Positions 1 through 64,000 of a DNA stretch of 64,000 bases are shown one piece after another (positions within the stretch are counted from its first letter, which is position 1; every line of letters starts with the position of its first letter). The stretch lies in the IMG/VR virus record IMGVR_UViG_2778261087_000003; one strand, 5' to 3'. Made by a program: the position numbers and the translations under genes. A model generated the notes under the pieces. It had not been told where the DNA came from. It did not search any database and saw only the letters and a list, made by a program, of their open reading frames with translations. The stretch comes from a virus (taxonomy: Duplodnaviria; Heunggongvirae; Uroviricota; Caudoviricetes).

Positions 1-1
1 G

Positions 2-184
2 CATAACGTTGAGGTGCGCAGGGAAGGGGGAAGTAAAGCTCTGCGCATGTACCGCCCGGACGGGAAATGGCGGACGGTCGTCGATTTCAAAACTAACAGC
101 GTTCCCCAGGGCGTCCGTGACCGGGCATTCGAGGAATGGGAGCAGATCATCATAGATAACGCATTGCTCCTGAATGCTGATTAA
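2..184 (+). CDS. 3' end of an ORF that continues past the window start (C-terminal ~60 aa); by position possibly the end of a res-like restriction subunit
   Basis: Frame open from window edge to TAA at 182-184; about 50% GC unlike the adjacent AT-rich gene; convergent with the SIR2-like gene. Confidence 0.3.
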   Translation, partial: HNVEVRREGGSKALRMYRPDGKWRTVVDFKTNSVPQGVRDRAFEEWEQIIIDNALLLNAD

Positions 185-186
185 GA

Positions 187-217
187 ACTCTCCGGCCTAG
201 GGAGATTAGGCCGGAGA
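187..217. terminator. GC-rich inverted repeat (ctctccggcc / ggccggagat) between two convergent genes
   Basis: Perfect 9-bp stem seen in sequence; no clean T-run on either side. Confidence 0.35.
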
Positions 218-225
218 TAAATATA

Positions 226-1530
226 CTATATAAACTTAGATATAATATCGTGAATCTGTTGTAGCGGGATTTCTTCCATCTTACTCTTAATAAGAGAGCG
301 GTTAGATGCTGTCAGTGAAGGCCATTTTGTTTTCCAGGCTAGATATGCTCGCCATGAGTAGCCTGTTTCGTAAGGTTTATTCATATAAGTCATTGAGTGT
401 TCAACCGCATGTATGTATTTTTTCTCAAAGTTGGTTCCTTTTACTTCAAATAAACTACCGAAATAAATAAGCCATTTTGCCAGGTGTTCATACTGCTCCC
501 ATGCGCCAGACTCTTTAGTAAGATCTATTTTTTTATCTATTATATCACAAAAAACATTTAATACCTTTTCATCATTCCAGCTATATCCAGATGATGAAAT
601 GGAGGAAATGATATGATAAAAAGAATCCTCTAACTTCAAGAACTCTATTTTATACTCTCTTCCGTTTTTTATTACCGATTTGATTGAGTGCCTCAATTTG
701 TCTTTTATTTTTTTTGCTTCTGGAATTTTCTTGTTAAGTTTTCTAAAGAAATCAGACACCTCTGTTTTATCTATAACCCTAATCCCAAAGCAGGAAAAAT
801 AGTAATCTTTAATAGGTTGCAATAGTTTCCCTCGGGAAATAAGGAAAATATTGGAGGACATTACGTTGTCCCGTGAAAATACCTTATATTCATTTATAAT
901 CGCCTTGAGGTTCGCGTCACTTAGAGAATAGCCAAGAATAACAATAGTGTTTTCATGTAGAACTGTGCTTAGTTTATTTGAAAAGTAAGAATTACCATTT
1001 ATAAATCTGAAATAATCCTCGCTAGTAACAACCATATCTGATGGGGAGTCTATAGAGCCGTGAACATGGTAGACTTTAACCTCACAATTATATTTTGGAA
1101 TTGGCAGGCCGGGGGTGATTGTACACGTTCGATTCTCTCCAGCCAGTTTTTCTGCTAACTTGTCATAATTTGTCGTAATTACTTTAAATGTGTTTTCTTT
1201 GAAAAAGTCTTGAATATATTCAATTGATGGATCAAGTTCGATTGAGGCTATGATTTTCTCAATCTCCTGGTAAATATTTTTCCCCGAAAGTATAAATTTT
1301 AGTGCAATAACCTGAGCTGCCTCTTCAAGGCTAAGGTCTTTTGCTTTTCCATCAGGAAATAATTCCTCTTTGAGTGAGTCACCATCCTTCAATAAACCGC
1401 ACAGTTGCTCCAATAAAGATTGCCAACTTGGGGCTTTATCATCAGAAACAGCCTTTGAAAATCCAGTGCCTGTAAGAAAGCACAGCCTATGTGTAGCTGC
1501 TGCATAGGCAATTTCTATATACTCGCTCAT
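226..1530 (-). CDS. SIR2-like (sirtuin-fold, putative NAD-hydrolase) protein, 434 aa; candidate single-gene defence effector
   Basis: Motifs FLTGTGFS, TTNYD and HVHGS typical of defence-associated SIR2 domains; GGAG RBS 7 nt upstream of ATG; sampled lines about 30-37% GC versus about 50% in flanks. Confidence 0.6.
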   Translation of the reverse strand: MSEYIEIAYAAATHRLCFLTGTGFSKAVSDDKAPSWQSLLEQLCGLLKDGDSLKEELFPDGKAKDLSLEEAAQVIALKFILSGKNIYQEIEKIIASIELDPSIEYIQDFFKENTFKVITTNYDKLAEKLAGENRTCTITPGLPIPKYNCEVKVYHVHGSIDSPSDMVVTSEDYFRFINGNSYFSNKLSTVLHENTIVILGYSLSDANLKAIINEYKVFSRDNVMSSNIFLISRGKLLQPIKDYYFSCFGIRVIDKTEVSDFFRKLNKKIPEAKKIKDKLRHSIKSVIKNGREYKIEFLKLEDSFYHIISSISSSGYSWNDEKVLNVFCDIIDKKIDLTKESGAWEQYEHLAKWLIYFGSLFEVKGTNFEKKYIHAVEHSMTYMNKPYETGYSWRAYLAWKTKWPSLTASNRSLIKSKMEEIPLQQIHDIISKFI

Positions 1531-1586
1531 TACTTACTCCATTTACTTATAGTTCTACGGAGAAGTATACCCTAATGCATTGACGT

Positions 1587-2228
1587 TTATAGATAATTTC
1601 CTTTTCCTGTTAATACTCCCTTAGGCACCTGTTTTTGTGCCAGCGTTTGGGTTCCGCGAATTATGTTAATCAGAGGGCTTAGTAACGATGGTTCCTGGCG
1701 TGCCTCAACTTCTCCAGCCATTGCCCTGATGTAGTCTGCGCTGGCAACGTTGTTGTATTCCGTCGCAAAGCAACATAGTAACGTCAGAACATGCTCTGTC
1801 GTTATTTCGCTCCAGTTGATGTTGAAAAATTCATCGCCTTTTTTGTCGTGTTCGGAATCGAAGATGCTTTGGTGGAGGATGTATTTGCCGGATTCTTTGC
1901 GCGGTAACTTGATCGCTTTCTGGCGTTCCAGCTCCTTGTAAATCTGCATTGCCTCAATTAGTACCGGCCTGCCGTTCATGAAGGGATCGCGCAACCTTAC
2001 ACGCTGGCCAACTCGTCCAGTAATAAAGCTGTTTTCCTCTTCCACCAGCACGATAAAACCCTTTTCCTCTTTTTCTCGCAATTCGCGCAGCAGCTGGAGT
2101 TCCATATCGCGGCGGCGTTCAGGGTAGCTGGTCCGCTCAGCCATTATCAGCTCGTTATTGATCCATGCAGCAGTCATTGACGCCGGTTTGCCGACGCTCA
2201 TCGAAACAACGCATATTTTCTTATCCAT
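1587..2228 (-). CDS. Hypothetical protein at the position of P1 mat (particle maturation); internal ATG with GGGGG RBS chosen over longer track ORF 1587..2339
   Basis: ORF between ref and the SIR2-like gene; SD tagggggcgct upstream of ATG at 2228; no recognisable domain. Confidence 0.4.
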   Translation of the reverse strand: MDKKICVVSMSVGKPASMTAAWINNELIMAERTSYPERRRDMELQLLRELREKEEKGFIVLVEEENSFITGRVGQRVRLRDPFMNGRPVLIEAMQIYKELERQKAIKLPRKESGKYILHQSIFDSEHDKKGDEFFNINWSEITTEHVLTLLCCFATEYNNVASADYIRAMAGEVEARQEPSLLSPLINIIRGTQTLAQKQVPKGVLTGKGNYL

Positions 2229-2357
2229 AGCGCCCCCTACAAAAAAGAAAAGCCACCAGCGGCGGCTTAGCAATACAACTGAAGGTAGCGCCCGGTACTC
2301 AGACTGTGCCGTCCATGGAATATTTGAAAAGGGATCCATCCGTACCGGGCGTGTGAT

Positions 2358-2388
2358 GATTCTGACTGAAGTAACTTGTCAGTTGTCA
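2358..2388 (-). promoter_or_regulatory. Late-promoter-like motif (ACAAGTTACT-N5-CAGAAT on minus strand) upstream of the mat-like gene
   Basis: Matches a motif recurring at 27728, 48308 and 59393 upstream of late-looking operons. Confidence 0.35.
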
Positions 2389-2417
2389 ATCATTTATCAT
2401 TAAAAATAATATATTTA

Positions 2418-2978
2418 TTAGTGCATGATGTTTGCCATCTCATAGGCGTCAGCCAGCAACTCCATCTCTGACTTGTTCAGCAAGGTGAATTCTTTCTTGC
2501 CTCCAACCACACCATCGGCATGGACAGGGACCAGCCAGGGGTATTTTTCTCTTACTTCAGCCGGTGCTGCATGCTGGTGGTGCCATCTACAAAGGGGCAA
2601 TTGCTTTTTGTGACAACCCGGCGCGGTACGACCGGAGATATGGTGCAGAGATACCTCTTCAGATATTACTCCATGCATATAGCAGGCAATGCAGGGGAGA
2701 GCGCCAAGAGCATTGGCGATGCTCCGTTCCTCCGCTGTCGGTGTTCGCCCCTTCAAGCCACGAGATTTTATCTTTACCGCACTTTTCCGCGTTTTGCTGG
2801 CTGGTGGGCGCTCTTTCTGTTTAGCGATACGGCGGTCGATAGAATCCCGCATTTTCTGATATTGCGATTCTCGCCAGGCGGGGTCAGCCAACTTTTCCCG
2901 TTGCCGAGCGATAGCTCGTTCTCTGGCTGCCTTCTGCCACTTGCGGCACTGTTCAATTTTTTGTTCGTTTGTTTTCAT
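2418..2978 (-). CDS. ref: Ref, recombination enhancement function (HNH-type endonuclease), 186 aa
   Basis: 186 aa, Cys/His-rich HNH-like C-terminal half (CxxC ... HH); position next to cre as in P1. Confidence 0.8.
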   Translation of the reverse strand: MKTNEQKIEQCRKWQKAARERAIARQREKLADPAWRESQYQKMRDSIDRRIAKQKERPPASKTRKSAVKIKSRGLKGRTPTAEERSIANALGALPCIACYMHGVISEEVSLHHISGRTAPGCHKKQLPLCRWHHQHAAPAEVREKYPWLVPVHADGVVGGKKEFTLLNKSEMELLADAYEMANIMH

Positions 2979-2981
2979 ATG

Positions 2982-3012
2982 GCAAAAAAAAAGGCGGCCT
3001 AATGGCCGCCAA
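2982..3012 (-). terminator. Rho-independent terminator-like hairpin just upstream of ref
   Basis: ggcggcc-atta-ggccgcc stem followed by a 9-nt T-run on the minus strand. Confidence 0.5.
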
Positions 3013-3078
3013 TGATGTCAAGGAGTGAAGTAATGGCAACGTCTTCGTAGTTGACAAAAACTGCGGCTCAATTATAGC

Positions 3079-3095
3079 AATCAATTAGAGCAATG
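3079..3095. promoter_or_regulatory. C1 operator-like site upstream of ref
   Basis: ATTAGAGCAAT core of the C1 operator consensus; 5' half degenerate. Confidence 0.45.
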
Positions 3096-3225
3096 ATAGA
3101 TGTTTTGTTAATCGCGAATCACATTTTTTCACTTCAGTACCTGTGTGCTATACTCCTTCTTGATTGATTGGATGCGGAATACAAACCCGCTCTTTTGTGC
3201 AGCCTGGCTCCTTGCCAGGCTTTTT

Positions 3226-3537
3226 TTATTTCATCATGGACGCTGTTAACGCTTTGGATCTTGCTGAACTGATTGAAAGGGCATTGTTTACCTTACCCAG
3301 GAGTTCGCCAAATTCCGCCATCACTCTATTAAGCCCGCGCCGCGCTTCCTCCTCCGTTGCATTCATCACAAAATGTTCAGCACTCCGCATGCTTTTAACG
3401 GGGAACGCAACAGATATCGAGTCGATATCTGGCATCCTATCGCTCAATTTTACGGTGACAATGACAGATGGTGACTGAATTTGAGAGCTTACAGACAGCA
3501 CCACATATTTTCCGTCTATTTTGAAATCCTTCCGCAT
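3226..3537 (-). CDS. Hypothetical 103-aa protein between cre and ref (position of P1 cra)
   Basis: ORF co-oriented with and downstream of cre; no domain recognised. Confidence 0.4.
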   Translation of the reverse strand: MRKDFKIDGKYVVLSVSSQIQSPSVIVTVKLSDRMPDIDSISVAFPVKSMRSAEHFVMNATEEEARRGLNRVMAEFGELLGKVNNALSISSARSKALTASMMK

Positions 3538-3587
3538 GTGTCACCATAAACATCAAATAATTAGAGCAATCAAGCGCAAATTGACGG

Positions 3588-4619
3588 CTAATCGCCATCT
3601 TCCAGCAGGCGCACCATTGCCCCCGTTTCACTATCCAGGTTACGAATGTAGTTCATGACAATATTTACGTTGGTCCAGCCACCAGCTTGCATGATCTCCG
3701 GTATTGAAACTCCGGCGCGGGCCATATCTCGCGCGGCACCGACACGGGCACTATGTCCAGACCAGGCCAGGTATCGCTGACCAGAGTCATCTTTTGCCCC
3801 GTAAATCAATCGGTGAGTTGCTTCAAAAATCCCTTCCAGGGCGCGAGTTGATAGCTGGCTGGTGGATGATGGCGCGGCAACACCATTTTTTCTGACGCGG
3901 CAAAACAGGTAGTTATTCGGATCATCAGCTACACCAGAGACAGAAATCCATCGCTCAACCAGTTTAGTTACCCCCAGGCTAAGTGCCTTCTCTACACCAG
4001 CGGTGCTAACCAGCGTTTTCGTTCTGCCAATATGGATTAACATCCTCCCACCGTCAGTACGTGAGATATCTTTAACCCTGATCCTGGAAATTTCGGCTAT
4101 ACGTAACAGGGTGTTATAAGCAATCCCCAGAAATGCCAGATTACGTATATCCTGGCAGCGATCGCTATTTTCCATGAGTGAACGAACCTGGTCGAAATCA
4201 GTGCGTTCGAACGCCAGCGCCTGTTTTGCACGCTCACCGGCATCAACGTTTTCTTTTCGGATCCGTCGCATGACCAGTGAAACAGCATTGCTGTCACTTG
4301 GTCGTGGCAGACCGGACCGACGATGAAGCATATTTAGCTGGCCCAAATGTTGCTGGATAGTTTTTACTGCCAGACCGCGCGCCTGAAGATATAGAAGATA
4401 ATCGCGAACATCTTCAGGTTCTGCGGGAAACCATTTCCGGTTATTCAACTTGCACCATGCCGCCCACGACCGGCAAACGGACAGAAGCATTTTCCAGGTA
4501 TGCTCAGAAAACGCCTGGCGATCCCTGAACATGTCCATCAGGTTCTTGCGAACCTCATCACTCGTTGCATCGACCGGTAATGCAGGCAAATTTTGGTGTA
4601 CGGTCAGTAAATTGGACAT
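3588..4619 (-). CDS. cre: Cre tyrosine site-specific recombinase, 343 aa
   Basis: Translation MSNLLTVHQNLPALPVDATSDEVRKNLMDMFRDRQAFSEHTWKMLLSVCRSWAAWCKLNNRKWFPAEPEDVRDYLLYLQARGLAVKTIQQHLGQLNMLHRRSGLPRPSDSNAVSLVMRRIRKENVDAGERAKQALAFERTDFDQVRSLMENSDRCQDIRNLAFLGIAYNTLLRIAEISRIRVKDISRTDGGRMLIHIGRTKTLVSTAGVEKALSLGVTKLVERWISVSGVADDPNNYLFCRVRKNGVAAPSSTSQLSTRALEGIFEATHRLIYGAKDDSGQRYLAWSGHSARVGAARDMARAGVSIPEIMQAGGWTNVNIVMNYIRNLDSETGAMVRLLEDGD is recognised as P1 Cre; loxP lies 419 bp upstream. Confidence 0.97.
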   Translation of the reverse strand: MSNLLTVHQNLPALPVDATSDEVRKNLMDMFRDRQAFSEHTWKMLLSVCRSWAAWCKLNNRKWFPAEPEDVRDYLLYLQARGLAVKTIQQHLGQLNMLHRRSGLPRPSDSNAVSLVMRRIRKENVDAGERAKQALAFERTDFDQVRSLMENSDRCQDIRNLAFLGIAYNTLLRIAEISRIRVKDISRTDGGRMLIHIGRTKTLVSTAGVEKALSLGVTKLVERWISVSGVADDPNNYLFCRVRKNGVAAPSSTSQLSTRALEGIFEATHRLIYGAKDDSGQRYLAWSGHSARVGAARDMARAGVSIPEIMQAGGWTNVNIVMNYIRNLDSETGAMVRLLEDGD

Positions 4620-4945
4620 TTAACACTCAGATAATGGTTTTAAGTAAAGTGTACAGGATCGGCTCTGCCTTTACCTGTTTATGGTTCTCGTCATAGAAAC
4701 GCCAGCGACCGCGCGTGCGTTCTATTTTCTCTTCACCGCGAGATAATGACAGTTGGTAACTATCACGCTCAAACCCTTTTGCCCGCCAGTAACCACGGTT
4801 TTTCTCAAGCTCAAGATGAGTGGACACTTTAGCAGCTGAATATCCCATTTTTCACCTCTGATTGATTGGTGGTGCTAAGTGCGCTACGCGAAATCTGGAG
4901 CACTAACACTGCCAACATTTCGCAGATTTTACGTAGCGCAACCTT

Positions 4946-5019
4946 GATCAAATGATCAAGTGATCACTATTTGACCTGATAAGGTATTGAACTGTATGGA
5001 TTTACAGGTAAATTGATCA
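4946..5019. promoter_or_regulatory. Cluster of GATC (Dam) sites in the cre upstream region
   Basis: gatcaaatgatcaagtgatcac with three GATC in 20 bp plus one at 5016; P1 cre promoters are reported to be Dam-sensitive. Confidence 0.45.
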
Positions 5020-5037
5020 TGTTCAATAACCCTTAAG

Positions 5038-5071
5038 ATAACTTCGTATAATGTATGCTATACGAAGTTAT
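5038..5071. other. loxP site (13-bp inverted repeats flanking the 8-bp spacer)
   Basis: Exact ATAACTTCGTATAATGTATGCTATACGAAGTTAT. Confidence 0.97.
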
Positions 5072-5114
5072 TAGGTCTGAAGAGGAGTTTACGTCCAGCT
5101 GCGCATAAAAATCA

Positions 5115-5131
5115 AGAATTATTAGAGCAAT
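5115..5131. promoter_or_regulatory. C1 operator (Op99-type), reverse orientation
   Basis: aattattagagcaat matches the reverse complement of ATTGCTCTAATAAATTT. Confidence 0.55.
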
Positions 5132-5197
5132 AAATTTTGAGAGAAAAATCCCACTCCACCAGCCAAAAACTGGATTGTTTTTCATAGTTGTTTGACA

Positions 5198-5214
5198 ATT
5201 GCTCTAATAAATTA
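5198..5214. promoter_or_regulatory. C1 operator (Op99-type), forward orientation
   Basis: ATTGCTCTAATAAATTa, 16 of 17 match to consensus. Confidence 0.6.
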
Positions 5215-5452
5215 TAGTTTTGCCGCCGTTTCGTAATACGACTTTGGATTCACTATTTAATGTGTCTTCAGCGTTGTAGAGCGGCTCAGAAGGAAATGAG
5301 CAAACAGGGAAACCTTATACAACGGCATTACAGCTATGCATTGCTCATCTTACACACAGCGCAATGTTGTTAGATTACCCCAGCATGGATCATGGGTGAA
5401 ACAGTAGGTCAGAGCTTCAGGCTCTGTGTTGTCAATACAGTGAGGCATAATT

Positions 5453-5662
5453 ATGGCTTTCATTCCACCAACCATCGACGACGTTAGACATTGCTCTAAC
5501 GCTTTATCTGTAGACCCCGCCGAAACCGACGCTGCCCGCGCCATTGCTGAACACTACTCAAAGATATCCAATCAGGAGTACCGCATCACCCAAGACGACC
5601 TGGATGATCTCACTGACACAATCGAATATCTCATGGCCACTAACCAGCCAGACTCACAATAA
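5453..5662 (+). CDS. coi: Coi, C1 inactivator, 69 aa
   Basis: 69-aa ORF immediately upstream of c1, downstream of the operator cluster. Confidence 0.75.
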   Translation: MAFIPPTIDDVRHCSNALSVDPAETDAARAIAEHYSKISNQEYRITQDDLDDLTDTIEYLMATNQPDSQ

Positions 5663-5772
5663 ATGCACTAATAAATCTATTATTTTCGTTGGATCCTTCT
5701 ATAATGGTGGCCAACAACTCCCAGTGTAATCCGCTGTGAGTTGTTGGCCATGTCAATTCTGGAGGAGGATCA

Positions 5773-6624
5773 ATGATAAATTATGTCTACGGCGAACAAC
5801 TGTACCAGGAGTTCGTCAGCTTCAGGGATCTCTTTCTAAAAAAAGCTGTTGCACGCGCCCAACACGTTGATGCCGCCAGCGACGGTCGTCCTGTACGCCC
5901 GGTTGTCGTTCTGCCGTTCAAAGAAACTGACAGCATTCAGGCTGAAATTGATAAATGGACTTTAATGGCGCGGGAACTGGAACAGTACCCAGACCTCAAT
6001 ATCCCAAAGACTATTTTATATCCAGTGCCTAACATCCTTCGCGGTGTGCGTAAGGTTACGACTTATCAGACAGAAGCTGTGAACAGCGTCAACATGACCG
6101 CTGGCCGCATTATTCATCTGATTGATAAGGACATTCGCATCCAGAAAAGCGCAGGGATCAATGAGCACAGTGCGAAATACATAGAGAACCTGGAAGCAAC
6201 AAAAGAGCTAATGAAGCAGTACCCGGAGGATGAAAAATTCCGTATGCGCGTACACGGCTTTAGCGAAACAATGCTGCGCGTCCATTACATTTCTAGTAGC
6301 CCTAACTACAATGATGGTAAATCAGTTAGTTACCATGTGCCGCTATGTGGTGTGTTTATCTGCGATGAAACTCTCCGTGATGGAATTATCATCAACGGTG
6401 AATTCGAGAAAGCAAAATTTAGCCTTTATGACTCTATAGAACCGATCATCTGCGACCGCTGGCCGCAGGCAAAAATATATCGCCTGGCAGATATTGAAAA
6501 TGTAAAAAAACAAATTGCCATCACTCGCGAAGAGAAAAAGGTCAAATCAGCCGCATCAGTTACGCGCAGCCGTAAAACTAAGAAGGGGCAGCCAGTAAAC
6601 GACAACCCCGAAAGCGCGCAATAG
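5773..6624 (+). CDS. c1: C1 primary immunity repressor, 283 aa
   Basis: 283 aa; position in the coi-c1 operon next to loxP; cognate operators throughout the window. Confidence 0.85.
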   Translation: MINYVYGEQLYQEFVSFRDLFLKKAVARAQHVDAASDGRPVRPVVVLPFKETDSIQAEIDKWTLMARELEQYPDLNIPKTILYPVPNILRGVRKVTTYQTEAVNSVNMTAGRIIHLIDKDIRIQKSAGINEHSAKYIENLEATKELMKQYPEDEKFRMRVHGFSETMLRVHYISSSPNYNDGKSVSYHVPLCGVFICDETLRDGIIINGEFEKAKFSLYDSIEPIICDRWPQAKIYRLADIENVKKQIAITREEKKVKSAASVTRSRKTKKGQPVNDNPESAQ

Positions 6625-6648
6625 TTTCCATCCGGCATGGTCAATGAG

Positions 6649-8133
6649 TTATTCATTAAGCCATGCCAGAGCTTCATCAACCTGCGCTTCGTCTTCGACG
6701 CTAAGCACTTCATCCTGGGGAACATAATCCGCCAGCATAGCGAAACAATATGTATCCCAATGGTCTGGTGAGTGCAGGTTGAGTTTTTTCTTCATATCCT
6801 CCTTACTCATCACCTTCCATTGACCGGCGGAGTTAATCCCTACAGGGATTTTCGACGCTTCCTCAATAGTTTCATTACCCTTATCCAGTCTCATACGACC
6901 TGATTTTACGGCCTCTGCGGCTTGAACGTTGGCATAAGCACGTTTATCAAAGTACAGGCTCTTATCTTCACGGCTATGCATCTTTTTACCCCAGCGTATA
7001 CGCTGTACGGTAATACCATAATACTCGTACATCAGATCCGCCGTTGCTTTACCCAGCCCATCGCCGTCTATCGCTATGGTGATATTTGGGAATCGCTCAG
7101 GATTACATTCTGCGAAAATTTTGGCGGCAAGCTGCGTTTCTGTAACGTCTGTGTATTCCAGCATTCGATAGTTGATTACACGGCGTTTATTTCTCTGGCC
7201 GGACACCATCATGATATTGATAACGGACTTATCCCGTCCCGTACCACCAGCAACGTCCACACATGCAAGCCAGCCCCATCCTTTGGCAATCTTGACTTTC
7301 CGCCGCGTCGCACGTTCAACCTCATCACGTCCAAGAAGGAAGCCATCCTGTGATTTAGGGAATAGTCCGCGTACCTTAATCATGTACATAGGGTTATCAC
7401 GCCCGCCGTACTCCGCCAGCTTCATTTTGATAAATGCTGGCGTTACCAGCGGTGATTCCTCACTGTTAAGCGTGATCGCCGTATAAACGCCATCAGGGTT
7501 ACCAGGACGCTTGGCCAGTTTATGGTGAGTATCGTAGAAATAGCCGCTTGGGCGTGTAGGCTGTGACAGTAATAAGATGCGGTTATCCTGTCCGGTAAGA
7601 GCACCGGTGATGATACCGAAAGCTCTATCACTGACACCGGAGGCTTCATCGATAATATACAGAAGATGATCTGCGTGTTCACCGGCGAGAGCTTCTTCAC
7701 TTCCCAGACGAAAGCCCTTCGGTACTACAGTCCATACACCTTTACCAGTAACCTCATAGAAAGCGGTTTCTGTCAGAACAAAATAATCAGCAAGCCATGG
7801 AAAACGGCTGGTGGCAGTAGCCCAGTTTATCTTGATGTACTTGAATATACCGGTCATTACCTGCTGAATTTTGTTCGCAACGATAATGGCGCGGGCACCG
7901 GGATACATGATTATGAACAACATGATCATGATAGAAGTCATGTCTGATTTCCCGGTACCGTGACCAGACGAAACAGATGTCTTGCTGCCCTGTTCCTGCA
8001 CAGACTCAATAATCAGATCCTGCTGCCAGGTAGGTGTTTTGCCGAACAAAACATCAGCGGCAGCAATCCAGTCATAACGATATAGCGCCACCAGCTCGCG
8101 CCAACGTGGATCCGTTACGCAACTTCTGGCCAT
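6649..8133 (-). CDS. pacB: PacB, terminase large subunit, 494 aa
   Basis: 494 aa with Walker-A-like GHGTGKS; directly downstream of pacA. Confidence 0.8.
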
Positions 8134-9326
8134 TAATCATCATCCCCGTATAGCTTGCGGGTAACTTCTTCGTCTTCCTCCTCGTCTTCGTCCAGGTCTT
8201 GTTCCAGCCATGGGTCGTTTGATACACCTTCAGTATCAACATCTCCATAACCGCCTGTATCAACGATATCGGCGATTTCTTCCCTACGCTGCTCAATCCA
8301 CAATGCGGCATCGGCGCGGCGGTTGGCGGCCCGTTCTCGCGCAACTTTGTCCAGATCTTCAAGAGAAGGGCCACCGACGGCTGTTTGCCTTTCCTCATCA
8401 TCGGTATTGGTCTTAGGAGCACGCAGATCGGCTTTGATTTGCTCCAGCATCAGGGGCGGCACTTTTCCGCCATGCGCCTCGATGAATTCAGCTGCTTCCA
8501 GCACTGACCAGTTATTTTCACGCTTTCGTTCGTATGCCAGCTTAACAATGCCAGCTTGCCCCATAGATAAAGCGTGCTTTTCCGCCTCCCGGCTTTCTTT
8601 TCGATAGTTATTCCGGATGCTGTAAATGGTGTTGATCAGGCTGCTTATCTGCGCGGAACAGCTGTTTAGCATGCTCGCGATACGATATTCAGGCGGAGTC
8701 CCTTCATCATCGTCTTTTTGCTGATCGCGCATTTCCTGCACCAGACGAATACACGTATCCCTGGCATTCTCCAGCATAAGGAGATGAGAAAGAGACTTTT
8801 CCAGAAGAGTGGTTTCCAGAACATCGGCCCCGGACCGACGCAACATAGCGCGCGCAGCCTTCCGCGCTTCAACGTTATCTATCAGGTAATCGCCAGCTTC
8901 GAATTCAAAGCGTTCACCATCATCATCCAGGGTGTCGCGTTCCAGGCGATCACGTAAGGTCCGGTGGGCGCGGGTGATCACGTCATGATCATCAGAACGA
9001 TCATTTATGCGCTTATTTTGGCGCTTCGCATTCTCGACTGCGGCACTGACAACGGCATTAACCCTTTGTTTTTCCGCTATTTCAGCCACAATGTGATCAC
9101 CTGCATGTTGATCATTAGAGTGATCAATGATCATGCTTTTTAGTGGCTTCCTGACTGGCTTATTTGGCTTGCGGCTGTCCGCTGCCCTGGTGTCTTCTTT
9201 GAAGGCACGGAGATAACGACGTGCAGTATTAGGGTTAAGATTAAACTCGGCGGCATACTGTGCGATGGTGTAACCACCATCTCGCGCCAGGCGAGCAAAA
9301 TTCTTCTTGTGATCGTCCCAGGTCAC
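8133..9326 (-). CDS. pacA: PacA, terminase small / pac-recognition subunit, 397 aa
   Basis: 397 aa; pac hexamer cluster lies inside its 5' part. Confidence 0.8.
8945..9135. other. pac packaging site (TGATCA-type hexamer repeats with Dam sites)
   Basis: Seven GATC-containing hexamers in two groups (8947-8993 and 9093-9133) within pacA. Confidence 0.6.
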
Positions 9327-9411
9327 TTATGCTTCCTTTCGTAAAAACTCTTTTTGACGCGAGGGTAACGAAAGTCACATGTCAAAAGGCCCGGAACGGG
9401 CAAGCAATCAA

Positions 9412-9864
9412 TCAGATACGTGCGGATGTGGCATTACCGTAATGACGGTGCTGACGGGCCACCTTATTGAAAAGTTGACGCGCCATTACCCAAGGCTGGT
9501 GCTCCCGGCGTTCCTTTTCGTCCTGCGTCATATAGAGTTCGTTCTGGAGTTTTTCATCAAACCGGCGCGGAGCGCGGCTACGGCGAAAGAATTCAGGATT
9601 CAGAGAGTGGATCTGAAATCTACGTGGGCGTGTACTGTCATCAATCAAAACAGACGAATACTTAGACACAGCGATAGCCTTTAAGCGCAGATAAACATCG
9701 CGCTTATCGACATCCAGATGCGGGTATTCCTTTTCAAGAATTGCTGCGAGTTCTTTCGCTGATAGAAGAGATTTAGTGCGGATCATGTAATCCGCAATCT
9801 CGTACGATGTTATTCGTGAGTGATTTATTTCCATGAAGTGGCGTCCCTGCCAGTTAAGTAACAT
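9412..9864 (-). CDS. lpa: Lpa-like late promoter activator, 150 aa
   Basis: 150-aa ORF downstream of a C1 operator and adjacent to pacA, as for P1 gene 10. Confidence 0.55.
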   Translation of the reverse strand: MLLNWQGRHFMEINHSRITSYEIADYMIRTKSLLSAKELAAILEKEYPHLDVDKRDVYLRLKAIAVSKYSSVLIDDSTRPRRFQIHSLNPEFFRRSRAPRRFDEKLQNELYMTQDEKERREHQPWVMARQLFNKVARQHRHYGNATSARI

Positions 9865-9934
9865 CCTGTCACCTACTGATTAGCCCATGTCAACTAATCA
9901 ACGTGGAATATAATACCCTCGATTAAAGAAATAG

Positions 9935-9951
9935 CAATACATTAGAGCAAT
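9935..9951. promoter_or_regulatory. C1 operator upstream of lpa
   Basis: ATTAGAGCAAT core with partly degenerate 5' half. Confidence 0.5.
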
Positions 9952-9952
9952 T

Positions 9953-10996
9953 TTATCTAACGCTCGACGAGTGACTTGTGATAGCGCCGACTCCAAGCGC
10001 GTAATCAAAGAACAATCGTTGATGCATCGCCAGCCTACCGTGCGTCTTCTCCCAATTATCGCGGTCACGCTCAATATCACGCTGGCATGACTGGCACAGA
10101 GGAATTGCGTAAATGTCATGCGCGCATAATCGACTATGACGAACGATATAAGGCGTAATGTGAGCGCCAGCTCCCGCCGCTCCACACCCACAGCATGGAC
10201 GGGAAGCAACAAAGTCCATGTACTCAGGTAATTTTAGCGATTGCAGTTTTGGTATTTTGAAATGCGCCATGCCAGGGTCGGAGTCAACATCCACAGGGCA
10301 TACTTTTGCACGCATCGGCGCGGCGCGTTCTTCCATCATCTGAACATATGCTGTAGCGCGATCGTCATACGGGCGAATATCCGCCTCTTTCAGAGGTCCG
10401 CTATCCTGCGTTGCGGCTTTCATCTTATTTATTGATATACGGCAAACTTCTTCCGGCATCAGGTGCATCATGTTGCGCATGAAAGCCCACCAGCACAGTT
10501 CCTGAATACTTAAATCATGGCCATCTGAAAGCCCCATTTCCTGACGGGCGACATCCAGTATCCAGTTAACGCGATTATTATGCAGCGTTTCTTTCAGCTC
10601 ATTAAAACCACGCATCCGGTAATGGTTATCGTGATGCCAGCACAACAACACCGCGCTATTGTCTCGTTCTGCGTGGACAATATGGTTGTCACACCAGCTA
10701 CGATCTGCGGCCTGGCATTGCCCCTCTTTCCTGCGCAACCACGCCACCAGCGCGTCAATTCCACCAATACGGCGAAACAGTTCATCGCTGTTAAAAAACG
10801 GCTGCAACGCCTCATTTGTTGCCATAGTTTGCTCGGAAACAACGAGGCCGTCGTCCATGTGCTCGATTAACTCACGCGGCACCGGCTCCATAATAAATTT
10901 ACGGCCAGCCTCCACCAGCTTTCTGACTTCCTGATCCACTTTGAATGTGGCGACGCCAAGCTCTTTTTGTACAAAGGGAGTAATTACGGCTTTCAC
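9953..10996 (-). CDS. Hypothetical 347-aa protein with Cys/His-rich C-terminus (position of P1 pdcB)
   Basis: ORF co-oriented downstream of doc; CGCG ... CQSC cluster near the C-terminus. Confidence 0.4.
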
Positions 10997-11023
10997 ATCA
11001 CACCTTTCATCACTGATTGGGCT

Positions 11024-11224
11024 TTATCTGCTGCCCGGCATTCTCTGTTTAAGCACAACCATTTCCTGACGGCATAACACAGCAATAGCAGTCCTGGCTC
11101 CAATTTGCTTACCAACCAGGTATTGCTTTACCTCGCGGCGACTCACGCCATCAAGAAGCATCTTTAACGCTTCACGGGACAATTTGTTGTATTTGCGTGC
11201 CATTAATCTACTCCGCAGAACCAT
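11024..11224 (-). CDS. Small basic protein, 66 aa (position of P1 pdcA)
   Basis: Short ORF overlapping the doc 3' end. Confidence 0.3.
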
Positions 11225-11588
11225 ACAATCTACGTAACGTGTCGGCGACAGAAGATACAGATATCTCGCCAGTCGCAGCGCCTACAGTAAGGTCTGCCAG
11301 TTCAGGTGAATCAAATACCTGCACCCCGTTACGGCGTAGAAATAGCAGCGCGCTGTTTAGCGCGGTACGCTTATTGGCATCATTGAATATATGCCCTCTC
11401 GCTGTAGCCACCAGGTAGGTGGCGGAGACTTCGAAAAGGTCGGTGATCTCTTCGTAGGCAACTCTGGCCTGAACTCTCCCGATAATGGCCTCTGCCCTGC
11501 CCGGATCTGACATGCCAGGCAGGCCGCCGTAGCGGCTTATATTCGCATCATGAAGCGCAATAAGTTCTTCCGGTGATATATGCCTCAT
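11208..11588 (-). CDS. doc: Doc toxin (Fic-fold kinase), 126 aa
   Basis: 126-aa translation recognised as P1 Doc; ATGA overlap with the phd stop. Confidence 0.93.
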
Positions 11589-11809
11589 TATCGGTTAACC
11601 AGTTCCTTGTTGGTGGAGTCCAGGGTGTCAAACAGGGATGCAAATTCAGCATCCAGCGCCGCTTTTTTGTAGGCTTCGAAAGTAGCCTTGCTGACAATTA
11701 CTGCTGGCTCACGGCCTCTGCGGGTGATTTCAACCTCTTCCCCGGCTTCAACATTGTTGAGCACTTCAGAAAGGTTGCCACGCGCGGTACGGAAGTTAAT
11801 GGATTGCAT
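11588..11809 (-). CDS. phd: Phd antitoxin, 73 aa
   Basis: [73 protein letters not shown] from the internal ATG. Confidence 0.93.
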
Positions 11810-11881
11810 AAACACCTCGTGTACTCGTTATGTGTACACGATTATAAACTTCACAGGCATAAAGCACCAGCACTTTGCAGC

Positions 11882-12271
11882 TTAAATAACCGGACAATCA
11901 TCAAATTCCCCACTTCGGGCATCATTGATGACATGAGTGATCACACCAAAAACAGCATTACTGCCCGTGTATCCATCGTCATCTACTGGTAACGCCTCTT
12001 TCTTCCCGGTGCTTAAGTCCTCCAGGTGCTGGCGCGGATACTTCCTGTATCTCTTTATGCGATATTCACCCTCCATAGCGCACACAAGCAGAGAACCATC
12101 AACCGGAGTAAGCGAGGAATCAACCACCAGCAAAGCACCCTGCAATATTCCCTCACGGTGATGGCTATCAGCTGCCCGCATGAAGTAGGTCGCTGAAGGA
12201 TGTCTAATTATCTGCTGATCAAGAGAAATTCGGCTTTCAACATAATCCGCCGCAGGAGAAGGGAAGCCCAT
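11882..12271 (-). CDS. humD: HumD, UmuD-like SOS mutagenesis protein, 129 aa
   Basis: 129 aa; UmuD-like C-terminal peptidase region; LexA box 19 nt upstream. Confidence 0.85.
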   Translation of the reverse strand: MGFPSPAADYVESRISLDQQIIRHPSATYFMRAADSHHREGILQGALLVVDSSLTPVDGSLLVCAMEGEYRIKRYRKYPRQHLEDLSTGKKEALPVDDDGYTGSNAVFGVITHVINDARSGEFDDCPVI

Positions 12272-12289
12272 AGCGTTTTACCTCAATGA

Positions 12290-12309
12290 TACTGTTTATT
12301 CATACAGTA
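12290..12309. promoter_or_regulatory. LexA (SOS) box upstream of humD
   Basis: TACTGTttattcatACAGTA, a perfect CTGT-N8-ACAG palindrome. Confidence 0.75.
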
Positions 12310-12394
12310 TACATTGAAAAGGCATAGTTTGTGAAAGCGGGGTTTGTAGGCGCGCCACGCTGGGGGCTAATCACATTTCTCCCCCATCTTGCCG

Positions 12395-12646
12395 TTATTT
12401 TTTTGGTGCATCCTCGTTCTGATACACCGGATCGCTCCCTTTTGGCAACTGGAGGCTTAACTGCCGGTAGTGCCGTAGCCGTTCCATGAAATAGGCGCGC
12501 AGGTTTTCCGGTTGCTCACGGGCCACCTGCTCTGCAATCACAGGTATATTCAGCCGTTCTTTGTAAGCAACGCCGCTGGCGGCAAGGTCTACGTTCACCT
12601 TGTCTCGCTCTTCCTGGCTTTTAGCTGCTATATTTCGATCTGACAC
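12395..12646 (-). CDS. hot: Hot, homologue of DNA polymerase III theta subunit (HolE), 83 aa
   Basis: [43 protein letters not shown] closely resembles E. coli HolE. Confidence 0.8.
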
Positions 12647-12678
12647 AAGAAACCTCCAGGAGTTAGTGGATCAGGCAC

Positions 12679-13029
12679 ATGCACAATAACGTTCTCAATG
12701 TTAGCCGTTCAATTCAGACAATCAGAGACTGCACCAGTGTGGTGGCATCAATCCCATTGCGGAACAGCATAGACGAACTGCAAATTCGTGTATTGAATCC
12801 GAATCAGGCTAATAAGCAATTGCGCTTTATTTTGACGCTGAAAAGTGAAACAGAGGGGATAAAGCACAGCGTAAAAGTGTTTTCTGAGGCCATTCTGCTT
12901 AATGGGAAGCTCCGGCATCTGGTAAGGCCAGAACGTCAATATCCTGACGTCCTGGCGCGTGAAAAAGACCTTCTTTCTGAAGTTCAGGATAGGGTGATCG
13001 ATTTCGTCAAATGCTATCCCCTGCATTGA
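12679..13029 (+). CDS. Hypothetical 116-aa protein, divergent from hot
   Basis: ORF with AGGAG-like RBS; overlaps an antisense 92-aa track ORF judged less likely. Confidence 0.35.
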   Translation: MHNNVLNVSRSIQTIRDCTSVVASIPLRNSIDELQIRVLNPNQANKQLRFILTLKSETEGIKHSVKVFSEAILLNGKLRHLVRPERQYPDVLAREKDLLSEVQDRVIDFVKCYPLH

Positions 13030-13298
13030 GGGCAGGTGTTCCCTTCCGCAAAGTAGGGAAAATTGCTATCAAGTTCATCACACCATCTGCGATGGTCGTA
13101 GCACCAAAACGCCTCCCACGGTGCACGGAAATACTTCATCCACCAGGACACTCGATCAGGTATATCTGCTGGTGGCAGTTCTTCTGGCAATAATTTGCCT
13201 GATAATTCCCTTTCCGCCCGCGACAGCATTTTTTTGAGGCTCGCGTTCTCTTTTTCAAGCTCATCTACGCGCACCTGTAATTCAGCTTTCGTTGGCAT
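13014..13298 (-). CDS. Small coiled-coil protein with C-terminal CPQC (internal start of track ORF 13014..13379)
   Basis: MPTKAELQVRVDELEKEN... ; longer form would overlap the upstream gene by about 100 nt. Confidence 0.35.
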   Translation of the reverse strand: MPTKAELQVRVDELEKENASLKKMLSRAERELSGKLLPEELPPADIPDRVSWWMKYFRAPWEAFWCYDHRRWCDELDSNFPYFAEGNTCPQCRG

Positions 13299-14220
13299 GG
13301 TCCACCTCATGCTTTTCAGCCACCAGCGGCAATAAAGCCCTGGCCATCTTATGAACCAATAGTGCATCAATAATGCCAAGCGTATGCCCCGGCTTAATGT
13401 TTAATGCCGCCTCAAGGTGACACCTTTCCAGGTCACTTTTCTCGGCTTGTTTATGATGATCTGGTGTAATAACGTCGCCCAAAACACGGCTAATTCTTTC
13501 TCGTAATTGCTGGGTGCCAGCACACTTGATCGCTGTATCGTGGAGACGGTTAACCAGTTCGCGATAAACATGCGGCTTAATGCGGATACGTTCACCGGTG
13601 ACGCCCTTTCCTGGCGCTGGCACCGAACTATCCGGAATATCCGGATAGTTGCCAGCCTCGTAAGCTACCCACAGCCAGTGCATGAATGTTTCAGTGGACA
13701 CACAACCACAGTCCACATCGATTTTCCCGCGTTGCTGTTCCAGCCATTGCCCAAAATCCAACCTGTAAGTCTTACTTTCAAGTTCATCACCATTGAACTC
13801 GACTTTCTGCGACGCTATGAGAGCTGATTCGTATTGTTCGCGAGTGACAACTGACTGGTATTCATCGCTATCAAGGCCACCAATTGGAAGCTCAATCTCA
13901 CAACAAAAATTGCGCCCAAAGAAAGTGTCTTTTTTGTGGTCTGAGCCAAAAGCAAAAGTCGCGCATGGTGCCATTAAATTGACACTGGGTAGGTAACAAT
14001 AACTCATTCCATCAGGCCACCCGCCGCACTTAGGCAGCTCCTTCACTAACAAGTCGATAAGCTTCATTTTTTTATCATCTTTGCAAGCCGCCAAAGCCAT
14101 TTGGGCAAGTGCCAATACTTCATCTGCCGTATATCCAGCACCGTGACCATACATTTCGATACGGGAAATAATCTCTGATATACGCTCTTCAGTGATTCTG
14201 GTCATTTCTTTTTGCGCCAT
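13282..14220 (-). CDS. Hypothetical 312-aa protein
   Basis: Long ORF in the leftward early operon; no recognisable domain. Confidence 0.5.
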   Translation of the reverse strand: MAQKEMTRITEERISEIISRIEMYGHGAGYTADEVLALAQMALAACKDDKKMKLIDLLVKELPKCGGWPDGMSYCYLPSVNLMAPCATFAFGSDHKKDTFFGRNFCCEIELPIGGLDSDEYQSVVTREQYESALIASQKVEFNGDELESKTYRLDFGQWLEQQRGKIDVDCGCVSTETFMHWLWVAYEAGNYPDIPDSSVPAPGKGVTGERIRIKPHVYRELVNRLHDTAIKCAGTQQLRERISRVLGDVITPDHHKQAEKSDLERCHLEAALNIKPGHTLGIIDALLVHKMARALLPLVAEKHEVDHANES

Positions 14221-14576
14221 TTCTTTTCACATTCCTTAGTCCATTTTTCAATGTTCATTTTGGCAATATCGGTCATTCCATCACCTAAGAAATACTTTCT
14301 CCGGTATGTCTTGCACTTAAACCACACTACAACAGCCACCAGCCAGAAAATAAAAGGCCATACAGCAATACCAACGACTGCCGCGATAAAGCTCAATATC
14401 CATAAATGAAGCTCTCCAACTTCTGTTTCCGGCAATATTCTTAAAGAATTAAACAGTAGGCTGAACGCATGGTCGTATGCATTGGCAGTATAAGACATGC
14501 AATCCATATAATTAAAGTCATAGCCTGCGGCTGCCGCCCATAATGGGCGGTCAAGAAAATGTTTTAGTGTCATCAT
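14202..14576 (-). CDS. Small membrane protein, 124 aa
   Basis: Hydrophobic stretch ILSFIAAVVGIAVWPFIFWLVAVVVWF followed by a basic tail. Confidence 0.45.
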   Translation of the reverse strand: MMTLKHFLDRPLWAAAAGYDFNYMDCMSYTANAYDHAFSLLFNSLRILPETEVGELHLWILSFIAAVVGIAVWPFIFWLVAVVVWFKCKTYRRKYFLGDGMTDIAKMNIEKWTKECEKKWRKKK

Positions 14577-14582
14577 ATAAAT

Positions 14583-14876
14583 TTAAGGTTCAGACCAGTT
14601 ATCTTCAATAGCAATGCTTAATCTTTGTAGCCATTCTGCTAATTTCAGCATTGCTTCTCTTTCGCTTAAACCACGAGGAAAATCATCAAGCGAAATTGTT
14701 GGCTTGAAGCCCCCGTAATTATCCATTTCAACTGTCAGATTTTGCTCCAGCACGGTATTCCTTACGCGGCTATTGTGCCGAAGCAAATATACTGAACGTG
14801 ATTTATTGGTTTTGTGGTCGAACGTATATTCGGTAAGTATCATCTGACTTCCGCCATGATTATTACCGCGCCACAT
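14583..14876 (-). CDS. Hypothetical 97-aa protein
   Basis: ORF in operon context. Confidence 0.4.
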   Translation of the reverse strand: MWRGNNHGGSQMILTEYTFDHKTNKSRSVYLLRHNSRVRNTVLEQNLTVEMDNYGGFKPTISLDDFPRGLSEREAMLKLAEWLQRLSIAIEDNWSEP

Positions 14877-14899
14877 AATTACTCCGTGTTAATTGAAAT

Positions 14900-15202
14900 T
14901 TAGCTATTAATCTTCACTTTTATCGCGAACACCTTTACCGGTTTATCACCGAAGTGTGGATGTGTGATTGTTTTTATTTCATATCCGTTATACGGGACGT
15001 CAATTCTGCGACTGAAGTCTTCGCGCTTCGGATATCCCTTTGTGATAATCAGGCGGTAATACTTACGGTTAACGAGGCGCTTATTCCAGTAGTCATTACA
15101 CAGGCGATACTCTTCCGTTTTCTCCCCGCGAATCATGGCATCGAAGTATTCACCTTTAACGGCAAGTTGCAGGTTAGCCATTACCTCACCTCCAGTCTCC
15201 AT
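14900..15202 (-). CDS. ASCH/PUA-like small protein, 100 aa
   Basis: GEYFDAMIRGEKTEEYRL resembles the ASCH domain signature. Confidence 0.4.
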   Translation of the reverse strand: METGGEVMANLQLAVKGEYFDAMIRGEKTEEYRLCNDYWNKRLVNRKYYRLIITKGYPKREDFSRRIDVPYNGYEIKTITHPHFGDKPVKVFAIKVKINS

Positions 15203-15513
15203 ACCGCCTGACCAATCCGGCTGGCATAGGTATCTTTGGATACTGTTCCGTCTTTAGCCATCTCCATAAGAATTTTGCGCAAATCTGCCGAACGCCATTC
15301 TTCATCAGGAAATTCCTTCTCCATTGCCAACCGCAGACTCCAGGTTGCCATCCTGAATGGATATTCCCCGCCGAGAACTTTCTCTTGCAGGGCTGCACGG
15401 GAACGCATCACCTGCAAAATCTTCTCTTTCACATCCATCATTTCACCTCCTGCGGCGGTTCCGGTAGCGGCATCCAGTGTGATGGTATCCACGACGCACC
15501 AGGTATTACCCAC
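15181..15513 (-). CDS. Hypothetical 110-aa protein
   Basis: ORF in operon context. Confidence 0.35.
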   Translation of the reverse strand: MGNTWCVVDTITLDAATGTAAGGEMMDVKEKILQVMRSRAALQEKVLGGEYPFRMATWSLRLAMEKEFPDEEWRSADLRKILMEMAKDGTVSKDTYASRIGQAVWRLEVR

Positions 15514-15998
15514 CCATCATTAGCGTCAGGATGCCCCGGGATGTAAGTCGCCCATTTCATTCGCCAGTCACCTTTCCTGTCAAACTCCCTGGCAACAAGA
15601 ACGGCTGTTTTGGTATCCGGCATTCGCTCACTACAGCTTATCCAGCCATCCGGAGTTACCGGAGAGTTGCCATTTACATCGAAGTTTGGCTCTGCGTCCT
15701 GAACCAGGAGGATGTAACCATTCTTGGCTGTATCAAGTTCTAACGCCTCGGTGACGGTGCCGAAATAGCGATTACCTAAATCAGCATCACAAGTGCTTAC
15801 ATCAATGGAAACTTCCATGCCTTCGATTAATTCTGGTAAGTTGTAAGTTTGGTTTACAGGCTCTGCTTCCAGCGATGCCAGAGCAATTCGTGCCAGTTCT
15901 TCCGCTTCTTCTGCTGGCAGTACAACGTTGCTACCCGGTCCGTATGTTTCGCGCCACTGCTTGATTGTCAGCAGTCGCTCTTTGGTAATAGTGATCAT
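15438..15998 (-). CDS. Ead/Ea22-like phage protein (paralogue of 16873..17235), 186 aa
   Basis: Shares N-terminal ITKER ... ELARIALASLEAEPV with 16873..17235. Confidence 0.5.
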   Translation of the reverse strand: MITITKERLLTIKQWRETYGPGSNVVLPAEEAEELARIALASLEAEPVNQTYNLPELIEGMEVSIDVSTCDADLGNRYFGTVTEALELDTAKNGYILLVQDAEPNFDVNGNSPVTPDGWISCSERMPDTKTAVLVAREFDRKGDWRMKWATYIPGHPDANDGWVIPGASWIPSHWMPLPEPPQEVK

Positions 15999-16582
15999 GC
16001 CGCGTTTCCTTCTTTCTTATTAACAATTACACCGTCATATATTTCATTAAGGTGCCCTCTCAACTCCATGCGCCTTAATGCAGATAACATGTAATCGCAT
16101 TCAACCTGCTTATTTCCAGTAAATGGCTTATCGTCAGGATTACCCCAACAGCAATTACCCTTGGGCCACCCATGTACTTTCCGTACTCTTCCGTTAACAA
16201 CGTGAAGTAATCCCCAGCCAGGTGGTAAATCCTCAACTGAAATAATTCCCGGCTCACTAATAAAGAATCGCCAGTCGCCCATTCCAAGAGATGGATTTTT
16301 ACGAAAACGCTTTTTTCTATCTGCCAACAAGTCAGCACGAGAACACTTCGCCTCTATCAGGCATGATGCTGAATTTCTGAATCCCATAGCATCTGGCTGT
16401 TCTCCGGTACTGGTTACAGCTATAAAGCGGTCATGAAAACAAACCTTGAACCCGTTGCGCTTAAGGAACTTATACGCAATCTGACAGAGTTCGCGGTGTG
16501 TTAACGCCATATCACTCTCCTTTAGTGCGCAAGTGGTTTTTCCAGCGGTTTTGCGCCGCGCTGGGCTTTTTGCAAAAACCAC
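15995..16582 (-). CDS. Hypothetical protein with possible PD-(D/E)xK-like nuclease motif
   Basis: D ... EAK pattern; likely internal start at MALTHREL. Confidence 0.35.
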   Translation of the reverse strand: MVFAKSPARRKTAGKTTCALKESDMALTHRELCQIAYKFLKRNGFKVCFHDRFIAVTSTGEQPDAMGFRNSASCLIEAKCSRADLLADRKKRFRKNPSLGMGDWRFFISEPGIISVEDLPPGWGLLHVVNGRVRKVHGWPKGNCCWGNPDDKPFTGNKQVECDYMLSALRRMELRGHLNEIYDGVIVNKKEGNAA

Positions 16583-16872
16583 AATCCATCATCCCGTAAT
16601 ATTTCATCAACCCCATCCGTCGGTTGCTGAGTCTCACCCACTGCCAGACGCCAGGAGCGTTTCTACGAACTAACAGAATCTTTGCTTTACGGTTTTTCAT
16701 CGCTTTGCTCTCCTGCGTCTCTTTGCTGCTCGTCGTGCCGCTGCAATACCGGTATGGCGGCGCTTTGGTGCCGGGATGATGTTGTCAGCCATCAGGACAT
16801 GTGGCTTTGCAATTAGCGCAGAAGCCCAAAAACGAGTCGGGTACGGTAACAAGCCGAAAAATGCCACACGCA

Positions 16873-17235
16873 TTACTCATCTCCCTTACCCTGAAGCATG
16901 GCAGCGCGGCAGGCGTTCCAGCCATCAACATAATCAAACGTATTGCTATCGTCTGGCTCGATTTCATCCGGCACTACCGGCTCTGGTTGGATAGTGACGT
17001 TGGCAAAGGCAGCACGCAAACCGGCCTTAATTTCCTCTACTTCATCAGCGCCTAGCGATGAATCTGACAATGCGTGATGGAATGCGTAAGCCATGTCGTC
17101 GTTTACTGCAACCGGTTCGGCTTCCAGTGATGCCAGCGCAATTCGTGCCAGTTCCATTTGTTCGCCACGGGTAAGCCCGTTATCAAGCGGATTTTTAATG
17201 AATAATTCGATACGTTCTTTGGTAATAGTGGTCAT
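16873..17235 (-). CDS. Ead/Ea22-like phage protein, 120 aa
   Basis: N-terminal motif shared with 15438..15998. Confidence 0.45.
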   Translation of the reverse strand: MTTITKERIELFIKNPLDNGLTRGEQMELARIALASLEAEPVAVNDDMAYAFHHALSDSSLGADEVEEIKAGLRAAFANVTIQPEPVVPDEIEPDDSNTFDYVDGWNACRAAMLQGKGDE

Positions 17236-17474
17236 TTGTTAATCCTCAAAACTTTATGCCCGGGCGCAAAAGCACGTGTTTTGTCTTTACTTATTCGCCA
17301 CCCGTCTTTACGGGCCTCTTTTGCACAACCAGACCATGACGTACCGATATACTCACCGAAGTCTGGCACTGGATATACACCTTCCGTACACTGGCGGCAG
17401 TCACAATAGAGATGCATGGTGTAACTTGCAGCGATAGCCATATCACTCTCCTTTGATGCGAATGCCTGTTGCAA
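17232..17474 (-). CDS. Small Cys-rich (zinc-ribbon-like) protein, 80 aa
   Basis: CDCRQC ... C pattern. Confidence 0.35.
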   Translation of the reverse strand: MQQAFASKESDMAIAASYTMHLYCDCRQCTEGVYPVPDFGEYIGTSWSGCAKEARKDGWRISKDKTRAFAPGHKVLRINK

Positions 17475-17928
17475 TGCTGTTTATGATGCTGTCAGTGCAT
17501 GGGGTAGAAAGCTGGGCATCTCCAGCAATTTTCATGACCTCAACATCTGCATATCGAATACCGAGGTGTATCAGACCGGCTATACCTGACTTAAGCCGAG
17601 CATTTTCCATAAACAGATCCTTTGCCCGCTGTTTTTCTGCCTCAAGCTCAACGCGCAACTTCCCTACCGTTAGCGCAATATCCTCGTTCTCCTGGTCGCG
17701 GGATTTGATGTATTGCTGGTTTCTTTCCCGTTCATCCAGTAGTGCCAGCACGGTTTCTGGTCCGGCCAGAAATTTGAAGGCGTTGAGCGCATCAATATCC
17801 ACACCGTAATCTTTAAGTTCCTGTTCGCTTATCAGATCATCATCAACTGGCAACATTAACAGGCGTTCCATTGCCGGAATTGCACGTTCTGCCGCCTCAC
17901 GCAGTGCCTGATAGTTAATTTTGGTCAT
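17443..17928 (-). CDS. Hypothetical coiled-coil protein, 161 aa (paralogue family with 19244..19954)
   Basis: N-terminus INYQALREAAERA resembles TIDYQELREAAEQA of 19244..19954. Confidence 0.45.
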   Translation of the reverse strand: MTKINYQALREAAERAIPAMERLLMLPVDDDLISEQELKDYGVDIDALNAFKFLAGPETVLALLDERERNQQYIKSRDQENEDIALTVGKLRVELEAEKQRAKDLFMENARLKSGIAGLIHLGIRYADVEVMKIAGDAQLSTPCTDSIINSIATGIRIKGE

Positions 17929-17929
17929 A

Positions 17930-18229
17930 TCACATCACCCTGAAGCCGTTGCATTTACGTAAAAAATCGCAGATATAGCCCTTCATTTTTTCATGCCAAT
18001 CTCGATCATTCCCATTGCACCACCCATCAGGTGGAGTCCAGTTTTCTATCAGAGCAGCCATTTTCTTTGCTTTCGCCGGAGTAGCTGTTGCGGTATCGCA
18101 GTAATGACGAGTGTCAACCAACGTATCCATACCATCGATATCAAGTACGCAAAACCATGTGTGATTCGGCATTTCAACAGATGGTATTTGTTGCCCACGT
18201 CGACGTTTATCAATAAGACATACAGTCAC
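17930..18229 (-). CDS. Hypothetical 99-aa protein
   Basis: ORF in operon context. Confidence 0.35.
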   Translation of the reverse strand: MTVCLIDKRRRGQQIPSVEMPNHTWFCVLDIDGMDTLVDTRHYCDTATATPAKAKKMAALIENWTPPDGWCNGNDRDWHEKMKGYICDFLRKCNGFRVM

Positions 18230-18960
18230 TGGTTGCCTCCTTTGCGAAGCTGGGCAGCAAAGTCAACTAACCACTCAGTCATTTCAACCTTCCCTACCAG
18301 GTCTGAACCAGGGTGCATACAGCAATCACTCTGCGCCGCTTTGAAATCCTTATACTCATATTCTTGGGCCACCAGATTTTTTGCAGCTTCTATAGCAGCA
18401 TCCACCCCCTGCGCCCGGACTTCAGCCAAGAAAGCGTCGGTGGCTGACATATTTCCTGTTGCCTTCATGGCCTTCAAAATAACCAGAACGCCATCTCGCC
18501 CAACCACCTCAGCGATAACCTCGGTGTTGTCGCCAACAACATCGCAGAATGCCTGAAATGCCTTACGAGCCAGCTCATTCTCCACTGCCAGCGCCGTGCG
18601 ATTACCCTCCAGCTCTGCAATGCGCTGTTTTGCGGCATCCAGTTCAATCGACAATTTTTCCAACTGCTCTTGATGCTTCTTGTATTCCTGATATGCGTGC
18701 CAAGACTGACCTTTGCGCACACTATCAGTGATATCAGTAATCTGTTCTGGTGTTAGCGTGGTCAGTGGCTGTGATGGGAAAATAAGCACTTTCCCGGAAT
18801 CCCAATCAAAACCAGCGTGAATTGACTGAACCTCAACTGAAGGTGTTGAACCAATGCTGCCAGGCGAATGAACAACGATTGTTACATCCATATCGCGACG
18901 ATGGCTGTGGTTGTTGGACAAAATACGATTCACCAACTCAGAAAATTTGGAAATTTTCAT
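18226..18960 (-). CDS. Hypothetical 244-aa protein (ATDAFLAEVRA motif family)
   Basis: Shares ATDAFLAE(V/I)RA and a C-terminal LRKG block with 19244..19954. Confidence 0.45.
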   Translation of the reverse strand: MKISKFSELVNRILSNNHSHRRDMDVTIVVHSPGSIGSTPSVEVQSIHAGFDWDSGKVLIFPSQPLTTLTPEQITDITDSVRKGQSWHAYQEYKKHQEQLEKLSIELDAAKQRIAELEGNRTALAVENELARKAFQAFCDVVGDNTEVIAEVVGRDGVLVILKAMKATGNMSATDAFLAEVRAQGVDAAIEAAKNLVAQEYEYKDFKAAQSDCCMHPGSDLVGKVEMTEWLVDFAAQLRKGGNQ

Positions 18961-19280
18961 GCTGATTCCCCTTTCTCTGCTCTCTCCTGTCGGAACATCA
19001 CTATCATCAGGTCGCCTTTTGTCGCTATCCTGGCTGTTGTACCTGGTTCAATGCGGCTAAGCTCAAATGCGTCATAGAACGCTTCTAATGCCTTCTGGCG
19101 TAGTTCCTGTTTGCGCCGTTTTTTCCACTGTTTTAGGAAAATGGAACCCAGCCATCGCCATGTGCGGGACATGATGTAAAGCCAACCGAGAAGTGCCAGA
19201 CCGGTATTTAGGAGCGTATCGATCGTTATTGTCGTGTCGATATTCACTGGCTGCTTCCTTTGCGAATCTGTTCCGCCCAT
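18957..19280 (-). CDS. Small membrane protein, 107 aa
   Basis: Hydrophobic N-terminal segment. Confidence 0.35.
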   Translation of the reverse strand: MGGTDSQRKQPVNIDTTITIDTLLNTGLALLGWLYIMSRTWRWLGSIFLKQWKKRRKQELRQKALEAFYDAFELSRIEPGTTARIATKGDLMIVMFRQERAEKGESA

Positions 19281-19954
19281 TCTTCAAGGGATTTCTCCGC
19301 ATATTCACCAGACAGGCCATCAATCGGATGCGCTTCATTAGCCAACTCTTCTTTCGCTGACAAAATCATGCGTGTAACGTCGAAAACTTCACGCAAAGAC
19401 TTATTGATAAATCCGTGATTGAACGCAGCAGCAAGACGGCTGGCGGTATAGTTAATCCCCTCGTTGCGTGCTTCCGCACGAATTTCAGCCAGAAAAGCAT
19501 CGGTAGCTGGAGTTTCGCTGTGGTGCAGGGCATCGTTGATAATCATTGCAGCAACTCCGGCCTGCCCTGCATCCGTGACCGACACATGATCAAGAGTTAC
19601 AGCCATTGCGAGTTTCAGCCCGGCGTTCTCTGCCACCAGAGCCGCGAGCTTAGTCTCAAGCGGTGCTATTCGGCACATAGCATCAATATTTGTGTCCTCC
19701 AGGCGCTTAATTTCGCCCAGGAGTGCCAGCGCAACTTTTGGTGGGATAGCCGCGATATAACGGGCATTAGCACCAGCATTCCTTTGCCCATCAATGCCAG
19801 GCCAGTCAATAAAGTATCCGCAATGCCTACCCTCAGACGTGCGCGCAGGATAAATGCCGTTATGACCCGGCAAAATATATGCTACCCATTCATCTTGCGT
19901 TGCCTGTTCCGCCGCCTCGCGCAGTTCTTGATAGTCAATTGTCATTCTCGCCAT
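19244..19954 (-). CDS. Hypothetical 236-aa protein (paralogue family)
   Basis: Motifs shared with 17443..17928 and 18226..18960. Confidence 0.45.
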   Translation of the reverse strand: MARMTIDYQELREAAEQATQDEWVAYILPGHNGIYPARTSEGRHCGYFIDWPGIDGQRNAGANARYIAAIPPKVALALLGEIKRLEDTNIDAMCRIAPLETKLAALVAENAGLKLAMAVTLDHVSVTDAGQAGVAAMIINDALHHSETPATDAFLAEIRAEARNEGINYTASRLAAAFNHGFINKSLREVFDVTRMILSAKEELANEAHPIDGLSGEYAEKSLEEWAEQIRKGSSQ

Positions 19955-41935: not shown

Positions 41936-42724
41936 ATGCTGGAAAAAGACTACCAGTTATCCGCATATAAAAAATTGTCCGCCGCCGGTGGGATGAAAAC
42001 ACCTGGTGCCATAACATCGGCACGAAACAGTGCTAACACAGCAAAACTGCTTGCAGAAGAATTGACCGGATTAATTCTGGATACAATTGTCTATCCCGAC
42101 ACTATTACCAGCTATGTTTCAACGATCAGAACAACCGCAACTGGTTTAACGAATATTGGAGGGCTGGCAACTCAGCACGCGGACCTGTTGGCTGGTTATG
42201 CTGATCTGTCAATGCTCCTTCAACTCGATATTGGTTGGGATGTTTACTGTCGTGCTAATGAGCGAGAAGTTTCAGAACTGCCGATCTCTATTGCCATTGG
42301 TGACGCGACTACAACGAAATCGCTTGAGGACTCTGTAAATGCGCTTAATACGTCGAGTTTAGTCGCTGCTATGGGGGACATTAACCAGACCCTTAACACA
42401 GGCTCAGGAAGCTCGTCAGGCTCTGATTCAGGTGGCGGCGCAGTCACTCCCCCACCAGCACTGACAGAACAACAAGTTGAAGCACTGAAGGAAGCAACTG
42501 AACAATTTGGTGCTTTTTTCGACCAGACAACAGTACCGGTAGCAGCATTGCAACAGCAGTATGAACGAGCGAAGGAAAGCGCCAGCGTAGCCATAACTGC
42601 TTATAACCATGCTATCGGTACCGCGCTTGCGGAAGCATCAGCAAATAAGGCCAGCACAGCCAGCGCAGTCGCCGCTTTGGTTCCTGATTCTGTTCTTGAT
42701 GAATTAAACAAAGCGGCACAGTAA
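41936..42724 (+). CDS. Hypothetical 262-aa Ala/Thr/Ser-rich protein downstream of the PAAR-like gene
   Basis: AGGAG RBS 6 nt upstream of internal ATG; starts 9 nt after the PAAR-like stop. Confidence 0.45.
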   Translation: MLEKDYQLSAYKKLSAAGGMKTPGAITSARNSANTAKLLAEELTGLILDTIVYPDTITSYVSTIRTTATGLTNIGGLATQHADLLAGYADLSMLLQLDIGWDVYCRANEREVSELPISIAIGDATTTKSLEDSVNALNTSSLVAAMGDINQTLNTGSGSSSGSDSGGGAVTPPPALTEQQVEALKEATEQFGAFFDQTTVPVAALQQQYERAKESASVAITAYNHAIGTALAEASANKASTASAVAALVPDSVLDELNKAAQ

Positions 42725-42763
42725 CAAAGGACTTCATTGATAATTTTTCTTCAGGAGGAAGAC

Positions 42764-43186
42764 ATGTCATTCTTTTCTACGTTAAAAACAGCTTTGTCTT
42801 TGAAGGAGAAACTTGCTGCTACTGGTGTTCTTGTTCTGATTTGCGCACTTGTTGGTGCCGGGTTTGCATGGGAACGTCATCAGCTAAAGCAAGCCTTGGA
42901 TAAAATTGGCAGTCTTGATCAGGCTGTTAAGGAACGTGATAAGTCAATAATGGATCTTAACCAGACCATTGAGACGATGAACAAAGCAGATCAACATTTT
43001 CACAGCCAGGAAGTGAAAAATGAATCAGAACAAGCCAAGTATGCTGACAGGCAAATGGAACGAAAAGCAGAAGTTCAGAAACAACTGGTTGCGGCGGGTA
43101 ATGTTCGCCAGCGCATTCCTGCTGACACTCAGCGGTTGCTCCGGGAGTCGATCAGCGAATTTAACGCCGACGCCGACAAAGGTTAA
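42764..43186 (+). CDS. i-spanin-like protein (N-terminal TM helix plus periplasmic coiled coil), 140 aa
   Basis: AGGAGG RBS; TM segment ATGVLVLICALVGAGFAW then charged helical domain. Confidence 0.45.
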   Translation: MSFFSTLKTALSLKEKLAATGVLVLICALVGAGFAWERHQLKQALDKIGSLDQAVKERDKSIMDLNQTIETMNKADQHFHSQEVKNESEQAKYADRQMERKAEVQKQLVAAGNVRQRIPADTQRLLRESISEFNADADKG

Positions 43187-43352
43187 CCACCCTGCCCCCA
43201 AAAGTGCGTTTATGTGCAGGATGCCAGAGTTTAGCAGTGAATATTTTGATGATCTGCCAGCGTATATCCTCGATACAGAAACGATGCTGATGGGGATTAA
43301 CAGGAAGAATCGCAACGTCAATGATTACAACCGTGCTATCAGCGGTAACTAA
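43020..43352 (+). CDS. o-spanin-like lipoprotein overlapping the i-spanin-like gene in another frame
   Basis: Signal peptide with lipobox LTLSGC, Pro-rich mature part; starts inside and ends beyond 42764..43186. Confidence 0.45.
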   Translation: MNQNKPSMLTGKWNEKQKFRNNWLRRVMFASAFLLTLSGCSGSRSANLTPTPTKVNHPAPKSAFMCRMPEFSSEYFDDLPAYILDTETMLMGINRKNRNVNDYNRAISGN

Positions 43353-43363
43353 AAGGAAAAACT

Positions 43364-43723
43364 ATGTCCGATATGGAAATTGAAAAAGAGATTCTGGCCA
43401 AAGGCAAAACAGCACCACGCCTGACTCCTGATCACATCGAGAGTGTGATTGCCGAAGAGCATTATTTCACAGCTTTTGACGGCATTCGCGCTGCGCATGA
43501 AGGCGTTCGTGAGGTGCTGTCTGTTCATCCCTCTACGCGTAGCCTGACCATCTGTGTCTTGGTGCTGTGCAATGGATTCATTGTTACCGGGGAAAGCGCC
43601 TGTGCCAGCCCTAAAAATTTCGACGCGGAGATTGGCCGTAAGGTGGCCCGTAAGAACGCCATTGAGAAAATCTGGCCGCTGGAAGGTTATCTGCTGAAGC
43701 AAAAGCTCAGCGAGCAGATTTAA
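43364..43723 (+). CDS. Gp49-like small phage protein, 119 aa
   Basis: CNGFIVTGESACASPKNFDAEIGRKVA ... KIWPLEGY pattern. Confidence 0.4.
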   Translation: MSDMEIEKEILAKGKTAPRLTPDHIESVIAEEHYFTAFDGIRAAHEGVREVLSVHPSTRSLTICVLVLCNGFIVTGESACASPKNFDAEIGRKVARKNAIEKIWPLEGYLLKQKLSEQI

Positions 43724-43793
43724 TCAACTGTAGAAATCGTAATATCAACACTCATGACTTTACTTTGGCAGGAAGCCACTAAGGACAAACAAC

Positions 43794-44195
43794 ATGTTTG
43801 CGGTTAAACAAGAAATAAACAACGCTACTTCTTTGTTCGAAATTGAGAGTATTACCGTTGGATATCCTGGGTCAGATCAATTTAAACAGGCGTTCGAGAT
43901 TGCTGAAGAACTGGGTATCAAAACGCCTGATGCGATTGAATATATCCCTGTTGCGTACGAAGATGAGGAGATGACAAAGGCAATCGGGGAAGAGCAAACT
44001 TTGAGTACAGAGCGTAAGGATGTACAGCGGGATGACTGTATCGCCGTGATTTGCTCTGGGGTTGCTTCTGAAATGTTCCCCGACCTCCCTGCCATAGGAG
44101 GTGTTGGTTATCAATTCCTCTACAAAGGTGATACGTTACGCATCTATACAAGTAGTTTGTTGATCGAAGAAGTAGGTACGGAAAACGACAACTAA
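43794..44195 (+). CDS. Hypothetical acidic 133-aa protein upstream of oriR
   Basis: ORF with no recognisable domain. Confidence 0.4.
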   Translation: MFAVKQEINNATSLFEIESITVGYPGSDQFKQAFEIAEELGIKTPDAIEYIPVAYEDEEMTKAIGEEQTLSTERKDVQRDDCIAVICSGVASEMFPDLPAIGGVGYQFLYKGDTLRIYTSSLLIEEVGTENDN

Positions 44196-44245
44196 TTCGC
44201 TTCAACTCTTCACAGAAATCGGTCCTCAGTGGCCGGTTTTTCACT

Positions 44246-44465
44246 TATCCACATTATCCACTGGGTAGATCCAATAATTAGGTCCATACAGATCCCAATT
44301 AGATCCATATAGATCCCTGATCGTTGCAGGCCGCGCCACGTCTGGCTTAGAGGTGTATCGCGATGTGTGCTGGAGGGAAAACGATGTGTGCTGGAGGGAT
44401 AAAAATGTGTGCTGACGGGTTGCTAATGTGTGCTGGCGGGATATAGGATGTGTGCTGACGGGAAA
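44246..44465. other. oriR plasmid origin: tandem DnaA boxes, five GATC heptamers, five 19-bp RepA iterons
   Basis: TTATCCACA and TTATCCACT at 44246-44263; five GATC at 44268-44323; (g/a)atgtgtgctg(g/a)(a/c)ggg iterons at 44362-44465. Confidence 0.9.
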
Positions 44466-44521
44466 GCCTGGGTAGTTATCACCACTTATAAAAGCTATCC
44501 ACATAATTCGGAAAAAGTAAT

Positions 44522-45382
44522 ATGAATCAATCTTTTATCTCCGATATTCTTTACGCAGACATTGAAAGTAAGGCAAAAGAACTAACAGTTAATTCAAACA
44601 ACACTGTGCAGCCTGTAGCGTTGATGCGCTTGGGGGTATTCGTGCCGAAGCCATCAAAGAGCAAAGGAGAAAGTAAAGAGATTGATGCCACCAAAGCGTT
44701 TTCCCAGCTGGAGATAGCTAAAGCCGAGGGTTACGATGATATTAAAATCACCGGTCCTCGACTCGATATGGATACTGATTTCAAAACGTGGATCGGTGTC
44801 ATCTACGCGTTCAGCAAATACGGCTTGTCCTCAAACACCATCCAGTTATCGTTTCAGGAATTCGCTAAAGCCTGTGGTTTCCCCTCAAAACGTCTGGATG
44901 CGAAACTGCGTTTAACCATTCATGAATCACTTGGACGCTTGCGTAACAAGGGTATCGCTTTTAAGCGCGGAAAAGATGCTAAAGGCGGCTATCAGACTGG
45001 TCTGCTTAAGGTCGGGCGTTTTGATGCTGACCTTGATCTGATAGAGCTGGAGGCTGATTCGAAGCTGTGGGAGCTGTTCCAGCTTGATTATCGCGTTCTG
45101 TTGCAACACCACGCCTTGCGTGCCCTTCCGAAGAAAGAAGCTGCACAAGCCATTTACACTTTCATCGAAAGCCTTCCGCAGAACCCGTTGCCGCTATCGT
45201 TCGCGCGAATCCGTGAGCGCCTGGCTTTGCAGTCAGCTGTTGGCGAGCAAAACCGTATCATTAAGAAAGCGATAGAACAGCTTAAAACAATCGGTTATCT
45301 CGACTGTTCAATTGAGAAGAAAGGCCGGGAAAGTTTTGTAATCGTCCATTCTCGCAATCCAAAGCTGAAACTTCCCGAATAA
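44522..45382 (+). CDS. repA: RepA plasmid replication initiator, 286 aa
   Basis: 286 aa flanked by iteron arrays on both sides. Confidence 0.93.
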   Translation: MNQSFISDILYADIESKAKELTVNSNNTVQPVALMRLGVFVPKPSKSKGESKEIDATKAFSQLEIAKAEGYDDIKITGPRLDMDTDFKTWIGVIYAFSKYGLSSNTIQLSFQEFAKACGFPSKRLDAKLRLTIHESLGRLRNKGIAFKRGKDAKGGYQTGLLKVGRFDADLDLIELEADSKLWELFQLDYRVLLQHHALRALPKKEAAQAIYTFIESLPQNPLPLSFARIRERLALQSAVGEQNRIIKKAIEQLKTIGYLDCSIEKKGRESFVIVHSRNPKLKLPE

Positions 45383-45667
45383 GTGTGTGCTGGAGGGCAG
45401 CTGCATTCAAAAAATGTGTGCTGCCGGGAAGGCTTGTCCAATTTCCCGTTTTTGATGTGCGCTGGAGGGGGACGCCCCGCAGTTTGCTCAGACTTTCCCT
45501 CCAGCACACATCTGTCCATCCGTTTTTCCCTCCAGTGCACATGTAATTCTCTGTCTTTCCCTCCAGCACACATATTTGATACCAGCGATCCCTCCACAGC
45601 ACATAATTCAATGCGACTTCCCTCTATCGCACATCTTAGACTTTTATTATCCCTCCAGCACACATCG
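45383..45667. repeat. incA copy-number control locus: nine RepA iterons (three forward, six reverse)
   Basis: Nine copies of the tgtgtgctggaggg core or its complement counted in sequence. Confidence 0.9.
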
Positions 45668-45939
45668 AAGCTGCCGGGCAAGCCGTTCTCACCAGTTGAT
45701 AGAGAGTGAAGCCTGGCTACCCGTTGAAGCAGGAAATCACCAAAATGATTCAGGCTACAACCTGAACATAGAAGAAATCCGCGTCCTTTATGCGTGGAGG
45801 ATGCCAAAGCATGTTGTGACACACTTGGCAAAGGAGTAAACATGCAGAGAATGCTATGTACAAGCATCTACGCATACATTATTATTTTATGCAGCATTTT
45901 TAATTAAATTCAAAAATACAGCATAAAGGATGACTTTCG

Positions 45940-47136
45940 ATGAGTGATTCCAGCCAGCTTCACAAGGTTGCTCAAAGAGCAAACAGAATGCTCAATGTTC
46001 TGACTGAACAAGTACAGTTGCAAAAGGATGAGCTACACGCGAACGAGTTTTACCAGGTCTATGCGAAAGCGGCACTGGCAAAATTGCCTCTACTGACTCG
46101 AGCGAACGTTGACTATGCCGTAAGTGAAATGGAAGAAAAGGGTTATGTTTTCGATAAACGCCCTGCTGGCTCTTCAATGAAATATGCGATGTCAATTCAG
46201 AACATCATTGACATATATGAACATCGCGGAGTGCCAAAATACCGGGATCGCTACAGCGAAGCGTATGTGATTTTCATCTCCAATCTTAAAGGCGGTGTGT
46301 CAAAAACTGTATCGACGGTTTCTCTGGCGCATGCAATGCGTGCTCACCCTCATCTTCTGATGGAAGATTTAAGGATTCTGGTTATTGACCTTGATCCGCA
46401 ATCTTCAGCAACGATGTTTTTAAGCCATAAACACTCTATTGGTATCGTAAACGCAACATCTGCACAGGCTATGTTGCAGAATGTAAGCCGTGAAGAGCTG
46501 TTAGAGGAGTTTATTGTTCCTTCTGTTGTACCTGGGGTTGACGTTATGCCTGCGTCGATTGACGATGCCTTTATTGCATCCGATTGGAGAGAGCTGTGCA
46601 ATGAGCATCTACCGGGTCAGAACATCCATGCAGTCCTGAAAGAAAATGTGATTGATAAGCTGAAGAGCGATTATGACTTTATCCTCGTTGATAGTGGTCC
46701 TCACCTTGACGCCTTCCTGAAAAATGCTTTGGCCTCGGCCAATATACTGTTTACACCTCTGCCGCCTGCAACGGTTGATTTCCACTCATCGCTTAAATAC
46801 GTTGCCCGCCTTCCTGAGTTGGTGAAACTCATTTCGGATGAAGGCTGCGAGTGCCAGCTTGCGACTAACATTGGTTTTATGTCCAAGTTGAGTAACAAGG
46901 CAGACCATAAGTATTGCCATAGCCTGGCTAAAGAAGTGTTCGGTGGGGATATGCTTGATGTCGTCCTCCCTCGCCTTGACGGTTTTGAACGCTGCGGCGA
47001 GTCTTTTGACACTGTTATTTCAGCTAACCCTGCAACGTATGTTGGTAGTGCTGATGCATTGAAGAACGCGCGAATTGCCGCGGAAGATTTTGCTAAAGCA
47101 GTTTTTGACCGTATTGAATTTATCAGATCTAACTGA
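45940..47136 (+). CDS. parA: ParA partition ATPase, 398 aa
   Basis: Deviant Walker A KGGVSKT; 398 aa; upstream of parB. Confidence 0.92.
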   Translation: MSDSSQLHKVAQRANRMLNVLTEQVQLQKDELHANEFYQVYAKAALAKLPLLTRANVDYAVSEMEEKGYVFDKRPAGSSMKYAMSIQNIIDIYEHRGVPKYRDRYSEAYVIFISNLKGGVSKTVSTVSLAHAMRAHPHLLMEDLRILVIDLDPQSSATMFLSHKHSIGIVNATSAQAMLQNVSREELLEEFIVPSVVPGVDVMPASIDDAFIASDWRELCNEHLPGQNIHAVLKENVIDKLKSDYDFILVDSGPHLDAFLKNALASANILFTPLPPATVDFHSSLKYVARLPELVKLISDEGCECQLATNIGFMSKLSNKADHKYCHSLAKEVFGGDMLDVVLPRLDGFERCGESFDTVISANPATYVGSADALKNARIAAEDFAKAVFDRIEFIRSN

Positions 47137-47152
47137 GGAGTAAGAAACCCCC

Positions 47153-48154
47153 ATGTCAAAGAAAAACAGACCAACAATTGGGCGAACCCTTAATCCTTCA
47201 ATATTAAGCGGATTTGATAGTTCTTCAGCCTCTGGCGATCGAGTCGAGCAGGTATTCAAGTTATCAACTGGTCGCCAGGCCACATTTATTGAAGAGGTAA
47301 TACCTCCGAACCAGGTAGAAAGCGATACCTTTGTTGATCAGCATAACAACGGGCGTGACCAGGCATCTCTTACGCCAAAATCATTAAAAAGTATCCGAAG
47401 CACTATTAAGCATCAGCAATTTTACCCTGCAATAGGTGTTAGACGGGCTACAGGGAAAATTGAAATTTTGGATGGTTCCCGGCGTCGAGCTTCTGCCATC
47501 TTAGAGAACGTAGGGTTGCGGGTTTTAGTCACGGACCAGGAGATCAGCGTTCAGGAAGCGCAAAATTTAGCGAAAGACGTTCAGACAGCATTGCAGCACA
47601 GCATTCGAGAAATAGGTCTGCGTTTGATGCGAATGAAAAATGATGGGATGAGTCAGAAGGATATTGCAGCCAAAGAAGGGCTGTCTCAGGCGAAGGTCAC
47701 GCGTGCTCTCCAGGCAGCGAGTGCTCCGGAAGAATTAGTCGCCCTTTTCCCTGTGCAGTCAGAATTAACCTTTTCGGACTACAAAACGCTTTGTGCTGTT
47801 GGCGACGAAATGGGGAACAAGAATTTAGAGTTTGATCAGCTTATTCAAAACATATCCCCGGAAATAAACGGCATCTTATCCATTGAAGAAATGGCCGAAG
47901 ATGAAGTTAAAAATAAAATCCTGCGCTTGATAACAAAGGAAGCCTCACTACTCACGGATAAAGGTTCTAAAGATAAGTCCGTAGTTACTGAATTATGGAA
48001 ATTTGAGGACAAGGATCGCTTTGCAAGGAAGCGCGTGAAAGGCCGTGCATTTTCTTATGAGTTTAATCGACTTTCAAAAGAGCTACAGGAAGAACTCGAC
48101 AGGATGATTGGGCATATCCTTAGAAAGAGCCTCGATAAAAAGCCGAAGCCTTAA
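47153..48154 (+). CDS. parB: ParB partition protein, 333 aa
   Basis: 333 aa; followed directly by parS. Confidence 0.9.
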   Translation: MSKKNRPTIGRTLNPSILSGFDSSSASGDRVEQVFKLSTGRQATFIEEVIPPNQVESDTFVDQHNNGRDQASLTPKSLKSIRSTIKHQQFYPAIGVRRATGKIEILDGSRRRASAILENVGLRVLVTDQEISVQEAQNLAKDVQTALQHSIREIGLRLMRMKNDGMSQKDIAAKEGLSQAKVTRALQAASAPEELVALFPVQSELTFSDYKTLCAVGDEMGNKNLEFDQLIQNISPEINGILSIEEMAEDEVKNKILRLITKEASLLTDKGSKDKSVVTELWKFEDKDRFARKRVKGRAFSYEFNRLSKELQEELDRMIGHILRKSLDKKPKP

Positions 48155-48255
48155 ACTTTCGCCATTCAAATTTCACTATTAACTGACTATTTTTAAAGTA
48201 AATTACTCTAAAATTTCAAGGTGAAATCGCCACGATTTCACCTTGGATTTTACCT
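48155..48255. other. parS centromere (box A ATTTCAC/ATTTCAA and box B TCGCCA motifs around an AT-rich bend)
   Basis: TCGCCA at 48159 and 48236; ATTTCAC-type heptamers at 48170, 48223, 48231 (reverse), 48245. Confidence 0.85.
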
Positions 48256-48307
48256 TCCTCCCCTCCTCCCGAAAAAAATAAAAAAATTGCTTGTCACGAG
48301 AAAGTCA

Positions 48308-48330
48308 ACAAGTGACTTTCAATAAAATCT
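48308..48330 (+). promoter_or_regulatory. Late-promoter-like motif (CAACAAGTGACT-N5-TAAAAT)
   Basis: Recurrent motif; precedes the head/sheath/tube-like block. Confidence 0.4.
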
Positions 48331-48358
48331 CTTCCGAAAAGGGATTCACACAAGTGCC

Positions 48359-50086
48359 TTGTGTTTAAGGAAGAGTAAATTGAGTAACTTACGCGAATAC
48401 CAGAATCGTATTGCAGATATCGCAAAACGCTCTAAAGCTGTGCTTGGCTGGGCAAGCACTGCGCAGTTCGGTACTGATAACCAATTCATTAAAGATGATG
48501 CCGCGCGTGCCGCATCTATCCTTGAAGCTGCACGTAAAGACCCGGTTTTTGCGGGTATCTCTGATAATGCCACCGCTCAAATCGCTACAGCGTGGGCAAG
48601 TGCACTGGCTGACTACGCCGCAGCACATAAATCTATGCCGCGTCCGGAAATTCTGGCCTCCTGCCACCAGACGCTGGAAAACTGCCTGATTGAGTCCACC
48701 CGCAATAGCATGGATGCCACTAATAAAGCGATGCTGGAATCCGTCGCAGCAGAGATGATGAGCGTTTCTGACGGTGTTATGCGTCTGCCTTTATTCCTCG
48801 CGATGATCCTGCCTGTTCAGTTGGGGGCAGCTACCGCTGATGCGTGTACCTTCATTCCGGTTACGCGTGACCAGTCCGACATCTATGAAGTCTTTAACGT
48901 GGCAGGTTCCTCTTTTGGTTCTTATGCTGCTGGTGATGTTCTGGACATGCAATCCGTCGGTGTGTACAGCCAGTTACGCCGCCGCTATGTGCTGGTGGCA
49001 AGCTCCGATGGCACCAGCAAAACCGCAACCTTCAAGATGGAAGACTTCGAAGGCCAGAATGTACCAATCCGAAAAGGTCGCACTAATATCTACGTTAACC
49101 GTATTAAGTCTGTTGTTGATAACGGTTCCGGCAGCCTACTTCACTCGTTTACTAATGCTGCTGGTGAGCAAATCACTGTTACCTGCTCTCTGAACTACAA
49201 CATTGGTCAGATTGCCCTGTCGTTCTCCAAAGCGCCGGATAAAGGCACTGAGATCGCAATTGAGACGGAAATCAATATTGAAGCCGCTCCTGAGCTGATC
49301 CCGCTGATCAACCACGAAATGAAGAAATACACCCTGTTCCCAAGCCAGTTCGTTATCGCGGCTGAGCACACGGTACAGGCGGCGTATGAAGCACAGCGTG
49401 AATTTGGTCTGGACCTGGGTTCCCTACAGTTCCGCACCCTGAAGGAATACCTGTCTCATGAACAGGATATGCTGCGTCTTCGCATCATGATCTGGCGTAC
49501 TCTTGCGACCGACACCTTTGACATCGCTCTGCCGGTTAACCAGTCCTTTGATGTATGGGCAACCATCATTCGTGGCAAATTCCAGACTGTATATCGCGAC
49601 ATTATTGAGCGCGTTAAATCTTCTGGTGCGATGGGGATGTTTGCTGGTGCTGATGCAGCATCTTTCTTCAAACAGTTGCCGAAGGATTTCTTCCAGCCAG
49701 CCGAAGACTATATCCAGACTCCGTATGTTCACTACATCGGTACCCTGTTCGGTAACGTGAAAGTGTACGAAGTACCTGCTGGTATTTGTAAGAACTTAAC
49801 GACAGAGAACATTCAGTTCAGCTCGATGGATGTGCTGTGCTACGTCCGTGATGAAAATCCGGGTAAAGCAGGCTTTGTGACTGGTGATGCTGTCCCGGCT
49901 ATCCCGTTCCAGCATCCGACCACTCCGGCGCTGGTCAACCGTACCACACTGTGGGGTTCGGCTATCAACGATATGCACCCACGCAACGGCGCTGATTACT
50001 TCACTCGTGTAACGCTGACAATGGCCAAAAAAGGCGGGCTTAACTTTATAAGCGGCGACACGATTGATGCCGGTGACTCTGAGTAA
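48359..50086 (+). CDS. Putative major head protein, 575 aa (TTG start in track; alternative TTG at 48380 has a better RBS)
   Basis: Large late ORF after the late motif; size near the P1 major head protein; no motif proof. Confidence 0.45.
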   Translation: MCLRKSKLSNLREYQNRIADIAKRSKAVLGWASTAQFGTDNQFIKDDAARAASILEAARKDPVFAGISDNATAQIATAWASALADYAAAHKSMPRPEILASCHQTLENCLIESTRNSMDATNKAMLESVAAEMMSVSDGVMRLPLFLAMILPVQLGAATADACTFIPVTRDQSDIYEVFNVAGSSFGSYAAGDVLDMQSVGVYSQLRRRYVLVASSDGTSKTATFKMEDFEGQNVPIRKGRTNIYVNRIKSVVDNGSGSLLHSFTNAAGEQITVTCSLNYNIGQIALSFSKAPDKGTEIAIETEINIEAAPELIPLINHEMKKYTLFPSQFVIAAEHTVQAAYEAQREFGLDLGSLQFRTLKEYLSHEQDMLRLRIMIWRTLATDTFDIALPVNQSFDVWATIIRGKFQTVYRDIIERVKSSGAMGMFAGADAASFFKQLPKDFFQPAEDYIQTPYVHYIGTLFGNVKVYEVPAGICKNLTTENIQFSSMDVLCYVRDENPGKAGFVTGDAVPAIPFQHPTTPALVNRTTLWGSAINDMHPRNGADYFTRVTLTMAKKGGLNFISGDTIDAGDSE

Positions 50087-50146
50087 TCAGGGGAAGTTCT
50101 CCGTTTAACATAGCGCCCCCGTGCGGGGCGCATAACAGGGAAAGTT

Positions 50147-51736
50147 ATGTCTCAATATTCAATTCAACAGTCATTAGGTAATGCATCCGGCGTCGCTGTT
50201 AGCCCGATCAATGCCGATGCGACGTTATCTACCGGTGTTGCATTAAATAGCAGCTTGTGGGCTGGTATTGGCGTATTTGCGCGTGGCAAGCCGTTTACTG
50301 TTCTTGCGGTTACTGAGTCCAATTACGAAGATGTTCTCGGCGAACCGCTGAAGCCGTCTTCCGGCTCACAGTTCGAACCAATTCGCCATGTGTACGAAGC
50401 TATTCAGCAAACGTCTGGTTATGTTGTTCGCGCTGTTCCGGATGATGCGAAGTTCCCGATTATTATGTTCGATGAATCAGGCGAACCGGCTTACAGTGCG
50501 TTGCCATACGGTTCTGAAATTGAACTTGATAGTGGCGAAGCCTTTGCTATCTACGTTGATGATGGTGATCCGTGTATTTCACCTACCCGTGAGTTAACCA
50601 TCGAAACGGCAACAGCGGACAGCGCGGGTAATGAACGCTTCCTCTTAAAACTGACCCAGACGACTTCGCTCGGCGTGGTAACGACCCTGGAGACACACAC
50701 TGTGTCTTTGGCGGAAGAAGCGAAAGATGACATGGGCCGCTTGTGTTATCTGCCTACGGCTCTGGAAGCCCGTTCTAAATATCTGCGCGCGGTTGTTAAT
50801 GAAGAGCTGATTTCGACAGCGAAAGTAACAAACAAAAAATCGTTGGCGTTCACTGGCGGTACCAACGGCGATCAGTCGAAAATCTCAACCGCTGCGTACC
50901 TGCGTGCGGTGAAAGTGCTGAACAATGCGCCGTACATGTACACCGCTGTTCTCGGCCTGGGTTGCTATGACAATGCGGCGATCACTGCGTTAGGTAATAT
51001 CTGTTCTGATCGCTTGATTGATGGCTTCTTTGATGTCAAACCGACATTGACGTACACGGAAGCGATCTCTGCTGTTGAAGATACCGGTTTACTTGGTACC
51101 GATTATGTAAGCTGTGCTGTCTATCATTTCCCGTTCTCCTGCAAAGACAAATGGACCCAATCCCGCGTGGTCTTCGGTCTGTCTGGCGCGGCGTATGCGG
51201 CGAAAGCTCGTGGCGTCAAGAAAAACTCCGATGTCGGCGGTTGGCATTACTCACCGGCTGGTGAAGAACGTGCCGTCATTGCTCGTGCATCACTTCAGCC
51301 GCTGTATCCTGAAGACACCCCGGACGAAGAAGCTATGGTCAAGGGCCGACTCAATAAAGTATCTGTAGGTACTTCGGGCCAGATGATCATCGATGATGCT
51401 TTAACTTGCTGCACGCAGGACAACTATCTGCATTTCCAGCACGTCCCATCCCTGATGAACGCAATCAGCCGTTTCTTTGTCCAGTTAGCCCGACAGATGA
51501 AGCATAACCCGGACGGCATTACTGAGTCTGGCCTGACTAAAGGGATGACCAAACTTTTGGATCGCTTTGTCGCCTCCGGCGCTCTGGTGGCTCCTCGTGA
51601 TCCTGATGCTGACGGTACAGAACCGTATGTGCTGAAAGTTACGCAGGCGGAATTCGATAAATGGGAAGTAGTCTGGGCCTGCTGCCCGACTGGCGTAGCC
51701 CGTCGTATCCAGGGCGTACCGCTGCTTATTAAGTAA
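50147..51736 (+). CDS. Putative contractile tail sheath protein, 529 aa
   Basis: Size and position upstream of a tube-like gene; AGGGAAAG RBS. Confidence 0.45.
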   Translation: MSQYSIQQSLGNASGVAVSPINADATLSTGVALNSSLWAGIGVFARGKPFTVLAVTESNYEDVLGEPLKPSSGSQFEPIRHVYEAIQQTSGYVVRAVPDDAKFPIIMFDESGEPAYSALPYGSEIELDSGEAFAIYVDDGDPCISPTRELTIETATADSAGNERFLLKLTQTTSLGVVTTLETHTVSLAEEAKDDMGRLCYLPTALEARSKYLRAVVNEELISTAKVTNKKSLAFTGGTNGDQSKISTAAYLRAVKVLNNAPYMYTAVLGLGCYDNAAITALGNICSDRLIDGFFDVKPTLTYTEAISAVEDTGLLGTDYVSCAVYHFPFSCKDKWTQSRVVFGLSGAAYAAKARGVKKNSDVGGWHYSPAGEERAVIARASLQPLYPEDTPDEEAMVKGRLNKVSVGTSGQMIIDDALTCCTQDNYLHFQHVPSLMNAISRFFVQLARQMKHNPDGITESGLTKGMTKLLDRFVASGALVAPRDPDADGTEPYVLKVTQAEFDKWEVVWACCPTGVARRIQGVPLLIK

Positions 51737-51745
51737 GGAAATACA

Positions 51746-52561
51746 ATGAGCAAAAACTTTTTTCAATCCGGGGCATTTTTGGGGAATGGACTGTCCCGTT
51801 TCGCTTTGAACTCTGATCCTGTGCAGCTGATGGAGTCTGCCCGAGCAAGCGCTGAACCGCCAACAGATCCGGTTATTAATAATAATCCGGAACCGGCGGC
51901 ACAGACTAACGATAACGTTCCATCTGCCCCGGCTCCTGAGCAAATCCTGGAAGGGAAAGACGGTAAAGAATGGACCGTCGAACAGGCGCACCAGATGATT
52001 CTGGAAGCTGCAAATCGAAGTGCTATGCAGAATGCGTTGAGTGATGCGGCCGACGCCGTTTTCGCCTGGGCTGATAGCGGTGATCTGACTTTCGACTCCC
52101 TTGATGGTTTCGTTCAGGCTATCGCTGGTATCTCTGATGACGACGACTCCGAAGTTACAGAAGAACAGGACGATGCCTATAACGAAGCATGGGCAAATGT
52201 TGCTGACTTCCTCGCAGCATGCGGTGTAGATGATGACCTGATCGAAGCACTGGCTGACGATGAAGACGACGACGCAGCTGCTGATGTTGGTGCCTCTATC
52301 GCTGGTTTAGATAGCGACGACCGCGACGAACTGGAAGCGGCGTTTGTTGTTGCTGGCACTTCTGATGAAATGCTGACTGAAGCATTTAAGAAGGTTGTTC
52401 GTAATGGTGAGATCAAACTCATCCGTAAACGCCTGCGTAAAAAACGTCTGACTGCGGCTCAAAAATCGGCGCTGAAAAAAGCGCGTCGAAAAGCCCAGAC
52501 CGGCGCGGCAAAACTTGCCCGCAAAAAGTCAATGAAACTGCGCCGTAAGCGCCTTGGCTAA
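51746..52561 (+). CDS. Acidic protein with highly basic C-terminal tail, 271 aa
   Basis: D/E-rich body and KR-rich last 50 aa. Confidence 0.45.
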   Translation: MSKNFFQSGAFLGNGLSRFALNSDPVQLMESARASAEPPTDPVINNNPEPAAQTNDNVPSAPAPEQILEGKDGKEWTVEQAHQMILEAANRSAMQNALSDAADAVFAWADSGDLTFDSLDGFVQAIAGISDDDDSEVTEEQDDAYNEAWANVADFLAACGVDDDLIEALADDEDDDAAADVGASIAGLDSDDRDELEAAFVVAGTSDEMLTEAFKKVVRNGEIKLIRKRLRKKRLTAAQKSALKKARRKAQTGAAKLARKKSMKLRRKRLG

Positions 52562-52568
52562 AGGAGGA

Positions 52569-52592
52569 GGCCGGAGAACTCCGGCCTTTAAC
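52569..52592 (+). terminator. Hairpin (ggccggag / ctccggcc) followed by ttta, between the acidic gene and the tube-like gene
   Basis: Stem-loop seen in sequence; short T tract only. Confidence 0.35.
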
Positions 52593-52596
52593 TTGA

Positions 52597-53178
52597 ATGG
52601 CACCTATACCTTATGGGGTTTACAGCCAGGCTGACGGTGTATCGCCATTTCTGAAAGTTACTTTAACGAACTCTCAGTACCAGGTTACCGGATATATCAG
52701 CCAGGGGGCAGCAATGAACATGGCCCAGAATTGGGAAGCGCCGTTTACCGGTATGTCCATGGGGTCTGTTGCTGGTGCTTTCAGTGGTTTTGCGCAGGTT
52801 GGTACTGAAACAACGTCGGTGGCCCGTTGGAACAGCTTAATGGTTTGGGAGGGGGGAACACCGCCGACTTTCACGCTGCCAGTAACTTTCATCGCTTTGT
52901 TTGACCCATTCACGGAGGTTTCAGGAGCTATCGCCGCATTGTCAGCGATGATTAGCCCGGAACTTAAAGATGCCAGCATTGGTGGTCGAATCCCGGAGCG
53001 TGTGACGCTAAACATTGGTCGCCGGATCAACATCATTGATGTCGCTATCCAGGACATAAGTTTCGATCTCGATGCGCCCAGGGACAGCAATGGGCATTTC
53101 CTGAAAAACACCGTCAACCTCCAGTTGACCGGTTCTTCGATATATAACAGCTCCGATATTGTTCGGGCGTTCCAGTAA
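52597..53178 (+). CDS. Putative tail tube protein, 193 aa
   Basis: Size and position after the sheath-like gene. Confidence 0.4.
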   Translation: MAPIPYGVYSQADGVSPFLKVTLTNSQYQVTGYISQGAAMNMAQNWEAPFTGMSMGSVAGAFSGFAQVGTETTSVARWNSLMVWEGGTPPTFTLPVTFIALFDPFTEVSGAIAALSAMISPELKDASIGGRIPERVTLNIGRRINIIDVAIQDISFDLDAPRDSNGHFLKNTVNLQLTGSSIYNSSDIVRAFQ

Positions 53179-53189
53179 AAGGATTTTAT

Positions 53190-53699
53190 ATGGGGCACAA
53201 TAACACTAAGGGAAACCGTAAATTTATTAAGGGCCGCTATACTGCCAACGCGGCCAAAGGCGAACGACTGGTATCTTCTGAATTCCAGCTCACTTTTGCA
53301 GGCCATGAAGATATCAGCGTACTGGTTCGCACGTCGCAAATTCCTGAAATGACCCGCGAGGATGTGGAGGACTATGGTCCGAATGGTGTGAAGTTCAACC
53401 AGCACGGTCCAATTCGAAACTCTGGGGAAATCCAGGTCCAGTGCGTGGAGACTATCGAAGGCGATATTCTTCAGTTCATTAAAGATCGCATTGCGGCGAA
53501 GGACTATGTTGATATCACGATGGCTGCGACCCCTGAATCCAAATCTTCCGGGGTTAACGCTGTGACAAAAGCTGCTACAACAATTGAAATGTTGGACTGC
53601 AAAATCTACAGTGATGCAATCGACTTTAGTACCGAAGATGTGACTGCCGCTGTGCGCCCGTCACTTCGTATCGTCTACAACTGGATTGAGTGGGATTAA
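53190..53699 (+). CDS. Hypothetical 169-aa late protein
   Basis: ORF followed by a strong terminator. Confidence 0.4.
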   Translation: MGHNNTKGNRKFIKGRYTANAAKGERLVSSEFQLTFAGHEDISVLVRTSQIPEMTREDVEDYGPNGVKFNQHGPIRNSGEIQVQCVETIEGDILQFIKDRIAAKDYVDITMAATPESKSSGVNAVTKAATTIEMLDCKIYSDAIDFSTEDVTAAVRPSLRIVYNWIEWD

Positions 53700-53718
53700 G
53701 AGTCATCCCTTGTATTTT

Positions 53719-53745
53719 AAAGCTCCTTCGGGAGCTTTTTTATTT
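53719..53745 (+). terminator. Rho-independent terminator
   Basis: agctcc-ttcg-ggagct hairpin followed by tttttatt. Confidence 0.7.
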
Positions 53746-53815
53746 GGAGAGGAAAGGGTGCATTGAGGATACCTGACACACGAAGAGTGGCGAGGATCTC
53801 TCCCCGCTAGGTCTC

Positions 53816-53971
53816 TTACCTTTCAGATTCGTAGGCTGTGAAGACAGTGACCTCCGTCTGGCCGGTTCGGATTCGTACCTCGCAGAGGTCTTTCCTCGTT
53901 ACCAGTGCCGTCACAATGACGGTTAAACAGATGACGATCAGAGCGATTAACATCGCTTTTTGCTGCTTCAT
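53816..53971 (-). CDS. hok: Hok/Gef-family type I toxin, 51 aa
   Basis: MKQQKAMLIALIVICLTVIVTALVTRKDLCEVRIRTGQTEVTVFTAYESER; AGGAGAAG RBS; missed by the 60-aa ORF track. Confidence 0.9.
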   Translation of the reverse strand: MKQQKAMLIALIVICLTVIVTALVTRKDLCEVRIRTGQTEVTVFTAYESER

Positions 53972-54029
53972 AGCCTGCTTCTCCTTGACCTTTTGGTCGG
54001 TAAGAGGCTAATCTACGTATGCTAAGCAT
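53823..54029 (-). CDS. Mok-like overlapping reading frame (translational coupling frame for hok)
   Basis: 68-aa track ORF starting upstream of and overlapping hok in another frame, as in hok/mok/sok loci. Confidence 0.5.
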   Translation of the reverse strand: MLSIRRLASYRPKGQGEAGYEAAKSDVNRSDRHLFNRHCDGTGNEERPLRGTNPNRPDGGHCLHSLRI

Positions 54030-54152
54030 AGATATGGCCTCAGATTAATGTTAAGCGTCTTGCAGGACGCGTAATGTTATCTGGGGCTTTCTTCTATCTG
54101 CTTTTCGGGTAATGCCTGAAGCAGATAGCCTCAAGCACCCGCAACGATTGTA

Positions 54153-54398
54153 TCAATGTCTGGCTTTTTTTCTATAGAAATCACCTGGAAGGGTGAATAT
54201 CCACATCAGAAGAAATGTTGCAGCAAACATGATCCCTAATGGCCAGACCGCGCCAAAGAAAATCCATACTAAGATCTCCTCTGCTCGTTCTTTGCGGTCG
54301 ATATCGACAAGCATTTTTCGGCTGATCATGTATACACAGAAGCCAATACAAACATATCCTGCAAAAGCGATCGCTAACTGTAAAAAATCAGATTGCAT
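54153..54398 (-). CDS. Small two-helix membrane protein, 81 aa (internal start of track ORF 54153..54479)
   Basis: Hydrophobic segments LAIAFAGYVCIGFCVYMI and ILVWIFFGAVWPLGIMFAATFLLMWIF. Confidence 0.4.
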   Translation of the reverse strand: MQSDFLQLAIAFAGYVCIGFCVYMISRKMLVDIDRKERAEEILVWIFFGAVWPLGIMFAATFLLMWIFTLPGDFYRKKARH

Positions 54399-54429
54399 CT
54401 CCGACCTCAAACTGAAAACGCCAGGTGAC

Positions 54430-54446
54430 TCCAGATTAGAGCAATC
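54430..54446. promoter_or_regulatory. C1 operator-like half-site downstream of repL
   Basis: ATTAGAGCAAT core only. Confidence 0.35.
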
Positions 54447-54448
54447 TA

Positions 54449-55294
54449 TCACCCTCTGAATCCTGCCGATATACCCCATTGTTCGTTATCTTTATTTTTG
54501 GCTAAAACCGCATTAAGAGCTTCGTTTACCGTCATGCAATGCGGCAGATTATCGAAGTTTGATACCCCGCCAATATCAGGAGAACGCTTGTTCTTCAGGT
54601 AAGCATATTTCCGCGCTGCCGCCTCTACTTTCTGCTTGAACTCATGTTTTTGAGCGCGTTTTTTGGATAACCGCAGATTGTCAGCCTTTGCTTTTGCCTC
54701 AGCGATCCAGGAAGTCAAATTTTTGAGCCTGGTCGTTCCGGCACCGCCGGAAACTGATCTTTCTGTTTTTTTAACTTGTGACTTCTTATTCTTTATTGCC
54801 ACGTCATCCTGACAGGGGGAGGGGGTATCATTTTGACATGGGGGTGTGGATAAAAAATTAAATAAAGCCAATGTCTTAGCGAGAACAGCTTTAACCTTGG
54901 TTGCCGCTGAAGAGATCTTTAATTTGCTTTCAATCAGCGCATTTTTGGCTTGTTGTGCGAAGGCCAAAAATGATGGTGTAAACCGGTACAGGTTAGCGCG
55001 ACGTTCACGGTGATCGCCGATAACAATCTCTACAGACAGAATTCCTTTGTTTACAGCTTCACGGAATGCACGAACGACGGTTGATTGGCTATAACCAGTT
55101 TCTGCCGCGATCAGGCGGTGAGGCTTGTGAATGAAGTATTCACTGGTTGTTGCCGCGAGATTTGCACATTGCGACAGGATATGCCCGGCGCTACGGGATA
55201 GACCGGAGTGTGTTACAAAGCAGGCCAATTCATAGCCAGAAAAAGTAAAATCGCTCATCGTTATACAGCTCAGGAAAGTGACTTTAGCCAGCAT
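54449..55294 (-). CDS. repL: RepL, lytic replicon initiator, 281 aa
   Basis: 281 aa, directly downstream of kilA under a C1 operator. Confidence 0.8.
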   Translation of the reverse strand: MLAKVTFLSCITMSDFTFSGYELACFVTHSGLSRSAGHILSQCANLAATTSEYFIHKPHRLIAAETGYSQSTVVRAFREAVNKGILSVEIVIGDHRERRANLYRFTPSFLAFAQQAKNALIESKLKISSAATKVKAVLAKTLALFNFLSTPPCQNDTPSPCQDDVAIKNKKSQVKKTERSVSGGAGTTRLKNLTSWIAEAKAKADNLRLSKKRAQKHEFKQKVEAAARKYAYLKNKRSPDIGGVSNFDNLPHCMTVNEALNAVLAKNKDNEQWGISAGFRG

Positions 55295-55323
55295 TACAAT
55301 GCTGGTGGTTCTTACTACGTCTG

Positions 55324-56124
55324 TTAGCGCGTTGCCGCGACAGGTACCAGCACACCAGCATCAAGCAATCGCTTCATCAGCCACTGCTGACCTTTGCCGG
55401 TTATACGAGTCGTGAAAGAAATCCTGCTTCCATTGCTTGTATCGATCACGGTTTCTTTAAGGGTGAAATACCCACGGGATATGTATTCTTGTTTGGGGAC
55501 GTTCCTGCGTTCACCGGTTGCGATCAGAATTCCGTTATCACGCAACCAGGTGAAGAGATAGTTTTGGCCCAGGCCGAGCACTTTGGCATAGTTGCCGATT
55601 AGAACCCCGCTGGCGGTAGCAACGCGTTCGGCGAATTCGACTTTAGGTGCATCCATCAGCATTTTTTGCTCCAGCCGTTGCTTTTGCTCTGCAAGGTCAG
55701 CAGCCAAACGGAGAGCTTCTGGGAGGCTCTTCGGAATAGCAGGTTGTAATCTTCCCGCTCGATAGTCGATAAATGTCTGGTTTACCTTCAGCCGAAACGC
55801 GGGAGAAATCCAACCAGCGTACTCCACTGCGAGCAATTCATGGGCAAAAGTGCCGCCGCCACGGCCTTCGAACGAAACTATGCAATTCTGCATAGTTTCT
55901 TTTTCAAGCTCTTCGATGAGCTGTTTGGCTGACAGCGTTCTTAGCCATTGAGCTGGCGCTTTATGGGCACCGAGTCCGCTCGCTCTGTGTAGAGCATTAA
56001 GGTTGTAACGGCCAGCGCGGTCGGTCGTAATTTCAACACCACAAATAACAGGCAGAGTGGTTGAAGGATCGACATTTTGATGAAGGTTTGATATATTCAT
56101 ATCCGCATTGAATGTTTGTTGCAT
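55324..56124 (-). CDS. kilA: KilA (KilA-N domain plus Ant-like C-terminal domain), 266 aa
   Basis: 266 aa; C-terminal 150 aa paralogous to the Ant C-terminus. Confidence 0.8.
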   Translation of the reverse strand: MQQTFNADMNISNLHQNVDPSTTLPVICGVEITTDRAGRYNLNALHRASGLGAHKAPAQWLRTLSAKQLIEELEKETMQNCIVSFEGRGGGTFAHELLAVEYAGWISPAFRLKVNQTFIDYRAGRLQPAIPKSLPEALRLAADLAEQKQRLEQKMLMDAPKVEFAERVATASGVLIGNYAKVLGLGQNYLFTWLRDNGILIATGERRNVPKQEYISRGYFTLKETVIDTSNGSRISFTTRITGKGQQWLMKRLLDAGVLVPVAATR

Positions 56125-56193
56125 TTTTTCTCCAAATTTGCATCAACCTTCAATCACCAGCTCGAAATGGTGATTCTTTGCACTTAGAAAACG

Positions 56194-56210
56194 AAATTTA
56201 TTAGAGCAAA
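56194..56210. promoter_or_regulatory. C1 operator (Op53-type) upstream of kilA-repL
   Basis: AAATTTATTAGAGCAAa, 16 of 17 match. Confidence 0.65.
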
Positions 56211-56287
56211 TTTTTCTGACTCGATCCAGATCGGGTTGGTCGATCTGCTCAGAAACCTGCCAGTTTGCTGGCAGGTTTTTTCTTTTG

Positions 56288-57331
56288 TTAACCTATTGCT
56301 ACTGGTTTTAACAAACCAGCATCAAGTAGCTTGCGAGTTAACCACTGCTGGCCTTTACCCGTTAATTGGGGCGTCAGCCGTATCTGGTAGCCATTTTCAT
56401 CATCCAGCACCACTTCTTTCACCGTGAAATACCCGGCGTTAATGTACTGCTGGCGCGGTACGTTTTTGCGCGCACCAAAAGCCATGAGAATGCCGTTCTG
56501 GCGCAACCATGAGAAAAGGGCGTTTTGCTTAAGTCCAACGACCTTTGCAAAGTTCCCGATCAGGATTCCATTAGCCACTGATACCCGGTCGGCAAAATCG
56601 ACTTTAGGGGCTGCGGCCACCAGCTGTTGTTCCAGCTGCAATTTCTGTTCTGCCAACTCGGCAGCCAGGCGTAGGGCTTCTGGTAATGTTTGGGGGATCG
56701 ATGGGGTAGGGGAGTTTGCCTGCTGCAATTCTTCCAGTTTGTCGATCAGCGAACGGCGGACCGCTTTCGATTCGCGCGCGGCGACTCGCAGGGCTTGTTT
56801 GTAGGTCATGGTTATGACAACCATAGGCGTACCGCCACCTGGCGGCACGGTTGCACTTTTTGTGTAACCGTCCTCACCTTCTAATTCGTCGAGTATTTTT
56901 TCGATGAATTTGTTGTTCCGAACCTCTGGTTCCCCACATAACTTACGCGCTTCATTGACCATCTTTAACAGTGTCAGGCTGTCGATTGTGTCTCCGGTGG
57001 TGGGGATGACATTCACGGCTGGTGCTGGCGTTGCTGAAGCAACAGGTGCTGGTTTTTTAACATTCAAATTATTACTGGTCATTCTATGTGCCTCCTTTCT
57101 CATTTCTGCTGCCACCGTTGCGTAACGTAGACGTCCTTGTTCAATCAAATAATCCCTGATCTCGGCTATCAGTAGCCTGTTGATCACAGCCTTATCTGTT
57201 CGGGTATAAAAACGCCTGGTTATCATGAAATAGTTGGCAATTGCGCCGGGGATCTCCCGTGTCGGTATACAGGCAGTATGCAGGGCGATCGCTTCGGCTA
57301 TGTCATTACGGGTGACGAGAGGTTTTTTCAT
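56288..57331 (-). CDS. ant: Ant antirepressor, 347 aa
   Basis: 347 aa; start overlaps the icd stop. Confidence 0.8.
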   Translation of the reverse strand: MKKPLVTRNDIAEAIALHTACIPTREIPGAIANYFMITRRFYTRTDKAVINRLLIAEIRDYLIEQGRLRYATVAAEMRKEAHRMTSNNLNVKKPAPVASATPAPAVNVIPTTGDTIDSLTLLKMVNEARKLCGEPEVRNNKFIEKILDELEGEDGYTKSATVPPGGGTPMVVITMTYKQALRVAARESKAVRRSLIDKLEELQQANSPTPSIPQTLPEALRLAAELAEQKLQLEQQLVAAAPKVDFADRVSVANGILIGNFAKVVGLKQNALFSWLRQNGILMAFGARKNVPRQQYINAGYFTVKEVVLDDENGYQIRLTPQLTGKGQQWLTRKLLDAGLLKPVAIG

Positions 57332-57549
57332 AAACCCCCCTGAACGTCGGCAGAGAAGGGGAGGCTCCAGTAACTAAGTGAATTGCGCGAGTTAGTTGAA
57401 AAACGGGCAGTAAAAATGCAGGGGCCATCAGGCAATTGAGAGCGTGCTTCGTCTTCAGTTGCTGCGATAACGAAGTGATAGTGGTGTTTTTTACAGGAAT
57501 AGAAACGCCAGATGAATTCTGGGCGTGCGCAAGGATTGGCATTAACCAT
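57328..57549 (-). CDS. icd: Icd, interference with cell division, 73 aa
   Basis: 73-aa ORF overlapping the ant start. Confidence 0.65.
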   Translation of the reverse strand: MVNANPCARPEFIWRFYSCKKHHYHFVIAATEDEARSQLPDGPCIFTARFSTNSRNSLSYWSLPFSADVQGGL

Positions 57550-57559
57550 AGTTACGGCC

Positions 57560-57860
57560 TCACAATCAGGTTTAACAACCTGCTACCCGCTGCTAAACAG
57601 GTGGCAGGACGTGACGGGGTTAGCAGACTGGCGATTGTGAAACCAGCAGGCCGAAGCCTCCCCATCACGCCCCACCATAATTTGGGCGTAACGCGGTTTT
57701 ACGGACACAAAAATACCGCAATATCGGATATCTGCGGCTGTCCGCACAATCATTCAGGCTGCTAAACCCGGTCGCAGAATTTGCTACGACGGCGGAACTA
57801 TAAGCCTGAACGATTAAAAGGTCAATATGATGCGAAAAGATAGCATTCGTGACTTAAAAA
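57560..57860 (-). ncRNA. c4: immI leader expected to contain the c4 antisense RNA (boundaries not resolved)
   Basis: ORF-free 300-bp leader between the operator at 57864 and icd. Confidence 0.3.
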
Positions 57861-57863
57861 TAC

Positions 57864-57880
57864 AAATTTATTAGAGCATT
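57864..57880. promoter_or_regulatory. C1 operator (Op51-type) at the head of c4-icd-ant
   Basis: AAATTTATTAGAGCAtt, 15 of 17 match. Confidence 0.55.
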
Positions 57881-57976
57881 ATCTGCTTAATAAATACACA
57901 ATTGGATCTAATAACCTCTTTTTTTTAAAGGCGAAAATATGTACCCTAAATGGGTTATAAGGCAGGTGAGGTTATA

Positions 57977-58108
57977 ATGAGAAAACTATTACTATCGTTA
58001 TTATTTATGGCTGGGACTGTTAATGCAGCATCAAGCGTAAAGGAGATTTGTACCGATTATACGAAATACCTTTGGCAAGTTTACGCCTTTGCGATCAATG
58101 ACTATTAA
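57977..58108 (+). CDS. Small secreted peptide, 43 aa, first gene of AT-rich island
   Basis: AGGTGAGG RBS; signal-peptide-like MRKLLLSLLFMAGTVNA. Confidence 0.4.
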   Translation: MRKLLLSLLFMAGTVNAASSVKEICTDYTKYLWQVYAFAINDY

Positions 58109-58129
58109 TCCATGCGTAGGAGTGGATTT

Positions 58130-58447
58130 ATGCTGATTCGTTTGTTTTTAGTGCTTTCCTTTTTAACATTTAATGTTTTTGCTGATGAAGTTGACTTTTC
58201 GAAGGTAGATTGTAATTCAGTGGAAACAAGAAAAGCTCTTATTGAAGAATATAACGAAATATTATCGTCATATGGAATAACAGTGGTTGATTCTTATAAT
58301 CAAAAAACTATTCAGAAAGGAATAAATAAACTGGTCTGTTATGGGGTTTACCAATATTCAGATGGCTCTTCGGAGTATGTTATTTATAAAGCATACCCAA
58401 ATAGTCTTGGTGAATTAATTAGTGAGTTTAAACCGATTAATGAGTGA
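58130..58447 (+). CDS. Secreted small protein, 105 aa
   Basis: AGGAG RBS; signal peptide MLIRLFLVLSFLTFNVFA; about 30% GC. Confidence 0.5.
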   Translation: MLIRLFLVLSFLTFNVFADEVDFSKVDCNSVETRKALIEEYNEILSSYGITVVDSYNQKTIQKGINKLVCYGVYQYSDGSSEYVIYKAYPNSLGELISEFKPINE

Positions 58448-58454
58448 ATGGAAA

Positions 58455-59234
58455 ATGAAATTATTTAATGTAATAACATTTTGTTGTGCTGTTTTTGCTG
58501 GAAGCGCGATAGCTGATAATAAATTGCCAGATTGGCTTTCTACCTCAAAGAAAGATTATGATTTAGTAAGGGCATTCTATTTGTCTGGATTTGCTTCGAA
58601 AGCAATGAACAATCAATTTGGTTATCATTTGCCATCTGAGTTGGTTAATGATTTTAAAGATAATGAATTTGCTGCTCAGGAAAAATGGAACACAATTCCA
58701 ATTGTGTATGGTGAAATAAAATCCATAAGAATGGTGAATAATAAACCAATTGTAGAGTTATTTACTCCAGGGGAAAATGCAACGCCACTAAATTATATCA
58801 AATTGAAAATATTGGATTCAAAGCAAGACTCTCTGTTAAAACTAAAAAAAGGGGATGATATATATGCAGTGTGCTCAGGTGCTAATTTTAGCTTAGTGCC
58901 AATTCTGAGCAACTGCACTCCAGCAACAGACGTCATTGATGCTGCACTCTCTTTTTCTGGTGAATATATGTTCCCTGCTTTTGATTCTTTTTCACCTACT
59001 AAGCAAAACGTCAAATATATATTCACAAATCAAGATCCTGTTCAGATGATGAATTTTATAGGGTACCTATCCTTAGTCGATACAACGAAGGATAAGAAAA
59101 AAATGGATATGGTTCGTAAGTGTACGCCTTGGAAGCCGGAATGTTCACAACAATTCGTTGATGTAATGGAAGGATTTGATAGCATCATGTATAAATATGA
59201 GGGAGAATTTAAAAATTACATAGAATTAAAATAG
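58455..59234 (+). CDS. Secreted 259-aa protein; candidate Sim-like superinfection-exclusion protein
   Basis: Signal peptide MKLFNVITFCCAVFAGSAIA; island adjacent to immI where P1 sim maps; identification by position only. Confidence 0.4.
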   Translation: MKLFNVITFCCAVFAGSAIADNKLPDWLSTSKKDYDLVRAFYLSGFASKAMNNQFGYHLPSELVNDFKDNEFAAQEKWNTIPIVYGEIKSIRMVNNKPIVELFTPGENATPLNYIKLKILDSKQDSLLKLKKGDDIYAVCSGANFSLVPILSNCTPATDVIDAALSFSGEYMFPAFDSFSPTKQNVKYIFTNQDPVQMMNFIGYLSLVDTTKDKKKMDMVRKCTPWKPECSQQFVDVMEGFDSIMYKYEGEFKNYIELK

Positions 59235-59271
59235 TATTTGAAAGGATAGTCAATTTAAGTTTTAAAAAAAA

Positions 59272-59300
59272 ACGCCCATTAAAGGGCGTTTTATTGTTTT
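59272..59300 (+). terminator. Rho-independent terminator after the AT-rich island
   Basis: acgccc-atta-aagggcgt hairpin followed by tttattgtttt. Confidence 0.6.
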
Positions 59301-59392
59301 ACTCAAAACAACCTGATTATGTGATAACCATATCATATCCCTCATTCCACCTACACTGATTACCCCCCCAGACAACAATATTCCTACTCAAT

Positions 59393-59415
59393 GAACAAAT
59401 GACTACTCGTAGAAT
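59393..59415 (+). promoter_or_regulatory. Late-promoter-like motif (GAACAAATGACT-N5-TAGAAT)
   Basis: Same motif as 27728 and 48308. Confidence 0.4.
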
Positions 59416-59422
59416 CGGTTAA

Positions 59423-60013
<591 letters not shown>

Positions 60014-60023
60014 GAGGGCTGAT

Positions 60024-60635
60024 ATGGGGTTTAATGTTGCTTCAGTAAAGTCTTATGTATCTTCGGCATTAACGACGACATTATTTGGCTCCGGCGTTGG
60101 TGAACGGGAAGTTGGTAAGCTGACGTCAATCATCATGAACAAAATGCTGTTCGCGCAAGGATGGCAGTTCTCTGTCGAAGTTGATGGACTGGAGGGGGCA
60201 GACTTCTTTGCCAAAGACATTACCTACCACGATTACAGCATCGAATATGAAACGATTAAAATCGGCGGAGGGAATATCCTTCAACCAACGGAGCGTTCGC
60301 CTGGGCAGATAACAATGATGGTCAGGGATACCGTTGATGGCCTCGTTTTGGACTGGTTTAAGACGGCAAAAAGTCGGGTGATCAATCCGGACGGTACCGG
60401 GAATATACCGTCTAAATATTTGCTCAATGTGCGTATTTATCGGTTGCTGTCTTCCGGCTTAACCAAACTGGAAAATGAGATGACGGTATTCCCGGTCACT
60501 ACCGGCGATGTCACCTATGCACGAGATCAGGTTACTGAATTTAAGTCATTCCCAATGACCTTCGCATTGCACAGCACGTTTAACCAATCCTCAAGTTCTT
60601 TGGCTTCCCTTCTGGGCTTTAGCTTTTCTCTTTGA
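60024..60635 (+). CDS. Hypothetical late protein, 203 aa
   Basis: ORF in a tight operon. Confidence 0.45.
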   Translation: MGFNVASVKSYVSSALTTTLFGSGVGEREVGKLTSIIMNKMLFAQGWQFSVEVDGLEGADFFAKDITYHDYSIEYETIKIGGGNILQPTERSPGQITMMVRDTVDGLVLDWFKTAKSRVINPDGTGNIPSKYLLNVRIYRLLSSGLTKLENEMTVFPVTTGDVTYARDQVTEFKSFPMTFALHSTFNQSSSSLASLLGFSFSL

Positions 60636-60649
60636 ATTAAGGAGCAAGG

Positions 60650-61531
60650 ATGCTTTTACCTCTTTTCCCGCTACCATCGCGGCCAACTGAATTGATCCAG
60701 TTCCGTCAGCCAAATATTGCTGATGCGATGCGTTTCAACTCGATAACACCGGAGGAACAAGAACAACAGACAACGGCGTATTTAAAAGCCTTGCTGGCTG
60801 AACCCGCGAAACATGATCCCCTGACATGGACGGCGCAGGACCGGATTACCGCGTTATGGTGGATATTTACCGGCTCCCGTGAAACACCGGTCGAGACATT
60901 CACCTACACCTGTAAACATTGCGGTAAAGAGCATTATTACGATTGCGATATGAATGCTCTGGCTGAAGATATCCAGGTCCTGGAAGTGGAACCTTTCATT
61001 GACGATATTGAGGTGTCTGTAGAGGGAGTACCTTATCAATGGCGTATCGTGCCGCTTGATGGTTGGGCAATGGAAATGCTGGAGATGCGCCGTGCAGCAT
61101 TGCCACCTGAAGACGACGCGGAATTCAAAGAAGCGATCGTTGATTTGCGTTTTTGGGAATTCGCTTATCAGTGTGAGCTTTATAACGATGTTAGCGGTAC
61201 TCGTGAAGATCAGGCCGAGCGTCGTTATGAAACGATTAAACGGATGGCCATTGATACTGAATTTATGAAGCTGGCGGCACACATCCGACTGGCTCATGAA
61301 AAGCTCGAACATGGTTTACCGTGCTACATCGATAAAGGTGAAATGCGTCTTCGTCTCCCGCCGCATAAATGCCCAAACCAAGATAAAAAGGAGTCCACAG
61401 AGGGTGCGTATACCCGTCTGTGGGTGCCCTTTCGGGCTACCGACTTCATTCCACAGGTGGGGATTGAAAAGCTATCAGACCTTAGTGTCCAACCTGGTTT
61501 TGTATGGGGGTATACCGATTCAGGACGCTGA
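60650..61531 (+). CDS. Hypothetical late protein, 293 aa
   Basis: ORF in a tight operon. Confidence 0.45.
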   Translation: MLLPLFPLPSRPTELIQFRQPNIADAMRFNSITPEEQEQQTTAYLKALLAEPAKHDPLTWTAQDRITALWWIFTGSRETPVETFTYTCKHCGKEHYYDCDMNALAEDIQVLEVEPFIDDIEVSVEGVPYQWRIVPLDGWAMEMLEMRRAALPPEDDAEFKEAIVDLRFWEFAYQCELYNDVSGTREDQAERRYETIKRMAIDTEFMKLAAHIRLAHEKLEHGLPCYIDKGEMRLRLPPHKCPNQDKKESTEGAYTRLWVPFRATDFIPQVGIEKLSDLSVQPGFVWGYTDSGR

Positions 61532-61612
61532 AAGGCTCACTGAATCCTATGCGTTTTTCCTGTTGGAGAAGCTGGAAGAAAAACTTAAACCGAAACGGTA
61601 GGCGATAAGATC

Positions 61613-61882
61613 ATGGAAAGAAAAAACGCCAACATTGACGATGTTATAAGGACAGTTGAAACCGCCAGCGCAAAAGAGCTGGAAGAGCTTGCAGGTATCC
61701 GGGAAGCTGTTGAAGATTTGAAAGGGGGACGCGTTGCAACTGTTGATCCTGTCTCTCGCAGTGTGTCGGCATTAAATCGCACAATCGAAAATTCCCGGCC
61801 AGACTTTGTGGCCAATGCGCCATCAGTGGACCCTATTGTTGACGCAATGAAACGGCTTAATTTAGGGGACGTTTCTCGTTGA
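61613..61882 (+). CDS. Hypothetical small helical protein, 89 aa
   Basis: ORF upstream of cin. Confidence 0.35.
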   Translation: MERKNANIDDVIRTVETASAKELEELAGIREAVEDLKGGRVATVDPVSRSVSALNRTIENSRPDFVANAPSVDPIVDAMKRLNLGDVSR

Positions 61883-61957
61883 TGCGCCGCGCGATAAACG
61901 TACCTATTTCCGTGAGATAAATTACATCGCCGCGGCATTTCAATATCAGAAAAAGAA

Positions 61958-62530
61958 TTACAACTCAGCTTGAGTTTGAAGTTCCTCTACAGGGTGATAA
62001 CGATAAATCGTCGATATACCGATATCGTAAATAATTGCCAACTGTTTTCTGCTATAGCCATTTTTGATCAGCCTTGCTATTTGTTCATGTTGCTCTTTTG
62101 TCAGTTTCGGACGACGTCCACCAATACGCCCCTGTGCACGTGCTGCTTCAAGTCCGGCCAGTGTTCGTTCAACTATTAATTCACGCTCCATTTCCGCTAA
62201 AGCCCCCATGACGTGAAAAAAGAAACGTCCCATGGGTGTTGACGTATCAATGCTGTCTGTAAGACTACGGAAGTTAACCCCTTTTTCCCGCAGTTCCTCA
62301 ATAAGAGTGATGAGGTGTTTCATGCTTCTGCCCAGCCTGTCCAGCTTCCAGACAACGAGCGTATCTCCTTCTGATAACGTTCTGAGCAGCTTTTTCAATC
62401 CTGGTCTGGCTGACTTTGTTCCGCTGATTTTATCCTCAAAAATCAGTTCACATCCTGCGCAGTTCAGTGCGTTTCGTTGTAAATCTGTATTCTGGTCATT
62501 TGTTGACACACGAATGTAGCCAATTTGCAT
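61958..62530 (-). CDS. cin: Cin, serine DNA invertase of the C segment, 190 aa
   Basis: MQIGYIRVSTNDQNTDLQ ... resolvase/invertase N-terminus and C-terminal HTH; AGAGGA RBS at the internal start. Confidence 0.9.
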   Translation of the reverse strand: MQIGYIRVSTNDQNTDLQRNALNCAGCELIFEDKISGTKSARPGLKKLLRTLSEGDTLVVWKLDRLGRSMKHLITLIEELREKGVNFRSLTDSIDTSTPMGRFFFHVMGALAEMERELIVERTLAGLEAARAQGRIGGRRPKLTKEQHEQIARLIKNGYSRKQLAIIYDIGISTIYRYHPVEELQTQAEL

Positions 62531-62577
62531 GAAAAATATCCTCTTTGTTTTGTTAAAAATACATAGCTGGTATAGGT

Positions 62578-62603
62578 GGGAGTTAAGACGAAAACGTTGG
62601 TTT
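62578..62603. other. Probable cix crossover site at the cin-proximal edge of the invertible segment
   Basis: cgaaaacgttggtttgggagaa resembles gix/cix half-sites; boundary inferred. Confidence 0.3.
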
Positions 62604-62955
62604 GGGAGAAGCGGCGAAAAGGGATGTGGGCACAGGAGATAATCAGATACCGGATATGGGAGCATTCGCTTCTGGTTCGGGATGGTTCAGGCTACCAGGT
62701 GGATATATTGTTCAGTTTGGCACTTTTGCAGGAAACACGACCCGCTTTATCAGTGGACACTTCCCTATACCATTCCCTAATCAGCCGATGGTTTCAGTCA
62801 GTGTTATGTCTGATGCCGTTCAGTCAGACCCGTCGATTCCTGCCCCGCAGGTTTTGTCTGTAAATTTTGAACATATCAGTAATTCAGCGTGGCGTGTGGC
62901 AACCAGTGATATCTCACAGCAATACAGATTCAGTTATATTTCGATAGGACGGTAG
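62602..62955 (+). CDS. Sv', alternative variable C-terminal tail-fibre segment (lacks its own 5' constant part in this orientation)
   Basis: Tail-fibre tip-like sequence directly followed by a U'-type gene inside the invertible segment. Confidence 0.6.
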   Translation: MGEAAKRDVGTGDNQIPDMGAFASGSGWFRLPGGYIVQFGTFAGNTTRFISGHFPIPFPNQPMVSVSVMSDAVQSDPSIPAPQVLSVNFEHISNSAWRVATSDISQQYRFSYISIGR

Positions 62956-62957
62956 AA

Positions 62958-63398
62958 ATGCAGAAATATATTTTCAGTGCCGATAAAAATGCGTTTTTCC
63001 CTGTGGAGCTTAAAATCGCTTATCAGGAATCCGGCGAATGGCCCGATGATGGAATCGAAATTGACGACACTGTTGCCGCCGAATTTATGAAGGAAGCACC
63101 AGAAGGAAAATACAGAGGTGTCATCGACGGAATGCCAGCATGGATTGATATTCCACCACCAACACATGAAGAACAGATTGCAGCAGCTGAATTGCAAAAG
63201 CAGCAGTTGATTAATAAGGCCAACGCATACATAAACAGTAAGCAATGGCCTGGTAAAGCAGCTATTGGTCGTCTGAAAGGTGAGGAACTGGCGCAATATA
63301 ATTTGTGGCTGGATTATCTGGACGCACTGGAACTGGTCGATACTTCCGGTGCTCCAGATATTGAATGGCCTACGCCTCCGGCAGTTCAGGCCAGATGA
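62958..63398 (+). CDS. U', tail-fibre assembly protein (alternative copy), 146 aa
   Basis: Tfa-like protein; C-terminus paralogous to the convergent U gene. Confidence 0.7.
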   Translation: MQKYIFSADKNAFFPVELKIAYQESGEWPDDGIEIDDTVAAEFMKEAPEGKYRGVIDGMPAWIDIPPPTHEEQIAAAELQKQQLINKANAYINSKQWPGKAAIGRLKGEELAQYNLWLDYLDALELVDTSGAPDIEWPTPPAVQAR

Positions 63399-63972
63399 CA
63401 TCCGGCGCGGTGCTGGTATCTGTTGCCGTCACCGCGTCAATGTAATCCAGCACGGCGTTTAGTCGGGTGGTTTCTGTTTGCATCAGCTTCCGTCCGGCCT
63501 GTAATTTCAGCTGAATCAGACTAATGGAAGCCATTGCAGCATCAATCAGTGACTGGCGCTGTGCTTCTGCCGCTTCGACTGCGGCGCTATGTTGTGCCTC
63601 AGCATCGGTCACCCATTTCTCACCATCCCATTTATCGTATGGCGTTAACGGGGCGATAGTGGTTGTTTTTTCGGGGTAATCACCCGGAGTTGTGATTTCT
63701 TTGGCGTCTCCCGTTTCGGTGTTATAGATGATTTCACCGCGATGGTCTGGCACATACTCCCATGAGTTTAAATCTGCTGAACGGCAGATTGCATAACCAG
63801 CTTTATGTATACCTGGTGCATCTAAACAAGAACATGCCGGGATACCGACGCCAACAGCAAGATATTCAGTTGATGTGGAAAGATATTCCCGCGTCTTGCT
63901 GTCGTAGTTAAACACGGTCACATCACCCGCTACCGTGGCAATCAGTTCGCTGTTTAATTTTGCCTGTGCCAT
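63370..63972 (-). CDS. U: U, tail-fibre assembly protein, 200 aa
   Basis: Convergent with U'; shares the Tfa-type C-terminus (DVIWPELPEA versus DIEWPTPPA). Confidence 0.7.
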   Translation of the reverse strand: MAQAKLNSELIATVAGDVTVFNYDSKTREYLSTSTEYLAVGVGIPACSCLDAPGIHKAGYAICRSADLNSWEYVPDHRGEIIYNTETGDAKEITTPGDYPEKTTTIAPLTPYDKWDGEKWVTDAEAQHSAAVEAAEAQRQSLIDAAMASISLIQLKLQAGRKLMQTETTRLNAVLDYIDAVTATDTSTAPDVIWPELPEA

Positions 63973-64000
63973 TATGCAGCCCTCACAATGAAGTTAAATG

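Follow-up and report, generated by a model that had tools for sequence, protein, structure and literature searches.

A predicted single-protein SIR2 NADase gene as cargo of the lxc–mat slot of a P1-like phage-plasmid

The DNA analysed here (the window) is a 64,000 nt stretch of a P1-like phage-plasmid. Near its left end it carries a gene of 434 codons that runs in the same direction as mat, which lies directly upstream, and converges with lxc (Table 1). An earlier note on this DNA, made from the letters alone, had singled out the reading frame for three SIR2 signatures without assigning it a strand; the gene is on the minus strand, and all three signatures are present (FLTGTGFS at aa 18–25, TTNYD at aa 119–123 and HVHGS at aa 155–159). 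Translation starts at an ATG, 6 nt downstream of a GGAG ribosome-binding site, and the spacers on either side of the gene (41 nt and 56 nt) contain no hidden gene. The product matches PHROG 7567 end to end, a family labelled 'unknown function', and from its sequence it is predicted to be a single-protein NADase effector with a built-in regulatory or sensor domain.

Table 1. Features of the lxc–mat region, with positions in the window.
Feature	Positions	Strand	Basis or remarks
lxc (bof), 3′ part; C1 co-repressor gene	14..184	+	95–96% nt identity to P1 and RCS47 lxc
Hairpin, G+C-rich, 11-bp stem, between the convergent lxc and SIR2 stops; probable terminator	189..217	-	terminator scan
SIR2-family gene, 434 aa + stop	226..1530	-	ORF list; Pfam SIR2_2; RefSeq WP_000006034.1 'SIR2 family protein'
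All-helical family-specific domain, codons 255–434; candidate sensing or oligomerisation module	229..768	-	long linker helix, then alpha-solenoid
SIR2 (SIRim-type) catalytic domain, codons 1–254	769..1530	-	AF2 model pLDDT 85.8; profile alignment; Foldseek
Leader between mat stop and SIR2 start, 56 nt, with GGAG RBS 1537..1540	1531..1586	-	missing at the RCS47 empty site
mat (maturation control)	1587..2339	-	94.6% nt identity to P1 mat

Judged by nucleotide identity, lxc and mat are the conserved left and right flanks of a cargo slot, with lxc outside the insert. The position of lxc is annotated as lxc or modulator protein in P1, RCS47 and JL22, and the convergent ORF end that had been taken for a possible res terminus is the 3′ end of this gene; res and mod are wholly absent here. 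The window edge does cut the left side, as had been remarked, and complete plasmids show only lxc-ulx-darB there. In BLAST comparisons with P1 and with RCS47, whose site is empty, the foreign segment spans about 185/199..1590, in agreement with the extent first proposed (187..1590). Its low G+C content is also borne out: the gene has 35.4% G+C (GC3 33%), whereas mat has 48%, ref 52%, cre 51% and the window as a whole 47.5%, and genes of this family are low in G+C in every host compared. Canonical P1 lacks the gene, which is cargo acquired by horizontal transfer and not part of the conserved backbone.

The slot between lxc and mat is already known as a region, RD-1, that varies among P1-like plasmids. 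It holds the EcoPI res-mod genes, a type III restriction-modification system, in P1 and is empty in RCS47. Other P1-like plasmids carry RelA/SpoT (CapRel-like), PIN/DUF4935, DUF2971 or GNAT genes there, and in further plasmids RD-1 is occupied by a second or third allele of the present SIR2 family. One such allele encodes a protein 59% identical to the one described here, and the RD-1 alleles are 59–86% identical to one another. The earlier placement of the gene in the restriction-modification corner of the P1 genome was thus right as to position, but the gene replaces res-mod instead of adjoining them. What it shares with the P1 RD-1 cargo (EcoPI res-mod; relA_P1) is the insertion slot, while the genes and mechanisms differ.

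The N-terminal 254 residues belong, by profile comparison, to the SIR2_2 or immune sirtuin (SIRim) superfamily. The match to Pfam SIR2_2 (PF13289; aa 117–245, E=1.6e-23) reaches 83.8 bits, well over the cut-off of 24.5, and there are >665 full-length homologues, putting the SIR2 identity far beyond chance. In the AF2 model the domain adopts a seven-stranded Rossmann-like fold with a GTGFS glycine loop, interrupted by a variable helical insert at aa 36–112; a fourth SIR2_2 motif, GYSLSD, is found at aa 200–205. When aa 7–257 are aligned by profile with the SIR2 domain of DSR2, N121 falls opposite N133 and H157 opposite H171, the two residues whose mutation in DSR2 abolishes both defence and NAD+ depletion. 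The same residues align with the TTNYD and HG motifs of ThsA, and both are invariant among 30 homologues. The significant SIR2 profile match and the presence of the catalytic Asn and His bear out the family assignment of the earlier note.

Immune SIR2 proteins are set apart from deacylase sirtuins by the lack of a Zn-binding Cys tetrad and by a Rossmann sheet of at least seven strands (10.1101/2024.09.18.613514). The present protein shows both features: its sheet has seven strands in the model, and it has neither a Cys4 zinc site nor a CxxC motif, just three of its six cysteines being conserved. This bears on the idea that the gene encodes an NAD+-dependent protein deacylase or an ADP-ribosyltransferase, whose target would be a host or plasmid protein and whose role would lie in maintenance or physiology, not in immunity. 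RefSeq applies the name 'SIR2 family NAD-dependent protein deacylase', such enzymes do occur in the SIR2 superfamily, and one known cargo of the slot, relA_P1, affects host physiology. Nevertheless, this explanation is very unlikely, as the match is to SIR2_2 and not to the classical sirtuin family, the zinc tetrad that sirtuins need for substrate binding is missing, and the characterised proteins nearest to it all serve defence systems as NADases. Anti-phage NADases account for all of the best profile and structure matches (the top Foldseek matches of the domain being DSR2, ThsA and KomC), which favours a role in defence.

The protein belongs to none of the SIR2 defence families DSR1/2, ThsA, SIR2-HerA, Lamassu and PDC-S25. 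The profile checks proposed in the earlier note recovered the SIR2 core, but none of the DUF4020, ThsA and DSR models spans the protein, and matches to the PADLOC and NCBIfam defence models are confined to the same core. The closest relative by both sequence profile (E=4e-11 over aa 7–257) and structure (Foldseek E=4e-11) is DSR2 of Bacillus subtilis (PDB 8WKX and related), which is likewise a single polypeptide, encoded on mobile elements, with an N-terminal SIR2 NADase domain whose catalytic N and H align with those of the present family, followed by helical solenoids that act as the sensor. However, DSR2 is a protein of about 1000 aa comprising a middle domain and, at the C-terminus, a horseshoe-shaped domain to which the tail tube of the phage binds, whereas the present protein has 434 aa and a 180-aa solenoid. 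Outside the SIR2 domain there is no detectable sequence similarity, or specific structural similarity, between this solenoid and DSR2, and the TM-score against full-length DSR2 is no better than against a SIR2-only chain. Membership of DSR1/DSR2 was judged by the full-length NCBIfam equivalogs (cut-off 1400 bits; about 1000–1200 aa with a middle and a large C-terminal sensor domain) and was rejected, the scores being 30.6 bits for Dsr2 and 21.2 bits for Dsr1.

Two further stand-alone SIR2_2 proteins are of interest as cargo of defence hotspots in E. coli mobile elements. The best PADLOC match is the candidate system PDC-S25 (E=5e-24), but aa 100–253 align with positions 127–283 of 517 only, where membership would call for coverage of most of the 517/528-position profile. 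The SIR2_2 gene of the P4 hotspot (system 9, plasmid pFR88) encodes a protein with an unrelated N-terminus and belongs to another family; this single-gene system was cloned by Rousset et al. (2022) and did not number among the seven that gave protection in their assays with eight phages. A SIR2_2 plus DUF4020 architecture was also discarded, there being no DUF4020 match in Pfam at E up to 1; the sole other Pfam match, to OTU (E=0.08), is not significant.

The remaining relatives act with partners. ThsA belongs to the same immune SIR2 clade and is of similar total length (about 470 aa), with aligned TTNYD and HG motifs, but it has a SLOG (or Macro) domain at the C-terminus that binds cyclic ADPR, a signal which the neighbouring TIR protein ThsB produces. 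Membership of Thoeris, for which such a domain and an adjacent TIR gene (thsB) were required, was rejected: ThsA profiles match at positions 107–215/230 only, the C-terminus here is an alpha-solenoid, and no TIR gene occurs in the flank or in complete plasmids. SIR2-HerA, short pAgo SPARSA, Kongming KomC and Lamassu LmuA-SIR2 have the same SIR2 NADase fold and the same expected outcome, NAD+ depletion, but they depend on HerA, pAgo/APAZ, KomA/KomB and LmuB/LmuC, respectively. The PADLOC SIR2 models of the HerA type match at E=2e-6 or weaker, the neighbours of the gene are lxc and mat, and no HerA (DUF87) gene lies by any homologue examined, so that SIR2-HerA was dismissed. Lamassu was dismissed as well, the LmuA profile aligning over 21–221 of 433 positions only and the P1 slot having no LmuB (SMC-like) or LmuC neighbours.

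Even so, the product might be an orphan effector dependent on a partner or signal provided in trans, either in the manner of ThsA (activated by a nucleotide that a host TIR or cyclase protein makes) or in that of LmuA (SMC-type partners). The SIR2 region is indeed matched by the PADLOC profiles ThsA1 (E=7e-18) and LmuA (E=2e-13), the latter, with 433 positions, being about as long as the protein. It is the SIR2 core alone that aligns, however (for ThsA, 107–215 of 478), and neither SLOG, Macro nor any other ligand-binding domain was detected in the protein. The lack of a TIR, HerA or Argonaute partner, seen in the window by the earlier note, extends to complete plasmids and to homologues in about ten other settings, and in none of about 15 loci was a ThsB, LmuB/C, HerA, KomA/B or pAgo gene adjacent; about 4 kb from one distant homologue there is an AAA_23/SMC_N gene. 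Together with the C-terminal domain never being paired with other effector domains, this makes an orphan effector quite unlikely.

The C-terminal part, about 180 aa in which no motif had been recognised, indeed matches no known family. In a profile search of 1.84 billion representatives the domain was found solely behind SIR2_2, apart from a single 820-aa glycosidase/lectin protein (E=3.5e-4) that is taken as spurious, and the idea of a shuffled sensor module common to other effectors was given up. The modelled fold suggests a candidate module for trigger sensing or oligomerisation; as the fold is a generic solenoid, a sensor role is a guess.

The 56 nt leader, absent at the empty site, belongs to the cargo. 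It differs at one of its 56 positions between two SIR2 alleles whose proteins are 59% identical. It has no significant RNA structure (z=0.06), and a regulatory RNA there was dropped from consideration. The hairpin beyond the stop codon is specific to the cargo, being missing at the RCS47 empty site and replaced by a different hairpin in the second SIR2 allele, and probably terminates transcription of the SIR2 cassette.

In P1, mat is repressed by C1 and expressed late. Here, the control region upstream of mat (C1 operator Omat, Pmat/LPmat) is that of P1 save for two positions, neither of them in the operator. Promoter and terminator scans found no consensus sigma-70 promoter and no terminator in the leader, a scan result that leaves room for weak or non-consensus promoters, and no terminator between mat and the SIR2 gene 56 nt downstream. 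These features would suit a gene that is read through from the mat promoter and made only after induction or infection, serving the lytic cycle or competition with co-infecting elements; the loss of NAD+ would then shut the host down, or starve competing phages or NAD+-dependent host defences, amounting to superinfection exclusion or an offensive NADase. We regard this as unlikely. The family is found elsewhere without mat (by integrases and R-M islands), showing that the protein is independent of the P1 late operon, NAD+ depletion amid P1's own replication would hurt P1, and other cargo of the same slot, res-mod in P1 and relA_P1, acts in lysogens. The lack of a consensus promoter in the leader, and of a terminator after the C1-repressed, late mat gene, counts against the defence reading, which would require expression in lysogens.

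Members of the family occur in Gamma- and Betaproteobacteria, and the identical protein is present on at least 1000 contigs. Among the P1-like plasmids of E. coli and Salmonella, about one in six carries a member (roughly 124/700, PLSDB). In line with a role in anti-phage defence, the genes are located in defence islands and in cargo hotspots of mobile elements: besides RD-1, their neighbours include integrases, a prophage end, an island with type I R-M and GmrSD, and a NERD-UvrD helicase gene with a DUF2971 gene. Both domains are under purifying selection, with dN/dS about 0.1 (0.11 for the gene, 0.11–0.13 across the two domains), and at the domain level positive selection on the helical regions was not seen (dN/dS at most 0.22). 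Conservation is 78% in the catalytic core and 45–59% in the helical insert, linker and solenoid. An inert or decaying hitch-hiker, for which one could cite the lack of a phenotype on record and a few truncated database copies, is strongly disfavoured by the selection analysis and is highly improbable: the catalytic residues are invariant, and about 124 plasmids (PLSDB) and hundreds of other genomes have an intact ORF.

Taken together, the gene is probably exchangeable defence cargo of the P1-like phage-plasmid, encoding a DSR-like NADase that acts as a single protein in abortive infection, directed against phages and, more broadly, mobile elements. Direct support comes from the fold, the conserved catalytic residues, the lack of a partner gene, the location in a cargo hotspot, the purifying selection, and the mobile elements and defence genes with which the family is associated; homology and genomic context suggest the NAD+ depletion and the anti-phage activity. 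The following scheme would account for defence; it postulates a trigger, a role for the C-terminal domain and expression of the gene in lysogens. An uninfected lysogen would hold the SIR2 protein in a catalytically silent state. A component of another phage, or a consequence of its infection, might be sensed by the helical regions that evolve faster (insert at aa 36–112, linker helix and C-terminal solenoid), and the resulting change in conformation or oligomeric state would open the SIR2 active site (N121, H157). NAD+ would then be hydrolysed to ADP-ribose and nicotinamide, arresting the cell and aborting the infection, which would protect sibling lysogens and the plasmid lineage.

More speculatively, and with considerable doubt, this protein may be smaller than any other fully autonomous immune SIR2 on record, combining sensor and NADase in 434 residues, with its specificity in the fast-evolving helical insert and short solenoid and with alleles 59–86% identical swapped at one slot to retune which competitors are excluded; or it may be an NADase fired from the C1-repressed mat promoter and wired into the lysis–lysogeny switch of P1, instead of a constitutive guard.

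The enzyme type is familiar, and the 434-residue family is one for which no published report was found. The literature search covered the family, its accessions and SIR2 genes in RD-1 of P1; nor does the family figure in a DefenseFinder survey of P1-like elements. If the predicted activity is real, this widespread family would be added to defence-annotation tools that now miss it, and the RefSeq label 'protein deacylase' would be corrected. A single chain of 434 aa with a small, family-specific sensor domain would also be a tractable minimal model of how immune sirtuins are held off and switched on. For the P1-like plasmids themselves, an active defence gene would mean that about one-sixth of those in E. 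coli and Salmonella carry it in place of a restriction system, with a bearing on phage therapy, on the host range of P1 transduction and on competition among the phage-plasmids that spread resistance.

The SIR2 gene claimed in the earlier note was borne out as an ORF of 434 codons, with its ATG start 6 nt downstream of a GGAG ribosome-binding site. Its product carries the three motifs recognised at first reading (FLTGTGFS, aa 18–25; TTNYD, aa 119–123; and HVHGS, aa 155–159), and a fourth SIR2_2 motif, GYSLSD, at aa 200–205. The low G+C content was also confirmed (35.4%, GC3 33%, compared with 48–52% for mat, ref and cre, and 47.5% for the window). By BLAST comparison with P1 and with RCS47, the empty-site reference, the foreign segment extends from about 185/199 to 1590, close to the 187–1590 originally noted. 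The cassette consists of a 56 nt leader, the gene, and a hairpin with an 11 bp stem.

The window begins within lxc (bof), and the convergent GC-rich ORF end, read earlier as the possible terminus of res, is the 3′ end of lxc, as shown by its identity to the P1 and RCS47 genes. What separates lxc from mat is the EcoPI type III R-M system in P1 (mod, an IS5 and res), a spacer of about 30 bp in RCS47, and the SIR2 cassette in the window. The left side is indeed cut by the window edge, as had been pointed out, but complete plasmids carrying the gene at 99.9% identity have just lxc-ulx-darB there, so nothing relevant is missing.

Coordinates of features in the window and of related alleles
Feature	Position	Strand	Remarks
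lxc (bof) 3′ end	14..184	+	95–96% identity with P1, RCS47
SIR2-cassette hairpin	189..217		abuts lxc stop
SIR2 gene	226..1530	-	
SIR2-cassette leader			between mat and SIR2 gene
mat	1587..2339	-	right of SIR2 gene
Terminator-like hairpin	2250..2268	-	strong, then T-run; inside 5′ end of 250-codon mat ORF
ref	2418..2978	-	RecA_dep_nuc, E=5e-50
c8, then cre	right of ref	-	
Low-G+C patch (~34%)	4950..5250		between cra and c1 side of immunity region
C1 operator-like sites in patch	5115..5131, 5198..5214		the second (+)
Other C1 operator examples	21926..21942, 38023..38039	-	
tRNA genes (three)	35501..35576, 37204..37279, 37282..37357	-	Met(CAT), Thr(TGT), Asn(GTT)
sok antitoxin RNA	53966..54140	-	Rfam RF01794, 114.9 bits, full length
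C4 antisense RNA and a1/b1 target sites	57597..57682, 57751..57803	-	RF01695, RF03163
SIR2 allele, locus L018 (NZ_CP024817.1)	1731..3038		lxc|mat slot; 59% identical to window protein
SIR2 allele, locus L028 (NZ_KU980950.1)	301..1608		lxc|mat slot; 59% identical to window protein

This slot is the known RD-1, a variable region between mat and lxc where other ORFs replace res-mod (PMC6906374); its relA_P1 cargo has been studied (PMC10865808). P1-type lxc/mat sequence occurs in about 703 PLSDB plasmids, 64 of which cover the entire 2.4 kb query and thus carry the window's allele (allele 1). In other plasmids these flanks enclose a second, co-oriented SIR2 allele (59% protein identity), and alternative cargoes comprise a RelA/SpoT-family gene with a small partner, a PIN/DUF4935 protein, a DUF2971 protein, a GNAT acetyltransferase, DUF4145 and, in P1, the type III R-M genes. 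In loci L016, L017, L019 and L020, and in the PLSDB matches, the cargoes of this slot (window 185..1590) are of one or two genes, most of the alternatives being uncharacterised as defence genes. At the protein level, full-length members of the family turned up in 124 plasmids (allele 1 in about 66, allele 2 in 41, and in 17 a form with 86% identity to allele 2), and the gene lay between lxc and mat in all five plasmid loci inspected. Of 5,426 complete E. coli genomes, 70 have allele 1, in 72 copies of which 71 are plasmid-borne. The L018 and L028 alleles are 86% identical to one another; they share the leader with the window but have a different terminator hairpin. Among the alleles dS is 0.29–0.67, seemingly above expectation from backbone flanks that are 94–97% identical, which suggests repeated allele replacement through recombination.

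SIR2_2 (PF13289, 83.8 bits) was the only significant Pfam match to the window protein, excluding a SIR2_2+DUF4020 architecture. The DUF4020, ThsA and DSR profile searches proposed earlier gave no membership, matching the SIR2 core only. This was so for the NCBIfam Dsr2 and Dsr1 equivalogs (31 and 21 bits; cut-offs 1400 bits), and for the PADLOC ThsA1 and Dsr2 models, so that DSR1/2 and Thoeris ThsA were rejected. PADLOC PDC-S25 (E=5e-24, positions 127–283 of 517) and LmuA (positions 21–221 of 433) likewise met the core alone, and both were rejected, as was SIR2-HerA. PHROG 7567 ('unknown function') matches end to end.

More than 665 homologues (55–61% identity) have a near-constant length of about 431–437 aa, and are found in Vibrio, Halomonas, Xenorhabdus, Pseudoalteromonas, Marinobacter, Klebsiella, Pantoea, Pseudomonas, Delftia, Paracidovorax and others. 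Their alignment is collinear throughout, with N121, D123, H157, G158 and GYSLxDxN invariant, and the protein is under functional constraint. In the family profile aa 7–257 align to the SIR2 domain of DSR2 (E=4e-11), and also to ThsA and KomC. The catalytic residues N121 and H157 lie opposite N133 and H171 of DSR2, either of which, when mutated, abolishes defence and NAD+ depletion. A confident AlphaFold2 model (pLDDT 85.8, pTM 0.83) has a Rossmann-like domain of seven strands, which includes a helical insert (aa 36–112) and is followed by a long helix and helical bundle (aa 258–434). DSR2, ThsA and KomC were the best PDB matches by Foldseek, but full-length DSR2 gave no higher TM-score than a SIR2-only chain, limiting the likeness to the SIR2 domain. 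The seven strands, and the absence of CxxC pairs or a zinc tetrad, place the protein with the immune 'SIRim' rather than the deacylase sirtuins; its current RefSeq name, 'SIR2 family NAD-dependent protein deacylase', is therefore probably misleading.

The gene is autonomous. As first observed, no TIR, HerA or Argonaute partner accompanies it, its neighbours being lxc and mat, and no HerA, TIR, pAgo, KomA/B or LmuB/C gene recurs beside homologues, which were solitary in the settings examined. One belongs to a small island, where its neighbours are an integrase fragment and an HNH gene; another, terminal in an E. coli lambdoid prophage, directly follows the integrase; and that of Pseudoalteromonas stands alone. 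The Marinobacter homologue adjoins a type I R-M and GmrSD cluster within a mobile element, and that of Paracidovorax is near PD-(D/E)XK and SMC-like genes. In Stutzerimonas, a NERD-UvrD helicase lies on one side and a DUF2971 gene (L025 11407..12237), a type also found as RD-1 cargo, on the other.

The reading with most support is that the protein is an abortive-infection NADase acting alone, much as DSR2 does, which in outline also joins SIR2 and a helical sensor in one chain. The protein would stay silent until a cue from infection acted on its helical regulatory parts, the C-terminal bundle being the putative sensor, and the activated enzyme would then hydrolyse NAD+ at the N121/H157 site. 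What is least certain is how the gene is expressed. It starts 56 nt after mat, with no terminator in the gap, and the leader is unstructured and gave no consensus promoter. The mat control region (C1 operator and late promoter) is that of P1 save two positions, both outside the operator. The leader belongs to the cargo, since the empty site lacks it and the two alleles have a single difference in its 56 positions, and it may therefore hold a non-consensus promoter of its own. Transcription may nevertheless come by read-through from the repressed, late promoter of mat, which would instead favour a lytic-cycle role. A second caveat to the defence reading comes from Rousset et al., whose cloned systems included another, distinct stand-alone SIR2_2 protein, from a P4 hotspot, that was not one of those found to protect.

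Elsewhere in the window, the C1 operator consensus ATTGCTCTAATAAATTT has 15 matches with up to three mismatches (0.38 expected by chance), none within the SIR2 insert. The C4, a1 and b1 sites are the P1 ImmI immunity region, and the full-length sok match indicates a hok/sok-type post-segregational killing locus. RefSeq mat in related plasmids is 213 aa, starting downstream of the mat hairpin (at the equivalent of window 2228). Either start may be the true one, and the hairpin may attenuate transcription into mat and the SIR2 gene.

In a published DefenseFinder survey, the systems recorded for P1-like elements are type III R-M, dGTPase, PrrC and CapRel, and not SIR2, and our literature search found no paper naming this protein. 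Its family stands apart within the immune SIR2 superfamily, widespread but as yet uncharacterised, no surprise to the specialist, and the window protein is a good, compact experimental target.

Follow-up and report, generated by a model that had tools for sequence, protein, structure and literature searches.

What does a P1-like phage-plasmid carry between its late operon and repL, and what might that element do for its carrier? The window (the whole 64,000-nt stretch analysed here, IMG/VR record IMGVR_UViG_2778261087_000003, Caudoviricetes) belongs to such a phage-plasmid, and the locus in question lies between the late operon (bplB) and repL, with gp22, gp21, pmgG and bplB on one side and repL, kilA and ant1/2 on the other. 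An earlier note, made from the sequence alone, had described it as a Hok/Gef-type toxin gene with an overlapping mok-like frame and an expected antisense RNA. Our analysis of the DNA indicates that the locus is very probably a complete hok/mok/sok type I toxin-antitoxin module of the HokD/HokW lineage.

The hok toxin gene, found at the coordinates stated earlier, occupies 53971..53816 on the minus strand and encodes a protein of 51 aa (MKQQKAMLIALIVICLTVIVTALVTRKDLCEVRIRTGQTEVTVFTAYESER). We found that this protein matches Pfam PF01848 HOK_GEF (E=2.4e-22, 78.7 bits, cut-off 22; residues 6-47 on profile positions 1-42 of 42) and PHROG 251 'MokW-like host killing' (E=5e-32). The hok leader (54140..53966, minus strand) matches Rfam RF01794 over the full model (positions 1-157 of 157; 114.9 bits, gathering score 59, E=6.3e-27). 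Scores of this size are far above chance and show that the locus is real; the earlier reading of the ORF as a near-canonical Hok/Gef toxin with a good ribosome-binding site is borne out, the latter being AAGGAG at 53986..53981, 9 nt 5' of the ATG. Despite its name, RF01794 models the hok mRNA leader as far as the hok ATG.

Viral contigs were scanned with the Hok protein, which yielded 80 loci; together with the window these made 60 distinct unit sequences, 11 P1-type (window included) and 49 lambdoid-type. Hok is identical to the commonest lambdoid allele at 48 of 51 residues, the three differences (A42T, P48S, E51R) all being C-terminal, and the hok codons of the window differ from those of lambdoid alleles by 4-7 synonymous and 2-3 non-synonymous changes. 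Cys30, within KDLCEV, aligns with Cys31 of R1-type Hok and is hard-coded. Tyr47 is written TAC followed by G, and on reading the sequence we take this TACG motif (53833..53830, minus strand) for a candidate site of TadA A-to-I editing, which would convert Tyr to Cys. The pattern of the TadA-editable HokC/D/E genes is thus present: HokC, HokD and HokE combine the same Cys and TACG, and TadA editing recodes their Tyr to Cys (PMC5630033, PMC12214031).

Upstream of hok begins the mok reading frame (54029..53823, minus strand, 68 aa), preceded by a Shine-Dalgarno sequence, GAGG, at 54041..54038, 8 nt 5' of its ATG; as had been proposed, it starts upstream of hok and overlaps it, and the two frames differ. 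The mok ATG is present in 59 of the 60 distinct sequences and the frame is open in every one of them. The 49 lambdoid-type sequences all have mok and hok in one frame, which makes Mok a 70-aa N-extended Hok. The P1-type sequences (the window and 10 others) have one extra T in a small hairpin 5' of the hok Shine-Dalgarno sequence, and this shifts mok into a separate 68-aa frame. Since mok is out of frame in all P1-type sequences, we regard the P1-type allele as a distinct variant inside the HokD/HokW lineage. In canonical R1, mok presumably also overlaps hok out of frame, and in the R1-type variant locus fetched for comparison the two are in frame. The frame relation therefore flips in both branches, which suggests that the amino-acid sequence of Mok is of little importance.

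The predicted hok promoter lies at 54174..54147 on the minus strand. It combines a weak -35 (TAGAAA, 54174..54169) with a TG at 54155..54154 and a -10, TACAAT, at 54152..54147, and the promoter scan scored it at 9 of 12 matches as an extended -10 (TGaTACAAT, 54155..54147). The -10 ends 7 nt ahead of the predicted start G at 54140; it aligns with TATGAT of the R1-type locus, at an equal distance to the conserved 5' GG(C/G)..GCTTGAGG, the 5' sequence that follows TATGAT in the R1-type locus being GGCGCUUGAGG. From the start of the Rfam match and the end of the lambdoid homology we predict a full-length mRNA core of 385 nt (54140..53756). Our scan of the locus found no clean intrinsic terminator 3' of this end on the minus strand. 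Transcription of hok could first stop at the hairpin terminator of the bplB late operon at 53738..53719, recognised by terminator scan in P1 backbone homology that runs to 53741; the 3' end of the mRNA could reach this hairpin, giving a predicted length of ~385-420 nt. A further promoter-like site on the minus strand (54054..54025) falls within the leader; nothing in the family model corresponds to it, and it was taken as chance.

Folding of a 391-nt stretch of the hok mRNA gave a minimum free energy (MFE) of -150.2 kcal/mol (z = -7.4). In the MFE structure a tac-like 5' element (GGGUGCUUGAGG, 54140..54129) pairs with an fbi-like 3' element (CCUCAAUGCACCC, 53768..53756), so that the leader fold-back raised as a check on the locus is found in the predicted structure, with the leader intact over the full length of RF01794. 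The end helix has 12 pairs; across the 60 sequences 100% of its cells are paired, and the only variation is G-C to G-U. In the same structure the mok start region (54029..54012) is paired with 53786..53769 and the hok start region (53978..53963) with 53847..53831. Two further elements are a leader 5' stem-loop (54128..54094), seen in the MFE and in compensatory changes, and a G+C-rich 3'-UTR hairpin (53807..53790) that rests on the MFE and a compensatory pair, 344/353, and contains GGATCTCTCC (53793-53802). The tac-like element has an alternative local partner, AAGCCCC at 54089..54083, which is its partner in the RF01794 consensus. Since tac can pair with either fbi or AAGCCCC, both arms of a switch exist. 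When the 3' 41 nt (53796..53756) are removed in silico, the 5' end is predicted to fold locally, with 54023..54012 unpaired.

An antisense RNA had been expected on the plus strand near 53990-54070. Its strand and the existence of a gene stand, and the range has to be redrawn: the predicted Sok promoter (TTGACC-18 nt-TAATCT) occupies 53985..54014, and the predicted Sok RNA of ~71 nt runs from 54021 to 54091, by gap-free transfer of the sokW annotation of phage 933W. The original range spans the promoter and half of the predicted RNA. The promoter scan did not call the Sok promoter, because its -10, TAATCT, has only 3 of the 6 consensus bases; we accepted it on reading the sequence for its position and its match to the antisense strand of the R1-type locus, where TTGCGC-17-TATCCT has the same position and architecture. 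The predicted Sok would have a free 5' tail, a long hairpin (54036..54088) and a U-rich tail to ~54096, with a fold of -33.2 kcal/mol (z = -5.05). Across the mok start codon and the Sok 5' tail lies a hypervariable patch (54012..54037), with a mean column entropy of 0.62 versus 0.06 in the hok CDS and 20 haplotypes among the 60 sequences. This patch likely determines Sok-target specificity. A plus-strand Rfam 'sok' match at 54083-54231 (21 bits, below the gathering score) reflects the palindromic 5' stem, and matches to CRISPR-DR46 (on the bplB terminator hairpin), ceN48 and sbrA, likewise below gathering scores, were taken as chance.

Is this fold under selection? We placed the window's own MFE structure on the 60 sequences and found standard pairs in 93.5% of cells versus 35-43% with partners slid, a comparison biased in favour of the structure because one of the sequences in the alignment supplied the structure. 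Changes on both sides of a pair were seen in 83 cells, against 31 in shuffles (0 of 500 reached 83) and 0-12 when slid. Within the 5' stem, pair 15/47 goes from A-U to G-C in 8 sequences and pair 21/41 from C-G to U-A in 11; compensatory pairs also occur in the long-range helix that sequesters the mok start and in the 3'-UTR hairpin. By this sequence comparison, the hok mRNA fold is kept by compensatory changes between P1-type and lambdoid alleles. Moreover, homology between the two types has its 3' limit at 53756 in all 49 lambdoid-type loci and its 5' limit in most loci within 54167..54140, for the most part between 54152 and 54142. These limits coincide with the fbi end and with the -10 or transcript start, and we count this as selection on the unit. 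The conserved unit spans 53756-54152, and the functional unit would cover ~53756-54155, or extend to 54174 if the weak -35 is included. The box of 53816-54100 drawn in the earlier note was thus in the right place and too small.

The locus is part of an accessory cassette. Homology to P1 (NC_005856) ends at 53741 and restarts at 54435, and the 693 bp between these breakpoints (53742..54434) stand in place of 1826 bp with pmgF-rlfB-rlfA in P1 and P7; classical P1 therefore has no hok here, in agreement with the earlier note. At the right junction, 54435..54445 (minus strand) is a remnant of the C1 operator Orlf (ATTGCTCTAAT, 11 of 17 bp), identified from the P1 annotation and the breakpoint. Besides hok/mok/sok the cassette carries a second gene, for a predicted membrane protein of 81 aa (54398..54153, minus strand; PHROG 3772, E=6e-54, 81 of 81 positions), which PGAP gives as a 246-bp hypothetical CDS. 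It has GAGG upstream and was found only in P1-like phages. A 108-aa form starting at 54479 was rejected, since PHROG 3772 and PGAP both fit 81 aa; a weak Pfam match to B12D, under the cut-off, was set aside. Between the body of this ORF and the hok promoter lies a weak terminator-like hairpin (54196..54181).

The bplB-repL interval is a hotspot, at which no fewer than three alternative cassettes occur. In RCS47, 673R5 and SJ46 a plus-strand ORF takes the place of 53742..54002, and 54003..54268, with the hok leader and the sok region, is kept; in the 673R5 remnant the Sok region is identical to that of the window. Retention of leader and sok points to descent from a hok-bearing form, which is the most likely origin of these toxin-less types. 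Among PLSDB records, 262 cover at least 80% of a 1-kb probe spanning both cassette junctions and at least 217 are uninterrupted over the probe (left junction, fbi, 3' UTR and hok 3' end), compared with 99 that have the classical pmgF-rlfB-rlfA arrangement. The window-type arrangement was found in 235 of 5426 complete E. coli genomes. Hence, classical P1 is unrepresentative of natural P1-like phage-plasmids at bplB-repL.

The novelty that the earlier note implied does not hold, because the locus is already known from public records: NCBI PGAP gives near-identical loci the name hokD in P1-like plasmids by the hundred, and one phage record has the locus as MokW. The substitution itself was mentioned by Venturini et al. 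in 2019 as '2 orfs including antibacterial toxin' (PMC6906374), which is the nearest report in our literature search for hok in P1-like elements; that search found no paper naming hok in such an element. Many related plasmids have an IS186/IS421 element in the hok 3' UTR. In pUTME-8-1 an IS421-family transposase adjoins hokD at a position matching the 3'-UTR site of the window, and in pSvP1 an IS186B is flanked by the target duplication GGATCTCTCC (Venturini et al., PMC6906374), which is window 53793-53802 in the hok 3'-UTR hairpin. No IS element was found in the window. Taken together, the IS186/IS421-carrying plasmids and the toxin-less P1-like phages show that the module is dispensable.

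How would the module work? Transcripts, half-lives, toxicity and biological role of the window allele we infer from homology with R1 hok/sok and Sp5 hokW-sokW, and a hok mRNA that is end-paired and under antisense control, its translation coupled to that of mok, is on this basis highly probable. A weak constitutive promoter would give a stable hok mRNA of ~385-420 nt. The full-length form would be translationally inert, with its 5' end (54140..54129) bound to 53768..53756, the mok start bound to 53786..53769 and the hok start to 53847..53831. Slow 3' trimming would strip away the 3' partner, upon which the 5' end would refold locally and the mok start open. As long as the element is present, the short-lived Sok of ~71 nt (54021-54091, plus strand) would pair with the mok start region, block translation of mok and hence the coupled translation of hok, and mark the duplex for RNase III. 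Once sok transcription stops, Sok would decay first and Hok would be made, insert in the inner membrane and collapse the membrane potential.

In a plasmid prophage of low copy number, such a switch would most likely kill the cells that lose the plasmid, besides the action of phd-doc, which is also in the window (11809..11211), as had been stated. Post-segregational killing by the window locus is what we infer from its relatives. Against it we count that the window allele belongs to a prophage/chromosomal lineage and that chromosomal hokA, hokB and hokC give no killing after plasmid loss, as earlier work is summarised in a 2026 preprint (bioRxiv 10.1101/2025.08.07.668861). The same switch could also fire on prophage induction. 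It is possible, if doubtful, that the role of the locus lies there, in the lytic cycle: induction would remove Sok, and Hok would permeabilise the inner membrane before holin and endolysin act, advancing lysis and raising phage release. Such a role shares the molecular mechanism proposed above and differs in biology only. Among close relatives it is the one role that has been demonstrated, for the 87.8% identical locus of Sp5, where mitomycin C causes RecA-dependent loss of sokW and production of HokW, and deletion of hokW-sokW delays growth arrest by ~40 min and halves phage release (PMC8621323); it may coexist with killing. In addition, prophages that do not depend on plasmid maintenance are enriched in hok (bioRxiv 10.1101/2025.08.07.668861). 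The position of the locus, directly downstream of the induction-controlled kilA-repL operon and the C1 operator remnant, also agrees with a lytic function, but the terminator-like hairpin at 54196..54181 stands between the body of the 81-aa ORF and the hok promoter. Furthermore, P1 already encodes a holin, an antiholin and a lysozyme, and its classical form needs no hok for good lysis, which we count against a lysis role.

Defence against other phages seems unlikely to be the function. Here an invader would halt host transcription, Sok would decay and Hok would kill the cell first. On a high-copy plasmid, R1 hok/sok lowers T4 plating by 42% and plaque size by ~85%, as cited in PMC8621323, and defence cargo is frequent at accessory hotspots of prophages and phage-plasmids, of which bplB-repL is one. 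However, the anti-T4 effect of R1 was modest and needed the high copy number, and a large survey found hok not enriched near defence systems (bioRxiv 10.1101/2025.08.07.668861). One could also suppose that the locus, though structurally complete, is silent in the manner of the hok loci on the E. coli K-12 chromosome and persists only by hitch-hiking on the plasmid. The allele falls in the lineage of HokD, K-12 hokD itself is truncated, IS186/IS421 insertions in the 3' UTR are common, toxin-less derivatives exist, and Tyr47 may need TadA editing for full toxicity, with hokD edited at 6% (PMC12214031). Yet all elements are intact, the fold is kept by compensatory changes and most codon differences in hok are synonymous; expression of HokW or of HokD is toxic (PMC8621323; bioRxiv 10.1101/2025.08.07.668861), and the hypervariable Sok-recognition patch argues that the antisense interaction is still under selection. 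With its elements intact and its fold so maintained, the locus is unlikely to be a silent passenger.

Killing and lysis might also be joined in one system, a proposal that we put forward as a long shot. The locus would serve addiction in the plasmid state and become a C1-linked lysis aid on induction: once C1 is lost, transcription coming from kilA-repL and from the operator remnant (54435-54445) would cross the 81-aa ORF and enter the locus, and this read-through, opposing the Sok promoter, would silence Sok and time the release of Hok. Leader-plus-sok remnants of the 673R5, RCS47 and SJ46 type would act as anti-addiction elements that neutralise the hok of a competing P1-like plasmid. If true, this would account for the loss of sokW in Sp5, and an arms race over cross-talk would have left its trace in the hypervariable Sok-recognition patch.

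The cassette is common in P1-like elements that spread resistance genes, so that many of them have, next to phd-doc, what may be a second addiction module. This may affect their persistence and curing, although the practical consequences are small. Automatic annotation marks the toxin CDS only, and the mok frame and the predicted Sok gene and mRNA ends given here would complete it. The lineage also offers a natural test series, with intact, IS186-split and toxin-less loci and with mok in or out of frame.

Among known systems, the window locus is closest to hokW-sokW (mokW) of Sp5 / VT2-Sakai, with 87.8% DNA identity over 53756..54143, and the window unit, from 54152..54142 to 53756, is 86-91% identical to the 49 distinct lambdoid loci. 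It shares with the hokW-sokW loci of Sp5 and 933W a 51-aa Hok, the same leader hairpins and a 71-nt antisense RNA at the same position, and like them it is carried by a temperate phage. It differs in its out-of-frame 68-aa mok (70 aa and in frame in the lambdoid loci), in the sequence of the Sok 5' tail and target patch, and in its host element, a plasmid prophage, whereas hokW-sokW sits on an integrated prophage. For Sp5, Takada et al. (2021) showed HokW to be toxic and identified the 71-nt sokW as its antitoxin, with a contribution from RNase III and Hfq (PMC8621323).

With hok/mok/sok (parB) of R1 the window locus has in common the tac-fbi end pairing, the mok Shine-Dalgarno sequence and start within the Sok target, a Sok promoter overlapping the hairpin 5' of the hok Shine-Dalgarno sequence, that sequence itself (AAGGAG) and the TACG of the C-terminal Tyr. 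The end pair differs, GGGUGCUUGAGG/CCUCAAUGCACCC in the window versus GGCGCUU/AAGCGCC in the R1-type locus, and the Sok hairpin of the window is 16 nt longer than the Rfam consensus. We put the identity between R1 Hok and the window Hok at ~44%, a value transferred from the comparison of HokW with R1 Hok (PMC8621323). A blastn search in distant mode reached no R1-type locus from the window DNA, the two being too diverged, and the R1-type locus used for comparison was retrieved by tblastn with the R1 Hok sequence, to which its Hok is identical. By analogy with R1, stabilisation of a low-copy plasmid by the window locus is plausible.

The K-12 relative hokD (relF) has ~91% DNA identity to the window over the coding region and 3' UTR, and its protein is toxic when overexpressed (bioRxiv 10.1101/2025.08.07.668861). 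K-12-type strains match the window at 53756..53985 only, and from this limit it follows that K-12 hokD is without the mok start, leader, Sok gene and promoter; unlike this truncated locus, the window copy is complete. The other addiction module of the element, phd-doc, has the same presumed outcome, death of plasmid-free cells. However, hok/sok bears no sequence or mechanistic relationship to phd-doc, a type II addiction module in which a protein antitoxin is degraded by ClpXP and the toxin is a Fic-family kinase.

By comparing the window region 53600-54600 with PLSDB and with RefSeq E. coli genomes, we found that the hok cassette is commoner than the classical P1 arrangement at the bplB-repL site (217-262 versus 99 PLSDB plasmids). 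Of 5426 complete RefSeq genomes of E. coli, 235 also have the window-type hok arrangement. The right breakpoint of the cassette falls within the C1 operator Orlf, as placed by the P1 annotation: ATTGCTCTAAT is retained (window 54435-54445, minus strand) and the final 6 bp are swapped. A weak promoter-like sequence, TTCAGA-16-TAATCT, found by sequence inspection, overlaps this remnant upstream of an 81-aa ORF with hydrophobic segments (PHROG 3772; window 54153-54398, minus strand), which lies directly downstream of repL. The ORF is confined to P1-like phages, its SJ46 homologue being 44% identical. Extending the frame to a start at 54479 gives a 108-aa reading that overlaps the stop of repL; this longer form is probably unused. 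The window also carries phd and doc of P1 (11211-11809, minus strand), which in tblastn with P1 protein sequences were 100% (Phd, 73 aa) and 99.2% (Doc, 126 aa) identical.

In the P1-like phages 673R5, RCS47, and SJ46 the hok ORF is gone and a plus-strand ORF of 172-210 aa occupies its place, with the hok leader and the entire sok region retained. The segments corresponding to window 54003-54268 are L089:2995-3260 (673R5), L086:3000-3266 (RCS47), and L088:1862-2121 (SJ46). A plausible sok promoter, TTGCTC-18-TAATCT, is predicted in these remnants, and the Sok region of 673R5 is identical to that of the window. The remnant could be an orphan antitoxin or a mere scar.

A 26-nt patch (window 54012-54037) that takes in both the start codon of mok and the 5' tail of Sok is hypervariable among the 60 aligned hok sequences, with a mean column entropy of 0.62 versus 0.06 for the hok CDS. 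The patch has 20 haplotypes in the 60 sequences, and hokD/hokW loci are near-identical elsewhere. E. coli genomes with at least one copy of such a locus have a median of 2 and a maximum of 10. The variability of the patch looks like diversifying antisense specificity among co-resident loci.

The hokC and hokE loci of E. coli K-12 carry IS186 at a similar position to insertions seen 3' of hok in relatives of the window. With a probe covering the bplB junction, fbi, the 3' UTR, and the hok 3' end, matches were split in 3 of 12 rows from an evenly spaced sample of PLSDB matches. In pUTME-8-1, an IS421-family transposase lies immediately 3' of hokD (L090:2739-3851). The G+C-rich hairpin of the hok 3' UTR contains GGATCTCTCC (window 53793-53802), matching the IS186B target duplication reported for pSvP1 (PMC6906374). 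Insertions of this kind cut hok off from fbi, its pairing partner. The copy in the window is free of IS elements.

Finally, P1-type and lambdoid-type loci are distinguished by a 1-nt insertion, the extra T in GGTCAAGG (region of window 53995; column 155 of the hok-unit alignment A1). In P1-type loci mok encodes 68 aa out of frame with hok, whereas in lambdoid-type loci it shares the hok frame, giving an extended Hok of 70 aa. The R1-type IncFII locus (L087) has mok in frame with hok, like the lambdoid-type loci and unlike the window.

Follow-up and report, generated by a model that had tools for sequence, protein, structure and literature searches.

Phages T4 (Imm and Sp), P22 (SieA), TP-J34 (Ltp), T5 (Llp) and phi80/N15 (Cor) share with the locus described here the logic of using an envelope protein to stop a later phage, and they do so either after adsorption or at the receptor step. 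Ltp, Llp and Cor have a lipobox, and Imm and SieA have a membrane-spanning segment. The closest described system is Sim of phage P1, which blocks incoming P1-type phage after adsorption but before the phage DNA is established in the cytoplasm: adsorption to Sim+ cells is normal, and transfection bypasses the block. As the Sim phenotype was described with multicopy clones, the contribution of Sim in a single-copy prophage is uncertain. The protein is said, in work by Maillou and Dreiseikelmann dating from 1990, to be made as a precursor that is processed by removing about 20 N-terminal residues.

Sim has been in the literature as a superimmunity or superinfection-exclusion function of P1 since 1982–1990. 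That sim confers superinfection exclusion in P1 is stated in a passage of PMC9177967, and a passage of PMC8546580 credits Sim in P1 to work from 1982 and to Kliem & Dreiseikelmann 1989. In a genome-wide CRISPRi screen, simA, simB and simC were all non-essential for plaque formation (PMC10695390). For Sim, first described more than 35 years ago, we came across neither a published structure nor a published target, and none of the papers searched links the ‘tRNA_anti-like’ family (PF12869), to which we relate SimC below, with superinfection exclusion.

The initial annotation of the window (the whole stretch of 64,000 nucleotides analysed here) had proposed that an AT-rich island next to immI is a sim-like exclusion cassette, lying where sim maps in P1. 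The proposal is borne out by the nucleotide sequence and the flanks: in a megablast search of a phage collection, positions 57700–59500 match phage P1 (AF234172, AF234173, NC_005856 and OP279344) with 98.4% nucleotide identity at 100% coverage, and the record M34382, ‘Bacteriophage P1 sim region proteins’, with 97.7% identity. The differences from P1 amount to 28 nt over 1.8 kb, one of them in the −35 element of the predicted promoter PsimA. The P1 annotation (AF234172) runs in the order Oc4, PsimA, simA, simB, simC, the pmgC promoters, LPsit, pmgC, tub, pmgB and sit, with c4, icd, ant1/2, kilA and repL on the other side of Oc4. The gene order of the window is the same, with Oc4/c4, icd, ant1 and kilA to the left of the island and LPsit, pmgC, tub and pmgB to the right. 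The proposed comparison with P1 sim sequences gives identity at 48 of 52 residues for SimA, 111 of 111 for SimB and 262 of 264 for SimC (AAQ14015; 256 of 259 against ORF 2 of M34382, a record that holds ORF1 and ORF2 of the region).

Judged by its sequence, the island is the simA-simB-simC operon of a P1-type phage-plasmid and not merely a sim-like one. Its third gene corresponds to simC of AF234172 and to ‘sim region ORF 2’ of M34382, and is labelled ‘superimmunity’ in AF234172, where simA and simB are each labelled ‘putative superimmunity accessory function’; only SimC, then, carries the P1 annotation as the superimmunity function. The explanation that we hold with strong confidence is that this is the simABC operon of a P1-type phage-plasmid, with Sim excluding superinfecting phage. 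The exclusion phenotype of the window copy is in this case carried over from the published work on P1. The sim locus is already known, and we have rediscovered a textbook P1 operon; the parts that may be new are the structural annotation of the SimC and SimB proteins and the recognition of simA as a remnant. The wider window is likewise a P1-type phage-plasmid: of the 24 kb compared with P1, 85% aligns at ~98% identity. It differs from P1 itself, outside the shared backbone, in content in places and in having an interrupted sit.

The G+C content of the island (57840–59300) is 32.5% as compared to a window mean of 47.5%, which makes the original figure of about 30% fair, if slightly low, and the GC3 of the island genes is 0.23–0.36 as compared to 0.47–0.52 in ant1, kilA, pmgC, tub and pmgB. 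As first described, the island is bounded by the c4 operator on one side and a terminator on the other. The left edge is formed by the 17-bp C1 repressor operator Oc4 (formerly Op51; 57864–57880, minus strand; AAATTTATTAGAGCATT), which is identical to the annotated P1 operator. On the right, the operon is closed by a bidirectional intrinsic-terminator-like hairpin (59269–59292, both strands) found with a terminator scan: it has nine pairs, five of them G-C, with an A-run before and a T-run after it, and the 50-nt stretch that contains it (59256–59305) gives −14.6 kcal/mol. The island genes lie on the plus strand and c4-icd-ant on the minus strand, confirming the divergent arrangement. Two neighbouring landmarks lie outside the cassette on its left: the c4 antisense RNA of immI (57597–57682, minus strand), which scores 69.6 bits against Rfam RF01695 (gathering score 45) in agreement with the P1 annotation, and the a1/b1 targets on the minus strand left of Oc4, which match Rfam RF03163 above its gathering score. 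On the right, the first feature conserved beyond the cassette is the late promoter LPsit (59397–59415, plus strand; AAATGACTACTCGTAGAAT), whose sequence is the one annotated in P1; pmgC (59447–60013) comes next, and then tub and pmgB.

In their longest forms, the three plus-strand reading frames extend over 57950–58108 (52 aa), 58112–58447 (111 aa) and 58422–59234 (270 aa), and the lengths of 43, 105 and 259 aa originally given correspond to starts at the internal ATGs 57977, 58130 and 58455. Good Shine-Dalgarno sequences precede ATG 57977 (AGGTGAGG) and ATG 58130 (TAGGAG), and ATG 58455 is the start used for ORF 2 in the original sim record M34382. Counted from these starts, the three plus-strand genes are simA (57977–58108; 43 aa), simB (58130–58447; 105 aa) and simC, the sim gene proper (58455–59234; 259 aa). 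The P1 annotation begins each of them earlier, at 57950 (52 aa), 58112 (111 aa) and 58440 (264 aa), respectively. The predicted sigma-70 promoter PsimA (57886–57912, plus strand), transferred from AF234172, is weak, with CTTAAT (TTTAAT in P1) as its −35 and TCTAAT as its −10 element; a consensus promoter scan of the plus strand missed PsimA and turned up no good sigma-70 site ahead of simA.

Signal peptides were judged by sequence rules, namely the n-h-c layout, Kyte-Doolittle means, the residues at −3 and −1 and the lipobox pattern, and the signal-peptide-like N-terminus ascribed to each of the three proteins satisfies them. All three N-termini combine a basic start with a hydrophobic core (maximum 10-residue Kyte-Doolittle mean of 2.4–2.6), and small residues are found at −3 and −1. 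The predicted cleavage falls between MRKLLLSLLFMAGTVNA and A in SimA, between MLIRLFLVLSFLTFNVFA and D in SimB and between MKLFNVITFCCAVFAGSAIA and D in SimC, the residues at the sites being, by rule, VNA/A, VFA/D and AIA/D, respectively, which places the cuts behind residues 17, 18 and 20. The mature parts of SimA, SimB and SimC have no further hydrophobic segment (maximum 19-residue mean of 1.25 or less), and none of the three proteins has a lipobox (motif [LVI][ASTVI][GAS]C). These features suggest that Sim is exported to the periplasm of the lysogen via a cleavable signal peptide.

Two classes of exclusion protein were considered for the Sim proteins and rejected: the lipoprotein type (Ltp, Llp, Cor and TraT), on the grounds that there is no lipobox and no Pfam match to those families, and the membrane-anchored Imm/SieA type, on the grounds that the mature Sim parts lack a hydrophobic segment. 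In searches of Pfam, PADLOC, PDB sequences and NCBIfam, neither SimA, SimB nor SimC showed a sequence or family relationship to T4 Imm/Sp, SieA, Ltp, Llp or Cor. A search for a known function of the three proteins returned chance-level matches only from NCBIfam and, from PDB sequences, only matches with E above 0.6. PADLOC-DB v2 yielded no family for any of them at E up to 0.1, and PHROGs lists all three as ‘unknown function’.

The initial description of three secreted proteins holds as far as the reading frames of 43, 105 and 259 aa are concerned, but not for simA as a full protein. In its 43-aa form, SimA consists of a predicted signal peptide and a 26-aa mature part, and it matches only positions 1–41 of the 213-position PHROG 3933 profile. 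In a distant P1-like element (L006, from the E. coli assembly GCA_053108235.1), the first gene of the cassette (4411–4950) is intact and encodes a 179-aa secreted protein, the first ~40 residues of which align with SimA. As the gap between the stop of simA and the start of simB is a mere 21 nt in the window, the rest of a longer simA would have been deleted. Nei-Gojobori estimates put dN of simA about equal to dS, with a dN/dS between roughly 0.4 and more than 1, calculated from very few sites. Going by these comparisons, P1-type simA is probably a truncated 5′ remnant of a gene for a 179-aa secreted protein, and not a real accessory gene.

SimC differs from its P1 counterpart by the substitutions I13V, in the signal peptide, and N215K, near the C-terminus (259-aa numbering), and simC has a dN/dS of 0.2–0.4 (Nei-Gojobori). 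The protein is predicted to comprise a 20-aa signal peptide and a 239-aa mature part with a pI of 5.4; its cysteines C140, C154, C223 and C230 remain unchanged down to 38% identity. Residues 62–154 match Pfam PF12869 ‘tRNA_anti-like’ with E=1e-3 and 19.1 bits, below the gathering score of 23.5. PF12869 is, in turn, matched by four of the seven aligned SimC relatives (best 2e-14), and a profile-profile comparison of the SimC family with three relatives from the SimC searches, two of which are recorded with PF12869, gives 99% probability (E=5e-18) over residues 59–157. SimC falls short of the curated threshold for membership in PF12869, but the profile-profile and fold comparisons support such membership; it is best regarded as belonging to the PF12869 OB-fold class as a divergent member, or as related to that class.

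The predicted structure of SimC is of moderate quality (mean pLDDT 64.6, and below 50 in residues 142–168) and suggests an OB domain at about residues 59–157 followed by a helical C-terminal domain at about residues 160–257. We infer that mature SimC is a soluble two-domain periplasmic protein, with an OB fold of the PF12869/3f1z type and then a helical domain; each domain has one conserved Cys pair, which is probably a disulfide. In contrast to PF12869 proteins such as 3f1z, which is a putative lipoprotein from Klebsiella pneumoniae, SimC is no lipoprotein, and it adds an N-terminal helix and a ~100-aa helical C-terminal domain with a Cys pair of its own. To our knowledge, no function is known for the PF12869 family.

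A word-indexed homologue search for SimC recovered close relatives only. An exhaustive HMMER scan of 1.84 billion representatives produced 15 matches, three of which are full-length or nearly so (at 83% and 39% identity, and one of 225 aa at 28%), the others being fragments or OB-domain-only proteins. With a narrow alignment, SimC loci were found in one GTDB species representative (E. coli) and at 20 IMG/VR loci, all 94–100% identical. The SimC family therefore appears, from these sequence searches, to be small. Its diverged copies occupy the same position in P1-like elements, with pmgC-tub-pmgB-sit downstream of them.

SimB is predicted to have a signal peptide followed by an 87-aa mature acidic protein with two cysteines; it belongs to PHROG 14329, and the dN/dS of its gene is 0–0.14 (Nei-Gojobori). 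Pfam yields only noise for SimB (TcpS and ComA, with E above 0.07). Its predicted structure, a helix and a four-stranded sheet (pLDDT 84, with one of the five models confident), points to a small cystatin/NTF2-like periplasmic protein. A SimB-like gene (59%) and a SimC-like gene (47%) are adjacent at the same locus in L006, and the same side-by-side arrangement is seen in L004 (Logan SRR14689322), which carries the 83% SimC variant. SimB and SimC thus stay together in diverged cassettes, and both are under purifying selection. Since SimB is co-inherited with SimC and is the more strongly conserved of the two, sequence comparison makes it a likely partner of SimC. However, D6-like elements reportedly retain simB but lack simC (PMC6799933), which weakens the case for an obligate SimB-SimC pairing.

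How might such proteins exclude a phage? The scheme we favour is one in which Sim, exported to the periplasm of the lysogen, would stop incoming P1-type phage between adsorption and the establishment of its DNA in the cytoplasm. The most likely mechanism would be stoichiometric binding of SimC to a component of the incoming injection apparatus as this crosses the periplasm, with SimB as its likely partner. Candidate targets are Sit, a tape-measure/transglycosylase protein, and the tip of the tail tube. Both are natural candidates because the genes for the tail tube and for Sit lie in the adjacent operon; an SLT transglycosylase domain accompanies the tape-measure function of Sit (Pfam SLT on homologues in relatives). 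The naming of Sit or the tail tip as the Sim target is pure conjecture, and an OB fold would fit the binding of protein, glycan or nucleic acid equally well. Enzymatic activity of SimC, or masking of a receptor by it, is less likely. In its fully specified form, the proposal is a doubtful one: SimB and SimC would make up a conserved periplasmic module in which Sit or the tail-tube tip is bound by the OB domain of SimC, possibly helped by a cystatin-like SimB as a co-inhibitor. If a block of Sit or of the tail tip by SimB-SimC were true, it would provide the first molecular mechanism for Sim, as well as the first function, blockade of viral entry, for a widespread ‘tRNA_anti-like’ family of secreted OB-fold proteins found in many prophages. 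The OB-fold class of SimC, the co-conservation of SimB and SimC and the limits of the cassette are concrete handles for experiments.

The limits of the cassette follow from comparison with relatives of P1. By blastn, homology to P7 ends at 57878, after Oc4, and resumes at 59395, before LPsit, defining a replaceable low-G+C cassette of 57879–59394. P7, RCS47, SJ46, JL22 and others match only the cassette flanks (16% of the query). At the equivalent position, P7 (L003, AF503408; 1063–2127) carries an unrelated cassette of two genes, both with annotated signal peptides: Upf50.5, a lipoprotein with a sub-threshold TraT-like match to PF05818 (E=7e-5, 23 bits as compared to a cut-off of 31), and Upf50.0, a DUF5384 protein. 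The P7-type cassette resembles simABC in being inserted between Oc4 and LPsit, in its orientation and in encoding secreted products, but the sequences are unrelated, the DUF5384 protein and the weakly TraT-like/glycine-zipper lipoprotein taking the place of SimA, SimB and SimC. That P7 carries different secreted proteins at the same site makes the site a swap point for small secreted or envelope proteins, and envelope or exclusion cargo seems to collect preferentially in the gap between Oc4 and LPsit. The simABC genes have been described as ‘variable region 4’ among the eight regions of P1-like phage-plasmids that are highly variable and low in G+C (PMC9603915), and we infer that the sim cassette is a horizontally exchanged low-G+C module between Oc4 and LPsit.

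The same cassette is present at 99.5–99.9% identity in many E. coli, Shigella and Salmonella plasmids, in which the genes are labelled ‘hypothetical protein’. In PLSDB, the sim query is matched by 293 records, 137 of which hold at least 80% of it. The present assignment helps to annotate many P1-like phage-plasmids, several with resistance genes, in which the sim genes have been left as hypothetical.

Further insertions were observed in the diverged elements. In L006, an IS605-family TnpB/OrfB gene (3108–4238) lies between icd/c4 and the sim-like cassette, a further sign that the intergenic site tolerates insertions. In L004, two extra genes (1921–3109) separate simC from pmgC, encoding a 215-aa protein with a faint match to PTP-like phytase and a YfjT-family protein, and a different, membrane-like protein of 107 aa is encoded upstream of simB.

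One alternative is that the cassette would be generic ‘moron’ cargo, with secreted proteins that mainly serve the host envelope (benefits of this sort include serum, colicin or stress resistance and surface exclusion of other elements) and with the exclusion seen in P1 as a side effect of overexpression. The low G+C content, indicative of foreign origin, fits such cargo, as do a swap hotspot that holds a TraT-like lipoprotein and a DUF5384 protein in P7-type relatives, the dispensability of the sim genes for lytic growth, the description of the Sim phenotype with multicopy clones and the lack of a match to any PADLOC defence model. Yet published genetics assign superinfection exclusion to sim, and the SimC family occurs only in P1-like elements, always at this locus beside injection and tail genes, which a phage-specific target fits better than a general host function does. 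We consider it improbable that the cassette is mainly host-serving cargo.

Another alternative accepts exclusion as the function of SimC but has it act on the incoming DNA, with the OB fold as a periplasmic nucleic-acid-binding domain that captures or stalls it. The names of the families suggest nucleic acids, but they reflect a fold and not an assay; mature SimC is acidic, with a pI that is unusual for a DNA binder. In myoviruses, moreover, the DNA passes within the tail tube, out of contact with the periplasm. We regard capture of DNA as very improbable, and binding of the injection apparatus by SimC remains our preferred mechanism.

That the window copy of sim is inactive or decaying, as a truncated-looking simA with dN about equal to dS and a possibly defective element with sit broken at 61879 might suggest, is scarcely credible, given that simB and simC are intact, identical or nearly identical to the P1 copy and to hundreds of plasmid copies (the latter at 99.5–99.9%) and under purifying selection.

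The sit gene itself is interrupted. Homology to P1 sit stops after codon 89, at 61879/61880, and the reading frame (61613–61882) ends in a stop. Beyond the break lie a serine invertase gene (61958–62665, minus strand) and then two tail-fibre assembly genes (62958–63398, plus strand, and 63370–63972, minus strand). In the relative p95_MLI121, the same invertase module adjoins the lydA holin gene, and no PLSDB plasmid has the sit′/invertase junction in one piece. It looks as if a large inversion or deletion had split the tape-measure gene here, unless the break is a misassembly; a split sit could make the prophage defective.

At the other end of the window, within positions 1–5054, only 1–184 (lxc) and 1593–5054 (mat-ref-c8-cre-lox) match the first 47 kb of P1. 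Nothing in the window matches the P1 stretch from lxc to mat, with res and mod; its place is taken by only ~1.4 kb of sequence without a P1 match (185–1592), a pattern that fits replacement or loss of the known res/mod variable region in this element.
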